This document shows, piece by piece, positions 1 to 64,000 of a stretch of DNA of 64,000 bases. Numbering within the stretch: the first letter of the stretch is position 1; every line of letters begins with the position of its first letter. A program made the translations under genes and the position numbers. Source of the DNA: Escherichia coli (GTDB lineage: Bacteria > Pseudomonadota > Gammaproteobacteria > Enterobacterales > Enterobacteriaceae); NCBI RefSeq assembly GCF_003018255.1, contig NZ_CP027440.1; one strand, given 5' to 3'. Under the pieces are notes generated by a model. The model was not told the DNA's origin and did not search any database. It worked only from the letters and a program-made list of their open reading frames with translations.

Positions 1-759
1 CACGCCGGCTTTTTCGGCAAATGCGTGCGTCGCCTGCTGGCAATCCTGAGTGGCGGACATTAATCCAGCCAGTAACTGGTGGGAGTAATCGGCGTGTTTA
101 TTTTCCAGCGCCAGAATCAGTTGCTTAATATGTGCCAGTGCCACCGGACCACATTTTTCCAGCTGCGCTAACTGGTTCGCCATCCAGCTTTCCACCTGTT
201 CTTTTTCTACCACTTCATCAATTAAATTCGCCACCTGGGCTTCCTGCGCCGTCAGGCGTTTACCCAGCATCAGCATCTGGCGACCGACCACCGGGCCAAC
301 CTGATTAAGCACGCGTTCAATGCCCATCCAGCCAGGCACCATGCCGAGCATCACTTCCGGGTTAGAGAATTTCGCGCCGGGGCGAGCGATACGAATATCG
401 CAGCACAAGGCAAGTTCAATACCGCCACCGATGGTATGACCGTTGAGATTCGCAACGGTTAATTGGGGTAAGTTGCGCAGGCGATTAAAAACCTCGTTAC
501 CGCGTTTAATCCATTTTCTGCCCATATCTAATGGCGAATAGGCCGACCACGATTTAATATCGCCGCCCGCACAAAAGAATTTATCGCCGGTTGCCGTTAA
601 TTCGACTAATCGTAATGTGGTGTCGTTTTCAATTTCATTTAAATAATGGTCGAGAGATTCGATCATTTCTTCATTAATAGCATGACATTTATCTTCACGG
701 TTCAATGTCAGGCGGCAAGAAGCCGCCGCTCTGCTGAACAGAACGGGTTGGTCACTCAT
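1..759 (-). CDS. enoyl-CoA hydratase/isomerase (crotonase-fold) family protein; 3' end lies beyond the window edge
   Basis: Open minus-strand frame starting at ATG 757-759 (SD-like aggaa upstream) and running off coordinate 1; my manual translation begins MSDQPVLFSRAAASCRLTLNREDKCHAINEEMI and contains a crotonase-like oxyanion-hole region (HTIGGGIELALCCDIRIA). Not in the ORF track because no stop lies in the window. Confidence 0.65.
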   Translation of the reverse strand, partial: MSDQPVLFSRAAASCRLTLNREDKCHAINEEMIESLDHYLNEIENDTTLRLVELTATGDKFFCAGGDIKSWSAYSPLDMGRKWIKRGNEVFNRLRNLPQLTVANLNGHTIGGGIELALCCDIRIARPGAKFSNPEVMLGMVPGWMGIERVLNQVGPVVGRQMLMLGKRLTAQEAQVANLIDEVVEKEQVESWMANQLAQLEKCGPVALAHIKQLILALENKHADYSHQLLAGLMSATQDCQQATHAFAEKAGV

Positions 760-768
760 GATTATTCC

Positions 769-1611
769 TTAGCAATAATGTGCGATGCGATCGACGCTAA
801 TATCCAGCGTGCTGTTAATATCTTTCTGCCACCAGTACGGTGAGAATATTTCCAGTTCAATAGCGCCATTAAATCCGGCGTTTTCAACCAGCCGACGAAT
901 TGACGGAATATTGATGACACCATCTCCCGGCATTCCACGGTCATTGACCAGATCGGTGGTCGGCACTAACCAGTCGGAAACATGAAACGCGAGGATGCGT
1001 TTTCCGGCACGCAGGATCTGACTGGCGAGATCCGGGTCCCACCAGACATGGTAGACATCTACCGCCACGCCGAGGCCAAATTCGCCATCGGGATCGAGTT
1101 CATCACACCAGTCCAGCGCCTGACGTAACGTGCACAGACAAGAACGATCGGCAGCAGTCATCGGGTGCAGTGGCTCCAGTGCAATTGGCACGCCGACCTC
1201 TTTCGAATGTGGCAGCAACTGGCGAATCCCTTGTTTCACCTGTTCCCGTGCTTCGTACAGATCTTTTGTTCCCATTGGCAGACCGCCAACCACCTGCATG
1301 TAACAGGCGGCATTTAGCACAGCGGCATCGTCCAGCGCCCGGCGGTTATCATCAATCGCCAGCTTGCGCTCCGCCAGCGTCGGTGCGGTGTAGTAGGTGC
1401 TACGGCACAAACCGGAAACGTTTATGTTACTGGCAGCAAGCTGGCGGGCGATTTGCTGGAGATCTTCACCCTGCAACTCCCTGCGCCAGGGGGCAATGGC
1501 GCCAATACCGCGTGCGGCGCAGGCATCAATAATGGCGGGTAGCGGCGTTTTATAGCCCAGTGTCGCGGTATTGATACTGAATAAATCCGGGCGTTGTAAC
1601 AGATCTCTCAT
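769..1611 (-). CDS. sugar phosphate isomerase/epimerase-like protein (xylose-isomerase-like TIM barrel)
   Basis: 280-aa ORF; family call from overall sequence character (my recognition, no search). Start ATG preceded by gagg SD; separated by about 10 bp from the SDR gene upstream and the crotonase gene downstream (operon). Confidence 0.6.
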   Translation of the reverse strand: MRDLLQRPDLFSINTATLGYKTPLPAIIDACAARGIGAIAPWRRELQGEDLQQIARQLAASNINVSGLCRSTYYTAPTLAERKLAIDDNRRALDDAAVLNAACYMQVVGGLPMGTKDLYEAREQVKQGIRQLLPHSKEVGVPIALEPLHPMTAADRSCLCTLRQALDWCDELDPDGEFGLGVAVDVYHVWWDPDLASQILRAGKRILAFHVSDWLVPTTDLVNDRGMPGDGVINIPSIRRLVENAGFNGAIELEIFSPYWWQKDINSTLDISVDRIAHYC

Positions 1612-1620
1612 GATTCAGCC

Positions 1621-2412
1621 TCAGAAGCGCGGCATACTTAAGCCGCCGTCGATGGCGACCGCCTGACCACAGGTGTAAATCAGTTTACCTTCCGCCATCG
1701 CGCGGACAGTGGAAGCAATATCAGCCGGATAACCCCAACGTCCCCACGGCACCAGACCTTTGGCAATCAGTTCGTCGTAATAGGCCGTTGCCGGAATAGT
1801 CATATCGGTTTTGATGAGACCAGGACGCACTTCATATACGCCAATTTGTTCATTACAAAGGCGAGCAGCAAATAGACGAGCAGCGGCAGAGACGGCAGTT
1901 TTGGCAATGGTATATTCGCCGCGATTCATCGCCAGCATGATGGCGTTGATGGAACTGACGAAAATAATCGAGCGGTGCGGCAGTTCTGCTTCCGGTTTCG
2001 GCTGTGCCAGTAAGCGCTTACTGAATGCCTGAGCGAGGAAGAACGGTGCGCGGGTGTTAATGGCAATATTTTGGTCGAAGCTGTCTGGTTCGAGGTCGAG
2101 AAGATCACCGCGTTTTTTCACTGAAATGCCTGCGTTGTTGAGCAGGCAGTCCAGACGTCCCCACTGGTTTTGCGCTGCGTCGAGCATCTCTTCATGCAGG
2201 GAGAGATCGCCCACATCAGCAGGGAAGCAAATCACTTCCACGCCTTCCGCCAGACATTCTTGTTGTGTGGCATGTAATTTTTCTACGCTATCCGCATCCG
2301 GACGATCATTAATCAGCAGATTAAATCCGCCACGCGCAAGCTCCAGCGCACAGCCCTTTCCAATACCACGAGCGGCTCCGGTAATCACGGCAACAGGAAG
2401 AGTGGATTTCAT
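1621..2412 (-). CDS. short-chain dehydrogenase/reductase (SDR) family oxidoreductase
   Basis: 263-aa ORF with N-terminal TGAARGIG cofactor motif and YTIAK catalytic Y-x3-K motif; first gene of a 3-gene minus-strand operon. Confidence 0.8.
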   Translation of the reverse strand: MKSTLPVAVITGAARGIGKGCALELARGGFNLLINDRPDADSVEKLHATQQECLAEGVEVICFPADVGDLSLHEEMLDAAQNQWGRLDCLLNNAGISVKKRGDLLDLEPDSFDQNIAINTRAPFFLAQAFSKRLLAQPKPEAELPHRSIIFVSSINAIMLAMNRGEYTIAKTAVSAAARLFAARLCNEQIGVYEVRPGLIKTDMTIPATAYYDELIAKGLVPWGRWGYPADIASTVRAMAEGKLIYTCGQAVAIDGGLSMPRF

Positions 2413-2624
2413 ACAATAGCTCTCTTTTTTTGAATTTTGTTTCCTTAGTGATGATTAGCTTGCGACTGGAGGGTAAAAAGATCAACCATCTAGTTGGTTG
2501 ATATGCGATGGCGATCACAGGACATTTGATAACCTGATGAAAGTACAAGTTTTTGCCCTTTTTTCTGAAGCTGAAATCAAATCAGGTTATGATAGTCACC
2601 ACGAAGAGGTCGTGGGGAAGCGTT

Positions 2625-3272
2625 ATGTATCTTGATACCAGCAACGTACAGAGCCTGAAAGAAAAGCTGCTGTTATGCGCGGTTAATGAATTTGCCGAAT
2701 ATGGTTACGAAGGGGCCAGAGTCGATAATATCGTCAAGGCCGCGGGGTGCAGTAAACAGACGGTTTATCACCACTTTGGTAATAAAGAAAATTTATTTAT
2801 CGAAGTACTGGAATATACCTGGAACGATATTCGACAAAAAGAAAAGGCCCTTGATTTCTCAGATCTTCCGCCACAGAAAGCCATTGAGAAAATAATCGAT
2901 TTTACATGGGATTATTATATTTCTAATCCCTGGTTTTTAAAAATTGTGCATAGTGAAAATCAAAGTAAGGGTGTGCATTATGCAAAGTCACAGCGTCTTT
3001 TAGAAATTAACCATGCGCACTTGCAGTTAATGGAATCCTTATTGGATGAAGGGAAGAAAAACAATATTTTTAAGCCAGATATCGACCCATTGCAGGTGAA
3101 TATTAATATTGCTGCGCTTGGGGGATATTATTTGATCAACCAGCATACGCTTGGTCTGGTTTATCACATCAGTATGGTTTCACCCCAGGCACTGGAAGCC
3201 AGACGTAAGGTCATCAAAGAGACAATCCTTAGCTGGCTTTTGGTTGACCCTTCATCTACCGCGCGCGAATAA
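2625..3272 (+). CDS. TetR/AcrR family transcriptional regulator
   Basis: ORF track frame 2553..3272; N-terminal HTH typical of TetR ([37 protein letters not shown]). I prefer ATG at 2625 (gggaag SD-like upstream) over the ORF-track start; divergent from the SDR operon. Confidence 0.75.
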
Positions 3273-3894
3273 AACTGCCATCCGGCTGGCGGGTAAACAG
3301 GACCTGTTGATTATTCCCCGTATCAATGGTTAAGCCCGTCACCACGCCGCTGGCGTTCTGGCGGATTTTCACCATCTGCCCGTTTTGCAAATTACTCAGT
3401 GGCTTATCCGCGCCTTCTACCTGCGCCATGGCATAGACATCGGTAGCGGGCAGTCCGTGGTCGCGGAACAGCTGCGCCATCGTTTTACCGGGTTCGACAC
3501 GATAGGAGCGCCATTGATTATCAATTCCGCTATCTGGCTGGAATGGTTGCGTATGGGTGGTTTGCGGCTGCTCTTCTGGCTGGCCTTCCTGTATTGGTTC
3601 TGGAGCGACCGGAGCCACCTGATCAGGATCATTTTGTGGCGTGACTAATTGCGCCCGCAGCTGTTCTTCTGTCGGTGGTTGTGATTGCGACTGAATATCT
3701 AACTGCGCTTCACGCGTCACCACCGGCGCGTTGGGCGTATCATCAGATGGAAGCAGAAATCCGACTACCAATACAATGGCGGCAATAATGATCCCCCGAC
3801 GATGCATCGGCGGCAGCGGGTCCATGAAGCGAAAATTGTCCGGCGCGTGCCAGACTTTCTCCAGGGTTGGTTTTAGTTCAAAGCGCCCGGGCAT
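3256..3894 (-). CDS. ytfB: cell-division protein YtfB (OapA/LysM-like domain)
   Basis: ORF 3256..3930; internal ATG at 3894 gives about 212 aa matching remembered YtfB length; membrane anchor plus Pro/Gln-rich linker plus C-terminal OapA-like domain. Confidence 0.8.
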
Positions 3895-4111
3895 GGTTTC
3901 CTCCTGCTCCGCGTCTTGTTCCTCAATCATAGCCTATGAATAAGCTAACGCTATGATGTCCGTGGTAAACCCGCCTTTATTATATTCATACGGGATATTG
4001 CTATTGTTTCTTTTTCCCCGGGATTTGTCATCATTCCCGCGACAAAGTTTTACCCAAAGAAGTGTGGCTGATATGCTGCCCGCTACTTTATACCCTAAGA
4101 AAGGAAATACG

Positions 4112-4732
4112 ATGACCACCCCAACTTTTGACACCATCGAAGCGCAAGCAAGCTACGGCATTGGTTTGCAGGTAGGGCAACAACTGAGTGAATCTGGCCT
4201 GGAAGGGCTGCTGCCAGAAGCACTGGTTGCAGGCATTGCCGATGCGCTGGAAGGCAAACATCCGGCTGTTCCGGTTGATGTGGTGCACCGCGCGCTGCGT
4301 GAAATCCACGAACGCGCCGATGCCGTTCGTCGTCAGCGTTTCCAGGCGATGGCTGCTGAAGGTGTGAAATACCTGGAAGAAAACGCCAAAAAAGAAGGTG
4401 TAAATAGCACCGAATCTGGCCTGCAATTCCGCGTGATCAACCAGGGCGAAGGCGCAATTCCGGCACGTACCGACCGCGTTCGTGTTCATTACACCGGAAA
4501 ACTGATCGACGGCACCGTGTTTGACAGCTCCGTTGCTCGCGGCGAGCCAGCTGAATTCCCGGTTAACGGCGTGATCCCTGGCTGGATTGAAGCACTGACT
4601 CTGATGCCGGTAGGTTCTAAATGGGAACTGACTATCCCGCAGGAACTGGCATATGGCGAGCGTGGCGCAGGCGCGTCCATCCCTCCGTTCAGCACCCTGG
4701 TGTTTGAAGTCGAACTGCTGGAAATCCTCTAA
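4112..4732 (+). CDS. fklB: FKBP-type peptidyl-prolyl cis-trans isomerase FklB
   Basis: ORF track frame 3953..4732; true start [18 protein letters not shown] at 4112 preceded by aaggaaa SD; 206 aa; FKBP domain at C-terminus. Confidence 0.9.
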
Positions 4733-5040
4733 GCAGCGCATTCTGTTCCCCTCGAACCAGAGGGGAGCAGACATTCAGCAATAAACCCTTCAGTTTGCCA
4801 AACGGCGCTATTTTGTGTTGCAAAGACCCCGTAAGCGTGTATTTTTGTGAGCTGTTTCGCGTTATCACCGTGATATGACACTCACTTTAAACATAAAATT
4901 AACATTAGATCTAAATCTTAGTATTCATACCGCGTATTGTTACCTAATATCGATGAGTCCCGATACAGATTCGTCGTATCATAGACTGACTAAAGGCCGT
5001 AGAGCCTGAACAACACAGACAGGTACAGGAAGAAAAAAAC

Positions 5041-6453
5041 ATGGTAGATCAGGTAAAAGTCGTTGCCGATGATCAGGCTCCGGCTGAACAGTCGCTACGG
5101 CGCAATCTCACAAACCGACATATTCAGCTTATTGCCATTGGCGGTGCCATTGGTACAGGGTTGTTTATGGGGTCCGGCAAAACGATTAGCCTTGCCGGGC
5201 CGTCGATCATTTTCGTTTATATGATCATCGGTTTTATGCTCTTTTTCGTGATGCGGGCAATGGGGGAATTGCTGCTTTCGAATCTGGAATACAAATCTTT
5301 TAGTGACTTCGCTTCCGATTTACTCGGGCCGTGGGCAGGATATTTCACCGGCTGGACCTACTGGTTCTGCTGGGTTGTAACCGGTATGGCAGACGTGGTG
5401 GCGATCACGGCTTATGCTCAGTTCTGGTTCCCCGATCTCTCCGACTGGGTCGCCTCGCTGGCGGTGATAGTGCTGCTGCTGACGCTTAACCTCGCCACCG
5501 TGAAAATGTTCGGTGAGATGGAGTTCTGGTTTGCGATGATCAAAATCGTCGCCATTGTGTCGCTGATAGTCGTCGGCCTGGTCATGGTGGCGATGCACTT
5601 TCAGTCACCGACCGGTGTGGAAGCGTCATTCGCGCATTTGTGGAATGATGGCGGCTGGTTCCCGAAAGGTTTAAGTGGCTTCTTTGCCGGATTCCAGATA
5701 GCGGTTTTCGCTTTCGTGGGGATTGAGCTGGTAGGTACAACAGCTGCGGAAACCAAAGATCCAGAGAAATCACTGCCACGCGCGATTAACTCCATTCCGA
5801 TCCGTATCATTATGTTCTACGTCTTCGCGCTGATTGTGATTATGTCCGTGACGCCGTGGAGTTCGGTAGTCCCGGAGAAAAGCCCGTTCGTTGAACTGTT
5901 TGTGTTGGTAGGTTTGCCTGCGGCTGCCAGCGTGATCAACTTTGTGGTGCTGACCTCTGCGGCGTCTTCCGCTAACAGCGGTGTCTTCTCTACCAGCCGT
6001 ATGCTGTTTGGTCTGGCCCAGGAAGGTGTGGCACCGAAAGCGTTCGCTAAACTCTCTAAGCGCGCAGTACCCGCGAAAGGGCTGACCTTCTCTTGTATCT
6101 GTCTGCTCGGCGGCGTGGTGATGTTGTATGTGAATCCCAGCGTGATTGGCGCGTTCACGATGATTACAACCGTTTCCGCGATTCTGTTTATGTTTGTCTG
6201 GACGATTATCCTTTGCTCGTACCTGGTGTATCGCAAACAGCGTCCTCATCTGCATGAGAAGTCGATCTACAAGATGCCACTCGGCAAGCTGATGTGCTGG
6301 GTATGTATGGCGTTCTTTGTGTTTGTTCTGGTGTTGTTGACACTGGAAGATGACACCCGCCAGGCGCTGCTGGTTACCCCGCTGTGGTTTATCGCGCTGG
6401 GGCTGGGCTGGCTGTTTATTGGTAAGAAGCGGGCTGCTGAACTGCGGAAATAA
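5041..6453 (+). CDS. cycA: D-serine/D-alanine/glycine:H+ symporter CycA (APC family)
   Basis: 470-aa polytopic membrane ORF, recognised as CycA. Confidence 0.9.
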   Translation: MVDQVKVVADDQAPAEQSLRRNLTNRHIQLIAIGGAIGTGLFMGSGKTISLAGPSIIFVYMIIGFMLFFVMRAMGELLLSNLEYKSFSDFASDLLGPWAGYFTGWTYWFCWVVTGMADVVAITAYAQFWFPDLSDWVASLAVIVLLLTLNLATVKMFGEMEFWFAMIKIVAIVSLIVVGLVMVAMHFQSPTGVEASFAHLWNDGGWFPKGLSGFFAGFQIAVFAFVGIELVGTTAAETKDPEKSLPRAINSIPIRIIMFYVFALIVIMSVTPWSSVVPEKSPFVELFVLVGLPAAASVINFVVLTSAASSANSGVFSTSRMLFGLAQEGVAPKAFAKLSKRAVPAKGLTFSCICLLGGVVMLYVNPSVIGAFTMITTVSAILFMFVWTIILCSYLVYRKQRPHLHEKSIYKMPLGKLMCWVCMAFFVFVLVLLTLEDDTRQALLVTPLWFIALGLGWLFIGKKRAAELRK

Positions 6454-6465
6454 TCGCATTATCAT

Positions 6466-6494
6466 GCTGGATGGCGCAATGCCATCCAGCTTTT
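6466..6494 (+). terminator. intrinsic terminator after cycA
   Basis: GCTGGATGGC-gcaat-GCCATCCAGC perfect 10-bp stem followed by TTTT. Confidence 0.7.
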
Positions 6495-6497
6495 AGA

Positions 6498-7160
6498 TCA
6501 CTCACCCGCCAGCGCGCGCGGGAATAGTACATTGTTTTCCAGACTGATGTGCTCCATCAGGTCATCAATCAGTTCATTAATGCCGTTATACATCGCTTTC
6601 CAGGTGGTGCAGGCTTCCGGCGGCGGTGTGACGTTATTGGTGGTGTGTTTGATCACTTCCAGCAGTTCGCCCGCTTCATCGTGCTCGCTTTCCATTACGC
6701 TGATTGGCCCCATTGCCTGGCTGCCCATGCCTTGTTTAATCATCGGGAAGAGAATTTGCTCTTCTTTCATCATGTGGCTGGAAAGCTCTTCATGCAGCAT
6801 AGTCAGGTATTTTGTCAGCCCTTTTGGCACACTTGGTTTGTCGGCGTGAACGCGCTCGACTTTAGTCGCTTGCAGGATCAGCTCCGGCAGTTGCTCGCGG
6901 TGGCGATCGTGGTAGCGCACGATGATATGGTCGATGATTTCTGCCAGCGGGGCGCTACGCCAGTCTTTCTCAATCGGTTGTTCAGCAAGCTTTGCCAGTT
7001 CGGCTTCAATGACGTCAACATCCAGTTCTTTACGTGCCGCCGCGCGCGCCAGCGTCTGCTTACCGCCACAGCAGTAATCCATATCATATTTACGAAACAG
7101 AGCCGAAGCGCGAGGAATAGAGAGCGCCAGTTCACCTAAAGGTTGGTCGCGATAAGCCAT
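6498..7160 (-). CDS. ytfE: iron-sulfur cluster repair di-iron protein YtfE (RIC)
   Basis: 220-aa ORF with hemerythrin-like His/Glu motifs; recognised as YtfE. Confidence 0.9.
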
Positions 7161-7186
7161 AGCTGATACCTCATTCTTAATAAGAT

Positions 7187-7209
7187 AAGATGCATTTTAA
7201 ATGCATCTT
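7187..7209 (-). promoter_or_regulatory. NsrR operator (11-1-11 palindrome) in the ytfE promoter
   Basis: AAGATGCATTT-T-AAATGCATCTT, perfect inverted repeat 27-49 bp upstream of the ytfE start codon; matches the NsrR binding motif as I remember it. Confidence 0.8.
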
Positions 7210-7267
7210 TATGGCAAATGCTATAACCCTTACGTAGCAGAGGCTTATTTAACTCACTGCCAGCGTG

Positions 7268-8242
7268 TCAACTTTCTGAGACAGATTCAGTTAAAGGTTT
7301 TTCTGGTTTTGCTCTGACTGCAATGACCACGCCAACCACTAACAGCGCGATACCGCTTAGCGTCATTAGCGGCGGCATTTGCTGGCGTAACAAAAAGGTG
7401 TACAGCAAGCCTGCCAGCGTTTCGAAAACAATCAGCGGCCCGAGAATCACTGTCGGTAATCGCTGGCTGGCGACGTTCCAGCAGAGTGCGCCAACCCATG
7501 AGCAAAGCACGGCTATCGCAACCATCAGACTAATAAACACCAGCGGACGGGGGCCAAAGGGTAGGGAGAAGCCCGGCGTTTGCGTATTCAGCCAGTAACA
7601 GGCGACGAGATAGCCGATGAGAGAAACCGGCAGCGTGACCAGCGCCTGCGCCGTCGCCCACATCATCGGATGTTTGTCGGGATTCTCCCGCAGCCAGCGG
7701 GCGTTGCGCAGGGCATACCATGCCCAGCAGACCACGGAAACTAACGCCAGCACGATGCCAGAGGTATAACGTGCCCAGTCAAAATCGGGGAGTCCGTGGT
7801 TTAACTCAGCAATATTCACACACGCCAGGCCGATGCCAATACAAACCAGTGCCGGGGCGAGTTTTCCCCACGCGAGTTTGCCGTCGCGCTGGCTATAAAG
7901 CAGATTGGCAAAAACGGGAATCACCACCGGCAGGGTGCCAATAATCATCGTGGAAACAGGCGCGCCAGTACGTTGAATGGCACTGGCAAGGCAGAAGTAA
8001 TAGATGAGGTTGCCCATCATGGTGAGCATCAAGGCGGTAAGCCAGTCGCGACGCGCCAACTGACGCAGACGCACGCGTCCCAGCCAGGCAATGGGCAGCG
8101 CAATTAACCCTAACGCCAGATAACGCCCCATCGACTGCAACATCGCCGGGTATTCCGGCACGATCAACGGCCCGACAAAAATAAGCCCCCACATCAACCC
8201 TGCTAACAGGGCGTACAGCACGCCGCTAATCATTACTGGCAT
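7268..8242 (-). CDS. ytfF: DMT-superfamily inner-membrane transporter YtfF
   Basis: 324-aa hydrophobic ORF; true start may be the internal ATG at 8233 (remembered length about 321 aa). Confidence 0.75.
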   Translation of the reverse strand: MPVMISGVLYALLAGLMWGLIFVGPLIVPEYPAMLQSMGRYLALGLIALPIAWLGRVRLRQLARRDWLTALMLTMMGNLIYYFCLASAIQRTGAPVSTMIIGTLPVVIPVFANLLYSQRDGKLAWGKLAPALVCIGIGLACVNIAELNHGLPDFDWARYTSGIVLALVSVVCWAWYALRNARWLRENPDKHPMMWATAQALVTLPVSLIGYLVACYWLNTQTPGFSLPFGPRPLVFISLMVAIAVLCSWVGALCWNVASQRLPTVILGPLIVFETLAGLLYTFLLRQQMPPLMTLSGIALLVVGVVIAVRAKPEKPLTESVSES

Positions 8243-8340
8243 CCATTGGTCTGTCAGAAGAAAGTTCAGGAAGCAGACATGATTGCTCCCGGCATCCCGT
8301 CATTATCAGAGAGGATGCGGGAGGATGCCACTTTAATTAA

Positions 8341-9201
8341 CTAGTTATTAACATTAAAAAGATGGCTTACGCTTTCGGCTAACGTTGTCGTTGGGCGGCC
8401 AATCAATTTGCTAAGCGTTTTGCTGTCATCAAACAGACCGCCTTTCGATGCGCCAACGTCAGAATCCGCCAGCATATCCGCCAGTCCATCAGGCAGTCCG
8501 ACGCTTTTCAGTGCCGCAGCGAAATCAGCTTCGCTCAGGTTTTGATAGGTAACCTGTTTGCCGCTCTGTTTGGTGAGTTCTGCCGCTAACTGTGTCAGCG
8601 TCCAGGCACTATCGCCCGCCAGTTCGTAAACCTTGCCTTCGTGACCGGCTTCGCTAATCACGCGTGCCGCAGCTACCGCATAATCAGCCCGCGTTGCTGA
8701 GGCAATTTTGCCATCGCCTGCGGCACCGATAAATACGCCGTGCTCCAGTGCTGCCGGGGCGCTGGCGAGGTAGTTTTCGGTGTACCAGCCGTTGCGCAGC
8801 AGGGTGTAAACGATGCCAGAATCAGCCAGCATTTTCTCCGTCTCGATGTGCTCATCGGCGAGGCCGAGCGGGGAGGAATCGGCATGTAGCAGGCTGGTAT
8901 AAGCGATAAATTTCACGCCGGCCGCCTTTGCGGCATTAATAACATTACGATGCTGCGGGGCACGTTGACCCACTTCGCTGGAAGAGATCAGCAGTAGTTT
9001 TTCCACTCCCTGAAGTGCAGATGTCAGTGCGGCTTCATCGCCGTAATCAGCCTGACGCACGGTAATGCCTTGTGCTGTCAGTGCCTGTGCTTTTGCCGGA
9101 TTACGAACGATAGCCACTATTTGGCTGGCAGGAACCGTTTTCATCAAGGATTCAATAACATAGTGACCAAGTTGGCCAGTGGCACCAGTAATAGCGATCA
9201 T
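8341..9201 (-). CDS. qorB: NAD(P)H:quinone oxidoreductase QorB (YtfG), NmrA-like
   Basis: 286-aa ORF starting MIAITGATGQLG (Rossmann motif). Confidence 0.85.
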   Translation of the reverse strand: MIAITGATGQLGHYVIESLMKTVPASQIVAIVRNPAKAQALTAQGITVRQADYGDEAALTSALQGVEKLLLISSSEVGQRAPQHRNVINAAKAAGVKFIAYTSLLHADSSPLGLADEHIETEKMLADSGIVYTLLRNGWYTENYLASAPAALEHGVFIGAAGDGKIASATRADYAVAAARVISEAGHEGKVYELAGDSAWTLTQLAAELTKQSGKQVTYQNLSEADFAAALKSVGLPDGLADMLADSDVGASKGGLFDDSKTLSKLIGRPTTTLAESVSHLFNVNN

Positions 9202-9249
9202 GGGAAGTCTCCATCGTTTTGTCTTGTGTTTAAATACGCTAACACTTAA

Positions 9250-9266
9250 ACTTACTTTTAGTAAGT
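9250..9266. promoter_or_regulatory. 7-3-7 inverted repeat in the qorB/ytfH divergent promoter region (candidate YtfH operator)
   Basis: ACTTACT-TTT-AGTAAGT perfect palindrome between the divergent qorB and ytfH starts. Confidence 0.4.
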
Positions 9267-9289
9267 ACGTACAAAAAGGTAAGTATGAG

Positions 9290-9670
9290 ATGAGTCAGGT
9301 TAGCCTGTCGCAACAACTGAAAGAGGGAAATCTCTTCGCTGAACAGTGTCCGTCGCGCGAGGTTTTGAAACACGTCACCAGCCGTTGGGGGGTGTTGATT
9401 CTGGTGGCGCTACGCGAAGGTACTCATCGCTTTAGCGACCTGCGGCGCAAAATCGGCGGGGTGAGTGAAAAGATGCTTGCGCAGTCGTTACAGGCGCTAG
9501 AGCAGGATGGTTTTCTTAACCGTATCGCGTATCCGGTAACGCCGCCGCATGTGGAATATAGCCTCACGCCGCTGGGCGAGCAGGTGAGCGAAAAGGTTGC
9601 TGCACTGGCGGACTGGATTGAGTTGAATTTGCCCGAGGTGTTGGCGGTGCGGGATGAACGTGCGGCGTAG
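9290..9670 (+). CDS. ytfH: HxlR-family transcriptional regulator YtfH
   Basis: ORF track frame 9179..9670; start MSQVSLSQQ at 9290 gives 126 aa; winged-helix HxlR-like. Confidence 0.8.
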   Translation: MSQVSLSQQLKEGNLFAEQCPSREVLKHVTSRWGVLILVALREGTHRFSDLRRKIGGVSEKMLAQSLQALEQDGFLNRIAYPVTPPHVEYSLTPLGEQVSEKVAALADWIELNLPEVLAVRDERAA

Positions 9671-9672
9671 CT

Positions 9673-9756
9673 GCAGGATGCGCGGCCTACGGTGTATGAC
9701 TTGTAGGGCGGATAAGATGCGTCATCATCGCATCCGCCAATAAATGCCGGATGCGG
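9673..9756. repeat. REP/BIME-type palindromic repeats between convergent ytfH and cpdB
   Basis: GTAGG(G/C)CGGATAAG...CGCATCCGCC and GCCGGATGCGG motifs typical of REP elements. Confidence 0.6.
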
Positions 9757-9787
9757 TTGATGATTTGCAGGCCGAAAAAGAAGTGTA

Positions 9788-11731
9788 TTACTTACTCAAA
9801 TCCACCTGATAAATCGCAAACCCGATATCATCGGTCGCGACTTTATTCATCGGATATTGCCCTTTCTCTTTAATAAACGCCGCGGCTTTATCTGATGGAG
9901 AGGTTTCGAAACGGATATCCAGTTTCTTATCGCCAGCTATTGGTGCTAAACGCCAGTTGTTATCTGCCGCCGGGTGAATTTCCCCCGCACGTTTCGACTC
10001 ATCAGCAATCCACGCTGCCAGCACCGAGCGGTTCTCATCCGGTGAAGCAAAAGCGATATGGCTGTCGCCCGTACCGGCAAATTTGCCGCCGTAAGCGCGA
10101 TAGTTATTGGTGGCAACGAGGAACATGGCGTTCGGATCAATCGGCTTGCCGTTAAAGGTCAGGTTCTTAATCCTTTCCGCATTGGCATTAACCATCTGGC
10201 ACTCGCCGTCATAACGGGCGGGCTGGGTAACATCAATCTGATAATTCACACCATCAATAACATCAAAGTTATAGGTGCGGAAACCATCCCAGTTGATGAG
10301 TGACTGTGGTTTCGTGCTGTTAGGATCAATCTGGTTAAACTGTCCGGCGGAGCACTCCAGCCACTCTTTCACCTCTTTACCGCTGGCTTTCACCACAATC
10401 AGCGTATTGGGGTAGAGATAAAGATCGGCGGCATTACGGAAGGTCAACTGGCCTTTTTCCACCTCCACATAGCTTGCCGGGTCATTTTTGCGACCACCAA
10501 CTTTAAACGGTGCGGCAGCTGAAAGCACTGGCAGTTTTGCCAGATCCGGATCGCCCTGAATGTAATGCTCGACATACGCTTTTTGCGCGTTGTTCACCAC
10601 CTGCACGGTCGGATCGTCCTGCACAAGCGCCAGATAGCTATACATATTGTCGGCAGATTTACCGATTGGCTTGCTGACGAACTGGCGTGTGGCATCGTGA
10701 TCGGCTTTGAGTGTTTCTACCAGCTTGCTGTCTTCCGCCGCGAGGGATTTTTTATTCGCGATGTCGTAAATCGGCCGTGCTTCCGCTTTCGCCTGCGTCA
10801 CCTGCCATTTACCGCTGTCATTACTGAGTTGTAAGTCGACCACACCAAGATGATCGCCCCACATGCCTGGCATTACCGCCGGAACACCATTCAGCGTGCC
10901 TTTCGCGATATCAGCCCCTTCGATATCAGCAAAATCTTTACCTGGGAAAACGGCGTGAGCATGGCCAAACATAATGGCGTTAACGCCCGGAATTTCACTG
11001 AGGTAATAAACTGAGTTTTCCGCCATCACTTTATACGGATCGGCAGACAGCCCGGAATGCGCCAGAACGACAACGACATCGGCACCTTTCTCGCGCATTT
11101 CAGGCACGTATTTGCGCACGGTTTCGGTAATATCATTCACCGTCACTTTCCCGGATAAATTAGCTTTATCCCAGCCCATGATTTGTGGCGGGACGACGCC
11201 AATATAACCAATCTTCAGCGTCTGTTTTTTTCCGTCTTTATCGACCACTTCGGTGTCTTTAATTAAATACGGTGTAAACATTGGCTGTTTGGTTCTGGCG
11301 TCAATGACGTTGGCATTTACATAAGGGAATTTCGCTCCCGCCAGCGCATTTTTCAGATAATCCAGACCGTAGTTAAACTCGTGGTTGCCAAGCGTGCCGA
11401 CGGTATAGTCCAGCGTATTTAATGCCTTATAGACCGGGTGAATATCACCTGCTTTTAAACCTTTCGCCGACATGTAATCTGCAAGCGGACTCCCCTGAAT
11501 CAAATCGCCGTTATCGACCAGTACGCTGTTTTTCACTTCATTGCGGGCATCGTTAATCAGGCTTGCGGTACGTACCAGTCCGAATTTTTCCGTGGCGGTG
11601 TCTTTGTAATAATCGAAATCCATCATGTTGCTATGCAGATCAGTGGTTTCCATGATACGCAGATCGACCGTCGCTGCATTCACACTGGCGGCAATCAGCG
11701 TGGCCAGGAGCGTTGCGCTAAACTTAATCAT
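9788..11731 (-). CDS. cpdB: 2',3'-cyclic-nucleotide 2'-phosphodiesterase/3'-nucleotidase CpdB (periplasmic)
   Basis: ORF 9788..11740; second ATG (11731) has aagga SD at good spacing and gives 647 aa; signal peptide plus metallophosphatase motifs. Confidence 0.9.
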
Positions 11732-11920
11732 CAGGGACATCCTTTTATCATCGGGAATACGAAAGAAAAGGGAGAATAAACGTCTTACTTATAGAACAGT
11801 GAAGAATGCCACAATTTTACGCTTTGAAAATGATGACACTATCACAGTTGGCGCATTCATTAACGATAGGGTATAAGTAAAACAATAAGTTAACACCGCT
11901 CACAGAGACGAGGTGGAGAA

Positions 11921-12661
11921 ATGTTAGATCAAGTATGCCAGCTTGCACGGAATGCAGGCGATGCCATTATGCAGGTCTACGACGGGACGAAACCGATGGA
12001 CGTCGTCAGCAAAGCGGACAATTCTCCGGTAACGGCAGCGGATATTGCCGCACACACCGTTATCATGGACGGTTTACGTACGCTGACACCGGATATTCCG
12101 GTGCTTTCTGAAGAAGATCCTCCCGGTTGGGAAGTCCGCCAGCACTGGCAGCGTTACTGGCTGGTAGACCCACTGGATGGTACTAAAGAGTTTATTAAAC
12201 GTAATGGCGAATTCACCGTTAACATTGCGCTCATCGACCACGGCAAACCGATTTTAGGTGTGGTGTATGCGCCGGTAATGAACGTAATGTACAGCGCGGC
12301 AGAAGGCAAAGCGTGGAAAGAAGAGTGCGGCGTGCGCAAGCAGATTCAGGTCCGTGATGCGCGCCCGCCACTGGTCGTTATTAGCCGATCCCATGCAGAT
12401 GCAGAGCTGAAAGAGTATCTGCAACAGCTTGGCGAACATCAGACCACGTCCATCGGCTCTTCGCTGAAATTCTGCCTGGTGGCGGAAGGGCAGGCGCAGC
12501 TGTACCCGCGCTTCGGACCAACGAATATTTGGGACACCGCCGCTGGTCATGCCGTGGCTGTAGCTGCCGGAGCGCACGTTCACGACTGGCAGGGTAAACC
12601 GCTGGATTACACTCCGCGCGAGTCGTTCCTGAATCCGGGGTTCAGAGTATCTATTTATTAA
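11921..12661 (+). CDS. cysQ: 3'(2'),5'-bisphosphate nucleotidase CysQ
   Basis: 246-aa ORF with inositol-monophosphatase-family motifs ([12 protein letters not shown]). Confidence 0.9.
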
Positions 12662-13208
12662 TTAATTTATGCAGCAGGTCCATCACTTGCTGCACCTCTT
12701 CCTGAGTAAGCGCCCCGTCTTTGGCCCATTGCACGCGACCGTCTTTATCCAGCACCACTACAGCGGAACTTTCTTCATCCAGCTGCCAGGCACCGCGCGC
12801 GACGCCATTGCTATCGACAATAAACTGCGACCAGGGATAAAGCTTTTTATTACTCTCCAGACTGCTGCGCACAAACATGCCGGAACCCGGAATTGCGTCG
12901 TCGGTGTTAACAATGGTGGTGGTCTGGTAACGATCGTGCGGTAACTTTGCTGATTTAATCGCTTCAATCAGCGTCGCGTTTTTCTCTTTTGCAGAGGTGC
13001 GACCAGCAATATGTTGCAGTACTCGCACTTTTCCCACTAGCTGCGCGCTGTTCCAGGTTTTGTAGCTAAACTGATCTTTATCAAGCACCAACTCGCCACG
13101 ATCGGTAATGCCAATCGGCGGCACTCGCTGACCGGTTTCGAACTGATGTGCGGAAGCCATCATCGGCAACAGCAGGCAGGTGAGTGCCAGAATCTTGCGT
13201 AGGGTCAT
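12651..13208 (-). CDS. ytfJ: periplasmic protein YtfJ (DUF1107-type, signal peptide)
   Basis: 185-aa ORF with N-terminal signal peptide; 3' end overlaps the cysQ 3' end by 11 bp (convergent). Confidence 0.8.
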
Positions 13209-13532
13209 GGTGTTTCCTTCTTATGATATGCAGGTGATCCGACCACTTGGGTCTGAGTTTTAATCATATGTGCTATTTATCGAATTTCCCGCAAGTGTGA
13301 TGCCAGTTTGCGGTCAAGCGCACAAATCATATGAAAAATGAATGCTTATACTGAAGACGGCGCTTCGGTAAAAAGATAATTCTGAATAATTGTAACCTTT
13401 AGGTAAAAAAAGTTATACGCGGTGGAAACATTGCCCGGATAGTCTATAGTCACTAAGCATTAAAATTTGCGCCTCATAATAGTTGGGCCGATTGTGGCAC
13501 CGCACAGGCGTAATACTCAGCAGGAGATAACA

Positions 13533-13739
13533 ATGAAAATTTTCCAACGGTACAACCCACTTCAGGTGGCGAAGTACGTAAAGATCCTGTTCCGTGGACG
13601 GTTATACATCAAGGACGTTGGCGCTTTTGAATTTGATAAGGGTAAGATTCTTATCCCAAAAGTGAAGGATAAGCTGCATTTGTCAGTGATGTCCGAAGTT
13701 AACCGTCAGGTTATGCGTCTGCAAACAGAGATGGCTTAA
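13533..13739 (+). CDS. ytfK: small protein YtfK (DUF1107)
   Basis: ORF track frame 13467..13739; start [22 protein letters not shown] at 13533 (aggaga SD upstream) gives 68 aa. Confidence 0.8.
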
Positions 13740-13762
13740 CCAAAGTGCTATGCAGTAATAAG

Positions 13763-13796
13763 ACGGCTCCTGATTCAGGAGCCGTTGATGTTTCTG
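13763..13796 (+). terminator. intrinsic terminator after ytfK
   Basis: ACGGCTCC-tgattc-AGGAGCCGT hairpin followed by T-rich tract. Confidence 0.55.
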
Positions 13797-13800
13797 GGGG

Positions 13801-15144
13801 TTACGCGACGCTTTCTTCTTTATCTTTAGCGTCAGGCAATTTTGGCGAAAGGGCGGTGGCCTTGCTGTCGATTCGGGTCACCAGCAGCTGGTCGATGCGG
13901 TAGTTATCGATATCCACCACTTCAAATTTGTAGCCGGCGAATTTCACCGAATCGGTGCGTTTCGGGATCTTACGCAGCATAAACATCATAAAGCCGCCGA
14001 TGGTTTCGTAGTTGCCCGACTGCGGGAACTCGTCAATATCCAGCACGCGCATGACGTCGTCAATAGGCGTGCCGCCGTCTATCAGCCATGAGTTCTCATC
14101 ACGGGCGACAATTTGCTCTTCCAGCCCCTGACCGACCAGATCGCCCATCAGCGTGGTCATCACGTCGTTGAGGGTGATGATCCCCACTACCAGCGCGTAC
14201 TCGTTCATGATCACCGCGAAGTCTTCACCTGCGGTTTTAAAACTTTCCAACGCCTCTGAAAGGGTTAACGTATCCGGCACAATCAGCGTATTGCGAATTT
14301 GTACGCCGCTGTTCAGTGCCAGGCTTTGGTTAGCCAGCACGCGGTTCAGCAGGTCTTTAGAATCGACATAGCCGATGATGTGGTCAATATCTTCATTACA
14401 GACGAGAAACTTAGAGTGCGGATGTTCCGCCACCTTATTCTTCAGACTTTGCTCATCTTCGTGGAGATCAAACCAAATCACGTTTTCACGCGGTGTCATT
14501 GAAGACGGAACGGTACGGGATTCCAGCTCAAAGACGTTTTCAATCAGCTCGTGTTCCTGTTTACGTAACACGCCCGCCAGCGCACCGGCTTCCACTACCG
14601 CGTAGATGTCATCAGAAGTGATATCATCTTTACGTACCATTGGCAGTTTGAAAATACGGAAGATTATGTTCGCCAGTCCGTTGAAGAACCACACCAGCGG
14701 GGTGCAAACGTACAGGCAGAAGCGCATCGGGTTGATGATACGCAAAGCCACCGCTTCTGGCGCAATCATACCGATGCGTTTCGGGGTTAAATCCGCAAAC
14801 AGGATAAACATGCCAGTCACTAACGAGAAAGAGAGAATAAAGCTCAGTTGCTCAGAGAGTTCTGCCGACATATAGCGGGAGAACAGGCTGTGAAAAGCTG
14901 GAGAAAATGCCGCATCACCGACGATACCGCCGAGAATCGCCACTGCGTTCAGACCGATCTGGACCACGGTAAAGAACATGCCGGGATTTTCCTGCATATT
15001 CAGAACGCGTTGGGCATTTATATTGCCTTCATCAGCCAGCAGTTTAAGTTTGATTTTGCGTGAGGCGGCAAGCGAGATCTCGGACATCGAGAAGAACGCA
15101 CTTACAGCGATCAAACAGAGTATGACTAAAATACTGTTTAACAT
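13801..15144 (-). CDS. ytfL: UPF0053 inner-membrane protein YtfL (DUF21 + CBS pair + CorC/HlyC transporter-associated domain)
   Basis: 447-aa ORF, recognised as YtfL. Confidence 0.85.
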   Translation of the reverse strand: MLNSILVILCLIAVSAFFSMSEISLAASRKIKLKLLADEGNINAQRVLNMQENPGMFFTVVQIGLNAVAILGGIVGDAAFSPAFHSLFSRYMSAELSEQLSFILSFSLVTGMFILFADLTPKRIGMIAPEAVALRIINPMRFCLYVCTPLVWFFNGLANIIFRIFKLPMVRKDDITSDDIYAVVEAGALAGVLRKQEHELIENVFELESRTVPSSMTPRENVIWFDLHEDEQSLKNKVAEHPHSKFLVCNEDIDHIIGYVDSKDLLNRVLANQSLALNSGVQIRNTLIVPDTLTLSEALESFKTAGEDFAVIMNEYALVVGIITLNDVMTTLMGDLVGQGLEEQIVARDENSWLIDGGTPIDDVMRVLDIDEFPQSGNYETIGGFMMFMLRKIPKRTDSVKFAGYKFEVVDIDNYRIDQLLVTRIDSKATALSPKLPDAKDKEESVA

Positions 15145-15321
15145 ATCTTATCCGACCTTTCAGGCCAGATCCTCGGAAGGGGAAGTTGATTAATTTGTGT
15201 GAAATACACATTGAAAGCCGATTCGAAGAAAGTGAACCGGCATTTTCAGTGGCTAGTATAGCGTAAGGTACTGTAAAGCCGCCAGAGGGTTAAAATTCAG
15301 ACAGCTGAAAAATGAAAAACT

Positions 15322-15420
15322 GCCTGATGCGCTATGCCGAACAGGCCTACGCAGTCCCCGCAATATATTGAATTTGGACGATTTTGTAGGCCTGGCAAGG
15401 CGTTTACGCCGTATCCGGCA
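15322..15420. repeat. REP/BIME cluster between ytfL start and msrA end
   Basis: GCCTGATGCG...GGCCTAC and GTAGGCCTGGCAAGGCGTTTACGCCGTATCCGGCA motifs. Confidence 0.6.
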
Positions 15421-15466
15421 TAAACAAAATGCACTTTATCAACAATCTACATTTGTACCCGTAACG

Positions 15467-16105
15467 CTATGCTTCCGGCGGCAGACAGACGCCAATTCCG
15501 CCAATTCCACAGTAACCATACGGGTTTTTATGCAGATATTGCTGGTGGTCATCTTCGGCATAATAAAACGGTGTGGCGTTAGCGATTTCCGTGGTGATGC
15601 GACGATCGTCATCGGCGGCAAGCATCGCCGCCTGAAAACGTTCCAGACTGGCGCGAGCGGCGGCATCCTGTTCTGGGGTCAGCGGATAAATCGCTGAACG
15701 ATACTGCGTGCCGTGGTCATTGCCCTGACGCATTCCCTGGGCGGGATCGTGATTCTCCCAAAATACTTGTAGCAACTGCTCATAGCTGATGACGGATGGA
15801 TCGTAAACAATGCGCACCGCTTCGGCATGGCCAGTATCGCCGGAGCACACTTCCCGATAAGTCGGATTTGGCGTATAGCCGCCGGTATAGCCTGCGGCGG
15901 TGCTGTAAACGCCGGGTAACTGCCAGAACAGACGCTCCACACCCCAGAAACAACCCATCGCAAAAATGGCAATCTCCATTCCGTCAGGTACATTGGTCAT
16001 TGAGTGACCGTTGACCGCATGCAGCGTGGCTACGGGCATCGGGGTGTTACGTCCAGGCAGGGCATCGGCGGGGGAAACCAGATGCTTTTTATCAAATAAA
16101 CTCAT
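15467..16105 (-). CDS. msrA: peptide-methionine (S)-S-oxide reductase MsrA
   Basis: ORF 15467..16171; start [10 protein letters not shown] at 16105 gives 212 aa; GCFWG active-site motif. Confidence 0.9.
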
Positions 16106-16268
16106 GGTGTCGCTCTCCCGAAAATCGGTCATTGGGGTTAAGGTTGTAACAAGAGGCGTATTTGCACACAATAACCGCTGTGAATAGGTCTAAAGTAAAA
16201 CATAAGAAATATTTGGGGTTTAGTCTGCTTTTTAATCCATATTACTGGATTTTTGTTAAGCCGTTTAA

Positions 16269-21820
<5,552 letters not shown>

Positions 21821-21822
21821 CA

Positions 21823-22164
21823 ATGCGAATATTTGTCTACGGCAGTTTACGCCACAAACAAGGCAACAGTCACTGGATGACCAATGCCCAGTTACTGGGC
21901 GATTTCAGTATCGATAACTACCAGTTGTATAGCCTGGGCCACTATCCAGGCGCAGTTCCGGGGAACGGAACAGTACACGGTGAAGTTTATCGTATTGATA
22001 ACGCCACGCTGGCCGAACTTGATGCCTTGCGCACCAGGGGCGGTGAATACGCGCGCCAGTTGATTCAGACGCCGTACGGGAGTGCATGGATGTACGTTTA
22101 TCAACGACCCGTCGATGGATTAAAGCTAATTGAAAGCGGCGACTGGTTAGACAGGGATAAGTAA
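21823..22164 (+). CDS. ytfP: gamma-glutamylcyclotransferase-like protein YtfP
   Basis: 113-aa ORF starting 3 bp after the tamB stop. Confidence 0.8.
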   Translation: MRIFVYGSLRHKQGNSHWMTNAQLLGDFSIDNYQLYSLGHYPGAVPGNGTVHGEVYRIDNATLAELDALRTRGGEYARQLIQTPYGSAWMYVYQRPVDGLKLIESGDWLDRDK

Positions 22165-22174
22165 TAATAAAAGC

Positions 22175-22200
22175 ACGCCACCTTCGGGTGGCGTTGTTTT
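22175..22200 (+). terminator. intrinsic terminator of the tamAB-ytfP operon
   Basis: ACGCCACC-ttcg-GGTGGCGT stem-loop followed by TGTTTT. Confidence 0.75.
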
Positions 22201-22543
22201 ATGCGATGTATCTCGCGATTTTTTTTGTAACTTTCCCATCTTTTGCTTTTCTCTCCGGGCCGCTTTCCATATCTGCAATCGCATAAAAAACTCTGCTGGC
22301 GTTAACAAATGTACAGGGGTAAAACGGGGACACGCTTTGAACGGTGAGTATGAGTGAGGCCGGCTAACTTCCAGCAAGTGGCTATGAACAGCAAAATGGT
22401 GGTCGAGTTTAGCTTGTTCTTACCGTTCAAGCCTTTCAACTGCTGAAAATAATAATAGTGGAGTAGAGAGTTTATAAATTGCGGGCATAAAAAAACCCTT
22501 ACTAACCGAAGCCCGGTGTTCAGGGTTATTGCGCCAGAAGAAC

Positions 22544-23074
22544 TTATTTATTCTTGGCGCGCTCGAAGGAAGCAACGATTTCAGCTTTAGCGGCTTCTGC
22601 GTTTTCCCAACCTTCAACTTTAACCCACTTGCCTTTTTCGAGGTCTTTGTAGTGCTCGAAGAAGTGAGCGATTTGCGCTTTCAGCAGCTCTGGCAGATCG
22701 TTAACGTCTTTAATGTGATCGTATTCTTTGCTCAGCTTGGTGTGCGGAACAGCAATCAGTTTCGCATCTTCACCGGCTTCGTCGGTCATTTTCAGTACGC
22801 CAACCGGACGGCAGCGGATCACAGAACCCGGCTGCAGCGGGTACGGAGTCGGGACCAGTACGTCAACCGGGTCACCGTCCAGAGACAGAGTGTGGTTGAT
22901 GTAACCGTAGTTGCACGGATAGAACATCGCGGTGGACATGAAGCGGTCAACGAACAGTGCGCCGCTCTCTTTGTCGATTTCGTATTTGATTGGATCTGCG
23001 TTAGCCGGGATCTCAATAACAACGTAGATGTCTTCCGGCAGATCTTTACCCGCAGGGACGTTGAGTAAGCTCAT
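22544..23074 (-). CDS. ppa: inorganic pyrophosphatase
   Basis: 176-aa [35 protein letters not shown], recognised as Ppa. Confidence 0.95.
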
Positions 23075-23293
23075 GTCTGTTTCCTTTAAAAATATGTGGC
23101 AAACAAGTGCCGAGTATTATAGCCAACTCGCGCCGAATGTCTTCGCTTGTTTTCGTCTTCATTTTCCTTTTTCGCCAGTTTTAAGACGGTATACAGAGCA
23201 GGAAAATCCATAACCGTAGCCGCATTTTTCATAGTGAGATGAAAGCGATTACAAACTTGTGATTAACGTTTTATTTACTTTTTTGAAGTGTGA

Positions 23294-23312
23294 TGTAACG
23301 CAATCCGTTACA
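23294..23312. promoter_or_regulatory. 7-5-7 inverted repeat upstream of ytfQ (candidate operator)
   Basis: TGTAACG-caatc-CGTTACA, about 72 bp upstream of the ytfQ ATG. Confidence 0.35.
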
Positions 23313-23383
23313 TAACGAATTGTCTATAGTTTTTTCGCGAACATCTTTTCACCAATAATAATTACCCCGACGAGGACAACCCT

Positions 23384-24340
23384 ATGTGGAAACGCTTACT
23401 TGTAGTCTCTGCAGTCTCGGCAGCCATGTCGTCTATGGCGTTGGCCGCTCCATTAACCGTTGGATTTTCGCAGGTCGGGTCGGAATCCGGCTGGCGCGCC
23501 GCAGAAACCAATGTGGCGAAAAGTGAAGCCGAAAAGCGCGGAATTACGTTGAAAATTGCCGATGGTCAGCAAAAGCAGGAAAACCAGATTAAAGCGGTAC
23601 GTTCCTTCGTCGCGCAAGGGGTGGATGCGATCTTTATCGCTCCAGTGGTAGCGACCGGTTGGGAGCCGGTATTAAAAGAGGCGAAAGATGCCGAAATCCC
23701 GGTCTTCTTGCTTGACCGTTCCATCGATGTGAAAGACAAATCTCTCTATATGACCACTGTCACCGCCGACAACATCCTCGAAGGCAAGTTGATTGGTGAC
23801 TGGCTGGTAAAAGAAGTGAATGGCAAACCATGCAACGTGGTGGAGCTGCAGGGCACCGTTGGGGCCAGCGTCGCCATTGACCGTAAGAAAGGCTTTGCCG
23901 AAGCCATTAAGAATGCGCCAAATATCAAAATTATCCGCTCGCAGTCAGGTGACTTCACCCGCAGCAAAGGCAAAGAAGTGATGGAGAGCTTTATCAAAGC
24001 GGAAAACAACGGCAAAAACATCTGCATGGTTTACGCCCATAACGATGACATGGTGATTGGTGCAATTCAGGCAATTAAAGAAGCGGGCCTGAAACCGGGC
24101 AAAGATATCCTGACAGGCTCTATCGACGGTGTGCCGGACATCTACAAAGCGATGATTGATGGCGAAGCGAACGCCAGTGTTGAACTGACGCCGAATATGG
24201 CAGGTCCCGCCTTCGACGCGCTGGAGAAATATAAAAAAGACGGCACCATGCCTGAAAAGCTGACGTTAACCAAATCCACCCTTTATCTGCCTGATACCGC
24301 AAAAGAAGAGTTAGAGAAGAAGAAAAATATGGGGTATTGA
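23384..24340 (+). CDS. ytfQ: galactofuranose ABC transporter periplasmic binding protein YtfQ
   Basis: 318-aa ORF with signal peptide; periplasmic sugar-binding fold. Confidence 0.9.
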   Translation: MWKRLLVVSAVSAAMSSMALAAPLTVGFSQVGSESGWRAAETNVAKSEAEKRGITLKIADGQQKQENQIKAVRSFVAQGVDAIFIAPVVATGWEPVLKEAKDAEIPVFLLDRSIDVKDKSLYMTTVTADNILEGKLIGDWLVKEVNGKPCNVVELQGTVGASVAIDRKKGFAEAIKNAPNIKIIRSQSGDFTRSKGKEVMESFIKAENNGKNICMVYAHNDDMVIGAIQAIKEAGLKPGKDILTGSIDGVPDIYKAMIDGEANASVELTPNMAGPAFDALEKYKKDGTMPEKLTLTKSTLYLPDTAKEELEKKKNMGY

Positions 24341-24350
24341 GGGTTGCTAT

Positions 24351-24450
24351 GCCTGATGCCGATTCGTAGGCCGGATAAGGCGCTCGCGCCGCATCCGGCG
24401 GTTGTGCGCTGAAGCCTGATGCGACGCTTACCGCGTCTTATCATGCCTAC
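24351..24450. repeat. REP/BIME cluster inside the ytfQ-ytfR intercistronic region
   Basis: Two REP units (GCCTGATGCCGATTCGTAGGCCGGATAAGGCG...GCATCCGGCG and GCCTGATGCGACGCTTACCGCGTCTTATCATGCCTAC). Confidence 0.7.
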
Positions 24451-24479
24451 TGGGAGCACGCTTTACACCGGGGGAAACC

Positions 24480-25982
24480 ATGACGACCGACCAACACCAG
24501 GAAATCCTCCGCACCGAAGGATTAAGTAAATTTTTCCCCGGTGTCAAAGCGTTAGACAACGTTGATTTCAGCCTGCGCCGTGGCGAAATCATGGCGCTGC
24601 TCGGTGAAAACGGGGCGGGAAAATCGACGCTAATCAAAGCATTAACCGGTGTATACCACGCCGATCGCGGCACTATCTGGCTGGAAGGCCAGGCTATCTC
24701 ACCGAAAAACACCGCCCACGCACAACAACTCGGCATCGGCACCGTCTATCAGGAAGTCAACCTGCTACCCAATATGTCGGTCGCTGATAATCTATTCATA
24801 GGTCGCGAACCCAAACGTTTCGGCCTTCTACGCCGTAAAGAGATGGAAAAGCGCGCCACCGAACTGATGGCATCTTACGGTTTCTCCCTCGACGTGCGCG
24901 AACCGCTCAACCGCTTTTCAGTCGCGATGCAGCAAATCGTCGCCATTTGCCGGGCTATCGATCTCTCCGCCAAAGTGCTGATCCTCGATGAACCCACCGC
25001 CAGTCTCGACACTCAGGAAGTAGAGTTACTGTTTGGCCTGATGCGTCAGCTTCGCGATCGCGGCGTCAGCCTGATCTTCGTCACTCATTTTCTCGATCAG
25101 GTTTATCAGGTTAGCGATCGGATCACCGTCTTACGTAACGGCAGTTTTGTGGGCTGTCGGGAAACCCGCGAGCTACCGCAGATCGAACTGGTAAAAATGA
25201 TGCTGGGGCGTGAACTGGACACCCACGCGCTTCAGCGTGCCGGGAGAACATTGCTGAGCGACAAACCCGTTGCCGCGTTCAAAAATTACGGCAAAAAAGG
25301 AACGATCGCACCGTTTGATCTCGAAGTACGCCCCGGCGAGATCGTTGGCCTGGCAGGCTTGCTGGGATCCGGACGTACCGAAACCGCCGAAGTGATCTTC
25401 GGGATCAAACCTGCTGACAGCGGCACGGCGTTGATCAAAGGCAAACAGCAAACCCTGCGATCGCCACATCAGGCTTCGGTACTGGGTATCGGCTTCTGCC
25501 CGGAAGACAGGAAAACCGATGGCATCATCGCCGCCGCCTCGGTGCGGGAAAATATCATCCTCGCTCTCCAGGCCCAGCGCGGCTGGCTACGACCGATTTC
25601 CCGCAAAGAACAGCAAGAGATTGCCGAACGCTTTATCCGCCAGCTTGGCATTCGCACACCTTCAACTGAACAACCGATTGAATTTCTCTCTGGCGGCAAT
25701 CAGCAAAAAGTGTTGCTTTCACGTTGGCTACTGACTCGTCCGCAATTTTTGATCCTCGACGAGCCAACCCGCGGCATTGATGTTGGTGCCCACGCTGAAA
25801 TCATCCGCCTGATTGAAACGCTGTGCGCTGACGGTCTGGCGCTGCTGGTGATCTCCTCTGAACTGGAAGAGCTGGTGGGCTATGCCGACCGGGTGATTAT
25901 CATGCGCGATCGCAAACAGGTGGCGGAGATCCCGCTGGCAGAGCTTTCCGTTCCGGCGATCATGAACGCCATTGCGGCGTAA
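24480..25982 (+). CDS. ytfR: sugar ABC transporter ATP-binding protein YtfR (duplicated ATPase domains)
   Basis: 500-aa ORF with two Walker A motifs (GENGAGKST; GLLGSGRTE). Confidence 0.9.
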   Translation: MTTDQHQEILRTEGLSKFFPGVKALDNVDFSLRRGEIMALLGENGAGKSTLIKALTGVYHADRGTIWLEGQAISPKNTAHAQQLGIGTVYQEVNLLPNMSVADNLFIGREPKRFGLLRRKEMEKRATELMASYGFSLDVREPLNRFSVAMQQIVAICRAIDLSAKVLILDEPTASLDTQEVELLFGLMRQLRDRGVSLIFVTHFLDQVYQVSDRITVLRNGSFVGCRETRELPQIELVKMMLGRELDTHALQRAGRTLLSDKPVAAFKNYGKKGTIAPFDLEVRPGEIVGLAGLLGSGRTETAEVIFGIKPADSGTALIKGKQQTLRSPHQASVLGIGFCPEDRKTDGIIAAASVRENIILALQAQRGWLRPISRKEQQEIAERFIRQLGIRTPSTEQPIEFLSGGNQQKVLLSRWLLTRPQFLILDEPTRGIDVGAHAEIIRLIETLCADGLALLVISSELEELVGYADRVIIMRDRKQVAEIPLAELSVPAIMNAIAA

Positions 25983-25992
25983 GGAGAATAGT

Positions 25993-27018
25993 GTGATGCC
26001 TCAATCTCTCCCGGACACTACGCCGCCGAAAAGGCGTTTTCGCTGGCCAACAGGAATGCCGCAGCTGGCGGCACTGTTGCTGGTGCTGCTGGTCGATAGC
26101 CTGGTGGCCCCGCATTTCTGGCAGGTGGTGCTTCAGGATGGGCGTTTGTTCGGTAGCCCTATCGACATTCTTAACCGTGCGGCCCCCGTTGCGCTACTGG
26201 CGATTGGCATGACGCTGGTTATCGCCACCGGTGGGATTGATCTCTCCGTAGGGGCGGTGATGGCTATCGCCGGAGCCACAACGGCTGCGATGACGGTCGC
26301 GGGATTCAGCCTGCCGATTGTTTTGTTAAGCGCCCTGGGCACTGGCATCCTGGCAGGATTGTGGAACGGCATACTGGTAGCGATCCTCAAAATTCAGCCG
26401 TTTGTCGCCACCCTGATCCTGATGGTCGCCGGGCGCGGTGTGGCGCAACTGATCACCTCCGGACAGATCGTCACATTTAACTCACCGGATCTCTCCTGGT
26501 TCGGCAGTGGATCGCTGTTGTTCCTGCCAACGCCAGTCATTATTGCGGTGCTGACGCTTCTCCTGTTCTGGCTGTTGACCCGCAAAACGGCACTGGGGAT
26601 GTTTATCGAAGCCGTTGGTATCAATATTCGGGCGGCAAAAAATGCCGGGGTAAACACGCGAATCATCGTCATGCTCACCTACGTGTTGAGCGGGCTATGT
26701 GCGGCGATTGCGGGCATTATCGTGGCGGCGGATATTCGCGGTGCCGATGCCAATAACGCCGGGTTATGGCTGGAGCTGGACGCCATTCTCGCGGTGGTGA
26801 TTGGCGGCGGATCGCTGATGGGCGGGCGCTTTAACCTGCTGCTTTCGGTGGTGGGGGCGCTGATTATTCAGGGAATGAACACCGGAATTTTGCTTTCTGG
26901 ATTTCCGCCGGAGATGAACCAGGTGGTGAAAGCGGTGGTGGTGCTTTGCGTGCTGATTGTCCAGTCGCAACGCTTTATCAGTCTGATTAAAGGGGTACGT
27001 AACCGTGATAAAACGTAA
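25993..27018 (+). CDS. ytfT: sugar ABC transporter permease YtfT
   Basis: ORF track frame 25972..27018 (TTG); GTG at 25993 after aaggaga SD gives MMPQSLPDT and 341 aa. Confidence 0.8.
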   Translation: MMPQSLPDTTPPKRRFRWPTGMPQLAALLLVLLVDSLVAPHFWQVVLQDGRLFGSPIDILNRAAPVALLAIGMTLVIATGGIDLSVGAVMAIAGATTAAMTVAGFSLPIVLLSALGTGILAGLWNGILVAILKIQPFVATLILMVAGRGVAQLITSGQIVTFNSPDLSWFGSGSLLFLPTPVIIAVLTLLLFWLLTRKTALGMFIEAVGINIRAAKNAGVNTRIIVMLTYVLSGLCAAIAGIIVAADIRGADANNAGLWLELDAILAVVIGGGSLMGGRFNLLLSVVGALIIQGMNTGILLSGFPPEMNQVVKAVVVLCVLIVQSQRFISLIKGVRNRDKT

Positions 27019-28000
27019 TTTGCCACTGATGATCACCATCGGCGTCTTTGTGTTGGGTTATATCTACTGTCTGACCCAGTTTCCCGGTTTTGCTTCCACA
27101 AGAGTGATCTGCAATATCCTGACCGATAATGCCTTTCTTGGGATAATCGCCGTTGGCATGACCTTTGTGATCCTCTCCGGTGGGATCGATCTCTCCGTCG
27201 GTTCGGTGATCGCCTTTACCGGCGTGTTTCTGGCAAAAGTGATTGGCGATTTCGGCCTCTCGCCGCTGCTGGCGTTTCCGCTGGTGTTGGTGATGGGCTG
27301 TGCCTTCGGCGCATTTATGGGGCTTCTGATTGACGCCCTGAAGATCCCGGCGTTTATCATTACTTTGGCAGGAATGTTCTTTTTGCGTGGCGTCAGCTAT
27401 CTCGTTTCGGAAGAGTCGATCCCGATAAACCATCCTGTTTATGACACGCTCTCAAGCCTTGCGTGGAAAATCCCTGGCGGCGGTCGCTTAAGTGCGATGG
27501 GGCTGCTGATGCTGGCGGTGGTGGTTATCGGCATATTCCTCGCGCATCGTACGCGTTTTGGTAATCAGGTGTACGCCATTGGCGGCAACGCAACGTCGGC
27601 GAACCTGATGGGGATTTCCACTCGCAGCACCACTATTCGCATTTATATGCTCTCTACCGGGCTGGCGACACTGGCGGGGATTGTCTTCTCGATTTATACC
27701 CAGGCCGGATATGCGCTGGCGGGCGTAGGTGTGGAACTGGATGCTATCGCCTCAGTGGTAATTGGCGGTACGCTTTTGAGTGGTGGCGTTGGAACGGTAT
27801 TAGGGACGCTTTTTGGCGTGGCGATTCAGGGACTGATTCAGACTTACATAAACTTTGATGGCACGCTGAGCTCATGGTGGACGAAAATCGCCATCGGTAT
27901 TTTGTTGTTTATTTTTATAGCATTACAGCGTGGATTAACGGTGCTGTGGGAGAATCGTCAGAGTTCGCCTGTGACAAGAGTCAACATTGCGCAGCGATAA
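27005..28000 (+). CDS. yjfF: sugar ABC transporter permease YjfF
   Basis: 331-aa polytopic ORF overlapping the ytfT 3' end by 14 bp. Confidence 0.85.
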   Translation: MIKRNLPLMITIGVFVLGYIYCLTQFPGFASTRVICNILTDNAFLGIIAVGMTFVILSGGIDLSVGSVIAFTGVFLAKVIGDFGLSPLLAFPLVLVMGCAFGAFMGLLIDALKIPAFIITLAGMFFLRGVSYLVSEESIPINHPVYDTLSSLAWKIPGGGRLSAMGLLMLAVVVIGIFLAHRTRFGNQVYAIGGNATSANLMGISTRSTTIRIYMLSTGLATLAGIVFSIYTQAGYALAGVGVELDAIASVVIGGTLLSGGVGTVLGTLFGVAIQGLIQTYINFDGTLSSWWTKIAIGILLFIFIALQRGLTVLWENRQSSPVTRVNIAQR

Positions 28001-28032
28001 AAACGCCTCTCCGTGTGGAGAGGCGCAGGAGA

Positions 28033-29031
28033 TTACGCGTCCGGGAACTCACGGATAAAGCGTTCGACATCTTCAACCATATGGTCGTTGCCGACAAAGA
28101 ATGAACGGCGCTGGTGCAGGGTTTCCGGGATGATATCCAGAATACGCTCTTTGCCATCGCTCGCTTTACCGCCTGCTTGTTCCGCCAGGAATGCCATCGG
28201 GTTGCACTCATACAGTAAACGCAGTTTACCGTCCGGGTGGCTGGCGGTGCTTGGGTAGAGATAAATACCGCCTTTCAGCAGGTTACGGTGGAAATCCGCG
28301 ACCAGTGAACCGATATAACGTGAGGTATACGGGCGGTTGGTGGATTTATCTTCTTCCTGGCAGAATTTAATGTACTTCTTCACCCCGTTCGGAAACTTAA
28401 TGTAGTTTCCTTCGTTGATGGAGTAGGTTTTGCCTTTCTCCGGGAAGCGCATCCGTTCCTGGCACAGGCAGAAAACACCCAGCGAAGGATCATAAGTAAA
28501 GGCGTGAACACCGCATCCGGTGGTGTAAACCAGCATAGTAGAGGAGCCGTATACCACGTAACCTGCCGCAACCTGTTTGTTACCAGGCTGGAGGAAATCT
28601 TCTTCCGTTACCGGCGTGCCAACAGGCGTAACGCGGCGGTAGATGGAGAAAATGGTACCGACAGAGACGTTAACATCGATGTTGGACGAGCCATCCAGTG
28701 GGTCCATCAGCACCACGTATTTTGCGTGTTCACAGCCTTCAAAGACGACAATCTCATCTTCTTCTTCAGAGGCAATGCCCGCAACGATATCGCGTGCTTT
28801 CAGTGCGGCTTTCAGTTTCTCATTAGCGAACAGGTCGAGTTTCTGCTGAACCTCGCCCTGCACGTTCTCAGCACCGCTGGCACCCAGGATATCAACCAGT
28901 CCTGCTTTGTTGATATCGCGATGGATAATCTTGGCGCCCAGTTTTATTGCCGACAGCAAAGCAGTGAGCTCACCGGTAGCATGAGAAAACTCGTGCTGCT
29001 TTTCGACAATAAATTCACCTAACGTTTTCAT
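28033..29031 (-). CDS. fbp: fructose-1,6-bisphosphatase class 1
   Basis: ORF 28033..29094; start [12 protein letters not shown] at 29031 gives 332 aa. Confidence 0.9.
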
Positions 29032-29206
29032 AAAACTTTCCCTGCAATGTTTATGGAGTAAAGCGACCGCAACAATCTTAACAAATAATCCCAATGTTGC
29101 GCTCAGGTGAATCGCGCCAGCAAATTACGGATTATCCTGAAATGCGTTTCTCACTTGCCCGACATATGCGTAAAATGAGCGCCAGATTAAAAAAGGATAG
29201 TGACGT

Positions 29207-30580
29207 ATGCGCATTCATATTTTAGGAATTTGTGGCACGTTTATGGGCGGTCTGGCGATGCTGGCGCGCCAGTTAGGCCATGAAGTAACGGGTTCGGACG
29301 CCAATGTGTATCCGCCGATGAGCACCTTACTTGAGAAGCAAGGCATTGAACTGATTCAGGGTTACGATGCCAGCCAGCTCGATCCACAGCCGGATCTGGT
29401 GATTATTGGTAACGCCATGACCCGTGGAAATCCGTGTGTGGAAGCGGTACTGGAAAAAAACATCCCTTATATGTCAGGTCCGCAGTGGCTGCACGATTTT
29501 GTGCTGCGCGACCGCTGGGTGCTGGCCGTTGCCGGTACACATGGCAAAACCACCACCGCGGGAATGGCAACCTGGATTCTGGAACAGTGCGGTTACAAAC
29601 CGGGATTTGTGATCGGCGGTGTGCCGGGGAACTTTGAGGTTTCGGCGCGTCTGGGCGAAAGCGACTTCTTTGTTATCGAAGCGGATGAGTATGACTGCGC
29701 CTTCTTCGACAAACGCTCTAAATTTGTCCATTACTGCCCGCGTACGCTGATCCTCAACAACCTTGAGTTCGATCACGCCGATATCTTTGACGACCTGAAA
29801 GCGATCCAGAAACAGTTCCACCATCTGGTGCGTATCGTTCCGGGGCAGGGCCGTATTATCTGGCCGGAAAATGACATCAACCTGAAACAGACCATGGCGA
29901 TGGGCTGCTGGAGCGAGCAGGAGCTGGTGGGCGAGCAAGGTCACTGGCAGGCGAAAAAGCTGACCACCGATGCTTCCGAATGGGAAGTCTTGCTGGATGG
30001 CGAAAAAGTGGGCGAAGTGAAATGGTCGCTGGTAGGCGAACATAATATGCACAATGGCCTGATGGCGATTGCGGCGGCTCGCCATGTTGGTGTAGCGCCG
30101 GCAGATGCCGCTAACGCGCTGGGTTCGTTTATTAATGCTCGTCGCCGTCTGGAGTTGCGTGGTGAAGCGAATGGTGTGACGGTATATGACGATTTTGCCC
30201 ATCACCCGACGGCGATTCTGGCAACGCTTGCGGCGCTGCGTGGCAAAGTTGGTGGTACGGCGCGCATTATTGCCGTGCTGGAACCGCGCTCAAACACCAT
30301 GAAAATGGGGATCTGCAAAGACGATCTGGCACCTTCATTAGGTCGTGCCGATGAAGTCTTCCTGCTGCAACCGGCGCATATTCCGTGGCAGGTGGCAGAA
30401 GTGGCAGAAGCCTGCGTTCAGCCTGCACACTGGAGCGGCGATGTGGATACGCTGGCAGATATGGTGGTGAAAACCGCTCAGCCGGGCGATCACATTCTGG
30501 TGATGAGTAACGGCGGTTTTGGTGGGATCCATCAGAAACTGCTGGATGGGTTAGCGAAGAAAGCGGAAGCCGCGCAGTAA
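29207..30580 (+). CDS. mpl: UDP-N-acetylmuramate:L-alanyl-gamma-D-glutamyl-meso-diaminopimelate ligase
   Basis: 457-aa ORF, Mur ligase family (GTHGKTTT P-loop). Confidence 0.9.
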   Translation: MRIHILGICGTFMGGLAMLARQLGHEVTGSDANVYPPMSTLLEKQGIELIQGYDASQLDPQPDLVIIGNAMTRGNPCVEAVLEKNIPYMSGPQWLHDFVLRDRWVLAVAGTHGKTTTAGMATWILEQCGYKPGFVIGGVPGNFEVSARLGESDFFVIEADEYDCAFFDKRSKFVHYCPRTLILNNLEFDHADIFDDLKAIQKQFHHLVRIVPGQGRIIWPENDINLKQTMAMGCWSEQELVGEQGHWQAKKLTTDASEWEVLLDGEKVGEVKWSLVGEHNMHNGLMAIAAARHVGVAPADAANALGSFINARRRLELRGEANGVTVYDDFAHHPTAILATLAALRGKVGGTARIIAVLEPRSNTMKMGICKDDLAPSLGRADEVFLLQPAHIPWQVAEVAEACVQPAHWSGDVDTLADMVVKTAQPGDHILVMSNGGFGGIHQKLLDGLAKKAEAAQ

Positions 30581-30586
30581 TTCACA

Positions 30587-30710
30587 GCCTCAGCCTGATA
30601 GAGTGTGTGTAGGCCGGATAAGGCGTTCACGCCGCATCCGGCATTTGAGCATAGTGCCTGATGCGACGCTTGATGCGTCTTATCAGGCCTACAGGTGCAC
30701 CGCATCCGGC
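30587..30710. repeat. REP/BIME cluster between convergent mpl and yjgA
   Basis: At least two full REP units (GTAGGCCGGATAAGGCGTTCACGCCGCATCCGGC; GCCTGATGCGACGCTTGATGCGTCTTATCAGGCCTAC). Confidence 0.7.
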
Positions 30711-30737
30711 AAACCATACTCACATCAACAACGAAAA

Positions 30738-31289
30738 TTACCCTTCGTTTTCCGCTAACTCACGCAGATACTGGAAAATCTGGCGCGCGGATTTCGGCGG
30801 CTTATTCCCTTCTTTCTCTTTCTTCGCGTTACGGATCAGAGTACGCAGTTGCTGACGATCGGCATCGGGCCACAGATTCAATACTTCAGCGATGGCGTCA
30901 TCACCTTGCTCGATCAGACGATCGCGCAGGTTTTCCAGTTTATGGAACAACACCACTTGCTGGTTGTGGCGGTTTTTCAGCTTATCCAGCGCCTGACGAA
31001 TAGGCTCAACATCGCGCTGGCGCAGCATCTTACCGATGAGCTGCAACTGGCGGCGGCGACCTTCCATCTTAATACGCTGGGCGAGCTCAATAGCCGCGCG
31101 CAGATCCGCATCTAACGGGATCTTATCCAGCGCGTTTTTCCCCAGATCAACAATTTCCGCGCCAAGGCGTTTTAGCTCCTCGGCATCGCGTTTAATTTCA
31201 CTTTTACTGACCCAGATAATTTCATCGTCTTCGTCTTCGATGTCATCACCGGGAACGTCGTCGAGCCAGTCTTCGGGCTGCTTAGTCAT
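30738..31289 (-). CDS. yjgA: ribosome-associated protein YjgA (DarP, DUF615)
   Basis: 183-aa highly charged [38 protein letters not shown]. Confidence 0.85.
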
Positions 31290-31382
31290 CTCAGGCTCCT
31301 TAAAAAAAGAGGCTAATGTTACCAGTTAAGATGCGCACTGAAAAACGGTTCTCTGTTAGACTTCAGAGAAACTCTCTACATT

Positions 31383-32735
31383 ATGGCACTTGCAATGAAA
31401 GTAATCTCTCAAGTTGAAGCGCAGCGCAAGATTCTGGAAGAAGCAGTTTCGACTGCGCTGGAGTTGGCCTCAGGCAAATCGGACGGTGCAGAAGTTGCCG
31501 TCAGCAAGACCACCGGCATTAGCGTAAGCACGCGTTATGGTGAAGTGGAGAATGTTGAATTCAATAGCGATGGCGCGTTGGGGATCACTGTTTATCACCA
31601 GAACCGCAAAGGTAGCGCATCGTCTACCGATTTAAGCCCGCAGGCCATTGCCCGCACCGTACAGGCGGCGCTAGATATTGCCCGTTATACCTCGCCAGAT
31701 CCCTGTGCCGGCGTGGCAGACAAAGAGCTGCTGGCCTTTGACGCACCGGATCTCGACTTGTTCCACCCTGCGGAAGTTTCCCCGGATGAAGCCATTGAAC
31801 TGGCGGCCCGCGCAGAACAGGCAGCATTGCAGGCGGACAAACGCATCACCAATACCGAAGGTGGCAGCTTTAACAGCCACTACGGTGTCAAAGTTTTTGG
31901 CAACAGCCACGGCATGTTGCAGGGTTACTGCTCTACGCGTCATTCGCTCTCCAGCTGTGTAATTGCCGAAGAAAATGGCGATATGGAGCGTGATTACGCC
32001 TACACCATTGGTCGTGCGATGAGCGATCTGCAAACGCCAGAGTGGGTCGGGGCCGACTGTGCTCGCCGCACTTTATCGCGTCTGTCACCGCGTAAACTCT
32101 CCACCATGAAAGCGCCGGTCATTTTTGCCAATGAAGTGGCAACCGGGCTTTTTGGGCATCTGGTTGGGGCGATAGCGGGTGGATCGGTTTACCGTAAATC
32201 TACCTTCCTGCTGGATTCGCTGGGTAAACAAATTCTGCCGGACTGGCTGACCATTGAAGAGCATCCGCATCTGCTGAAAGGGCTGGCCTCTACGCCATTC
32301 GACAGCGAAGGTGTGCGCACCGAGCGTCGCGATATTATTAAAGATGGCATCCTGACTCAGTGGCTGCTGACCAGCTATTCGGCGCGGAAACTGGGGCTGA
32401 AAAGCACCGGACATGCGGGCGGTATTCACAACTGGCGGATTGCCGGACAAGGGCTAAGCTTCGAACAAATGCTCAAAGAGATGGGCACCGGGCTGGTGGT
32501 GACGGAGCTGATGGGCCAGGGCGTGAGTGCCATTACCGGTGATTATTCCCGTGGTGCAGCGGGCTTCTGGGTAGAGAATGGCGAAATTCAGTATCCGGTT
32601 AGCGAAATCACCATCGCAGGTAATTTAAAAGATATGTGGCGCAATATTGTCACCGTCGGTAACGATATTGAAACACGCAGTAATATACAGTGTGGTTCTG
32701 TGCTGTTGCCGGAGATGAAAATCGCCGGGCAGTAA
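31383..32735 (+). CDS. pmbA: metalloprotease PmbA (TldE)
   Basis: 450-aa ORF, recognised as PmbA. Confidence 0.9.
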
Positions 32736-32914
32736 AAAACTGGCGCGACCTGCCGCGCTATAAACTAAAAAATTACACAAAATCATTCGCACTGCATCGA
32801 GACGGAAAGTGAATGAGGACCGGGGAGCGTACTCGCAGTACGTGACTCGGGCGAATGAGCGTAGCCGTCGATGAGGCAGTGTGAAGGATGAAGTGTAAAT
32901 AAAAAAGGAAGTGA

Positions 32915-33304
<390 letters not shown>

Positions 33305-33314
33305 TTCCTTATTT

Positions 33315-33342
33315 CCCTGTTGCCTGCACTCAGGTAACAGGG
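33315..33342. terminator. stem-loop between convergent cybC and nrdG (weak or bidirectional terminator candidate)
   Basis: TCCCTGTTGCCTG-cact-CAGGTAACAGGGA, 13-bp stem with one mismatch; no clear U-tract. Confidence 0.35.
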
Positions 33343-33348
33343 AACTTA

Positions 33349-33813
33349 TCATCGCAAATGATGCACCACCTGATTGCTGCTGCCGCGCCAGATCAGGGAA
33401 GGGTCTTTTAAATCCTGCACAAATTTGCCGTCGACCAGCACGTTAATCAAATCAACAACCTGCATTTGCGCAGCGTTGAGTTCGTCGAGTTTATAGCCTG
33501 TCCACACCCAGATGTCTTTACCCGGACATTCGGCGCGGATGCGTTGTACCAGTTTCAGAATATCCGGCACGTTTTGCGGATGCAGCGGATCGCCGCCGGA
33601 GAGGGAAATACCCTGGCGTTTGATGCGAGTGTCATTCAGATCGTTAATGATCTGGTCTTCCATTGCTTTGGTAAATGGCTGACCGGAATTTACCCGCCAG
33701 GTGCTTTTGTTATAGCAACCGGGGCATTCATGAACACACCCGGAGACAAACAGGGTGCAGCGAGTGCCGGGGCCGTTGACGATGTCGACAGGATAGTACT
33801 GATGATAATTCAT
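33349..33813 (-). CDS. nrdG: anaerobic ribonucleoside-triphosphate reductase activating protein (radical SAM)
   Basis: 154-aa ORF with CxxxCxxC-type radical-SAM cysteines (GCVHECPGC). Confidence 0.9.
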   Translation of the reverse strand: MNYHQYYPVDIVNGPGTRCTLFVSGCVHECPGCYNKSTWRVNSGQPFTKAMEDQIINDLNDTRIKRQGISLSGGDPLHPQNVPDILKLVQRIRAECPGKDIWVWTGYKLDELNAAQMQVVDLINVLVDGKFVQDLKDPSLIWRGSSNQVVHHLR

Positions 33814-33863
33814 TATTTCGCCTGGCTTATCAGTCCGCGTGTAGGCTGCATCCAGTAATCAAC

Positions 33864-33947
<84 letters not shown>

Positions 33948-33970
33948 ATTTGCTTAACGCAGAGTGAAGA

Positions 33971-36109
33971 TTAACCTATCTGCCCATTCCCCAAATGTTT
34001 AACGCGGCGCTTAACTTCTTCCTGCTTACCGGCGTTAAATGGACGTGCATCCGGGCTACCTAAATATCCGCACACGCGGCGAGTCACCGACACACGGGAG
34101 GCGTCATGGTTACCACATTTCGGACAAGTGAAGCCTTTGCTGGTGCACTCGAACTCACCGGTAAAGCCACACTCGTAGCACTCATCGATCGGCGTATTGG
34201 TGCCGTAATACGGTACATGCTGATAGCTGTAATCCCAGACATCTTCCAGCGCCTTCAGGTTGTGCTGAATGTTTGGATACTCGCCGTAGCAAATGAAACC
34301 ACCGTTCGCCAGCGGCGGGTAAGGCGCTTCAAAGTCGATCTTGTCATACGGGTTCACCTTTTTCTCCACATCAAGGTGGAAACTGTTGGTGTAGTAACCT
34401 TTATCGGTCACGCCCGGCACCACGCCAAACTCAGCGGTATCGAGACGGCAGAAGCGGTCGCACAGGTTTTCACTTGGCGTGCTGTAGAGACTGAAACCAT
34501 AACCCGTTTCTTCTTTCCACTGATCCACCGCCTGACGCAGACGCTCAACAATCGCAATACCTTTCGCGCGCAGCTGCTCGTTGTCGTAAACATGCTCGCC
34601 GCCGAACAGCGCGTTAATGGTTTCGTGGATGCCGATGTAACCCAGCGAAATAGACGCACGACCGTTTTTGAAGATTTCAGAAACGTCGTCGTCAGCATTC
34701 AGACGCACGCCACAAGCACCTTCCATATAGAGGATCGGGGCCACGCGCGCTTTCACGCCTTCGAGACGAGCGATACGGGTCATCAACGCCTTACGTGCCA
34801 GCACCAGACGTTCATCCAGCAGCTTCCAGAAGGTGGCTTCATCGCCTTTTGCCTCCAGAGCAATACGCGGCAGGTTCAGGCTGATCACGCCGAGGTTGTT
34901 ACGACCATCGTGGATCTGCTCGCCGTTTTCATTTTCCCACACGCCGAGGAAGCTGCGGCAGCCCATCGGGGTTTTAAACGAACCGGTGACTTTCACTACC
35001 TGATCGTAGTTCAGGATATCCGGATACATGCGCTTGCTTGCGCACTCCAGCGCCAGCTGTTTGATGTCGTAGTTCGGATCGCCTTTTTTATGGTTCAGGC
35101 CATCGCGAATCGCAAACACCAGTTTCGGGAACACCGCCGTTTTACGGTTTTTACCGAGGCCGGCGATACGGTTACGCAGGATAGATTCCTGAATCAGGCG
35201 CGACTCCCAGCTGGTGCCCAGACCAAAACCAAAGGTTACAAACGGCGTTTGACCGTTGGCGGTGTGCAGGGTGTTTACTTCGTACTCCAGCGACTGGAAG
35301 GCATCGTAGCACTCTTTGATGGTACGAGAGTTAGCGTAGCCTTCGGCGTCCGGGATGTTCCACTCTTCTGCGGTCTTGCGATGTTTGTTGTAGCTGGCGG
35401 TGACAAACGGTGCCAGCACTTCATCGATACGGTTAATGGTGGTGCCGCCATAAATATGGCTGGCGACCTGGGCAATAATCTGCGCAGTTACCGCGGTTGC
35501 CGTAGAGATCGACTTCGGCGGTTCAATCTCGGCGTTCCCCATTTTAAAGCCCTGGGTCAGCATGCCTTTCAGGTCGATCAACATGCAGTTGAACATCGGG
35601 AAGAACGGTGAGTAATCGAGATCGTGATAGTGAATATCACCACGTTCATGTGCCTGCACCACGTCACGCGGCAGCAGGTGCTGGCGTGCATAGTGTTTAG
35701 CCACAATCCCGGCCAGCAGGTCGCGCTGGGTTGGAATCACCTTGCTGTCTTTGTTGGCGTTTTCGTTGAGCAACGAGGCGTTGGTCTGCTCAACCAGACC
35801 ACGGATCTCCTGATTCAGGCGACCGCGTTTTTCACGTTCAATGTCGCGATCGTGACGGTACTCGATGTAAGCACGAGCCAGTTGTTTGTATGGACCCGAC
35901 ATAAGCTGGTTTTCAACGGCGGTCTGGATCTCGTTGATATCCACCTGGCTGCGGCCCTGCATCTGCTCGCTGACAACCGCGGCAACAGTGGCGCAATAAT
36001 CTGCATCATCGACTTCCGCTGCTTTAGCTGCACGCAGAATCGCTTCTTTGATGCGCTCTGATTTAAACGGCACTTTGCAGCCGTCTCGTTTCATCACATG
36101 CGGTGTCAT
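33971..36109 (-). CDS. nrdD: anaerobic ribonucleoside-triphosphate reductase (class III)
   Basis: 712-aa ORF with ATP-cone N-terminus and C-terminal glycyl-radical motif region. Confidence 0.95.
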   Translation of the reverse strand: MTPHVMKRDGCKVPFKSERIKEAILRAAKAAEVDDADYCATVAAVVSEQMQGRSQVDINEIQTAVENQLMSGPYKQLARAYIEYRHDRDIEREKRGRLNQEIRGLVEQTNASLLNENANKDSKVIPTQRDLLAGIVAKHYARQHLLPRDVVQAHERGDIHYHDLDYSPFFPMFNCMLIDLKGMLTQGFKMGNAEIEPPKSISTATAVTAQIIAQVASHIYGGTTINRIDEVLAPFVTASYNKHRKTAEEWNIPDAEGYANSRTIKECYDAFQSLEYEVNTLHTANGQTPFVTFGFGLGTSWESRLIQESILRNRIAGLGKNRKTAVFPKLVFAIRDGLNHKKGDPNYDIKQLALECASKRMYPDILNYDQVVKVTGSFKTPMGCRSFLGVWENENGEQIHDGRNNLGVISLNLPRIALEAKGDEATFWKLLDERLVLARKALMTRIARLEGVKARVAPILYMEGACGVRLNADDDVSEIFKNGRASISLGYIGIHETINALFGGEHVYDNEQLRAKGIAIVERLRQAVDQWKEETGYGFSLYSTPSENLCDRFCRLDTAEFGVVPGVTDKGYYTNSFHLDVEKKVNPYDKIDFEAPYPPLANGGFICYGEYPNIQHNLKALEDVWDYSYQHVPYYGTNTPIDECYECGFTGEFECTSKGFTCPKCGNHDASRVSVTRRVCGYLGSPDARPFNAGKQEEVKRRVKHLGNGQIG

Positions 36110-36270
36110 GATCGCTCCATATTTTTAAGAACAGGTTATCCACAGAAATTGGGAAAGGTGTTTTCCGGTTTTTTCGTTTCGTTTTCCGGCGCTTTCCGCA
36201 ATCGCCATCCGCTTATCCACAACGCCGCACCTTTTTCGTGGGGAGTTGTAGTAGCAATTATAGTCGATTA

Positions 36271-36317
36271 ATACAACATATTGGGTCGGGACGCATTTTA
36301 AAGTCTATATATAGTGC
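36271..36317 (-). promoter_or_regulatory. two NrdR-box-like 16-mers (36271-36286 and 36302-36317) spanning the predicted nrdDG promoter
   Basis: ATACAACATATTGGGT and AGTCTATATATAGTGC, each about 13/16 to my remembered NrdR-box consensus acaCwAtATaTwGtgt, spaced 31 bp start-to-start; -10-like TAAAAT (minus strand) at 36295-36300. Confidence 0.4.
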
Positions 36318-36358
36318 TTTGCATCAAGGATGTTTGAACTTTTTTTGATGTAGCTCAA
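36314..36358 (-). promoter_or_regulatory. tandem FNR sites (36314-36327 and 36345-36358) of the nrdDG promoter
   Basis: TTGATgtagCTCAA (9/10 to TTGAT-N4-ATCAA) and gtgctTTGCATCAA (perfect right half); centres 31 bp apart, matching the -64.5/-33.5 FNR architecture I recall for nrdDG. Confidence 0.5.
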
Positions 36359-36440
36359 AGTAAAAAGCAGAGCGTACGGATGACGGGCGCTACAGCGTTA
36401 TGTAAATTTTTTAATGAATTTTTTGATTATAAAATCAACA

Positions 36441-36471
36441 TGCTGAAAGGCAAAACCCCGGAATGACCAGT
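36441..36471 (-). terminator. intrinsic terminator after treC
   Basis: On minus strand CCCCGG-taatactggtcatt-CCGGGG followed by TTTTG. Confidence 0.55.
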
Positions 36472-36493
36472 ATTACCGGGGCTTAGCGGATAC

Positions 36494-38149
36494 TTACTTC
36501 TGTAACCACCAGACAGCCTCAAAAGGCCGTAAAGTCATGGCACAGGGTTGTGGTGAGGCTTCTTCGTAGTTATGCATCACAAGCTGCCAGTTGCCGAGCA
36601 TTTTCCCTGGCTGCCAGGGTTGGGTCTCACGGCTAAGGTTGGCAATGACCAGTAAGGTTTGCCCCTTCCACTCACGGCGATAGCACCACAATACAGGGCT
36701 GTTTGGCAGCAGATCCTGGTAATCGCCCCATGTCAGGACGGCTTCTTGCTTACGCAGTGCGATTAACTTTTGGTAGGTGTAAAACACCGAGGACTCATCG
36801 GCCAGCGCTGCTTCTACGTTGATTTCCTGATAGTTATCGCCCAGGCCAATCCACGGTTCGCCAGCCGTAAACCCGGCATTATCGCCGTTGCTCCATTGCA
36901 TGGGTGTGCGACTGTTGTCACGGGATTTACTGGCGAGGATTGCCAATAACTCGTCGGCATCACGACCATCGTTGCGCAGCTCGGCAAACATATTGAGGCT
37001 CTCCACGTCGCGATAGTCAGTAATGCGCGTGAAATGCGGGTTGGTCATGCCAATCTCTTCGCCCTGGTAGATATACGGCGTTCCCTGCATGCCATGCAGC
37101 ACCATCGCCAGCATTTTTGCCGCAGGCACGCGGTATTCACCTTCATCACCAAAGCGAGAAACAATGCGCGGCTGATCGTGGTTACACCAGAACAAGGCAT
37201 TCCATGCCACGTTGTGCATTCCTTGTTGCCAGTGGCGGAACAATGTTTTCAACGCCACAAAGTCAGGTTTAGCCAGCGTCCATTTTTCACCACTGGGATA
37301 ATCGACTTTCAGGTGATGAAAATTAAAGGTCATCGACAATTCACTGCCTGTCAGTGTCGCATATCGCTGGCAATGCTCAAGGCTGGTGGAGGACATTTCA
37401 CCTACGGTCATTAACCTGCGTGGCGTAAACACATCGCGGTTCATCTCGTGCAAAAACTCGTGTGCTCGTGGCCCGTCGGTGTAGAAGCGACGCCCGTCGC
37501 CATCCAGGTCATCAGGGAAACGCGGGTCTTTGGAGATCAGATTCACCACATCCAGGCGCAACCCGTCGACCCCACGATCGGCCCAGAACTCACAGACTTT
37601 TTTCAGCTCTGCGCGTACCGCTGGATTCTCCCAGTTGAGATCCGCCTGTTCTGGTGCAAAGAGATGCAAATAGTACTGTTCGCTTTCCGCATGCCAGCGC
37701 CACGCACTACCGCCAAATTTTGAACGCCAGTTGTTCGGTGGCGTTTCTGATTCTCCATCGCGCCAGATATAAAACTGGCGGTAAGGGCTTGCTTTGTTCA
37801 GCGCCTCGCGAAACCAGGCATGTTGGGTAGAGGTATGGTTAAACACCATATCGAGAATGATACGAATCCCGCGCGATTTTGCCTGTGTCACCAGTTCGTC
37901 AAAATCGTCCAGCGTGCCGTAGGTGGGATCAATAGCCGTATAGTTCGCTACGTCGTAACCGTTATCAACCTGGGGAGAGACATAAAAGGGGGTTAGCCAG
38001 ATGGCATCAACGCCCAGTTTATGCAGATAGTCCAGGCGCTGGATAACGCCACGTAAATCGCCGGTGCCGCTACCCGTGGTGTCCTGAAAACTCTTTGGAT
38101 AAATCTGGTAGATAACGCCGTTTTGCCACCAGTGGGGAAGATTAGTCAT
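36494..38149 (-). CDS. treC: trehalose-6-phosphate hydrolase
   Basis: ORF 36494..38296; start MTNLPHWWQNGVIYQIYPKSF at 38149 gives 551 aa; GH13 family. Confidence 0.9.
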   Translation of the reverse strand: MTNLPHWWQNGVIYQIYPKSFQDTTGSGTGDLRGVIQRLDYLHKLGVDAIWLTPFYVSPQVDNGYDVANYTAIDPTYGTLDDFDELVTQAKSRGIRIILDMVFNHTSTQHAWFREALNKASPYRQFYIWRDGESETPPNNWRSKFGGSAWRWHAESEQYYLHLFAPEQADLNWENPAVRAELKKVCEFWADRGVDGLRLDVVNLISKDPRFPDDLDGDGRRFYTDGPRAHEFLHEMNRDVFTPRRLMTVGEMSSTSLEHCQRYATLTGSELSMTFNFHHLKVDYPSGEKWTLAKPDFVALKTLFRHWQQGMHNVAWNALFWCNHDQPRIVSRFGDEGEYRVPAAKMLAMVLHGMQGTPYIYQGEEIGMTNPHFTRITDYRDVESLNMFAELRNDGRDADELLAILASKSRDNSRTPMQWSNGDNAGFTAGEPWIGLGDNYQEINVEAALADESSVFYTYQKLIALRKQEAVLTWGDYQDLLPNSPVLWCYRREWKGQTLLVIANLSRETQPWQPGKMLGNWQLVMHNYEEASPQPCAMTLRPFEAVWWLQK

Positions 38150-38198
38150 TACGTTATTCCTGCAAATGCGAGGGGGCGCAATTGCGCCCCGAAGAAAA

Positions 38199-39620
38199 TT
38201 AAACAATGTCCAGCGTGCCCAGGCGGTATTTCCGCTGATAGATAAACGAGGTGAGTACAATCGGGATGATGATGGCGATAGCCATTGCCAGCGCAAACAC
38301 CTGCCAGTAGCTCGGTTGAATCGAGAGAATTCCCGGCAGGCCGCCTACGCCGATGCCATTCGCCATAACGCCGTTCAGGCCGCATAGCAATCCTGCCAGA
38401 CCAGAACCAATCATCGCGCACAGCATCGGGAAGCGATATTTCAGGTTGATGCCGTACATAGCAGGCTCAGTGACTCCAAGCCAGGCGGAGATAGCGGCAG
38501 GCACGGAGATCTCGCGTTCATTGTGCTTGCGGCTGGAAATGATAATGCCTATCACGGCGGAACCCTGAGCGATATTCGACAGCGCAATCAGCGGCCACAC
38601 TGGCGTACCACCCATGCTTTGAATCATCTGCAAATCAATAGCAAGCGTGGTCTGATGTACGCCGGTGATCACCAGCGGGGCGTACAGGAAGCCAAACAAT
38701 GCCGCGCCAATCGGAGCAAAGCTGCCGGTCATCAGGTGACGTACCGCAAAGGCAACGCCATCGCCAATCATGCGACCAAACGGACCAATCAGCGCATGGG
38801 CGAGGAACACCGCGAGGATCAGCGAACAAACGGGCACCACCACCAGATAGAGGTAATCCGGCACGATGCGCTTAAGACGAGTTTCAATAACGCCCAGCGC
38901 CAGCCCGGCTAACAGTGCCGGGATCACCTGCGCCTGATAGCCCACTTTGGCGATGCTGAACATGCCAAAGTCCCACACTTCCGGCAGCTGCTGCCCGAGC
39001 AGATAAGCGTTCATCAGCTGTGGAGAAACCAGCGTTACGCCAAGCACGATACCAAGGATCGGCGTGCCGCCCATTTTTTTCACCGCTGACCAGCAAATCC
39101 CGACCGGCAGGTAGAAGAAGATCGCTTCACCGATCAACCACAGAAAATCGTAGATCGTTTGCAGGGAAGGGTACATTTGCGCCAGCGTTTGACCGTTGCT
39201 CATGGGCAAATCGCCGATCACATTGCGAAAACCGAGGATCAAACCGCCGCTAATCAACGCGGGCAGCAACGGGAAGAAAATCTCCGCGAAATGAGAGATC
39301 AACTGCTCATGCCATTTCATATTCTGCCGGGCGGCTTTTTTTACCTGCTCTTTATCAACCTGCGCCTGTCCGGTTGACGCTATCAGTGCTTGATAGTAAT
39401 CACCCACGTTGGTGCCAATCACCACCTGAAATTGCCCGGCATTGGTGAAACAGCCTTTCACCATGGGGAGTTGCTCAATTTCTTTCGGTCTGGCATTGGC
39501 CGGTTGGTTGAGGACAAAGCGCAGACGAGTAATACAGTGGCTCACCGTCGCAATATTGCCGCGCCCGCCGACCAGTTCAATCAACCGATCGATATCCGTT
39601 TGGTTTATTTTGCTCATCAT
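38199..39620 (-). CDS. treB: PTS trehalose-specific EIIBC component
   Basis: 473-aa ORF with N-terminal EIIB cysteine motif (HCITRLR) and EIIC membrane domain. Confidence 0.9.
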   Translation of the reverse strand: MMSKINQTDIDRLIELVGGRGNIATVSHCITRLRFVLNQPANARPKEIEQLPMVKGCFTNAGQFQVVIGTNVGDYYQALIASTGQAQVDKEQVKKAARQNMKWHEQLISHFAEIFFPLLPALISGGLILGFRNVIGDLPMSNGQTLAQMYPSLQTIYDFLWLIGEAIFFYLPVGICWSAVKKMGGTPILGIVLGVTLVSPQLMNAYLLGQQLPEVWDFGMFSIAKVGYQAQVIPALLAGLALGVIETRLKRIVPDYLYLVVVPVCSLILAVFLAHALIGPFGRMIGDGVAFAVRHLMTGSFAPIGAALFGFLYAPLVITGVHQTTLAIDLQMIQSMGGTPVWPLIALSNIAQGSAVIGIIISSRKHNEREISVPAAISAWLGVTEPAMYGINLKYRFPMLCAMIGSGLAGLLCGLNGVMANGIGVGGLPGILSIQPSYWQVFALAMAIAIIIPIVLTSFIYQRKYRLGTLDIV

Positions 39621-39686
39621 AAAGCCCCATGGCAGATGACATTTTTGGTTGGCTGCAGAATATATTGCGCTGAAAAATTTAAAAAA

Positions 39687-39700
39687 CGGGAACGTTCCCG
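39687..39700. promoter_or_regulatory. TreR operator (perfect 14-bp palindrome) in the treB promoter
   Basis: CGGGAACGTTCCCG, 67-80 bp upstream of the treB start codon; CG-centred LacI-family-type operator. Confidence 0.65.
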
Positions 39701-39739
39701 AAACGCAGCGAAGATCACAATTTATCGTTCAGGAAACGA

Positions 39740-40687
39740 TCAGGACAGGGTGGCGGGAATGATGATTTGTTGCGGTTCGCTGCGCCCGGTTACCTGCGCG
39801 ATCAACTGGCAGGCCGCCTGGCGTCCAGCTTCGGCGTAACCGGGATCTACGGTGACGATCTCCGGATGGAGGAATTTCATTAACGGCGTATTACCGACGC
39901 TCGCCAGTTGCAAGGTGTCGATGCGTTGCTCTTGCAGGTATTTACTTGCGCCAAGTGCCAGCGTGTCGGTTGCGCACAGTAACGCGGTAGTTTCAGGCGT
40001 AATCACTTTTGCTACGTTCTCATAGCCTTGCTTCATAGCAAGCCCTGGCAGAGCGGCAACGGGATGCAATTTATGCGCTTTGCAGAACGCCAGGTAGGCT
40101 TCGTGACGTCGCTTACCGGTCGTCACGTCACTGTGCGGCACGCCGAGATAACTGATATTACGATGTCCCTGGTCATACAGCCGTTGCATCAGGATCTTGA
40201 TTGCCCCTTCGTCGTCATAACAGACCGAAGCAAAGCCTTTTGCGTCACGCGCCAGCAGAACCAGCGATGACTGCCAGTGGGCTAACATTTCTTCTGTTAT
40301 GCCGGTAAAACCGAACAGCACTACGCCGTCGATATTACGCCGTTTCAGCACCCCCAAATGTTCGGCAACTAATTGTGGGGAAAACTGACTTTCCATCATG
40401 ATTGGATCGTAACCTTGTTCATAGAACGCTGGCAGCATGGTTTGAACGGCGAGATTTTCTGACAACGAATCCAGACGGGTAACAATGATGGCGACCACTT
40501 TATCGCTTTGCCCACGCATAGCGCGCGCAGAGCGGGAAGGGGAAAATCCATGCTGATTCATCACTGCTTCAACACGCTCGCGCGTGCGCTGGCTCACGCC
40601 GCTTTCGTTATTCAGCACCCGGGAAACCGTAGATTTCCCCACGCCGCTTAAGCGCGCGATGTCTTTGATGGTCAGCCGATTTTGCAT
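39740..40687 (-). CDS. treR: trehalose operon repressor (LacI family)
   Basis: 315-aa ORF with N-terminal HTH (TIKDIARLSGVGKSTVSRVLNN). Confidence 0.9.
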   Translation of the reverse strand: MQNRLTIKDIARLSGVGKSTVSRVLNNESGVSQRTRERVEAVMNQHGFSPSRSARAMRGQSDKVVAIIVTRLDSLSENLAVQTMLPAFYEQGYDPIMMESQFSPQLVAEHLGVLKRRNIDGVVLFGFTGITEEMLAHWQSSLVLLARDAKGFASVCYDDEGAIKILMQRLYDQGHRNISYLGVPHSDVTTGKRRHEAYLAFCKAHKLHPVAALPGLAMKQGYENVAKVITPETTALLCATDTLALGASKYLQEQRIDTLQLASVGNTPLMKFLHPEIVTVDPGYAEAGRQAACQLIAQVTGRSEPQQIIIPATLS

Positions 40688-40761
40688 CCTGTTGTCCCAT
40701 AACGTGTTGTTTAATTATTTGAGCCTAACTTTACCTGTGCATTCAGCAATGGGTAAAGTCT

Positions 40762-40778
40762 GGTTTATCGTTGGTTTA
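40762..40778 (+). promoter_or_regulatory. PhoP box of the mgtA promoter
   Basis: GGTTTA-tcgtt-GGTTTA direct repeat, with -10-like TATTAT 12 bp downstream (40791-40796). Confidence 0.7.
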
Positions 40779-40871
40779 GTTGCCAGCAGGTATTATATCG
40801 CCATAAATGCTACGAATATTATTGGATTCTCCTTATTATTTGCGGCGCTTTTTTCACTTACCGGAGGTTAT

Positions 40872-40925
40872 ATGGAACCTGATCCCACGCCTCTCCCTCG
40901 ACGGAGATTAAAACTTTTCCGGTAA
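40872..40925 (+). CDS. mgtL: mgtA leader peptide MgtL (17 aa, proline-rich)
   Basis: ATG preceded by ggaggt SD; encodes [17 protein letters not shown] within the mgtA 5' leader; the ORF-track 113-aa frame 40584..40925 is mostly non-coding. Confidence 0.75.
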
Positions 40926-41065
40926 GCCCGTCTTTTCACGGCGTTACCGGATGCGTAAGGCCGTGACGTTTTAACGTCCCTGCTCAGCTTTATTACCTTC
41001 AGGTAAGGCTTCGCCACGCCTGAAGACATTTCTGTACTGTTTCAGACAGTGCGGAGGGACTCCTT

Positions 41066-43762
41066 ATGTTTAAAGAAATTTTTACCCGGTTCATTCGCCA
41101 TTTACCTTCCCGTCTGGTTCATCGCGATCCATTGCCTGGCGCGCAGCAGACAGTGAATACGGCGGTCCCGCCGTCCTTAAGTGCGCATTGCCTGAAAATG
41201 GCGGTGATGCCCGAAGAAGAATTGTGGAAAACGTTCGACACCCATCCGGAAGGATTAAATCAGGCGGAAGTGGAATCTGCCCGCGAACAACATGGTGAAA
41301 ATAAATTACCCGCACAACAACCGTCGCCGTGGTGGGTTCATTTATGGGTCTGCTATCGCAACCCCTTTAATATTTTACTCACCATTCTCGGCGCTATTTC
41401 TTACGCCACGGAAGATTTATTTGCCGCGGGCGTTATCGCGCTAATGGTCGCTATTTCTACGTTGCTGAACTTTATTCAGGAAGCACGTTCCACTAAAGCG
41501 GCAGATGCCCTGAAAGCGATGGTCAGCAATACTGCGACGGTGCTGCGCGTAATTAACGACAAAGGCGAAAATGGCTGGCTGGAGATCCCGATCGACCAAC
41601 TGGTGCCCGGCGATATTATAAAACTGGCGGCAGGGGATATGATCCCGGCAGATTTACGTATCTTGCAGGCGCGGGATCTGTTCGTCGCTCAGGCGTCGTT
41701 AACCGGTGAGTCTCTGCCCGTGGAAAAAGCCGCTACTACTCGCCAGCCGGAGCACAGCAATCCGCTGGAGTGCGACACCCTGTGTTTTATGGGCACCACC
41801 GTGGTGAGCGGTACGGCACAAGCAATGGTGATTGCCACAGGGGCCAATACCTGGTTTGGTCAACTGGCGGGGCGTGTTAGTGAGCAGGAAAGCGAGCCGA
41901 ATGCCTTTCAGCAAGGGATTAGCCGCGTCAGTATGCTGCTGATTCGCTTTATGCTGGTGATGGCTCCGGTGGTGTTGCTTATCAACGGTTACACCAAAGG
42001 CGACTGGTGGGAAGCGGCACTGTTTGCGCTTTCGGTCGCGGTAGGCTTAACGCCAGAAATGTTGCCGATGATTGTTACCTCGACGCTGGCGCGCGGCGCA
42101 GTAAAGCTGTCGAAACAGAAAGTGATCGTCAAACATCTGGATGCCATTCAGAACTTTGGCGCAATGGATATTCTGTGCACTGATAAAACCGGCACCCTGA
42201 CGCAGGACAAAATTGTGCTGGAGAATCATACCGATATCTCCGGTAAAACCAGCGAACGCGTGCTGCATAGCGCGTGGTTGAACAGTCATTACCAGACCGG
42301 ACTTAAAAACCTGCTTGATACCGCGGTGCTCGAAGGTACGGATGAAGAGTCAGCGCGTTCGCTGGCCAGCCGTTGGCAAAAAATTGATGAGATTCCGTTT
42401 GATTTCGAGCGTCGTCGGATGTCGGTGGTAGTGGCAGAAAATACCGAACACCATCAGCTGGTTTGCAAAGGTGCATTGCAGGAAATCCTCAATGTGTGTT
42501 CGCAGGTGCGTCACAATGGCGAGATTGTGCCGCTCGATGACATCATGCTGCGTAAGATTAAGCGGGTTACTGATACGCTGAATCGTCAGGGGCTGCGCGT
42601 GGTTGCGGTGGCGACGAAATACCTGCCAGCGCGTGAAGGAGATTACCAGCGGGCGGATGAATCCGACCTGATCCTCGAAGGATATATTGCTTTCCTTGAT
42701 CCGCCAAAAGAGACAACCGCTCCGGCACTGAAGGCATTAAAAGCGAGTGGAATTACCGTAAAAATCCTTACTGGCGACAGTGAGTTAGTTGCAGCGAAAG
42801 TGTGCCATGAAGTGGGGCTGGATGCGGGAGAGGTGGTCATTGGTAGTGATATTGAAACGCTATCTGACGATGAACTGGCAAATCTCGCACAGCGCACCAC
42901 GCTGTTTGCCCGCCTGACGCCGATGCATAAAGAACGCATTGTGACCTTACTGAAGCGCGAAGGGCATGTGGTTGGCTTTATGGGCGATGGTATTAATGAT
43001 GCGCCCGCCTTACGCGCTGCGGATATCGGCATTTCTGTGGACGGCGCGGTAGATATTGCCCGTGAAGCGGCTGATATCATCCTGCTGGAAAAAAGCCTGA
43101 TGGTGCTGGAAGAGGGGGTTATTGAGGGACGTCGCACTTTCGCCAACATGCTGAAATACATCAAAATGACGGCGAGTTCTAACTTCGGTAATGTGTTCAG
43201 CGTGCTGGTGGCGAGTGCTTTCTTGCCCTTCCTGCCGATGTTGCCGTTACACTTGCTTATTCAGAACTTGCTGTACGATGTGTCACAGGTGGCGATCCCG
43301 TTTGATAACGTCGACGACGAGCAAATTCAAAAGCCGCAGCGTTGGAATCCGGCGGATCTGGGGCGCTTTATGATCTTCTTCGGACCGATCAGCTCGATCT
43401 TCGATATTCTGACGTTTTGCCTGATGTGGTGGGTATTCCATGCCAACACGCCGGAAACGCAAACGCTGTTCCAGTCGGGCTGGTTTGTGGTGGGCTTACT
43501 GTCGCAAACGCTGATTGTGCATATGATCCGTACCCGTCGTGTACCGTTTATTCAGAGCTGTGCATCGTGGCCGTTAATGATCATGACCGTGATCGTGATG
43601 ATTGTCGGGATCGCATTGCCGTTTTCACCGCTGGCCAGTTATCTGCAGCTGCAGGCGCTGCCGTTAAGCTATTTCCCGTGGCTGGTTGCGATTCTGGCAG
43701 GGTATATGACGTTAACCCAGTTGGTGAAAGGGGTCTATAGCCGTCGTTACGGCTGGCAGTAA
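41066..43762 (+). CDS. mgtA: Mg2+-importing P-type ATPase
   Basis: 898-aa ORF with DKTGTLT phosphorylation motif and GDGINDAPAL hinge motif. Confidence 0.95.
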   Translation: MFKEIFTRFIRHLPSRLVHRDPLPGAQQTVNTAVPPSLSAHCLKMAVMPEEELWKTFDTHPEGLNQAEVESAREQHGENKLPAQQPSPWWVHLWVCYRNPFNILLTILGAISYATEDLFAAGVIALMVAISTLLNFIQEARSTKAADALKAMVSNTATVLRVINDKGENGWLEIPIDQLVPGDIIKLAAGDMIPADLRILQARDLFVAQASLTGESLPVEKAATTRQPEHSNPLECDTLCFMGTTVVSGTAQAMVIATGANTWFGQLAGRVSEQESEPNAFQQGISRVSMLLIRFMLVMAPVVLLINGYTKGDWWEAALFALSVAVGLTPEMLPMIVTSTLARGAVKLSKQKVIVKHLDAIQNFGAMDILCTDKTGTLTQDKIVLENHTDISGKTSERVLHSAWLNSHYQTGLKNLLDTAVLEGTDEESARSLASRWQKIDEIPFDFERRRMSVVVAENTEHHQLVCKGALQEILNVCSQVRHNGEIVPLDDIMLRKIKRVTDTLNRQGLRVVAVATKYLPAREGDYQRADESDLILEGYIAFLDPPKETTAPALKALKASGITVKILTGDSELVAAKVCHEVGLDAGEVVIGSDIETLSDDELANLAQRTTLFARLTPMHKERIVTLLKREGHVVGFMGDGINDAPALRAADIGISVDGAVDIAREAADIILLEKSLMVLEEGVIEGRRTFANMLKYIKMTASSNFGNVFSVLVASAFLPFLPMLPLHLLIQNLLYDVSQVAIPFDNVDDEQIQKPQRWNPADLGRFMIFFGPISSIFDILTFCLMWWVFHANTPETQTLFQSGWFVVGLLSQTLIVHMIRTRRVPFIQSCASWPLMIMTVIVMIVGIALPFSPLASYLQLQALPLSYFPWLVAILAGYMTLTQLVKGVYSRRYGWQ

Positions 43763-43819
43763 AGAATAAACTGGGCATGGTGGCCCGGATTCAGATTGCA
43801 GACAAAGTGAGCTTTGTTC

Positions 43820-43909
43820 ATGCCGGATGCGGCGTAAACGCCCAATCCGGCCTACAAATTCAATAAATTGCAGGAATCACGTAGGCCTGATAAGCGTAGC
43901 GCATCGGGC
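43820..43909. repeat. REP/BIME cluster between convergent mgtA and ridA
   Basis: ATGCCGGATGCGGCGTAAACGCCCAATCCGGCCTAC and GTAGGCCTGATAAGCGTAGCGCATCGGGC. Confidence 0.65.
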
Positions 43910-43967
43910 GATTTTGCTTTTGTCATCAGACTTAATCCGGGCATGATAGCCCGGATTTCCATCAAGA

Positions 43968-44354
43968 TTAGCGACGAACAGCGATTGCTTCGATCTCAAT
44001 CTTCACGTCTTTCGGCAGACGGGCAACTTCAACGCAAGAACGTGCCGGGAAGGTGGCATTGTGCTCGGTGAAGAACGCTTCGTAAGTGGCGTTTACGGTT
44101 GCGAAGTCGTTCAGATCTTTCACGAACACGGTGGTTTTAACGATGTCGCCCACTTTCAGACCAGCGGCTTCGACGATCGCTTTTACGTTATCCAGCGACT
44201 GACGTGCCTGTGCAGCGACGTCTGCCGGTACTTCGCCCGTTTTCGGATTTACCGGGATCTGACCGGAGGTGATGATCATATTGCCCAGATCAACGCCCTG
44301 TACGTAAGGACCGATAGCTGCCGGTGCATTTTCCGTCGCGATAGTTTTGCTCAT
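43968..44354 (-). CDS. ridA: 2-iminobutanoate/2-iminopropanoate deaminase RidA (YjgF)
   Basis: ORF 43968..44426; start MSKTIATENAPAAIGPYVQG at 44354 gives 128 aa. Confidence 0.9.
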   Translation of the reverse strand: MSKTIATENAPAAIGPYVQGVDLGNMIITSGQIPVNPKTGEVPADVAAQARQSLDNVKAIVEAAGLKVGDIVKTTVFVKDLNDFATVNATYEAFFTEHNATFPARSCVEVARLPKDVKIEIEAIAVRR

Positions 44355-44426
44355 GATTTCTCCTTTATTACAGCGGTAAAAAGTCTGGCTCATTATAGGG
44401 AGCCAGACTTTTATTACCAACCGCAA

Positions 44427-44888
44427 TTAATTGGCCAGCACCACATTATGGGAAAACTCTTTTTCACAGTATTTGCATTTGAGCGCGATGGCATTGGCGC
44501 GTTTTCGCACGGCAAAGCTGGAAGAAACCGGTTCGGCATGGCTGATACAGTTGCTGTTCGGGCAGACCAGCACATTGTCGATGCGCTCCGGCAGACTGGG
44601 GCGCGATTTGCCAACCACTTCATAGTTGTCGATACGGTTAACCGTGGCTTGCGGTGCATACAATGCCAGTTGATCTACCTGATCTTCACTCAAAAAGGTA
44701 TTTTCGATTTTGATCAGATCTTTGCGGCCCATCTCGCCAGAAGGCAGGTTCAGACCAATGGTGATCCGCTGATCCGTTTCGGTCAGCTTGAACAGACTCA
44801 ACAGCTTAAAACCGATCTGGGCGGGGATATGGTCAATTACCGTGCCGCGTTTAATAGCTTCAACCTGCAATTTATTATCGTGTGTCAT
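44427..44888 (-). CDS. pyrI: aspartate carbamoyltransferase regulatory subunit
   Basis: 153-aa ORF with C-terminal Zn-binding cysteines (CPNSNC...CKYCEKEF). Confidence 0.95.
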
Positions 44889-44900
44889 CTCTATTTCCCC

Positions 44901-45836
44901 TTACAGTACCAGATCGCGATTCAGAACCAGTGCCAGTAACGCCTGGCGAGCGAAAATCCCGTTGCCTGCTTGCTGGAAGTACCAGGCGTGAGGCGTTTTA
45001 TCCACATCCGTCGCAATCTCATCAACACGCGGCAGCGGATGCAGCACTTTCATATTGGCTTTGGCGTTGTGGAGATCGCTGGCGCGAAGAACAAACTGCG
45101 CTTTCACGTTGGCGTACTCGGACGGGTCCAGACGCTCTTTTTGCACGCGGGTCATGTACAGGATGTCTACTTCCGCCATCACTTCTTCAATAGAGCTGTG
45201 CAGACTCCAGGCGATCCCTTTTTCATCGAGCATATCAAGGATGTATTGCGGCATTGCCAGCGCATCCGGCGCGATAAAGTAAAAACGGTTGCCGTCGAAC
45301 TTCGCTAGCGCCTGGGTCAGGGAGTGAACGGTGCGGCCATATTTCAGGTCACCAACCATTGCGACGTGGAGATTGTCCAGACGCCCCTGGGTTTCCTGAA
45401 TGGTGAATAAGTCCAGCAAGGTTTGCGTCGGATGTTGGTTGGAGCCATCACCGGCATTCAGTACCGGTACATTGCCAGAAAATTCGGTGGCCAGGCGCGC
45501 CGCACCTTCCTGCGGATGACGCATCACTATCGCATCGACGTAAGTGCTGATAACCGAAATGGTATCGGCCAGCGTTTCGCCTTTTTTACCCAGTGATGTA
45601 TTGGCGCTGTCGGAGAAGCCCACCACGCTGGCACCCAGGCGGTGCATGGAAGTTTCGAAAGAGAGGCGGGTACGGGTAGAGGCTTCGAAGAAACAGCTGG
45701 CAATGACTTTGTGCTTCAACAGCTCTGGTTGCGGGTTTGCTTTCAGTTTCGCCGCTGTCGCCAGCACCAGATTAAGGTCATCGCGACTAAGGTCGTTTAT
45801 GGAAATGATATGTTTCTGATATAGCGGATTAGCCAT
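44901..45836 (-). CDS. pyrB: aspartate carbamoyltransferase catalytic subunit
   Basis: 311-aa [28 protein letters not shown] with STRTR carbamoyl-phosphate motif. Confidence 0.95.
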
Positions 45837-45839
45837 CTT

Positions 45840-45974
45840 TTATCTCCTGACGCCTGGGCAAAAAAAAGCCCCTCGATTGAGGGGCTGGGAATGGGTGATC
45901 AACGGGAAGAAAAACGGCAGGCCAGCGTCTTTTTTCAGACGCGGTAAGACAAAATGTCGAACACACTGAACCAT
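45840..45974 (-). CDS. pyrL: pyrBI operon leader peptide
   Basis: ORF track frame 45840..46040; start MVQCVRHFVLPRLKK at 45974 gives 44 aa; reads through the attenuator hairpin and U-tract. Confidence 0.75.
   Translation of the reverse strand: MVQCVRHFVLPRLKKDAGLPFFFPLITHSQPLNRGAFFCPGVRR
45861..45889 (-). terminator. pyrBI attenuator (intrinsic terminator inside pyrL)
   Basis: Minus-strand GCCCCTC-aatc-GAGGGGC stem followed by eight T; lies just upstream of the pyrB start. Confidence 0.85.
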
Positions 45975-46254
45975 ACATCCTCCCGGCAAATTGTCCGGCA
46001 TTATACTCATCGTCAGAAGCGGTGCAAGCATTTGATGCAATATTTTGTCAGCGCAAACGGTTTATTTGAATTAAAAGTCAAAATACATGCATTTTTATTT
46101 GATGTGATTCTGGGGGAGAACTGTCGTTCGGTATCAATAATTGCAGACATTTCCTGCTTTTTTCTTTTTCACTTTCACGCAATCAGATATGCATTTTATT
46201 CCATTCATCCGACTTATAGGGCGGAGTGTGAAAACGAACGGCTAACACTATTGC

Positions 46255-46650
46255 TTATAGCTCAGGGATGCGCGCTATCACTTTAATTTCAAAATCAAAG
46301 CCTGCCAGCCAGGTAACACCCACCGCCGTCCAGTTTGGATAAGGTGGGGCGCTAAATATTTCATTTTTGACCGTCATGATGTCTTCAAATTGTTTTTCTG
46401 GATCGGTATGAAAGCTCGTAACATCAATGATATCGTCAAAAGTGCATCCCGCAGCAGCCAGGGTCGCATGCAAATTATCAAATGCCAGTCTGACTTGTTG
46501 CTGAAAATCGGGTTCTGGTGTTCCGTCCTCTCGACTTCCTACTTGCCCGGAAACAAACAGCAAATCGCCGGAACGAATAGCCGCAGAATAACGATGCTCA
46601 GCATACAGTGAATGTCGGCCAGCAGGGAAAACAGCGGTTCTTTCTACCAT
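46255..46650 (-). CDS. yjgH: RidA/YjgF-family protein YjgH
   Basis: ORF 46255..46734; start MVERTAVFPAGRHSLY at 46650 gives 131 aa. Confidence 0.8.
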   Translation of the reverse strand: MVERTAVFPAGRHSLYAEHRYSAAIRSGDLLFVSGQVGSREDGTPEPDFQQQVRLAFDNLHATLAAAGCTFDDIIDVTSFHTDPEKQFEDIMTVKNEIFSAPPYPNWTAVGVTWLAGFDFEIKVIARIPEL

Positions 46651-46781
46651 TTGGTTATCCTCAAGATTTACGACATGAACAGAAGATTTATATTTACCGG
46701 GAGCCGCTTTTAGGGGGACGACGTTAGTAAACAAAACCCAGACATCATGGATAATGGCTGGGCTTAATTGAGCGTAGTCGG

Positions 46782-59178: not shown

Positions 59179-59441
59179 CTACGCTCCTGAATCTTAAAGA
59201 CAACGGCGGTGGCTACAGATAGAATTGCAAGCTTTCGTAACTCATGTCCGCTGTTGCGATGACTTCGTGTTAATCTTAACGTTATTACGGCATTGGCACG
59301 TCAGAACAAAATCTGAGAGGTGAATCCGTTGAGTATAATTATCTTAGCGACGATTTCGACGACTCAAGAGAATAAATGACGTTTAAGCCATGAAACAAGC
59401 TAAAATCCTGCAAAAGACGAGTTTTTACGGGCGTATTTAAA

Positions 59442-60542
59442 GTGATAATCATAAGATATCTGGTGCGGGAGACGCTCAAAAGCCAGCTGGCGATACTCTT
59501 CATCTTGCTTTTGATCTTCTTCTGTCAAAAGTTAGTGAGGATCCTCGGCGCAGCGGTTGACGGCGATATTCCGGCGAATCTGGTGCTCTCCCTTCTCGGG
59601 TTGGGCGTGCCGGAAATGGCGCAGCTTATCCTGCCATTAAGCCTGTTCCTCGGGCTGCTGATGACGCTGGGCAAACTGTATACCGAAAGTGAAATTACGG
59701 TAATGCATGCCTGCGGCCTGAGCAAAGCGGTTCTGGTGAAAGCGGCAATGATCCTTGCGGTATTCACGGCAATCGTCGCGGCGGTTAACGTGATGTGGGC
59801 GGGACCGTGGTCATCGCGTCATCAGGATGAAGTGTTAGCAGAAGCGAAAGCGAACCCTGGCATGGCGGCGCTGGCGCAAGGGCAATTCCAGCAAGCGACT
59901 AATGGCAGCTCGGTGCTGTTCATCGAAAGCGTTGACGGCAGCGATTTCAAAGATGTGTTCCTCGCGCAAATTCGACCAAAAGGTAATGCACGTCCTTCTG
60001 TGGTGGTGGCCGATTCCGGACATTTAACCCAGCTGCGCGACGGCTCCCAGGTCGTCACTCTCAACCAGGGAACGCGCTTCGAAGGCACTGCACTGTTACG
60101 TGATTTCCGCATTACGGACTTCCAGGATTATCAGGCGATCATTGGTCACCAGGCGGTGGCGCTCGACCCGAACGATACCGACCAGATGGACATGCGCACA
60201 TTGTGGAACACTGACACCGATCGTGCCCGTGCAGAACTGAACTGGCGTATCACGTTGGTATTCACCGTGTTTATGATGGCACTTATGGTCGTACCGCTGA
60301 GCGTGGTTAACCCGCGTCAGGGACGCGTACTGTCGATGCTGCCAGCCATGCTGCTGTATCTACTTTTCTTCCTGATCCAGACCTCCCTGAAATCGAACGG
60401 CGGTAAAGGTAAGCTGGACCCGACGCTGTGGATGTGGACCGTTAACCTGATTTATCTGGCTTTGGCGATTGTTCTCAACCTTTGGGACACCGTGCCGGTC
60501 CGCCGCCTGCGCGCCAGTTTTTCGCGTAAAGGAGCGGTGTGA
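59442..60542 (+). CDS. lptF: LPS export ABC transporter permease LptF
   Basis: 366-aa ORF, GTG start, MIIIRYLVRETLKSQ. Confidence 0.9.
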   Translation: MIIIRYLVRETLKSQLAILFILLLIFFCQKLVRILGAAVDGDIPANLVLSLLGLGVPEMAQLILPLSLFLGLLMTLGKLYTESEITVMHACGLSKAVLVKAAMILAVFTAIVAAVNVMWAGPWSSRHQDEVLAEAKANPGMAALAQGQFQQATNGSSVLFIESVDGSDFKDVFLAQIRPKGNARPSVVVADSGHLTQLRDGSQVVTLNQGTRFEGTALLRDFRITDFQDYQAIIGHQAVALDPNDTDQMDMRTLWNTDTDRARAELNWRITLVFTVFMMALMVVPLSVVNPRQGRVLSMLPAMLLYLLFFLIQTSLKSNGGKGKLDPTLWMWTVNLIYLALAIVLNLWDTVPVRRLRASFSRKGAV

Positions 60543-61624
60543 TGCAACCTTTTGGCGTACTTGACCGCTATATCGGTAAAACTATTTTCACCACCATCAT
60601 GATGACGCTGTTCATGCTGGTGTCGCTGTCGGGCATTATCAAGTTTGTCGATCAGCTGAAAAAAGCCGGGCAGGGGAGTTACGACGCGTTAGGCGCAGGA
60701 ATGTATACCTTGCTGAGCGTGCCGAAAGATGTGCAAATCTTCTTCCCGATGGCGGCTCTGCTTGGGGCGTTGCTTGGTCTTGGGATGCTGGCGCAGCGCA
60801 GCGAACTGGTGGTGATGCAGGCTTCTGGTTTTACCCGTATGCAGGTAGCGCTGTCGGTGATGAAAACCGCCATTCCACTGGTCTTGCTGACGATGGCGAT
60901 TGGCGAATGGGTCGCGCCGCAGGGCGAGCAGATGGCGCGTAACTACCGTGCGCAGGCGATGTACGGCGGCTCGTTGCTCTCTACCCAGCAAGGCTTATGG
61001 GCGAAAGATGGCAACAACTTCGTCTACATTGAGCGGGTTAAAGGTGACGAGGAGTTAGGTGGCATCAGTATTTATGCCTTTAACGAGAATCGTCGTCTGC
61101 AATCCGTACGTTATGCCGCTACCGCGAAGTTTGACCCGGAACATAAAGTCTGGCGTCTGTCGCAGGTTGATGAATCTGACCTGACCAATCCGAAACAGAT
61201 TACCGGTTCGCAGACGGTGAGCGGCACCTGGAAAACCAACCTCACGCCAGACAAACTGGGCGTGGTGGCGCTGGACCCGGATGCACTCTCCATCAGTGGT
61301 TTGCACAACTACGTGAAGTATCTGAAGTCGAGCGGTCAGGATGCCGGACGTTATCAGCTCAACATGTGGAGCAAAATCTTCCAGCCGCTATCCGTGGCGG
61401 TGATGATGCTGATGGCGCTGTCGTTCATCTTTGGCCCACTGCGTAGCGTACCGATGGGCGTGCGTGTGGTCACCGGTATCAGCTTCGGTTTTGTCTTCTA
61501 CGTACTGGACCAGATCTTCGGCCCGCTGACGTTGGTTTATGGCATCCCGCCGATCATCGGCGCACTGTTGCCAAGCGCCAGCTTCTTCTTAATCAGCCTG
61601 TGGCTGTTAATGAGAAAATCGTAA
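60542..61624 (+). CDS. lptG: LPS export ABC transporter permease LptG
   Basis: ORF track frame 60539..61624 (GTG); ATG at 60542 gives 360 aa MQPFGVLDRYIGKTIF; start overlaps the lptF stop. Confidence 0.9.
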   Translation: MQPFGVLDRYIGKTIFTTIMMTLFMLVSLSGIIKFVDQLKKAGQGSYDALGAGMYTLLSVPKDVQIFFPMAALLGALLGLGMLAQRSELVVMQASGFTRMQVALSVMKTAIPLVLLTMAIGEWVAPQGEQMARNYRAQAMYGGSLLSTQQGLWAKDGNNFVYIERVKGDEELGGISIYAFNENRRLQSVRYAATAKFDPEHKVWRLSQVDESDLTNPKQITGSQTVSGTWKTNLTPDKLGVVALDPDALSISGLHNYVKYLKSSGQDAGRYQLNMWSKIFQPLSVAVMMLMALSFIFGPLRSVPMGVRVVTGISFGFVFYVLDQIFGPLTLVYGIPPIIGALLPSASFFLISLWLLMRKS

Positions 61625-61632
61625 TCTAACAA

Positions 61633-61660
61633 GGGAGCGAAAGCTCCCTTTATTATTGTT
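61633..61660 (+). terminator. intrinsic terminator after lptG
   Basis: GGGAGC-gaaa-GCTCCC followed by TTTATTATTGTT. Confidence 0.7.
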
Positions 61661-61688
61661 GACAAAGTCAAATACGAGTTCGAACGGT

Positions 61689-61725
61689 CCCCTCGCCCCT
61701 TTGGGGAGAGGGTTAGGGTGAGGGG
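61689..61725. repeat. boxC-like GC-rich intergenic repeat (copy 2, lptG-yjgR spacer)
   Basis: CCCCTCGCCCCTTTGGGGAGAGGGTTAGGGTGAGGGG; minus-strand ORF 61537..61728 (PLTLTLSPKGRGD) is just its translation. Confidence 0.6.
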
Positions 61726-61742
61726 CACAGATCACGTCTGAC

Positions 61743-63245
61743 TTATCTTTTTCTCCCCCCCAGCAAACTCCCCAACATCCCGCGTACAATCTGATTCGTC
61801 ACCTGGCGAGCGGCGCTTTTCGCCATTGTTTGCACCACACCATCTTTCTTCCCGCCGCGTGGTCCGGTAGTGCCAAACAAAATATCCTTCAATCCACCAA
61901 GAATACCGTCATCCACCGCCACCTCTTTCCCTTTCACGGGGGGATTATTTTGCTGCTCGGTACTGGCCTGAAAGCCTTTTTGCAGCATCTCATAGGCGGA
62001 CTCGCGGTCCACCTCATCTTCATATTTGCCATACACCGGGGAGTGATTAATCAGGCCATTACGCTCATCTTCCGTCACCGGCCCCATTCGCGAACAAGGT
62101 GCGATCACCATCGCCCGTTCCACCACAGAAGGACTCCCTTTTGCATCGAGAAACGAGATTAACGCCTCGCCGGTCCCCAGTTCCTGGATTGCCTTTTCGG
62201 TATCAAATGCCGGATTGGCCCGCATGGTTTGCGCCGCAGCTTTTACTGCTTTCTGATCTTTGGGCGTAAAAGCCCGCAAAGCGTGTTGAACACGATTACC
62301 GAGCTGCCCGAGCACATTATCCGGAATATCAGACGGGTTTTGCGAAACGAACCAGACGCCCACGCCTTTTGAGCGAATAAGCCTTATCACCTGCTCAATC
62401 TTATCCAGCAGTACCTGAGGCGCATCGTTAAACAGCAGATGTGCTTCGTCGAAGAAAAACACCAGTTTTGGTTTCTCCAGATCGCCCGCTTCAGGCAATT
62501 GTTCATATAACTCTGAAAGCATCCACGGCAGGCTGGCGGCGTACAGTTTCGGCATCTGATAAAGTTTCTCGGCGCTGAGGATATTGATAACGCCTTTACC
62601 GTTGGCATCGGTGCGCATCCAGTCTTTGATATCCAGCATCGGCTCACCAAAGAAGTGTGCTGCGCCTTGCTGTTCCAGCGACAGTAATCCGCGCTGGATG
62701 GCACCAACCGATGCGCTACTGATATTTCCGTACTGATTCTGGAAGGATTTGGCGTTATCGCCGATGTACTGGGTAATCGCCCGCAAATCTTTAAAGTCGA
62801 GCAGCAACAATCCCTGATCGTCCGCAATGCGGAAGATAATATTCAGCACGCCAGATTGCACATCGTTGAGATTCAACAGTCGCGCCAGCAACAGCGGCCC
62901 CAGATCCGAAACCGTCGCCCGCACCGGGTGGCCTTTCTCGCCAAAGATATCCCACACCACCACCGGATTAGCATGAGGTTGCCAGTCATTTACGCCGATA
63001 TTTTTAAGCCTTGCGAGCAGTTTTTCCGAAGAAGTACCTTCCTCCGCTACTCCCGTTAAATCACCTTTCACATCGGCCATAAACACCGGCACGCCGATTT
63101 CAGATAGAGACTCTGCCAGTTTTTGCAGCGTAACGGTTTTACCCGTCCCCGTTGCGCCAGTAATCAGCCCGTGACGATTCGCCATTCCCGGCAATAAAAA
63201 CAGTTCTGTGTCCGACGTGCGGGCAATTAACAGGGGTTCGCTCAT
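61743..63245 (-). CDS. yjgR: DUF853-family P-loop NTPase YjgR (HerA/FtsK-like ATPase fold)
   Basis: ORF 61743..63293; start [38 protein letters not shown] at 63245 (ggagg SD) gives 500 aa; Walker A GATGTGKT. Confidence 0.85.
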
Positions 63246-63330
63246 GAGATATCCTCCAGTTTCCTGCCTGGAGTATAGGCAACGGCTGCGCACTCTTCAC
63301 CGCTAAATTCAGCAGATTGCGAGACGCCTT

Positions 63331-63367
63331 CCAAAGAGATTTAAACGCCGGGCGACAGGCACCCGGC
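63331..63367 (-). terminator. candidate terminator after ahr
   Basis: GCCGGG-cgacaggca-CCCGGC hairpin followed on the minus strand by a U-rich stretch (gtttaaatctcttt). Confidence 0.4.
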
Positions 63368-63374
63368 AAAGGGA

Positions 63375-64000
63375 TCAGAAGTCGGCTTTCAGAACCACGC
63401 GGTAGCGCGCTTTACCATCGCGTACATGCTGGATAGCGTCGTTAATTTTCGACATCGGGAACAGTTCGGTAGTCGGCGCAACCTTGCTGCGGGCGGCAAA
63501 GCGCATCAGCTTACGCAGCTCATAAGGCGTGCCGGTAGCAGAACCAGAGACGCTGCGGTCGCCCGCAATTAACGTAAAGGCCGGAACAGACAGCGGCGTG
63601 AGAACCGCACCGACCGTATGGAAATTACCGCCATACGTCAGCGCCTCAAAATAAGGCTGCCAGTCGAGGCTGACGTTGACGGTGTTGATAATGAGATCAA
63701 ACTGCCCCGCCAGTGCTTTGAGTGCCTGCGGATCGCGGCTATTCACCACTTTATCGGCACCCATCGCCAGTACTTCCTGCTCTTTCGCCGGATTAGAACT
63801 AAAGGCTGTCACCTCGCATCCCATTGCGTGCAGAAGTTTTATAGCGATATGCCCCAGCCCGCCAATACCAATCACGCCGACGCGGCTGGTGGCAGTGATA
63901 TGGTGCATCAACAGTGGTTTAAAGACCGTGATACCGCCGCACAACAGCGGCCCAGCAGATTCAATGTCGATATTTTCTGGCAGTGGGATTACCCATTGCC
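63375..64000 (-). CDS. ahr: NADPH-dependent aldehyde reductase Ahr (YjgB), Zn-dependent MDR family; 5' end beyond window
   Basis: Open frame continues to the window edge; C-terminal Rossmann region [16 protein letters not shown] and ending [10 protein letters not shown]. Confidence 0.8.

Follow-up and report, generated by a model that had tools for sequence, protein, structure and literature searches.

The nrdDG promoter region of an Escherichia coli strain: two FNR sites and two NrdR boxes, with a predicted point of cross-talk between them and DnaA boxes in the leader

The products of the nrdDG operon are the anaerobic class III ribonucleotide reductase and the activase of this enzyme. The FNR sites of the E. 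coli nrdDG promoter were reportedly published in 2003 by Boston and Atlung and in 2008 by Roca et al., and its NrdR boxes are said to have been published in 2005, 2007 (Torrents et al.) and 2025 (Rozman Grinberg et al.). Illava et al. 2023 also deals with the K-12 promoter. Class I activation calls for a site on the correct face of the helix, centred near -61.5, -71.5, -82.5 or a corresponding position further upstream. Canonical FNR promoters share with nrdDG the TTGAT-N4-ATCAA site, a good -10 without a -35, anaerobic activation and a ChIP-seq peak, but they differ from it in geometry, since canonical class II sites are centred at -41.5 and class I sites near -61.5, whereas those of nrdDG are centred at -64.5 and -33.5. 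FNR was found at -41.5 ± 4 in 19 of 23 activated promoters with known starts, and a single class I example was placed at -60.5 (Myers et al. 2013). For nrdDG, anoxic SAXS has shown a 54-mer carrying two FNR dimers, and EMSA results are available for each site; the SAXS study numbers site 1 at -33.5 and site 2 at -64.5, and calls the way in which RNA polymerase is activated from these positions 'a remaining mystery'. According to this literature, FNR has a higher affinity for site 2 than for site 1 (Roca et al. 2008, as cited in the SAXS paper), the -64.5 site is both necessary and sufficient, and the -33.5 site boosts output only when the -64.5 site is occupied.

The second regulator of the operon, NrdR, has also been studied directly on this promoter. 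E. coli NrdR binds an nrdDG 57-mer with a Kd of about 160 nM when loaded with ATP-dATP and of 152 nM with ADP-dATP, and does not bind with ATP alone; the two nrdDG boxes are described in the NrdR-binding study as 15 bp apart. With ATP/dATP, the affinities for nrdDG, nrdHIEF and nrdAB are similar (Kd 113-160 nM), and the nrdHIEF and nrdAB (boxes 1+2) operators resemble that of nrdDG in having two 16-bp boxes with AT-rich cores, 15 bp apart, which overlap the core promoter. Two features set nrdDG apart from them. Its box 1 overlaps an activator site, FNR-1, by 4 bp, and both of its boxes agree with the consensus at 13/16 positions, whereas box 2 of nrdAB and box 2 of nrdHIEF reach 10-11/16 by our own count on the published probes. 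In Salmonella Typhimurium, two FNR sites and two NrdR boxes are found upstream of nrdDG in the same order and with the same spacing (Panosa et al. 2010). Mutation of either Salmonella box derepresses nrdDG in vivo, and the authors remarked on the overlap between box 1 and the FNR site.

Here we analysed a stretch of 64,000 nt of an E. coli genome, called the window throughout, in which treC and nrdD are separated by an intergenic region of 384 bp. The three genes that define the locus all lie on the minus strand:

38296..36494, minus strand: treC, upstream of the nrdDG promoter
33971..36109, minus strand: nrdD coding sequence, 712 aa, the first regulated gene
33349..33813, minus strand: nrdG coding sequence, 154 aa, the second gene of the operon

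When 401 bases around the promoter were compared with the 5,426 complete E. coli genomes, 5,425 contained a match, annotated in each genome between treC and nrdD ('anaerobic ribonucleoside-triphosphate reductase'). The 101-bp promoter core is at least 95% identical in all complete E. coli genomes except 5. This intergenic region is that of the E. coli nrdDG promoter. As a separate observation on this neighbourhood, a 128-aa open reading frame at the position of cybC (cytochrome b562), at 32918-33304 on the plus strand, is intact; in K-12 MG1655 this gene is annotated as a pseudogene.

The promoter itself contains the following elements, listed in the direction of transcription:

36358..36345, minus strand: FNR-2, TTGAGCTACATCAA, centre 36351.5 (-64.5; spans -71..-58), agreeing with the FNR consensus at 9/10 positions
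36327..36314, minus strand: FNR-1, TTGATGCAAAGCAC, centre 36320.5 (-33.5; spans -40..-27), agreeing at 8/10 positions
36317..36302, minus strand: NrdR box 1, GCACTATATATAGACT (-30..-15), agreeing with ACACWATATATWGTGT at 13/16 positions
36300..36295, minus strand: -10 hexamer TAAAAT (-13..-8), read from the sequence
36287, minus strand: inferred +1, back-calculated from the -33.5/-64.5 numbering given in later papers that cite the primary work; G here, A in K-12
36286..36271, minus strand: NrdR box 2, ACCCAATATGTTGTAT (+2..+17), agreeing with ACACWATATATWGTGT at 13/16 positions

An earlier note, made from the letters alone, had placed FNR-like sites 31 bp apart at 36351.5 and 36320.5, a TAAAAT -10 on the minus strand at 36295-36300, and two 16-mers with 13/16 matches to an NrdR-box consensus. 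Its coordinates, strand and counts were recovered exactly. That first reading missed an overlap of 4 bp, at 36317..36314, between FNR-1 and NrdR box 1. The two boxes are separated by a linker of 15 bp and lie 31 bp apart from centre to centre, the same distance as that between the FNR centres, and the centre of FNR-1 lies 11 bp from that of box 1, which puts all four sites in helical phase.

The locus is the same as that of K-12, and the FNR sites, the NrdR boxes, the -10, the spacings and the DnaA boxes of the leader are base-for-base identical in the two. Within the promoter core only two positions differ: 36338, a position of the FNR spacer that varies across genera (C in K-12, T in the window), and 36287, the linker base used as +1 (A in K-12, G in the window). 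The published FNR 54-mer maps to 36362..36309, with 36338, between the two sites, as its one mismatch, and the published NrdR 57-mer maps to 36322..36266, with 36287, in the linker, as its one mismatch. Both substitutions fall at what would be non-contact positions and should be neutral, and the comparison confirms, as far as sequence can, that the promoter core of the present strain would be functionally equivalent to that of K-12. Set beside these binding data, as the earlier note had proposed, its FNR sites prove to be those of a 54-mer that takes up two FNR dimers and differs from the window by one spacer SNP, and its NrdR boxes, which it had assigned by consensus only, prove to be the validated ones, lying within the 57-mer that NrdR binds and that is likewise one SNP away from the window. 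The four-site layout is thus already known and holds nothing new, all four sites having been mapped experimentally years earlier. Our main reading, which we hold with a probability of roughly 93%, is that the region is a canonical sigma-70 nrdDG promoter, activated by FNR and repressed by NrdR, with cross-talk between FNR-1 and box 1 and a further regulatory layer of DnaA boxes in the leader.

It could be argued that such motif matches are chance occurrences in AT-rich intergenic DNA. Counted against the FNR consensus, a 14-bp inverted repeat TTGAT-N4-ATCAA from which FNR-2 deviates by one mismatch and FNR-1 by two, matches with at most two mismatches are indeed common (46 observed in the window, 32 expected), and 12 of 200 dinucleotide-preserving shuffles (6%) contained a pair as good as this one at a distance of 20-45 bp, so the FNR pair is only weakly significant by consensus counting alone. 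The matrix scans that the earlier note had proposed speak against chance. With a matrix built from 62 sites that were both predicted and occupied in ChIP-seq (Myers et al. 2013), from which nrdD was left out, FNR-2 scores 17.8 bits and ranks first among the 63,987 positions of the window, while FNR-1 scores 10.7 bits and ranks seventh, so that both combine an inverted repeat with a high matrix score. The nrdD site given in Table S6 of the same study, TTGATGTAGCTCAA, is the plus-strand reading of FNR-2 and is identical in K-12; its PatSer score of 15.68 (ln p -14.45) is among the best of the genome, and the K-12 ChIP-seq summit falls on FNR-2, within a few bases of its centre. FNR-2 is also the sole nrdD entry in that genome-wide prediction, FNR-1 being below its threshold.

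Chance fares no better with the NrdR boxes. Boxes 1 and 2 are the sole matches to ACACWATATATWGTGT with at most three mismatches in the 64 kb, where 0.47 were expected, and no pair 28-34 bp apart was seen in any of 200 dinucleotide-preserving shuffles. A matrix made from the nrdD-upstream boxes of families other than Enterobacteriaceae, 38 distinct sequences in all, ranks box 1 first and box 2 second in the window, and a tiny matrix, made from the three boxes of E. coli nrdAB and nrdHIEF, ranks box 2 first and box 1 third. The pair has the sequence and spacing of an NrdR operator (two 16-bp boxes of the form acaCwAtATaTwgtgt, a linker of 15-16 bp and centres 31-32 bp apart), and it lies in the promoter of a ribonucleotide reductase operon, where it brackets the -10 and the +1, 161 bp upstream of the nrdD ATG. 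Moreover, the sites are fixed across some 50 genera while their flanks drift, and the literature holds direct binding data on the same sequences. Conservation and published binding have already refuted the idea of chance, and we give it practically no weight.

The extent of this conservation was measured on 80 nrdD loci of Enterobacterales, collected from species-representative genomes by a scan for the NrdD N-terminus, 53 of them from Enterobacteriaceae. In 46 of these 53, neither FNR site scores below 10 bits, and their distances from the centre of box 1 are constant: FNR-2 precedes it by 42 bp (41 bp in a few cases) and FNR-1 by 11 bp. The spacing of the NrdR boxes is 31-32 bp throughout the 53. 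Aligned over 27 genera of the family, the sites appear as conserved islands amid drifting sequence. The other families show a simpler arrangement: in Yersinia, Serratia, Pectobacterium, Dickeya, Edwardsiella, Hafnia, Providencia and Budvicia, the NrdR pair is accompanied by a single FNR site, which in most of the loci outside Enterobacteriaceae (L055-L083) precedes the box 1 centre by 28-29, 40-41 or 51 bp. These offsets step by one helical turn, which suggests that the FNR site may have been moved by whole turns during evolution, with the NrdR pair remaining stationary.

The distribution of strength between the two FNR sites is less uniform than their positions. At 36317, the first base shared by FNR-1 and box 1, E. 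coli and E. albertii have G, and 42 of the 53 Enterobacteriaceae loci have T, which is the state of Salmonella and Klebsiella; in these 42, FNR-1 averages 15.3 bits and FNR-2 13.6. In three further loci the base is A, and there FNR-1 is lost. The stronger sequence TTGATGCAAATCAC occupies the FNR-1 position in 42 of the 53 loci. In Salmonella enterica subsp. arizonae, for instance, FNR-1 carries this strong sequence and scores higher than FNR-2 (15.4 against 14.5 bits), while in E. coli the order is reversed (10.7 against 17.8 bits). E. coli and E. albertii have a pattern of FNR strength opposite to that of most genera. Across genera the scores of the two sites are negatively correlated (Spearman rho -0.30, p = 0.03), a value calculated with phylogeny ignored, so that compensation between FNR-1 and FNR-2 is offered here as a hint only.

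How could FNR activate transcription from these positions? The earlier note had read the two sites as class I plus class II activation at -64.5 and -33.5. The positions stand, in agreement with the literature; the class II assignment does not, as FNR-1 at -33.5, counted from the published start, lies outside the class II range of -41.5 ± 4. FNR-2, with the same start, is 3 bp away from the class I position at -61.5. We also asked whether FNR-2 could itself be the class II site, at -41.5. The start would then fall inside NrdR box 1, and the -10 that it needs reads GCAAAG (GCAAAT in relatives), which does not have the key A2; for these two reasons this reading was rejected. Under the main reading, anaerobic activation would depend on dimeric [4Fe-4S] FNR bound to the strong upstream site, FNR-2, most likely acting as a class I activator that recruits the C-terminal domain of the RNA polymerase alpha subunit to a promoter without a -35. 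A second FNR dimer would occupy the weaker FNR-1, three helical turns downstream on the same face of the DNA, and would raise output only with FNR-2 occupied, in line with the published dependence. Between the two sites, at 36328-36344 (-57..-41), an A-tract follows directly after FNR-2. The same segment contains a CAAAC(A/T)T block that is invariant across the 27 genera, and it is where an UP-element or a contact with the alpha C-terminal domain would be expected.

Repression would come from NrdR, whose binding is documented in the literature and which, as a tetramer lying over -30..+17, would probably block RNA polymerase by occlusion. FNR-1 and box 1 have 36317..36314 in common, and it is tempting to speculate that FNR-1 acts by anti-repression, that is, that FNR bound there, with help from FNR-2 three turns away, keeps NrdR off the promoter while all direct activation comes from FNR-2. 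This idea would account for the fact that the boost from FNR-1 requires FNR-2 to be occupied, as reported in the literature, and a dimer over -40..-27, which is not a class II position, would clash with sigma region 4. The variation of the shared base points the same way, T favouring FNR, A favouring NrdR and G being the third state. Similarly, the Salmonella box 1 mutant gives higher expression than deletion of nrdR, for which the authors propose competition between FNR and NrdR; however, that mutation may also have changed FNR-1 or the promoter spacer. We therefore consider anti-repression as the sole role of FNR-1 unlikely, although it deserves to be kept in mind, and we retain the main reading, in which FNR-1 contributes to activation and its occupancy and that of box 1 are probably mutually exclusive.

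The numbering of -64.5 and -33.5 depends on the start site. A sigma-70 promoter is defined by a -10 with A2 and T6, some 7 nt before a mapped start, together with a -35 or with an activator that takes its place. In the 53 Enterobacteriaceae loci the -10 reads TAAAAT in 34, TAGAAT in 17 and TAACAT in two, hence TAnnAT in every one, and 36287 is occupied by a purine, with G as the majority state, in all loci of the family that were aligned. The supplements of Kim 2012 and, for Salmonella, Ramachandran 2012 contain no start-site entry for nrdD. A generic scan for promoters and terminators did not call the nrdDG promoter, which it misses because there is no -35; its sole call was the allele-specific site further upstream that is described below. 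Within the leader there is a second hexamer of the -10 type:

36262..36257, minus strand: TATAAT (+26..+31), 8 nt downstream of NrdR box 2

A TAYNAT sequence is present at this position in 45 of the 53 Enterobacteriaceae loci, and no -35 or extended -10 (TG) motif was found upstream of it. The hexamer might act as a second promoter or a sigma-dependent pause element, or be a feature of the leader RNA.

If it is a promoter, the published numbering would be wrong or incomplete, and a second nrdDG transcript would start near the A at 36249. FNR-1 would then stand at the class I position -71.5 and FNR-2 at -102.5, with NrdR box 2 over the -35 region; such an arrangement, in favour of which the conservation of TAYNAT speaks, would explain the stimulation from the '-33.5' site. 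If true, it would also explain why FNR-1 is the stronger FNR site in most Enterobacteriaceae. Several facts weigh against this proposal. A single start, consistent with TAAAAT, is reported in the literature, and the reported necessity and sufficiency of the upstream FNR site agree with the first promoter. Furthermore, the first -10 is the better conserved of the two, the TATAAT has neither a -35 nor a TG extension, and, since it lies within the transcribed leader, its conservation may have another cause. We judge a second promoter to be very improbable and keep the single start near 36287, even though the main reading leaves the conserved hexamer at +26..+31 unexplained.

In the nrdD leader, 178 nt long, lie three DnaA boxes, two perfect and one weak, arranged as a single and a double box:

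36213..36221 (+67..+75 of the mRNA), plus strand: perfect DnaA box, TTATCCACA, invariant in 27/27 aligned Enterobacteriaceae
36125..36144 (+144..+163), plus strand: double DnaA box, TTAAGAACA-gg-TTATCCACA, its perfect 9-mer found in 26/27 aligned Enterobacteriaceae

The one exception at the downstream perfect 9-mer, locus L047, differs by one base, and the flanks of both boxes are unconserved. These leader boxes have already been published: a 62-fold DnaA ChIP-seq peak was reported at nrdD (PMC11317965), and the double box given for it is identical to 36125..36144. A different arrangement, in which NrdR box 2 is abutted by a direct double box, TTATCCACA-N3-4-CATCCACA, is seen in Yersinia, Serratia, Pectobacterium, Dickeya, Edwardsiella and Budvicia. 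Given the published binding, the boxes may provide a putative third input to the promoter, linked to replication. An Rfam scan of 36000-36600 matched no family, and thus no known RNA element is seen in the leader.

Upstream of the promoter, the strain carries a rare allele. Compared with K-12, E. albertii and others, it shows a 9-bp deletion and several substitutions at about 36415-36455, a segment that follows the treC terminator and precedes the nrdDG promoter. Over 36100-36500, identity to the window is at least 99% in 75 of 5,425 E. coli genomes and 90-95% in 5,293. The allele creates a promoter-like sequence, TTGCCT-16-TATAAT (36453..36426, minus strand), that points at nrdDG. A palindrome, TTGATT-N4-AATCAA, arises from it as well, with a spacing that is wrong for FNR. 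The idea that this palindrome (TTGATTTTATAATCAA, about 36436-36421) might be a third FNR site was rejected: its half-sites are spaced by 6 instead of 4, and its score is not one of the three best that the FNR matrix gives over the 500 bp preceding nrdD, the lowest of these three being only 4.0 bits.

Our analysis shows that a reader given the sequence alone can recover the four-site regulatory layout of this promoter with exact coordinates. Moreover, because FNR-1 and box 1 overlap by 4 bp, FNR and NrdR would be expected to exclude each other there, and this exclusion would couple the oxygen signal to the signal from the dNTP pool. Finally, the FNR-1/box 1 overlap and the second -10-like hexamer both bear on the geometry by which FNR may activate nrdDG from -64.5 and -33.5.

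What the first reader, a model, noticed from the sequence alone, without database searches (positions are those of the whole stretch)
39687..39700. Perfect 14-bp palindrome CGGGAACGTTCCCG in the treB promoter
A CG-centred palindrome typical of LacI-family operators lies upstream of treB and adjacent to treR; it is consistent with the TreR operator.
Basis: partly seen in the sequence, partly recalled or inferred. Interest (0 to 1): 0.15.

Follow-up and report, generated by a model that had tools for sequence, protein, structure and literature searches.

The report
Known TreR operator at treB promoter
The 14-base palindrome is real and is almost certainly the docking site where the trehalose repressor TreR switches off the E. 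coli trehalose uptake genes, a textbook-type arrangement that was already published, so it is ordinary.

Summary
CGGGAACGTTCCCG is at window 39687-39700, in the 119-bp spacer between treR and treB (both on the minus strand). It lies 39 nt after the treR stop, and its centre is 73.5 bp before the treB ATG.

A perfect 14-bp palindrome is not rare in itself: the window has 6, against 4.9 expected. The context is what makes this one significant:
- The 12-bp core GGGAACGTTCCC is invariant in 77 of 77 Enterobacteriaceae treR-treB spacers, while the flanks drift.
- The core recurs upstream of treB, or of the regulator gene, beside TreR orthologues only 38-49% identical (Orbus, Salinivibrio, metagenomic contigs).
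- Its half-site fits the published LacI-family recognition code for TreR's own recognition helix (K-S-TVSR: GG at positions 5/4, G at 6).
- The identical site with its flanks is already listed as a predicted site in Camas et al. 2010.

The site sits between an invariant CRP half-site (TGTGATC, 18 bp away centre to centre) and a weak -35 / conserved -10 (TAnnnT). This implies repression by occluding RNA polymerase and CRP-dependent activation.

A rival reading as the treR terminator is weak. The hairpin is only -7 kcal/mol, there is no covariation, and no Term-seq 3' end maps there.

The direct footprint paper could not be read.

The parts
39687..39700 (.). TreR operator: perfect 14-bp CG-centred palindrome CGGGAACGTTCCCG. 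Its centre is at 39693.5, 73.5 bp upstream of the treB ATG and about -43.5 from the inferred transcription start.
   Evidence: Sequence read. The identical site with its flanks is listed in Camas 2010 Dataset S1.
39688..39699 (.). Invariant 12-bp core GGGAACGTTCCC. Counting outward from the centre, the half-site is C1 A2 A3 G4 G5 G6.
   Evidence: The core is identical in 77 of 77 Enterobacteriaceae spacers. It is also present next to three distant orthologues: L083, L085 and L088. It fits the KS->GG and R20->G6 recognition code.
39701..39722 (-). CRP site AATTGTGATCTTCGCTGCGTTT, directly abutting the operator. The left half is strong (TGTGA at 39719..39715) and the right half is weak. Its centre is at 39711.5, 18 bp from the operator centre and about -61.5 from the inferred start.
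   Evidence: TGTGA lies at a fixed offset of -20 from the core in 77 of 77 species, and TGTGATC is invariant. The same 18-bp spacing occurs in Orbus hercynius. treB is listed as a known CRP target that was also recovered by genomic SELEX (PMC3105977).
39680..39685 (-). Inferred weak -35 hexamer TTTTTA, one base after the operator. It overlaps the T-run, which is T6 here (39681-39686) and T5 in K-12.
   Evidence: This is an inference from a 17-bp spacer to the conserved -10. The T-run (TTTT) after the operator is conserved. The consensus promoter scan found nothing here, as expected for an activator-dependent promoter.
39657..39662 (-). Inferred -10 hexamer TATTCT (pattern TAnnnT). The transcription start is inferred near 39650.
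   Evidence: TAnnnT lies at a fixed offset of 24 nt after the core in 73 of 77 species. These are the only conserved columns in the otherwise variable spacer. No TSS data were available.
39740..40687 (-). treR, the LacI-family trehalose operon repressor (315 aa). Its recognition helix reads G-K-S-T-V-S-R-V and its hinge reads S-A-R-A-M-R.
   Evidence: NCBIfam TIGR02405 equivalog, 590.7 bits against a cutoff of 357. N-terminal translation. PDB 4XXH covers residues 61-315 only.
38199..39620 (-). treB, the PTS trehalose EIIBC component and first gene of the regulated operon.
   Evidence: NCBIfam NF008236 equivalog, 973.8 bits. RefSeq annotation of matching E. coli records.
36494..38149 (-). treC, trehalose-6-phosphate hydrolase and second gene of the operon.
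   Evidence: NCBIfam NF008183 and TIGR02403. Coordinates transferred from K-12 b4239 using an offset of 4426560.

Best explanation
The palindrome is the operator of the LacI-family repressor TreR at the treBC promoter.

Proposed mechanism (inferred):
- A TreR dimer places one helix-turn-helix on each GGGAAC half-site.
- Its hinge helices insert into the central CpG, with Met taking the place of the usual Leu.
- The site is wedged between a CRP site (centre about -61.5) and the weak -35 hexamer.
- Bound TreR therefore occupies roughly -50 to -37.
- In a class I CRP-dependent promoter this is the space used by the RNA polymerase alpha C-terminal domain and sigma region 4.
- Bound TreR should thus block polymerase recruitment and CRP-dependent activation.

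Induction (established knowledge of the system, not tested here): trehalose taken up by TreB becomes trehalose-6-phosphate. This binds TreR and releases it from the DNA, so treBC is expressed when cAMP-CRP is also present.

Shown here: the sequence, its position, its conservation, the recognition-code fit, and the co-occurrence with TreR orthologues.

Inferred: the -10, -35 and TSS positions and the steric mechanism.

Not verifiable here: direct binding.
For: (1) Position: the site is 39 nt after the treR stop, and its centre is 73.5 bp before the treB ATG. This is inside the 30-140 bp range that holds more than 75% of LacI-family sites (PMC4052901).

(2) Phylogenetic footprint:
- The core is invariant in 77 of 77 species, while the variable flanks have a mean majority fraction of 0.55.
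- The other strongly conserved blocks are TGTGATC, the short T-runs on either side of the core, and TAnnnT at fixed spacing.

(3) Distant orthologues (38-49% identity) all keep G-K-S-T-V-S-R, and all carry TGGGAACGTTCCCA-type sites upstream of treB or of the regulator:
- L083, Orbus L085 and L088 have one site each.
- Salinivibrio L086 and L090 have two each.

(4) Recognition code:
- (AA15, AA16) = KS pairs with (NT-5, NT-4) = GG in 44 published sites.
- R20 pairs with G at NT-6.
- A hydrophobic residue at position 54 pairs with the central CG (PMC2978694). The operator has all three.

(5) The exact string cgtttCGGGAACGTTCCCGttttt is listed as a KSTVSR-class binding site downstream of regulator gene 18266 in Camas 2010 Dataset S1.

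(6) There is only one such site in 64 kb, and none upstream of treR.

(7) Direct RNA-seq coverage in K-12 is about 9-fold higher downstream than upstream of the treB start (455 against 50). This is consistent with a promoter in this spacer.

(8) In L046 a 1.8-kb insertion separates treR from the CRP/operator block, and the block stays 78 bp from the treB ATG.
Against: - No direct binding or footprint data could be read. The primary papers are not held.
- The promoter elements and TSS are inferred from conservation only. The consensus promoter scan found no sigma-70 match.
- One paper cites RegulonDB as listing two TreR operator sites at treBC (PMC3505978). Only one convincing site is found here.
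- The best second candidate, GGAAACGATCAG at 39732-39743, has 4 mismatches to the core and is not conserved.
- The palindrome plus T-run also matches a terminator pattern on the treR strand.
Confidence: 0.93

Rival explanations
1. The palindrome is primarily the intrinsic (Rho-independent) terminator of treR: in the treR transcript it forms a hairpin followed by a U-run and stops read-through into treB.
For: - The terminator scan flags CGGGAACGTTCCCG + TTTTTTAAAT on the minus strand, with 5 pairs, 4 of them G-C, and a 4-nt loop.
- It lies 39 nt after the treR stop.
- The T-run after it is conserved.
- No other hairpin plus T-run occurs in the spacer.
Against: - The hairpin is weak, -7.0 kcal/mol, and no better than 19 of 200 shuffles.
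- In 67 of 77 species the outer pair is C.A, which leaves 4 pairs and -5.4 kcal/mol.
- All 12 core positions are invariant, including the ACGT loop that an RNA hairpin would leave free. There is not one compensatory change across 77 species or the distant orthologues.
- The larger fold of the region does not use this hairpin.
- The Term-seq tables for K-12 list no 3' end between 4466176 and 4467576 and none assigned to treR.
- In L046 the treR 3' end lacks the palindrome, which stays with the treB promoter.
- In L090 the sites lie upstream of the regulator.
Confidence: 0.04
2. The palindrome has two roles. It is the TreR operator, and with TreR bound (or as a weak hairpin) it also stops treR read-through as a roadblock, which insulates treBC from the constitutive treR promoter.
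For: - treR and treB have the same orientation and are separated by only 119 bp with no strong terminator.
- Coverage is about 9-fold lower upstream than downstream of the treB start.
- LacI-type repressors are known to act as roadblocks (general knowledge, not tested).
Against: - Nothing tests this directly.
- The low upstream coverage may simply reflect a weak treR promoter.
- No 3' end was mapped at or just upstream of the operator.
Confidence: 0.1
3. It is a chance palindrome with no function, or the site of a different DNA-binding protein.
For: Perfect 14-bp palindromes occur at chance frequency in the window: 6 against 4.9 expected.
Against: - The core is invariant across 77 species, while neighbouring columns vary.
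- It recurs beside TreR orthologues in other orders.
- It fits the code for TreR's helix.
- In the Camas list, sorted by gene id, 18266 is the first KSTVSR entry. If, as I assume, lower ids cover the rest of E. coli K-12, no other E. coli regulator of that class has a listed site.
Confidence: 0.01

Closest known systems
E. coli K-12 TreR operator at treBp (Horlacher & Boos 1997, as curated in RegulonDB/EcoCyc; also predicted in Camas et al. 2010, Dataset S1)
   Same: The 14-mer and the rest of the spacer are the same as in K-12, apart from one extra T and one SNP. The flanks match the published predicted site cgtttCGGGAACGTTCCCGttttt. The neighbours are the same: treR, treB, treC, mgtL/mgtA.
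   Different: The window has a T6 run after the operator, where K-12 and 4948 of 5426 complete genomes have T5. This moves the operator and CRP site 1 bp further from the -10. RegulonDB is reported to list two TreR sites, but a second one was not identified here.
LacI, PurR and CcpA operator complexes (solved LacI-family-DNA structures)
   Same: A dimeric helix-turn-helix regulator on an even palindrome. A hinge-helix hydrophobic residue inserts at the central CpG. R20 contacts G6. Residues 15 and 16 read bases 5 and 4 (PMC2978694).
   Different: No TreR-DNA structure exists: PDB 4XXH is the effector domain only. TreR has Met rather than Leu at the intercalating hinge position. The operator lies upstream of the -35 rather than over the transcription start as in lacO1.
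CebR/CebR2 and CelR boxes of actinobacteria (TGGGAGCGCTCCCA; the CebR2 consensus is TGGGAACGTTCCCA)
   Same: The CebR2 consensus TGGGAACGTTCCCA (PMC9953190) is identical to the TreR family consensus found here. This is a case of the same half-site serving LacI-family regulators of different sugars.
   Different: The regulator, effector (cello-oligosaccharides) and phylum all differ. The CebR2 recognition helix was not examined here, so common descent and convergence cannot be told apart.
CytR- or GalR-type repression at CRP-dependent promoters
   Same: A LacI-family repressor site placed next to a CRP site in a catabolite-controlled sugar promoter.
   Different: There is no evidence here for protein-protein anti-activation as with CytR-CRP. 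The geometry (operator between CRP and -35) suggests simple steric exclusion, which was not tested.

Membership tests
LacI/GalR-family operator | Even-length inverted repeat with a central CG pair | tested here: met
   The site has 7+7 bp perfect arms and a CG centre. This feature is found in 1173 of 1303 LacI-TF motifs (PMC4052901).
LacI/GalR-family operator | Lies in the upstream region of a regulated gene, typically 30-140 bp before the start codon, next to the regulator gene | tested here: met
   The centre is 73.5 bp upstream of the treB ATG and 39 nt after the treR stop.
TreR operator specifically | Half-site bases agree with the recognition helix of TreR (AA15-16 with NT5-4; AA20 with NT6) | tested here: met
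   The TreR helix is K-S-T-V-S-R. KS pairs with GG in 44 sites, and R20 pairs with G6. The site reads G4 G5 G6.
TreR operator specifically | Conserved at orthologous loci and co-occurring with TreR orthologues | tested here: met
   The core is invariant in 77 of 77 Enterobacteriaceae. Five distant orthologue loci (38-49% identity) carry TGGGAACGTTCCCA-type sites.
TreR operator specifically | Bound by purified TreR and released by trehalose-6-phosphate (footprint or EMSA) | not testable with these tools
   The primary papers are not held. I recall that Horlacher & Boos 1997 characterised operator binding, but I could not verify the coordinates.
TreR operator specifically | Second operator site, reported via RegulonDB | tested here: inconclusive
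   PMC3505978 states there are two sites. Only one site has 3 or fewer mismatches. The weak candidate at 39732-39743 has 4 mismatches and is not conserved.
Rho-independent terminator (of treR) | Stable GC-rich hairpin followed by a U-run | tested here: inconclusive
   The pattern is matched. However, the energy is only -7.0 kcal/mol (z = -1.6), and -5.4 kcal/mol in the form carried by 67 of 77 species.
Rho-independent terminator (of treR) | Structure conserved rather than sequence: compensatory changes in the stem and a free loop | tested here: not met
   There are no changes in the stem or loop across 77 species. The outermost pair is broken (C.A) in 67 of 77.
Rho-independent terminator (of treR) | RNA 3' end mapped at the U-run | tested here: not met
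   The Adams 2021 Term-seq tables show no 3' end between K-12 4466176 and 4467576 and no entry for treR. Caveat: treR expression is low.
Class I CRP-dependent sigma-70 promoter | CRP site centred near -61.5 with a weak -35 and a recognisable -10 | tested here: inconclusive
   The TGTGA half-site is invariant at a fixed offset, and TAnnnT lies at a fixed offset in 73 of 77 species. The TSS is not known here, so the -61.5 figure rests on the inferred -10. treB is a known CRP target.

The most novel reading that the evidence does not exclude
The operator may do more than repress treBp. Sitting 39 nt after the treR stop, it could serve as a TreR-dependent roadblock or weak terminator for treR read-through, so that induction both frees treBp and lets treR transcripts run into treBC. 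The natural T5/T6 length polymorphism immediately after it could also retune the phasing of CRP and TreR relative to the -35/-10.
Probability: 0.1. Interest if true: 0.25.

Novelty: already known. Interest (0 to 1): 0.06.

Why it matters
The finding matters little beyond annotation. It confirms that the window carries an intact, canonical treR-treBC regulatory module: repressor gene, single operator, CRP site and promoter. It also gives a clean worked example of how a palindrome that is unremarkable statistically becomes convincing through phylogenetic footprinting and the LacI-family recognition code. The family consensus TGGGAACGTTCCCA and the conserved CRP-operator-(-35) geometry could help annotate treB promoters in unannotated gammaproteobacterial genomes.

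Tried and rejected
(1) Primary literature. Klein et al. 1995 (PMC177135) and Horlacher & Boos 1997 (JBC) are not held. Six full-text searches found no held paper that prints the footprint or TSS coordinates.

(2) Palindrome statistics as evidence. These were rejected, because the window has as many perfect 14-mers as chance predicts.

(3) Consensus promoter scan. It gave no hits in 39400-40000, so the promoter elements were placed by conservation instead.

(4) Terminator reading. It was examined through hairpin energy, the regional fold, covariation and Term-seq tables, and was judged unlikely as the main function.

(5) Second operator.
- A scan for core and half-site matches in 39000-41100 found only a 4-mismatch candidate at 39732-39743.
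- The ATCGTT-N5-AACGAT inverted repeat after the treR stop is odd-centred and not conserved.

(6) Autoregulation. No site was found in the treR upstream region.

(7) L082 was discarded because every C reads as T, so it looks like a bisulfite-converted assembly.

(8) L036 was considered as a natural separation of treR from the operator. It was rejected because a treR 3' remnant still adjoins the operator there. L046 is the cleaner case.

(9) The search for homologous proteins returned only relatives with at least 85% identity in its top 120. Distant orthologues were therefore taken from the representative search.

Full report
**Observation**

The string CGGGAACGTTCCCG occupies window 39687-39700 exactly. 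It is a perfect inverted repeat with 7-bp arms around a central CG. The symmetry does not extend further.

All local genes are on the minus strand:
- treR, 40687..39740
- treB, 39620..38199
- treC, ~38149..36494

mgtA and its Mg2+ riboswitch lie upstream on the plus strand. NCBIfam equivalog models identify the three tre proteins far above their cutoffs.

The window is E. coli. The spacer differs from K-12 MG1655 only by one extra T in the run after the palindrome and one A/C SNP. The palindrome lies 39 nt after the treR stop, and its centre is 73.5 bp before the treB ATG.

**Is it more than chance?**

Not by itself. The window contains 6 perfect 14-bp palindromes against 4.9 +/- 2.2 expected, and 2 CG-centred ones against 1.4. 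Near-matches elsewhere in the window are at chance level. The case therefore rests on context and conservation.

**Conservation in Enterobacteriaceae**

I fetched 80 loci around TreR homologues from species-representative genomes (83-99% protein identity). I extracted 77 treR-treB spacers, counting the window.

- The 12-bp core GGGAACGTTCCC is identical in 77 of 77.
- The outer pair is C...A in 67, C...G in 8, T...A in 1 and C...T in 1. The perfect 14-mer is therefore a minority, E. coli-lineage form.
- In the alignment, the fully or nearly invariant blocks are TGTGATC and TTTC-core-x-TTTT. A TAnnnT also sits 24 nt after the core in 73 of 77.
- The remaining spacer columns have a mean majority fraction of about 0.55.

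This is a classic phylogenetic footprint of a CRP half-site, an operator and a -10 element at rigid spacing.

**Distant orthologues**

A full HMMER scan of cluster representatives gave full-length relatives at 37-52% identity. Their contigs were then retrieved. All keep the recognition helix G-K-S-T-V-S-R.

| Locus | Identity to TreR | Site(s) found |
|---|---|---|
| L083 | 49% | TGGGAACGTTCCCA, followed by TTTACT-N16-TATAAT |
| L085, Orbus hercynius | 47% | CGGGAACGTTCCCA, with a TGTGA half-site at the same 18-bp centre-to-centre distance as in E. coli |
| L086, Salinivibrio | 45% | TGGGAACGATTCCA and TGGGAACGTTACCA, 46 bp apart |
| L088 | 41% | TGGGAACGTTCCCA |
| L090 | 38% | TGGGAACGTTACCA twice, upstream of the regulator |

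The family consensus is TGGGAACGTTCCCA.

**Recognition code**

Camas et al. 2010 (PMC2978694) showed the following for the TVSR subgroup of the LacI family:
- Residues 15 and 16 of the HTH domain specify operator bases 5 and 4.
- R20 goes with G at base 6.
- A hydrophobic hinge residue (position 54) goes with the central CG.

Their Table S1 gives KS -> GG in 44 sites. TreR reads K-S-T-V-S-R, with a Met at the hinge position. The operator half-site, counted from the centre, is C1 A2 A3 G4 G5 G6. All three rules are met.

Their Dataset S1 lists 'cgtttCGGGAACGTTCCCGttttt' as a KSTVSR-class site downstream of regulator gene 18266. That is this very site with its flanks, so it is already in the literature as a prediction. 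I recall that it was also characterised experimentally by Horlacher & Boos (1997), but that paper and Klein et al. (1995) are not held. I could not check the footprint coordinates.

**Promoter geometry and mechanism (inferred)**

- Taking the conserved TAnnnT (window TATTCT, 39662..39657) as the -10 puts the start near 39650.
- A weak -35 (TTTTTA, 39685..39680) then falls one base after the palindrome.
- The operator centre falls at about -43.5.
- The CRP site (39722..39701, centre 39711.5) falls at about -61.5, directly abutting the operator.
- In K-12, with T5, both sites are 1 bp closer.

treB is a known CRP target that was also recovered by genomic SELEX (PMC3105977). A LacI-type dimer on -50..-37 would occupy the DNA used by the polymerase alpha-CTD and sigma region 4 at a class I CRP promoter. 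Repression by steric exclusion is therefore the most likely mechanism. Release by trehalose-6-phosphate is established knowledge of the system (cited in PMC3505978) and was not tested here.

Direct RNA-seq coverage in K-12 is about 9-fold higher downstream than upstream of the treB start. This is consistent with a promoter in this spacer.

**Rival: treR terminator**

The terminator scan flags the palindrome plus T6 on the treR strand. Several observations count against this reading:
- The hairpin is only -7.0 kcal/mol, and -5.4 kcal/mol in the majority C.A form. Neither stands out from shuffles.
- The regional minimum-energy fold does not use the hairpin.
- Every stem and loop base is invariant, with no compensatory change.
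- Term-seq tables for K-12 list no 3' end between 4466176 and 4467576 and none for treR.
- In Enterobacter quasihormaechei (L046) a 1.8-kb insertion separates treR from the CRP/operator block, and the block stays 78 bp from the treB ATG.

A secondary roadblock or terminator role cannot be excluded, but nothing supports it.

**Open point**

PMC3505978 cites RegulonDB as listing two TreR operator sites at treBC. I find only one convincing site. The best second candidate (GGAAACGATCAG, 39732-39743) lies 44 bp away and overlaps the treR stop, but it has 4 mismatches to the core and is not conserved. No site lies upstream of treR.

**Verdict**

- The element is the already known TreR operator of treBp, in its usual place.
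- Interest is low.
- No TreR-DNA structure exists: PDB 4XXH is the effector domain only.

Noticed in passing
window 39681-39686: The T-run immediately after the operator is T6 here, but T5 in K-12. The K-12 70-bp version is identical in 4948 of 5426 complete E. coli genomes. T6 also occurs in O121 strain RM8352. The exact 71-bp window version occurs in no complete genome. The extra T moves the CRP and TreR sites 1 bp away from the -10. It could be a real homopolymer polymorphism or a sequencing artefact.
   Followed up: partly
window 38175-38188: A second perfect 14-bp palindrome, GGCGCAATTGCGCC, lies in the treB-treC spacer as part of GGGGCGCAATTGCGCCCC. It sits just upstream of a very strong Term-seq 3' end in K-12 (4464728 minus = window 38168; read count 425606). 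This suggests a stem-loop that marks a treB 3' end or a processing/stabilising site inside the operon.
   Followed up: partly
window 39616: The K-12 Term-seq data show an RNA 3' end 4 nt into the treB ORF (4466176 minus; read count 47785). It is not Rho-dependent (score 0.86) and has a low intrinsic terminator score of 1.44. It implies a short treB leader RNA of about 35 nt if the inferred start is right.
   Followed up: no
window 39732-39743: A weak operator-like half-site, GGAAACGATCAG (plus strand), overlaps the treR stop codon 44 bp from the main operator centre. It lies inside the inverted repeat ATCGTT-N5-AACGAT. It is not conserved outside Escherichia and Citrobacter. It may or may not be the 'second TreR site' attributed to RegulonDB.
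   Followed up: partly
window 40857-40972: The Mg2+ riboswitch (Rfam RF01056, 125.8 bits) of the mgtA leader lies on the plus strand, upstream of mgtA (41066-43762), as in K-12.
   Followed up: no
L082 3440-3600: This Logan contig from SRR18107613 carries the same locus with every C read as T (e.g. TTTTGGGAATGTTTTTATTTTG). It looks like an assembly of bisulfite-converted reads, so its 'protein' is an artefact in the protein collection.
   Followed up: no
L036 1613-3416; L046 3448-5309: Two Enterobacter species have 1.7-1.8 kb inserted between treR and the CRP/operator block. In L036 a remnant of the treR 3' end still adjoins the operator. In L046 it does not. The content of the insertions was not identified.
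   Followed up: partly
not in window (literature): The TreR family consensus TGGGAACGTTCCCA is identical to the consensus reported for CebR2, a LacI-family cello-oligosaccharide regulator of Streptomyces scabiei (PMC9953190). Reg-Seq recovered TreR by mass spectrometry at the E. coli yedK promoter (PMC7567609). Genomic SELEX reported TreR binding inside sdhCDAB (PMC4797297). These hint at targets beyond treBC.
   Followed up: no

Follow-up and report, generated by a model that had tools for sequence, protein, structure and literature searches.

What governs transcription of the magnesium importer gene mgtA in this strain of Escherichia coli, and by what route does its untranslated leader decide whether the gene is expressed? 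The window analyzed here is a 64,000-nucleotide stretch of contig NZ_CP027440.1 (RefSeq assembly GCF_003018255.1), and the region under study extends from the first base of a PhoP box to the last base 5' of the mgtA start codon as read from the sequence (positions 40762–41065). We conclude that this interval is almost certainly the native promoter and 5' leader of E. coli mgtA. The mgtA promoter, its leader and the leader peptide gene mgtL are already known, having been textbook material since 1999–2010, and are annotated in RefSeq and curated in Rfam.

The encoded MgtA protein scores 1605.9 bits against the NCBIfam equivalog model TIGR01524 (cut-off 610.75), and the mgtA annotation is shared by E. 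coli K-12 and SA186 at the corresponding positions. The 378-nt region between treR and mgtA is 100% identical to that of SA186 and 99% identical to that of K-12, the homologous positions of K-12 MG1655 being occupied by treR (b4241), mgtL (b4702), and mgtA (b4242). Of 5426 complete E. coli genomes searched by megablast, 5425 contain this region, and the feature annotated beneath the matches is "mgtL: mgtA regulatory leader peptide MgtL". Separately, E. coli GCU-H1 carries an IS1 element right after leader position +3 and is missing mgtL, mgtA, and part of ridA. At the RNA level, positions 40857–40972 of the plus strand match the full length of Rfam model RF01056 (Magnesium-II; model positions 1–115 of 115) with 125.8 bits and an E value of 2.6e-26, against a gathering score of 40. 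Consistent with membership of this family, the element sits in the 5' untranslated region of a gene for an mgtA-type ATPase, an arrangement that is the same in 46 aligned relatives. The element belongs to the RF01056, MgtL, and PhoP architecture I promoter families, and its component features are listed in table 1.

Table 1. Features of the mgtA promoter and leader and of the flanking genes, with window coordinates
Feature	Position	Strand	Basis and remarks
treR, divergent neighbor upstream	39740–40687	−	NCBIfam TIGR02405, 590.7 bits; K-12 and SA186 annotation
PhoP box, direct repeat GGTTTA-TCGTT-GGTTTA	40762–40778	+	Sequence; overlaps −35 position
−10 hexamer TATTAT	40791–40796	+	Sequence; exactly 12 nt 3' of PhoP box
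Transcription start (predicted)	40803–40806	+	A40803 by homology to Salmonella +1
5' proximal leader segment	40803–40856	+	Upstream alignments; length varies between genera
Stem-loop A, three-way junction	40857–40926	+	Rfam RF01056 consensus structure, MFE fold
Shine-Dalgarno of mgtL, GGAGG	40863–40867	+	Sequence; 4 nt before ATG; in 5' arm of stem A
mgtL, 17-codon leader ORF	40872–40925	+	Translation
Stem C, alternative, ON state	40918–40951	+	Constrained folding; excludes stems A and B
Stem-loop B, OFF state, 10 pairs	40938–40964	+	Rfam structure, constrained folding
H3, small hairpin GACGUU-UU-AACGUC, directly 3' of stem B	40965–40978	+	87% paired; 3 of 6 pairs compensatory
H4, distal hairpin CUUCAGG...CCUGAAG with inner GGC/GCC helix	40997–41025	+	Covariation
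H5, last leader hairpin CUGUACUGU...ACAGUGCGG	41032–41054	+	91% paired; 7 of 9 pairs compensatory
mgtA, Mg2+-importing P-type ATPase, regulated gene	41066–43762	+	ORF list, 898 amino acids

The PhoP box, GGTTTATCGTTGGTTTA, comprises two GGTTTA half-sites in direct orientation (40762–40767 and 40773–40778) on either side of a TCGTT spacer, has no mismatch to (T/G)GTTTA-N5-(T/G)GTTTA, and would span −41 to −25 relative to a transcription start (+1) at position 40803. KGTTTA-N5-KGTTTA occurs this once on the two strands of the 64-kb window, the expectation from shuffled sequences being 0.02. Scanning the plus strand with the sigma-70 consensus returned no −35/−10 pair; the lack of a −35 match is expected for a class II promoter that depends on its activator, the PhoP box standing in for the −35 element. 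The promoter fits architecture I (class II), with 12 nt between the end of the box and the downstream −10 hexamer and, where the box overlaps the −35 position, no good −35 hexamer, following the definition given for PhoP promoters by Zwir et al. (2012; PMC3335776).

Related loci were retrieved using a DNA pattern for the first nine mgtL codons only. Because this pattern is silent on the promoter, conservation of the latter is an independent test. The search returned 57 loci, 52 of them genuine mgtL loci belonging to Enterobacteriaceae apart from one in an unclassified proteobacterial metagenome-assembled genome; the remaining five, from outside the Enterobacteriaceae, lie in long unrelated ORFs and were discarded as chance pattern matches. 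A PhoP box (at most two mismatches) followed after exactly 12 nt by TAnnnT is present in 51 of the 52 distinct upstream regions and in 10 of 5200 shuffled ones, and the upstream alignment indicates that both the 12-nt spacing and a TATnAT-type −10 element have been kept among the related loci. The predicted PhoP box of Shigella flexneri mgtA is the identical 19-mer tGGTTTAtcgttGGTTTAg, and a fragment carrying that promoter was shifted by phosphorylated PhoP in electrophoretic mobility assays and protected from DNase I (PMC5775216). The footprint coordinates given in that study, −184 to −159 and −152 to −124, are not readily reconciled with where the box lies, their reference point being unclear. 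The sequence of the direct repeat, together with these experiments in close relatives, suggests that PhoP binds the E. coli repeat described here.

Like the predicted E. coli promoter, Salmonella mgtA has an architecture I promoter, with the box TGGTTTATCGTTGGTTTAA placed 12 nt from the −10 element and activity that is independent of the RNA polymerase alpha-CTD; its +1 has been mapped 7 nt after the −10 element, giving a leader of 264 nt (PMC3335776). The seventh base after TATTAT in the window is A40803, which lies in a conserved GCCATAA context in the alignment, and a start at this base gives a leader of 263 nt. The synthetic mgtL-mgtA insert used to study EttA retains the native 5' untranslated region from the transcription start (Ousalem et al. 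2024; PMC11282234). It begins at the equivalent of 40805/40806 (K-12 has G at 40806), 2–3 nt downstream of the homology-based +1. The start site assigned here is therefore a prediction from Salmonella homology and published construct design. In the supplement text of the Cappable-seq study (PMC4782308) and of Kim 2012 (PMC3415461), we found no coordinates near the locus.

The leader ORF mgtL reads ATG GAA CCT GAT CCC ACG CCT CTC CCT CGA CGG AGA TTA AAA CTT TTC CGG TAA, with proline at codons 3, 5, 7, and 9 and acidic residues at positions 2 and 4 (EPDP). The predicted peptide is identical to that of K-12 b4702 and to RefSeq WP_001387276.1, and its N-terminus, MEPDPTPLP, fits the motif M-[DE]-P-[DE]-P-T-P-L-P. 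All of the retrieved enterobacterial loci have an ORF of 15–17 codons that ends in arginine followed by the stop codon and lies just 5' of mgtA. Conservation of the first nine codons is not independent evidence here since they were fixed by the search pattern. The GGAGG preceding mgtL is invariant (46 of 46 aligned leaders), and the stop codon (UAA, 40923–40925) lies within the 3' arm of stem A, UUUCCGGUAAG (40916–40926), inside a CCGGUAA that is invariant across these leaders from some 15 named genera. For E. coli mgtL, published toeprinting, reporter fusions, and in vitro translation support translation of the ORF and control of mgtA by it (PMC11282234; bioRxiv 10.1101/2021.02.02.429294). 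A second candidate leader peptide, a 34-codon ORF starting 5 nt after +1 (40807–40911), was rejected because it is confined to Escherichia, with lengths of 21, 25, 34, or 39 codons and a varying frame.

These results bear out the initial annotation of the interval, which had proposed a GGTTTA-N5-GGTTTA PhoP box with TATTAT about 12 bp downstream, a leader of about 260 nt, and a 17-codon mgtL ORF with its own Shine-Dalgarno sequence, and had considered the whole a known element, as the RF01056 score and the annotation of mgtL in K-12 and RefSeq confirm. The annotation had named a mapped start at odds with the promoter as the observation that would overturn it; both the Salmonella +1, which projects to A40803, and the E. 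coli construct are compatible with the promoter.

The 5' proximal segment of the leader, which holds a second −10-like hexamer, TATTAT, at 40834–40839 (leader +32 to +37), varies in length, Kosakonia, Phytobacter, and some Enterobacter having about 30 nt fewer. According to the per-species list, a perfect TATAAT occupies this position in 22 of 35 Enterobacteriaceae with the long leader, and in the alignment the hexamer forms a conserved island flanked by variable columns. RNAalifold produced no consensus pair in +1 to +65, on which basis a conserved RNA hairpin around the hexamer was rejected. The leader may hold a second, unrecognized DNA-level signal, a suggestion that we regard as distinctly tentative and more doubtful than not. 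Such a signal could form the core of an internal promoter that works without PhoP and whose transcripts would still include stem A and mgtL, or it could be a sigma-70-dependent promoter-proximal pause site that would time ribosome loading on mgtL. No −35 match accompanies the hexamer. A PhoP-independent, Rob-dependent start has been mentioned for Salmonella mgtA (PMC3335776), to which the hexamer may correspond as a candidate internal promoter. Compared by eye, the sequence just after +1 agreed with the Mar/Sox/Rob box consensus at 9–10 of its 14 specified positions; this partial match was not counted as evidence.

Leader structures were assessed by counting pairs for two explicit structures in an alignment of 46 distinct leaders that starts 22 nt 5' of mgtL and stops at the mgtA ATG. 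The fold of the leader is more stable than that of shuffled sequences (z = −3.66). The outer helix of stem A pairs CUUACCGGAGG (40857–40867) with UUUCCGGUAAG, and the stem, which has inner hairpins at 40873–40887 and 40892–40907, encloses the mgtL Shine-Dalgarno sequence and nearly all of mgtL. Across the alignment 98% of outer-helix cells are paired, with 7 of 11 pairs invariant and one compensatory pair. Stem C pairs UCCGGUAA (40918–40925) with UUACCGGA (40944–40951) and adds a CCGU/ACGG helix (40928–40931/40938–40941); folded alone, this segment has a predicted energy of −17.0 kcal/mol, and 89% of the cells of stem C are pairable across species. As the core of stem C is invariant, covariation is uninformative for it, and the near invariance of both A and C means that covariation says little for or against either.

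Covariation is more telling elsewhere in the leader. Stem B is paired in 97.6% of cells and 5 of its 10 pairs have changed on both sides. The outer helix of H4 is 83% paired and has changed on both sides at 4 of its 7 pairs, 2 of the 3 pairs in the H4 inner helix covary, and the 3' arm of H5 overlaps the first two G residues of the mgtA Shine-Dalgarno sequence (GGAGG, 41053–41057). The OFF structure overall (stem A with its two inner hairpins, stem B, and the three distal hairpins) is paired in 93.4% of cells and has 22 pairs changed on both sides, compared with 12.7 ± 1.9 in shuffles and 7–12 when partners are slid by one to three columns. In Atlantibacter (three genomes), alignment columns 8, 77, 98, and 114 have changed jointly from C/G/C/G to U/A/U/A, or to U/A/U/G in one genome. 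These columns link stem A (8–77), stem C (77–98), and stem B (98–114), and the joint change is a single clade-level event that agrees with the prediction of the switch model and supports the A/C/B register. Stems A and C are thus supported by one clade-level event and by predictions from energy models.

The initial annotation had suggested prediction of alternative stem-loops as a check, and folding did recover them. Left unconstrained, the E. coli leader is predicted to fold as A+B. Holding 40857–40885 or 40857–40912 unpaired, as with a ribosome on the Shine-Dalgarno sequence and early codons, gives stem C. Blocking 40895–40930, which mimics a ribosome that has reached the last mgtL codons, leads to stem B and no stem C. 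The modeled constraints reproduce the published switch between A+B and C, and the mutually exclusive RF01056 folds sharing the CCGGUAAG segment were found in silico. The leader structures proposed here are supported by covariation and folding, and the regulation that follows is taken from the literature.

Based on these elements, we predict that phosphorylated PhoP would bind the direct repeat in the place of a −35 element and, with the TATTAT hexamer, start transcription at about A40803. The leader of approximately 263 nt would fold as stem-loops A and B or as stem C, alternatives that arise because CCGGUAAG (40919–40926) can pair with the upstream CUUACCGG in stem A or with the downstream UUACCGG in stem C. 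Translation of mgtL would, according to the literature, select the fold. When Mg2+ and charged tRNA-Pro are plentiful, the translating ribosome would reach the UAA and cover the 3' arm of stem A, blocking C and allowing B to form, whereupon transcription would stop within the leader, 5' of mgtA. At low Mg2+ the ribosome would be destabilized at EPDP, and at low proline it would stall at the proline codons; the 5' arm of stem A would then be occupied or unpaired, CCGGUAAG would pair downstream to form stem C, and polymerase would read through into mgtA.

Published data agree that the leader adopts A+B when Mg2+ is high and C when it is low, with mgtL as the main determinant (PMC11552253). The EPDP sequence of E. 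coli MgtL causes intrinsic ribosome destabilization, which is worse at low Mg2+ or upon loss of bL31 (Chadani et al., bioRxiv 10.1101/2021.02.02.429294), and EttA stabilizes the ribosome on EPDP so that mgtA is repressed (PMC11282234). Substitution of the acidic residues (E2Q/D4N) abolishes expression of an mgtA fusion, and northern blots relating to mgtL and EttA fit control by termination (PMC11282234). The four proline codons of mgtL confer the proline response, as PMC3641672 summarizes the work of Park (2010). The description of the leader in the initial annotation as a Mg2+/proline-sensing attenuation device is fair, with the nuances that Mg2+ now appears to act largely via translation of mgtL, through destabilization of the ribosome at EPDP, and that studies disagree on what Rho does in E. 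coli.

Whether Mg2+ is sensed by RNA binding or through translation efficiency is not settled in the literature (PMC11552253), and the leader might be a true Mg2+ riboswitch in which the RNA binds Mg2+ and passes from C to A+B without mgtL translation, mgtL providing only a proline or osmotic input. This was the original model (Cromie 2006, as summarized in PMC11552253) and survives in the Rfam label for the element, "Magnesium riboswitch aptamer"; moreover, Mg2+-dependent folding of the Salmonella RNA alone modulated Rho termination in vitro (PMC11552253). Later work, however, places Mg2+ sensing in the translation of mgtL (PMC11552253; PMC11282234; bioRxiv 10.1101/2021.02.02.429294): mutation of E2 and D4 eliminates expression of the mgtA reporter, and loss of bL31 as well as EttA alter mgtA via mgtL. 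We consider the riboswitch a real but somewhat unlikely alternative to sensing through mgtL translation.

How transcription would be ended in the OFF state of this mgtL-controlled leader is a further question. Our scan for a hairpin followed by a T-run found no intrinsic terminator between 40600 and 41200. The K-12 Term-seq data (Adams et al. 2021 supplement) contain RNA 3' ends at 4467490 and 4467576. Subtracting 4426559 converts K-12 positions to those of the window and places the two ends at 40931, 5 nt past stem A, and at 41017, inside the H4 hairpin at about +215 and 49 nt before the mgtA ATG. The latter end was classified as a "significant Rho termination region" with a Rho score of 1.56 and an intrinsic-terminator score of 1.46 (threshold 3), and the region was flagged as bicyclomycin-sensitive ("Yes"), the downstream/upstream reads being 221/776 without and 735/1651 with the drug (Adams et al. 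2021). A C/G ratio of 2.5–2.8 is reached only at 40873–40902 and 40973–41002. The lack of an intrinsic terminator and the K-12 3' end at 41017 in a bicyclomycin-sensitive region make Rho the likely terminator. ChIP with the rho R66S mutant, on the other hand, gave E. coli mgtA a Rho termination score of 1.0, that is, no Rho effect (Bastet et al. 2017; PMC5499598), and a 2025 review cautions that the Salmonella mechanism "may not be conserved in E. coli". These reports lead us to rate Rho, which is disputed in the literature, as likely but unproven in the E. coli mgtA leader. The authors of the ChIP study noted that R66S may not affect every terminator, possibly including the mgtA site (PMC5499598).

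The rho R66S score is also an argument for a Rho-independent ending, which might reflect an intrinsic terminator, RNase processing, or a control of mgtA translation exerted by the last hairpin. The strong covariation of that hairpin and its overlap with two bases of the mgtA Shine-Dalgarno sequence would suit translational control, and processing could account for the 3' end at 40931, immediately past stem A. Against these possibilities stand the absence of any terminator-like hairpin with a T-run in the scanned interval and the properties of the −49 end, whose intrinsic score is below threshold and which lies inside the bicyclomycin-sensitive region. We judge an ending without Rho to be improbable, and termination by Rho remains our preferred reading. 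The least credible alternative, that a short ORF and promoter motifs have coincided in an ordinary intergenic region with no regulatory role, appeals to the general abundance of 17-codon ORFs and 6-mers but can be dismissed in light of the 0.02 boxes expected per window, the Rfam E value of 2.6e-26, the promoter layout in 51 of 52 loci, the retention across 46 leaders of a 15–17-codon ORF with its stop in the invariant CCGGUAA, and a large experimental literature.

Alignment to K-12, the other check proposed with the initial annotation, gave the 99% identity reported above with mgtL and mgtA at homologous positions. The gene order (treR-mgtL-mgtA-ridA), the PhoP box, the −10 hexamer, and the MgtL peptide are all the same, and the RNA is identical from stem A to the mgtA ATG. 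There are two substitutions within the interval: position 40783, between box and −10 hexamer, is C here and T in K-12, and 40806 (leader +4) is A here and G in K-12. Neither falls in the box, the −10 hexamer, mgtL, the stems, or another recognized functional element. A40806 lies directly 5' of the ATG that opens the unconserved 34-codon ORF, a reading frame that we attribute to chance.

Salmonella enterica differs from E. coli in its PhoP box only by the 3' flanking base and has the same 12-nt spacer, with TATGAT instead of TATTAT as the −10 hexamer and a perfect TATAAT rather than TATTAT at leader +32 to +37. Salmonella MgtL, MDPEPTPLPRWRIFLFR, resembles that of E. coli in length and proline positions but differs in its C-terminal half and has DPEP in place of the EPDP motif. 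Stems A, B, and C and the distal hairpins are shared between the two leaders, with compensatory changes. G40943 is specific to Escherichia and creates a mismatch in stem B (G40943–G40959) and in stem C, each of which loses one pair; Salmonella, with C at this position, has one more pair in each of the two stems. The leader has been established as Rho-dependent in Salmonella, whereas for E. coli this is disputed; G40943 might be related to the reported difference.

Like mgtL, the trpL, hisL, and pheL attenuators use the translation speed of a leader peptide to choose between alternative hairpins. They end in an intrinsic terminator hairpin with a U-run, a feature that the scan of the mgtA leader did not find, and the mgtA leader differs from them in sensing Mg2+ through ribosome stability, as well as proline. 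The corA leader with its corL uORF is similar in having a three-way junction around the uORF, mutually exclusive OFF (A+B) and ON (C) structures, and Rho-dependent termination (PMC11552253). It nevertheless belongs to another gene with another sequence, corL has one proline, and its promoter is not PhoP-dependent (PMC11552253); the corA leader is absent from the window.

The earlier reading of the region as the mgtA leader is thus supported, and none of the analyses made here yielded evidence contradicting the identification of promoter and leader. The value of this examination is confirmatory rather than one of discovery, the only point of research interest being the disputed action of Rho on the leader in E. 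coli. As the strain has an intact and essentially K-12-like copy of the element, its mgtA should be under normal control by PhoP/PhoQ and by the leader. The locus is still in use as a model of the way in which a single attenuator integrates ribosome stability, proline supply, EF-P, EttA, and Rho.

In the alternative folds of the mgtA leader, window positions 40857, 40926, 40943 and 40959 (columns 8, 77, 98 and 114 in our alignment of 46 leaders, which spans from 22 nt before mgtL to the mgtA start codon) link stems A and B of the OFF fold with stem C of the ON fold. At these four positions three Atlantibacter loci have changed together from C/G/C/G to U/A/U/A, one of them (L039) in the variant form U/A/U/G. 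Because the positions connect stems A, C and B, this co-change, counted as one clade-level event, puts the three-way switch to a compensatory test in nature.

Within the leader, a second −10-like hexamer, TATTAT, lies at window 40834–40839 (+32 to +37 from the inferred transcription start, and columns 32–37 in the alignment of the leader 5' segment). Most Enterobacteriaceae with long leaders have a perfect TATAAT at the aligned position (22 of 35, by our own count from the per-species list), flanked on either side by variable columns. Neither a −35 match nor a consensus RNA hairpin was found at this hexamer, which may act as a sigma-70 pause element or belong to a promoter of the Rob type that does not depend on PhoP. 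On the treR side, a predicted sigma-70-like promoter is situated just upstream of the PhoP box, and in Shigella the PhoP box of mgtA, taken as its reverse complement, has also been listed among candidate sites for treR (PMC5775216).

The locus also varies among relatives. In E. coli GCU-H1 (NZ_CP178558.1, 4119–5118) the match stops at the equivalent of window 40805 and is followed by an IS1 element, with mgtL, mgtA and part of ridA missing; this strain is a natural mgtA deletion with its junction at the leader start. In three loci from Kosakonia and a related MAG (L015, L034 and L055) the mgtL and mgtA start codons are ∼291–295 nt apart versus the usual ∼194 nt, indicating a ∼100-nt insertion in the distal leader. 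A 34-codon ORF overlapping mgtL is probably a chance occurrence, as it is confined to Escherichia, where its frame and length (21–39 codons) vary. The Rfam matches elsewhere in the window are unrelated to the mgtA leader.

Additional features of the 64-kb window (entries marked Rfam are matches above the gathering score)
Feature	Position	Strand	Remark
Ysr276	58423–58617		Rfam
ES239	11732–11854		Rfam
naRNA4 (CssrE), two copies	30612–30689, 24369–24447		Rfam
STnc450	15206–15263		Rfam
ES036 (CssrF)	15343–15385		Rfam
34-codon ORF	40807–40911	+	Starts 5 nt past inferred +1; frame differs from mgtL
Sigma-70-like promoter	40714–40741	−	TGCACA, 16 nt, AATAAT; predicted, faces treR

Two 3' ends mapped by Term-seq in K-12 (4467490 and 4467576; Adams et al. 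2021) correspond to window 40931 and 41017. The first falls 5 nt past stem-loop A, which implies a leader RNA of ∼129 nt, and the second falls inside the distal hairpin, on its loop side, 49 nt before mgtA. The latter was flagged as Rho-dependent (Adams et al. 2021), in conflict with a ChIP study of a rho mutant (R66S) that saw no Rho effect (PMC5499598). Position 40943 is G in Escherichia (A in two species) and C in other genera, and the Escherichia base creates a mismatch in stem B (partner 40959) and stem C (partner 40926) alike. This mismatch might be linked to the reported difference in Rho dependence between E. coli and Salmonella.

Follow-up and report, generated by a model that had tools for sequence, protein, structure and literature searches.

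The pyrL leader frame and rho-independent attenuator of the pyrBI operon in an Escherichia coli genome: identity with K-12 and conservation of a leader frame that reaches the terminator hairpin

In this study, a short reading frame upstream of pyrB and the hairpin that it overlaps were analysed in a stretch of E. coli DNA of 64,000 nucleotides, which is called the window below. We are almost certain that they are the pyrL leader ORF and the rho-independent attenuator of the E. coli pyrBI operon. The element is already known and is not new; it is identical to the type example of K-12. The first-pass annotation had given it the same name and had called it a known element, and two curated family models, the RefSeq annotation and the alignment to K-12 all point to this identity. 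As a discovery it carries little weight, because it is a textbook device annotated in essentially every E. coli genome. The analysis confirmed the earlier call and added a comparative point, which concerns how far the leader ORF extends in other genera. Comparative classes of stop codons and a predicted helix between the pyrL Shine-Dalgarno sequence (SD) and a UCUUCCC segment are modest further additions. What was computed here is the anatomy of the element, its identity with K-12 and its conservation, including an ORF that extends to the hairpin in every sequence aligned. No result contradicted this reading.

All the elements described (promoter, pyrL, terminator, pyrB and pyrI) are on the minus strand (Table 1). 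The context of the leader on this strand is GGAGG-ATGT-ATG GTT CAG ... AGG AGA TAA-AAG-ATG GCT, and its translation gives the peptide MVQCVRHFVLPRLKKDAGLPFFFPLITHSQPLNRGAFFCPGVRR. The pyrL frame adjoins pyrB on the 5' side, on the same strand and with its own SD and ATG, as expected for a member of this leader family. It had been described as ending at 45840, 4 bp upstream of the pyrB ATG. The end at 45840 was right and the distance was not, for three nucleotides (AAG) intervene between the stop codon and the pyrB ATG (45836-45834), and the last base of the stop is four positions from the A. When the peptide was compared with the Pfam model PF08052 (PyrBI_leader), the score was 117.1 bits (cut-off 25, E = 3e-34) over residues 1-44 of 44. 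With the NCBIfam equivalog NF007587 ('pyr operon leader peptide'), it was 120.1 bits (cut-off 61), also over residues 1-44 of 44. As many as 55 ORFs of at least 20 aa overlap the 3.5 kb around the locus. The case for pyrL is carried by homology and conservation, because an ORF of this size alone is not beyond chance.

Table 1. Features at the pyrBI leader and elsewhere in the window.
Feature	Coordinates	Strand	Description
-35 hexamer TTGCAC, pyrBI promoter	46022..46027	minus	TTG block conserved 16 nt upstream of the -10 box
-10 hexamer TATAAT	46000..46005	minus	invariant in 13/13 aligned loci
G+C-rich stretch GCCGGAC, discriminator-like	45993..45999	minus	between -10 box and start
Initially transcribed region AATTTG	45987..45992	minus	transcription start; UTP-sensitive reiterative transcription site according to the literature
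pyrL Shine-Dalgarno GGAGG	45979..45983	minus	4 nt 5' of ATG; invariant in 13/13 loci
pyrL CDS	45840..45974	minus	ATG 45974-45972, 44 sense codons, TAA 45842-45840; Pfam, NCBIfam, RefSeq
'Pause' hairpin CCGCGUCU-GAAAAA-AGACGC-U-GG	45922..45944	minus	core GCGUCU/AGACGC; MFE and centroid folds
U-rich stretch CUGCCGUUUUUCUUCCCGUUG	45900..45920	minus	encodes L19 to L25; nearly invariant across 13 loci
Attenuator (intrinsic terminator) hairpin	45867..45886	minus	8 bp, loop AAUC; terminator scan and fold
T8 (U) tract	45860..45867	minus	ends 23 nt before pyrB ATG
pyrB Shine-Dalgarno AGGAG	45844..45848	minus	inside last pyrL codons; GTCAGGAG invariant in 13/13 loci
pyrB, aspartate carbamoyltransferase catalytic chain, 311 aa	44901..45836	minus	Pfam OTCace_N and OTCace
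pyrI, regulatory chain, 153 aa, second operon gene	44427..44888	minus	Pfam PyrI and PyrI_C
Mg2+ riboswitch (mgtA leader)	40857-40972	plus	Rfam at gathering score
naRNA4, two copies	24369-24447, 30612-30689	plus	Rfam at gathering score
ES239	11732-11854	plus	Rfam at gathering score
STnc450	15206-15263	minus	Rfam at gathering score
ES036	15343-15385	minus	Rfam at gathering score
Ysr276	58423-58617	plus	Rfam at gathering score

An alternative start at ATG 45978, which lies 4 nt 5' of the pyrL ATG and would use the same SD, was considered and rejected. It opens a 49-aa ORF in another frame (45829-45978, minus strand) that ends 8 nt inside pyrB. This ORF has no Pfam match, its ATG is missing from most orthologues, in which GGAAGCATG replaces GGATGTATG, and its frame is closed 5' of the hairpin in three of them. 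Some database variants of 'pyrL' (three entries) are frameshift chimeras of the pyrL frame and the ATG 45978 frame, and these probably come from homopolymer length errors or variation.

Alignment to K-12 MG1655, which had been named as the way to check the call, showed 0 differences in the 135 nt of pyrL and none from the -10 box to the pyrB ATG, and the transcribed leader is likewise free of any difference. Going upstream, the first change met is a single base of the -35 hexamer (TTGCAC vs TTGCGC), and a few substitutions lie beyond it. A query of 481 nt was matched in 5424 of 5426 complete E. coli genomes, in which the RefSeq annotation under the match was pyrL, pyrB and yjgH. The 177 nt from just 5' of the -10 box to the pyrB ATG were at least 99% identical in 5416 of the 5424 complete genomes. 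The K-12 MG1655 record has the same gene order (bdcR, bdcA, yjgH, pyrL, pyrB, pyrI, ridA), and the downstream order pyrB-pyrI-ridA-mgtA is common to K-12 and the window.

The structural genes of the operon were compared with K-12 as well. In pyrB, 17 of 936 nt differ, all of them synonymous, and the protein is identical. In pyrI, 9 of 462 nt differ, with one amino-acid change, D133A. Codon 133 of PyrI (44490-44492, minus strand; base 44491) is Ala GCC in the window and Asp GAC/GAT in K-12 and all the other genomes examined, and D133A is the sole pyrI difference from the closest genome, JNE23-011. When the 73 nt at 44455-44527 were searched, 5419 complete E. coli genomes had a match, but none at 100% identity, and the best reached 98.6% (one mismatch). 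D133A may be either a sequencing error or a private mutation affecting the zinc-domain region of the ATCase regulatory chain.

The protein search with the PyrL peptide returned 65 matches, all with PF08052, from Escherichia, Shigella, Salmonella, Citrobacter, Kosakonia, Phytobacter, Pluralibacter and Intestinirhabdus. Thirteen sequences were aligned, namely the locus of the window and 12 orthologous loci of other Enterobacteriaceae, found by exact protein look-up; the latter came from Salmonella, Citrobacter, Kosakonia, Phytobacter, Pluralibacter and Intestinirhabdus, and also from two metagenome assemblies and an assembled public sequencing run. In these 13 loci, TATAAT, ACAATTTGCC, GGAGGA, the first 25 or so codons, the small hairpin and the U-rich stretch are invariant or nearly so and in place, and the same is true of the terminator with its 7-9 T, GTCAGGAG and the pyrB ATG. 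The terminator hairpin starts 86-91 nt after the leader ATG in 13 of 13 loci, and the T tract of the orthologues ends 22-23 nt 5' of pyrB. Two entries for the pyr leader peptide carry the labels Pseudomonas aeruginosa and P. juntendi. Their contigs are 264 and 416 bp long, and the peptides have 100% and 76% identity, respectively, with that of E. coli; they are probable enterobacterial contamination.

The segment between codon 25 and the hairpin diverges among the orthologues in sequence and differs in length, and the register of the frame through the hairpin therefore varies. The peptide over the hairpin is QPLNRGAFF in some orthologues and SPSIEGLFF or RPLIEGLFF in others. Three classes of stop codon can be told apart. 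In S. bongori, C. amalonaticus and Kosakonia, a TGA lies within the hairpin (loop or 3' arm) and the peptide has 33-34 aa. E. coli and most of the other sequences stop 2-3 nt short of the pyrB ATG and encode 43-45 aa, and in Phytobacter and one metagenome contig the stop comes 8 nt inside pyrB, for a peptide of 48 aa. None of the 13 sequences closes the pyrL frame before +99 nt, a position in the hairpin loop. Frame +1 is closed by +37 in all 13, and frame +2, which has no conserved start, is closed 5' of the hairpin in three. Disruption of the frame in orthologues had been named by the first-pass annotation as the observation that would speak against pyrL. The distal frame, the register and the stop are indeed not conserved, but the ORF reaches the hairpin in every one of the 13 sequences. 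Judged from this alignment, the conserved feature is translation into the hairpin, not translation through it. This agrees with a model in which the ribosome acts sterically, which predicts that selection keeps the ORF open into the terminator, while frame, register and stop beyond that point are free to drift.

The conservation of the leader also bears on whether the PyrL peptide itself is active, either in cis on the ribosome, as an arrest peptide of the TnaC type, or in trans. Residues 1-25 are strongly conserved, with MVQCVRH.VLPRLKKDAGLPFFFPL invariant or nearly so across genera. In codons 1-25 the third positions are about twice as variable as the others (16 variable columns, vs 9 and 9 at first and second positions), and pairwise codon differences are 242 synonymous vs 305 nonsynonymous. 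However, these conserved codons coincide with the pause hairpin and the U-rich stretch, signals that would constrain the sequence by themselves, and the C-terminal third of PyrL is without conserved sequence, register or length (33 to 48 aa). A study of EF-P has shown that the pyrL region is a coupling-dependent terminator when it is fused in frame behind foreign sequence (PMC5021804). We consider an active peptide very unlikely.

The first-pass annotation had described a 44-codon frame running across a GC-rich hairpin and its U tract, and this was borne out: the leader ORF runs into and through the terminator, with codons 30-36 (Q30-A36) forming the hairpin and F37-C39 the T tract. Its position for hairpin and tract, 45861-45889, needed correction by 1-3 nt, to 45860-45886, while the element itself was as described. 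The hairpin is AGCCCCTC-AATC-GAGGGGCT, in which 6 of 8 pairs are G-C, and the first T of T8 doubles as the last base of the stem. Folded alone, the attenuator has -15.9 kcal/mol vs -6.5 +/- 2.2 for shuffled sequences (z = -4.4), and 0 of 200 shuffles were as stable. An intrinsic terminator is thus present in the leader shortly 5' of pyrB, as in other attenuators, and an RNA from 45992 to the U tract would be about 133 nt long. Both the smaller hairpin and the U-rich stretch lie between the start of the ORF and the terminator, which places the sequence elements of a pause region, as such, where they are expected. The stem of the hairpin at 45922..45944 is kept in the consensus fold of the 13 leaders, with one-sided changes only, from U-A to U-G, and its role is presumably polymerase pausing. 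By analogy with K-12, the U-rich stretch at 45900-45920 is proposed to be a cluster of UTP-sensitive pause sites.

One compensatory change was found in the attenuator stem in the 13-leader alignment, from C-G to U-A in Pluralibacter. For the hairpins in the 13-leader consensus fold, covariation is essentially nil (term -0.01 kcal/mol, one compensatory pair), because the leader sequences are too conserved. The hairpin structures rest on conservation and thermodynamics, not on covariation. No Rfam family matched the locus at its gathering score; a PyrR-binding RNA motif was likewise absent from the Rfam matches, both at the gathering score over the whole window and at E <= 1 in 44800-46800. On the plus strand, Chlorobi-1 (24.5 bits vs 50) and Hrs1 (22 vs 56.4) were rejected, because they reflect the terminator hairpin and its A-run read as reverse complement; on the minus strand, GcvB, Trp_leader and STnc100 were rejected as far below threshold.

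The folds and the Rfam results also speak to a phenylalanine-sensing attenuator of the trp/pheA type, which would be read through the Phe codons F21-F23 (UUU UUC UUC) and F37-F38. We give this reading hardly any credence. Three consecutive Phe codons do lie 5' of the terminator, but they are the necessary reading of the U-rich pause stretch; a weak Trp_leader match does extend over 45860-45930, but with 19.7 bits vs a gathering score of 41 and E = 0.71. Such a sensor would pair an antiterminator with the 5' arm of the terminator, and neither the MFE and centroid folds nor the consensus fold gives that arm an alternative partner. With a ribosome stalled at F21-F23 (45914-45906), about 20 nt upstream of the hairpin, the hairpin would be left free to form, and the product of the pyrBI operon is pyrimidines, not Phe.

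The consensus promoter scan gave no match at the locus, because the -35 hexamer matches the consensus at 3 of 6 bases only. The promoter was placed with the help of the literature and of two invariant blocks, TATAAT and AATTTG. We infer the -35 assignment from its position and the literature, and the GCCGGAC bases are a putative discriminator. The -35 hexamer is TTGCAC here, TTGCGC in K-12 and TTGATC in other genera and in arc-type E. coli. Around the start, ACAATTTGCC is invariant in 13 of 13 loci, and TATAAT-GCCGGAC-AATTTG at 46005-45987 is the sequence expected for reiterative transcription, with the right spacing from the -10 box. UTP-sensitive reiterative transcription at pyrBI is said to have been described by Liu, Heath and Turnbough in 1994. 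Studies have placed the 5' end of pyrBI at AATTTG, with AAUUUn stuttering at high UTP (PMC7039003, PMC6524683), and stringent control of pyrBI has been reported (PMC6524683, PMC6245113).

That pyrL is a chance ORF over an ordinary terminator of the upstream yjgH has practically no probability: short ORFs are abundant at the locus and yjgH is upstream on the same strand, but a promoter with an invariant start region stands between yjgH and the hairpin, PyrL passes two curated family models, and the reading is excluded because promoter, SD, ORF and terminator persist in loci with another upstream gene, namely an arginine-repressor paralogue or a DUF386 gene.

The region upstream of the promoter differs among E. 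coli genomes. In 606 of 5424 (about 11%), homology to the window ends just upstream of the pyrBI -10 box (window about 46009-46260), and in these 606 genomes argF, a YfcC-family gene and an arginine-repressor paralogue are next to pyrL, an arrangement shared with Salmonella, Citrobacter and Kosakonia, and the -35 hexamer is TTGATC. Upstream of pyrL in the window and in K-12 are bdcR-bdcA-yjgH instead. From the stop in homology and the exchange of neighbours, there is therefore a rearrangement breakpoint at the upstream edge of the promoter. Upstream of the -35 hexamer, AACCGTTTGC and TGCATCA (46033-46058, minus strand) are kept in K-12-type E. coli, arc-type E. coli and Salmonella despite the different upstream genes. 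From their sequence these blocks might be an UP-like element or a regulator site, and AACCGTTTGCG is loosely like half a PurR-type box with one extra base. In the rest of the window, the RNA families that reached their Rfam gathering scores are given in Table 1, and the window has no tRNA genes.

The working of the pyrL attenuator can be outlined from what is known of K-12; UTP-sensitive pausing, coupling and read-through come from the literature on the identical K-12 sequence and would apply here by analogy. Transcription would start at AATTTG (45992), and a ribosome would load at the pyrL SD and ATG. The polymerase would make the small hairpin and then the U-rich stretch. When UTP is scarce, the polymerase would stall in the U-rich stretch and the leading ribosome would catch up. 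The ribosome translating pyrL would then be on or beside the 5' arm of the terminator (element 45886-45860), the hairpin would not form, and the polymerase would read through into pyrB and pyrI. When UTP is plentiful, the polymerase would not wait, the ribosome would lag, and transcription would terminate about 23 nt before pyrB. In this scheme the ribosome is the antiterminator, and neither a regulatory protein nor an alternative antiterminator hairpin would be required. The T3 run at the start would be a second, independent sensor of UTP through reiterative transcription: at high UTP, the nascent AAUUU would slip on the T3 run and give non-productive AAUUUn transcripts.

Papers by Turnbough and colleagues reportedly describe the same sequence of events in K-12. 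Low UTP is said to prolong pausing in the U-rich stretch that follows the small hairpin, with the ribosome catching up and sterically blocking the attenuator, and at high UTP the polymerase reportedly outruns the ribosome and termination occurs at the U tract. As far as it is quoted in PMC5021804 and PMC4824070, the work of Roland, Liu and Turnbough (1988) found that the ribosome suppresses termination at the pyrBI attenuator. When coupling failed, the pyrL hairpin cut a downstream reporter about 18-fold (PMC5021804). The terminator has also been described as lying inside a 135-bp leader gene, the pause sites of which couple translation to transcription (PMC4824070).

In the predicted folds, the pyrL SD GGGAGGA (45984-45978) pairs with UCUUCCC (45910-45904) of the U-rich stretch, both on the minus strand. 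For 12 of the 13 orthologous leaders the pairing is predicted with a probability of about 1.0. As neither segment varies, there is no covariation between them, and the pairing is weakly above that of shuffled sequences, which have a mean of 0.87 and of which 3 of 200 reach the observed value. The helix may sequester the SD in an untranslated or attenuated leader, or may be a purine-rich SD meeting a pyrimidine-rich partner. We know of no description of it. If it is real, the SD helix could form only once the polymerase is past the pause region. Ribosomes arriving late could then no longer load, and the coupled and uncoupled states would be more sharply separated. Separately, the three stop classes could give different translational coupling between pyrL and pyrB in different genera. 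Both the extra layer in the leader and genus-dependent pyrL-pyrB coupling are suggestions that we regard as unlikely.

The closest known system is the pyrL/pyrBI attenuator of E. coli K-12 (Turnbough and colleagues, 1983 onwards), to whose family the element belongs by every feature examined and which has the same peptide and the same DNA from the -10 box to the pyrB ATG; its hairpin, T8, pause hairpin, U-rich stretch and AATTTG all match the window. Next to it are the leaders with a pyrL of 33-34 codons in Salmonella bongori, S. enterica subsp. salamae, Citrobacter amalonaticus and Kosakonia, which have the same elements in the same places. In these taxa the ORF is closed by a TGA (AAT TGA GGG) that lies 8-9 nt short of the hairpin's 3' end; in E. 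coli it continues for 25 nt beyond that end. From the size of the ribosome footprint, a ribosome terminating at this TGA would still cover the 3' arm. The PyrR attenuators of Gram-positive bacteria (Rfam PyrR binding site) share with pyrL a pyrimidine-responsive termination upstream of pyr genes. In the PyrR system, however, the PyrR protein binds an anti-antiterminator RNA without leader translation, and a motif of this kind was not detected here.

The trp, his, leu, thr and pheA attenuators have in common with pyrL a short translated leader ORF and an intrinsic terminator before the first structural gene. In the trp type, as in pyrL, the read-out is the position of the ribosome relative to the RNA polymerase. 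Unlike these, pyrL is without the logic of regulatory codons and without alternative pairing of antiterminator and terminator, and because no antiterminator pairing is predicted, the device is set apart from trp-type attenuators. The signal of the trp type is charged tRNA, whereas that of pyrL is UTP, sensed through polymerase pausing, with the ribosome blocking the terminator.

Follow-up and report, generated by a model that had tools for sequence, protein, structure and literature searches.

The window, by which we mean the whole stretch of 64,000 nucleotides of Escherichia coli DNA analysed here, ends in 6.4 kb that carry five genes: pepA, lptF, lptG, yjgR and a partial ahr (Table 1). The last is represented by its 3' 626 nt, which correspond to the last 208 codons and terminate in a stop codon at 63375-63377. 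Pfam assigns YjgR to HerA_C (E = 7e-252) and Ahr to ADH_zinc_N, and both proteins are close to their K-12 counterparts, with 98.8% identity for YjgR (487 aa aligned) and 100% for Ahr (207 aa).

Table 1. Features of the ahr-yjgR junction in the window, and content of the same interval in other Enterobacteriaceae
Sequence	Feature	Position	Strand	Basis
Window	pepA	57664-59175	-	ORF list
Window	lptF	59442-60542	+	ORF list
Window	lptG	60539-61624	+	ORF list
Window	yjgR CDS, 500 aa, HerA-like C-terminal domain / DUF853 ATPase	61743-63245	-	ORF list, BLAST, Pfam, RefSeq homologous loci
Window	ahr-yjgR intergenic spacer, 129 bp, idn-less allele, most probably native	63246-63374	-	sequence, strain comparison
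Window	Shine-Dalgarno GGAGGA of yjgR	63252-63257	-
Window	yjgR-proximal block common to both alleles	63252-63284	-	idn-less/idn+ junction alignment, E. coli, E. albertii, Citrobacter
Window	palindrome CTCCAG-N8-CTGGAG	63254-63273	-
Window	TATACT, possible -10	63272-63277	-
Window	90-bp segment specific to the idn-less allele	63285-63374	-	BLAST breakpoints vs K-12
Window	hairpin, 9-bp stem and 5-nt loop, then U-rich stretch	63346-63368	- (gene strand)	folds, terminator scan
Window	ahr 3' part, NADPH-dependent aldehyde reductase, runs off the window end	63375-64000	-	BLAST, Pfam
E. albertii	no gene, ~130-bp spacer
Citrobacter werkmanii	no gene, ~136-bp spacer
Citrobacter sp. FP75	idnK-idnD-idnO-idnT-idnR
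Enterobacter cloacae DSM 26481	Dak1/Dak2 dihydroxyacetone kinase gene	L008 8217-9863
Enterobacter sp. Ag1	Dak1/Dak2 dihydroxyacetone kinase gene	L009 8224-9930

The spacer between ahr and yjgR

In the window, yjgR and ahr are co-oriented and contiguous, with no gene between them. A reading of this DNA made from the sequence only had described about 130 bp with a hairpin between the ahr stop and the yjgR start, and the interval measures exactly 129 bp. It had also claimed that the idn (L-idonate) genes are absent from this place, which is borne out by BLAST against K-12 and by a tblastn search (E <= 1e-20) in which the five Idn proteins of K-12 served as queries: no idn gene is detected in the 64-kb window, the count for the GntII / L-idonate locus (idnK, idnD, idnO, idnT and idnR) being 0/5.

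The hairpin begins 7 nt past the ahr stop codon, its stem combines seven G-C and two G-U pairs, and the sequence 3' of it, UUUAAAUCUCUUU, provides an interrupted U-tract. The local fold reaches -17.2 kcal/mol (z = -2.78; equal stability in 1 of 200 shuffles), and the hairpin is reported by the terminator pattern scan. A hairpin occupies the corresponding position in E. albertii, O157, O111 and C. werkmanii; both partners of one pair have changed, so that the covariation amounts to a single pair among five sequences. We regard this structure as the probable intrinsic terminator of ahr, as predicted from its fold and position. In K-12, the hairpin that follows the ahr stop is a different one (GCAGCGC...GCGCUGC, -14.9 kcal/mol), situated within the 3' end of the convergent idnK.

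On the yjgR side, GGAGGA stands just before the ATG (63245-63243), and the block common to the alleles with (idn+) and without (idn-less) the idn genes extends as far as CGTTGCC, which reaches position 63284. From the TATACT hexamer we would infer only a possible promoter (-10) region in this block, the consensus scan giving no minus-strand promoter near the hexamer. The palindrome of Table 1 overlaps both the Shine-Dalgarno sequence and TATACT, and it is kept in E. albertii, in Citrobacter as CTCCA...TGGAG, and in the idn+ as well as the idn-less alleles; possible roles are those of an operator or of a 5'-UTR hairpin masking the ribosome-binding site. The whole spacer would accordingly read as a stem-loop most likely ending ahr transcription, followed by the upstream region of yjgR with its ribosome-binding site, palindrome and possible -10. 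Rfam yields no family in 61500-64000, its single chance match (E = 0.84) lying outside the spacer.

The idn cassette of K-12 and its frequency in E. coli

The gene order given for K-12 in the sequence-only reading is found in NC_000913.3 (MG1655), where yjgR-idnR-idnT-idnO-idnD-idnK-ahr is followed by leuX. The nucleotide identity of the window with K-12 (BLAST) is 98.1% from pepA to lptG, 94.4% in yjgR and 95.5% in ahr. The homology ends at 63284, 39 nt upstream of the yjgR ATG, and restarts at the ahr stop at 63375, so that 90 bp of the window (63285-63374) face 5,087 bp of K-12 (L001 8104-13190) at the same place. This K-12 insert is the idnR-idnT-idnO-idnD-idnK cassette. The two loci are therefore alike in that the same interval is flanked by yjgR and ahr, with leuX next in K-12, and unlike in that five idn genes occupy it in K-12 and a 90-bp native spacer segment with the ahr hairpin in the window. 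Short-word BLAST against shuffled controls reveals no homology above chance between the 90 bp and the cassettes of K-12 and Citrobacter sp. FP75, the best cassette score (20.3 bits) falling between the mean (19.3) and the 95th percentile (22.3) of the shuffles.

The cassette has a G+C content of 47.3% for 53.8-55.6% in the flanks. No integrase and no IS lie between yjgR and ahr in K-12, the cassette ends have no terminal direct or inverted repeats, and none of the marks of a mobile island (integrase or transposase, flanking repeats, tRNA attachment site at the ends) is found in it; the word "island" previously applied to this site does not hold in the mobile-element sense. In the K-12 gap between idnR and yjgR, which measures 77 bp, folding gives no terminator-like structure, and as a consequence the expression of yjgR may differ between the idn+ and the idn-less alleles, a suggestion drawn from the sequence comparison.

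The limits of the cassette may be slightly narrower than the BLAST breakpoints. A 12-mer, TCTCTTTGCCGG (gene strand), lies directly 3' of the ahr stop in the idn-less alleles of O157 and O111, its counterpart in the window being TCCCTTTGCCGG, and the same TCTCTTTGCCGG also closes the K-12 insert on the yjgR side (L001 8105-8116), just ahead of the shared CGTTGCC. If these copies are homologous, it is plausible that the cassette proper would be 5,074 bp inserted exactly after the ahr stop, and likewise plausible that the idn+ allele would in addition lack 78 bp of spacer (63285-63362), a stretch to which the 3' arm of the hairpin belongs.

The distribution of the two states was examined in 5,426 complete E. 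coli genomes. A contiguous yjgR-ahr junction, seen as a single BLAST place spanning both genes, is present in 3,212 of them (59%), the idn cassette in 2,055 (38%) and other interval states in about 3%, percentages that are not natural population frequencies since laboratory K-12/B derivatives and clinical isolates are over-represented in the collection. The 90-bp segment occurs in 3,222 of the 5,426 genomes and is 95-100% identical in 3,103; that of the window is 100% identical in AMSHJX01, and the complete 129-bp spacer is 100% identical in M7424 and about 94-99% identical across E. coli. The idn-less junctions of O157:H7, O111:H- 11128, M7424 and JNE23-011 have the same spacer as the window, with point differences only. 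O157:H7 and O111:H- exemplify the idn-less state, and K-12, BL21, HB101 and CFT073 the idn+ state. The cassette is at least 99% identical to that of K-12 in 1,973 of its 2,055 carriers and, throughout the 5,426 genomes, is always chromosomal (0 on plasmids) and present at no more than two places per genome. As yjgR and ahr are matched as two separate places in ~2,050 genomes, a number equal to that of the carriers, the cassette, when present, always sits in this interval.

The expectation that idn genes should stand between yjgR and ahr is thus correct for the K-12 order and misleading for the species, in which the idn-less state, with its ancestral-type spacer, is the majority (3,212 vs 2,055 of 5,426). 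The site had also been called a known variable one, and rightly so: the states differ among the strains of the collection, and idn is described as accessory in pangenome papers (PMC8545132, PMC10269509), with idn carried by 83% of the pks-positive genomes and by 31% of the pks-negative ones, and with variation within ST95 (PMC8545132). The idn presence/absence polymorphism is already known, and the arrangement of the window is ordinary for E. coli.

As regards function, the GntII / L-idonate pathway is said to have been defined by Bausch et al. in 1998 (J Bacteriol 180:3704). PMC3251573, which cites that work, assigns the pathway (IdnD, IdnO, IdnK, IdnT, IdnR) to idnK idnDOTR. By analogy with this established K-12 pathway, the strain is predicted to be unable to catabolise L-idonate via IdnD/IdnO/IdnK. 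The import of this prediction hardly exceeds the description of the strain; L-idonate use is a nutrient trait that has been connected, in Salmonella, with fitness in the gut (PMC6138749). In E. coli, associations of idn with certain clades and with persistence have been described (PMC8545132, PMC10269509), the operon being over-represented in persisting isolates from meat plants (PMC10269509).

Two irregular loci deserve mention. In AHM8C160RI (L003 9544-9779), ahr is reduced to a 236-bp pseudogene and the yjgR-proximal idn-less spacer is kept, which constitutes a third interval state. In MLI104K2 (NZ_CP116925.1, about 4259860-4260580; L004 8440-9160), ~0.7-0.9 kb of poly-C, poly-G and poly-T separate yjgR from ahr, although RefSeq classes the genome as "complete"; the annotation lists a hypothetical protein and a LacI-family pseudogene there. 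This genome was considered as a deletion intermediate, with decayed idnR/idnT remnants fused to idn-less sequence, and rejected as such, the sequence being homopolymer junk almost certainly produced in assembly or polishing.

Origin of the idn-less allele

The outgroups come from a YjgR scan of the genome collection, which gave at least five Enterobacteriaceae loci among the matches listed. The spacer of the window aligns over its full length with those of E. albertii and C. werkmanii, in which a hairpin lies at the corresponding place, and the three have in common a well-conserved block after the hairpin, CTCGCAATCT...AATTTAGCGGTGAAGAGTGC...GTTGCCTATACTCCAGGCAGGA. In Citrobacter sp. FP75, the cassette has the same boundaries as in K-12, namely the same edge on the yjgR side and an insert starting from the ahr stop codon; the K-12 and FP75 sequences are 76-85% identical in the cassette and 80-86% identical in the flanking genes.

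The idn-less spacer would apparently be the ancestral sequence and the cassette an insertion that replaced part of it, K-12 being the insertion carrier, because E. albertii and C. werkmanii share the spacer, hairpin included, because the 90 bp cannot be matched to the cassette above chance, and because the G+C content of the cassette is below that of the flanks. This polarity rests on few outgroups, and the idn+ allele also exists in Citrobacter and idnD in Salmonella, where it is STM4484, serovar Typhi being devoid of idnDOTK (PMC6138749). The occurrence of the cassette with identical boundaries in FP75 makes the insertion an old one, the presence of an idn+ FP75 beside an idn-less C. werkmanii implies that both alleles segregate in Escherichia as in Citrobacter, and the idn+ allele of Citrobacter taken with the Salmonella idnD indicates that both alleles are old.

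The reading we propose, with a probability of about 0.9, is that the 129 bp are the native ahr-yjgR spacer and that an old and common presence/absence polymorphism is represented in the strain by its idn-less allele. In the idn+ allele (K-12, CFT073 and others), a cassette of ~5.1 kb made up of idnK and the divergent idnDOTR operon directly follows the ahr stop, where it would have taken the place of 78-90 bp of spacer, hairpin included. Homologous recombination within the conserved flanks would then carry both alleles from one lineage to another, as the mosaicism of these flanks suggests. With K-12 as the insertion carrier and the idn-less allele as the common ancestral type, the absence of idn would be neither a deletion nor the marker of an unusual strain.

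A deletion of idn in this strain or its recent ancestors is what the K-12 order would naively lead one to expect, and other lesions do occur at the site, such as the ahr pseudogene of AHM8C160RI. Against it, a deletion cannot create sequence that is absent from the idn+ alleles and without homology to the cassette, which means that the 90 bp are not a leftover of such an event, and the same spacer is common to 3,212 E. coli genomes, E. albertii and C. werkmanii; we hold a de novo deletion to be very improbable. The reading in which idn genes would reside elsewhere on the chromosome or on a plasmid of the strain draws on the fact that the window covers 64 kb only and on an APEC plasmid that carries a distantly related idonate-like operon, though one with no DNA homology to idn (PMC3251573). 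Such a copy is excluded only by population arithmetic, that is, by the confinement of the cassette to at most two chromosomal places in each of the 5,426 genomes and by the match between 2,055 carriers and the ~2,050 genomes in which yjgR and ahr are split, which leaves it scarcely credible. That the adjacency could result from a collapse of the cassette during assembly is brought to mind by MLI104K2, a public "complete" genome with junk at exactly this site. The window itself is clean, its spacer and its 90-bp segment are 100% identical to those of M7424 and AMSHJX01, respectively, and thousands of independent assemblies have the same arrangement, and we consider an artefact here extremely unlikely.

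The history of the lineage may have been less direct, in that it could once have been idn+ and have lost the cassette by homologous replacement with an idn-less allele, the absence then being secondary and the sequence nevertheless of ancestral type. Local mosaicism makes this plausible: the window presents a recombination mosaic at exactly this place (JNE23-011-like to ~62750, the spacer bin being that of M7424), flank haplotypes are uncoupled from the idn state, the idn state varies between clades within ST95 (PMC8545132), and nearly all idn-less genomes have the standard spacer instead of idiosyncratic deletions. On the other hand, JNE23-011, the closest complete genome, is idn-less as well, no idn+ close relative was identified, and no sequence feature separates a lineage that never had the cassette from one in which it was replaced. 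A replacement is possible, if on balance doubtful.

The mildly interesting point is the coexistence, in two genera, of empty and idn alleles with identical boundaries. According to the lineage, the yjgR-ahr cargo is empty, the idn cassette or, in Enterobacter, the Dak1/Dak2 kinase gene, and no mobile-element gene is present in the idn (K-12), Dak (Enterobacter) and empty states inspected. Could yjgR-ahr be a multi-allelic cargo site devoid of mobility machinery, where empty and idn alleles persist in both genera? We put this forward tentatively, as a rather speculative reading. The Escherichia-Citrobacter divergence of the cassette about equals that of the flanking core genes. If the reading were true, the presence/absence polymorphism would be balanced and would predate the separation of the genera, or it would result from repeated inter-genus exchange via the flanks, and the multi-allelic site could help to explain the deep diversity of yjgR and ahr. 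As in the accessory "spots", or HGT hotspots, flanked by core genes of Oliveira et al. 2017 (PMC5635113), alternative cargo is lodged between two conserved genes in different lineages; yjgR-ahr would differ from those hotspots by its few allelic states and by the lack of mobile-element genes in the states inspected.

Mosaic flanks and the leuX neighbourhood

The closest complete genome, JNE23-011, is 99.8% identical to the window over 24.6 kb and is likewise idn-less. A sliding comparison gives about 100% identity to it up to ~62750 and 95-98% beyond, to the window end, ~62750 being a recombination breakpoint relative to JNE23-011; the bin that contains the spacer (63251-63500) is 100% identical to M7424. 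By comparison with other idn-less E. coli junctions, the yjgR and ahr alleles of the window are uncommon: the best match of its yjgR in the collection is 98.8% identical and that of a 1-kb junction query (62800-63800) 97.1%, most genomes being at 90-95%.

Among five idn+ strains compared by 250-bp bins, the cassette differs by 0-1.4%, yjgR by 3.4-7% and ahr by 3-6%. No association is seen between flank haplotype and idn state, the within-group and between-group identities being equal, with a slight departure over the final 150 nt of ahr. Linkage would have pointed to two ancient haplotypes, each joining a flank type to an idn state, and it is not seen. The absence of association also bears on the claim that the strain is not K-12-like, which is accurate at this locus and says little about the strain. 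A recent clean switch between AMSHJX01 (idn-less) and 2014C-4423 (idn+) was rejected as well: the two share an identical 689-nt yjgR tract, but their remaining flanks differ, which amounts to mosaicism only.

In yjgR nt 101-350 (window 62896-63145), the diversity within E. coli equals the divergence between E. coli and E. albertii. The window allele has 17 differences with E. albertii and 23-30 with O157/O111/K-12. The alleles of M7424, JNE23-011 and TCM_B_2 group there with that of the window, the four together giving 13-17 differences in 250 with E. albertii and 22-32 with O157/O111/K-12. As the proteins are still 97-99% identical, the excess flank diversity is mostly synonymous.

The diverse and mosaic flanks fit the position of the locus, which, at ~4.49 Mb in K-12, lies inside the leuX-fim recombination hotspot, a region of ~200 kb with phylogenetic incongruence (4421-4618 kb in K-12; Touchon et al. 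2009, PMC2617782). The window shares with this hotspot the mosaic, hyper-diverse core flanks to be expected there, and it differs from it by its cargo, idn being a small metabolic cassette without integrase, one gene from leuX, and no tRNA-integrated island. In JNE23-011 and five other idn-less E. coli loci, the annotation shows no idn past ahr; there, ahr is followed by leuX and then by an integrase gene that is intact, truncated or absent. In eight related loci (L002, L085, L087-L092), ahr precedes the tRNA-Leu gene leuX, beyond which each locus has an integrase-led island of its own; P4-like genes, AbiE toxin-antitoxin genes with a MobH relaxase, and Dsr2 are among the contents of these islands. 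We take leuX, one gene beyond ahr, to be the classical variable island site of this neighbourhood.

On the other side of yjgR, the lptG-yjgR spacer contains, at 61688-61726, a G/C-rich palindromic intergenic repeat, CCCCTCGCCCCTTTGGGGAGAGGGTTAGGGTGAGGGGC, which may resemble the small enterobacterial intergenic repeat families. No bin varies more among the idn+ strains than this spacer (10% differences), which aligns only partly between strains. Enterobacter cloacae has a motif similar to the repeat immediately 3' of ahr (L008, near 8140-8190). Finally, the 3' part of ahr (63374-63768) accounts for four matches of the junction query on E. coli plasmids, one of them, on the plasmid NZ_CP172870.1, being annotated as "zinc-binding dehydrogenase" with 94.9% identity over 395 bp, which indicates, at the level of nucleotide matches, a fragment or a copy of ahr on plasmids.
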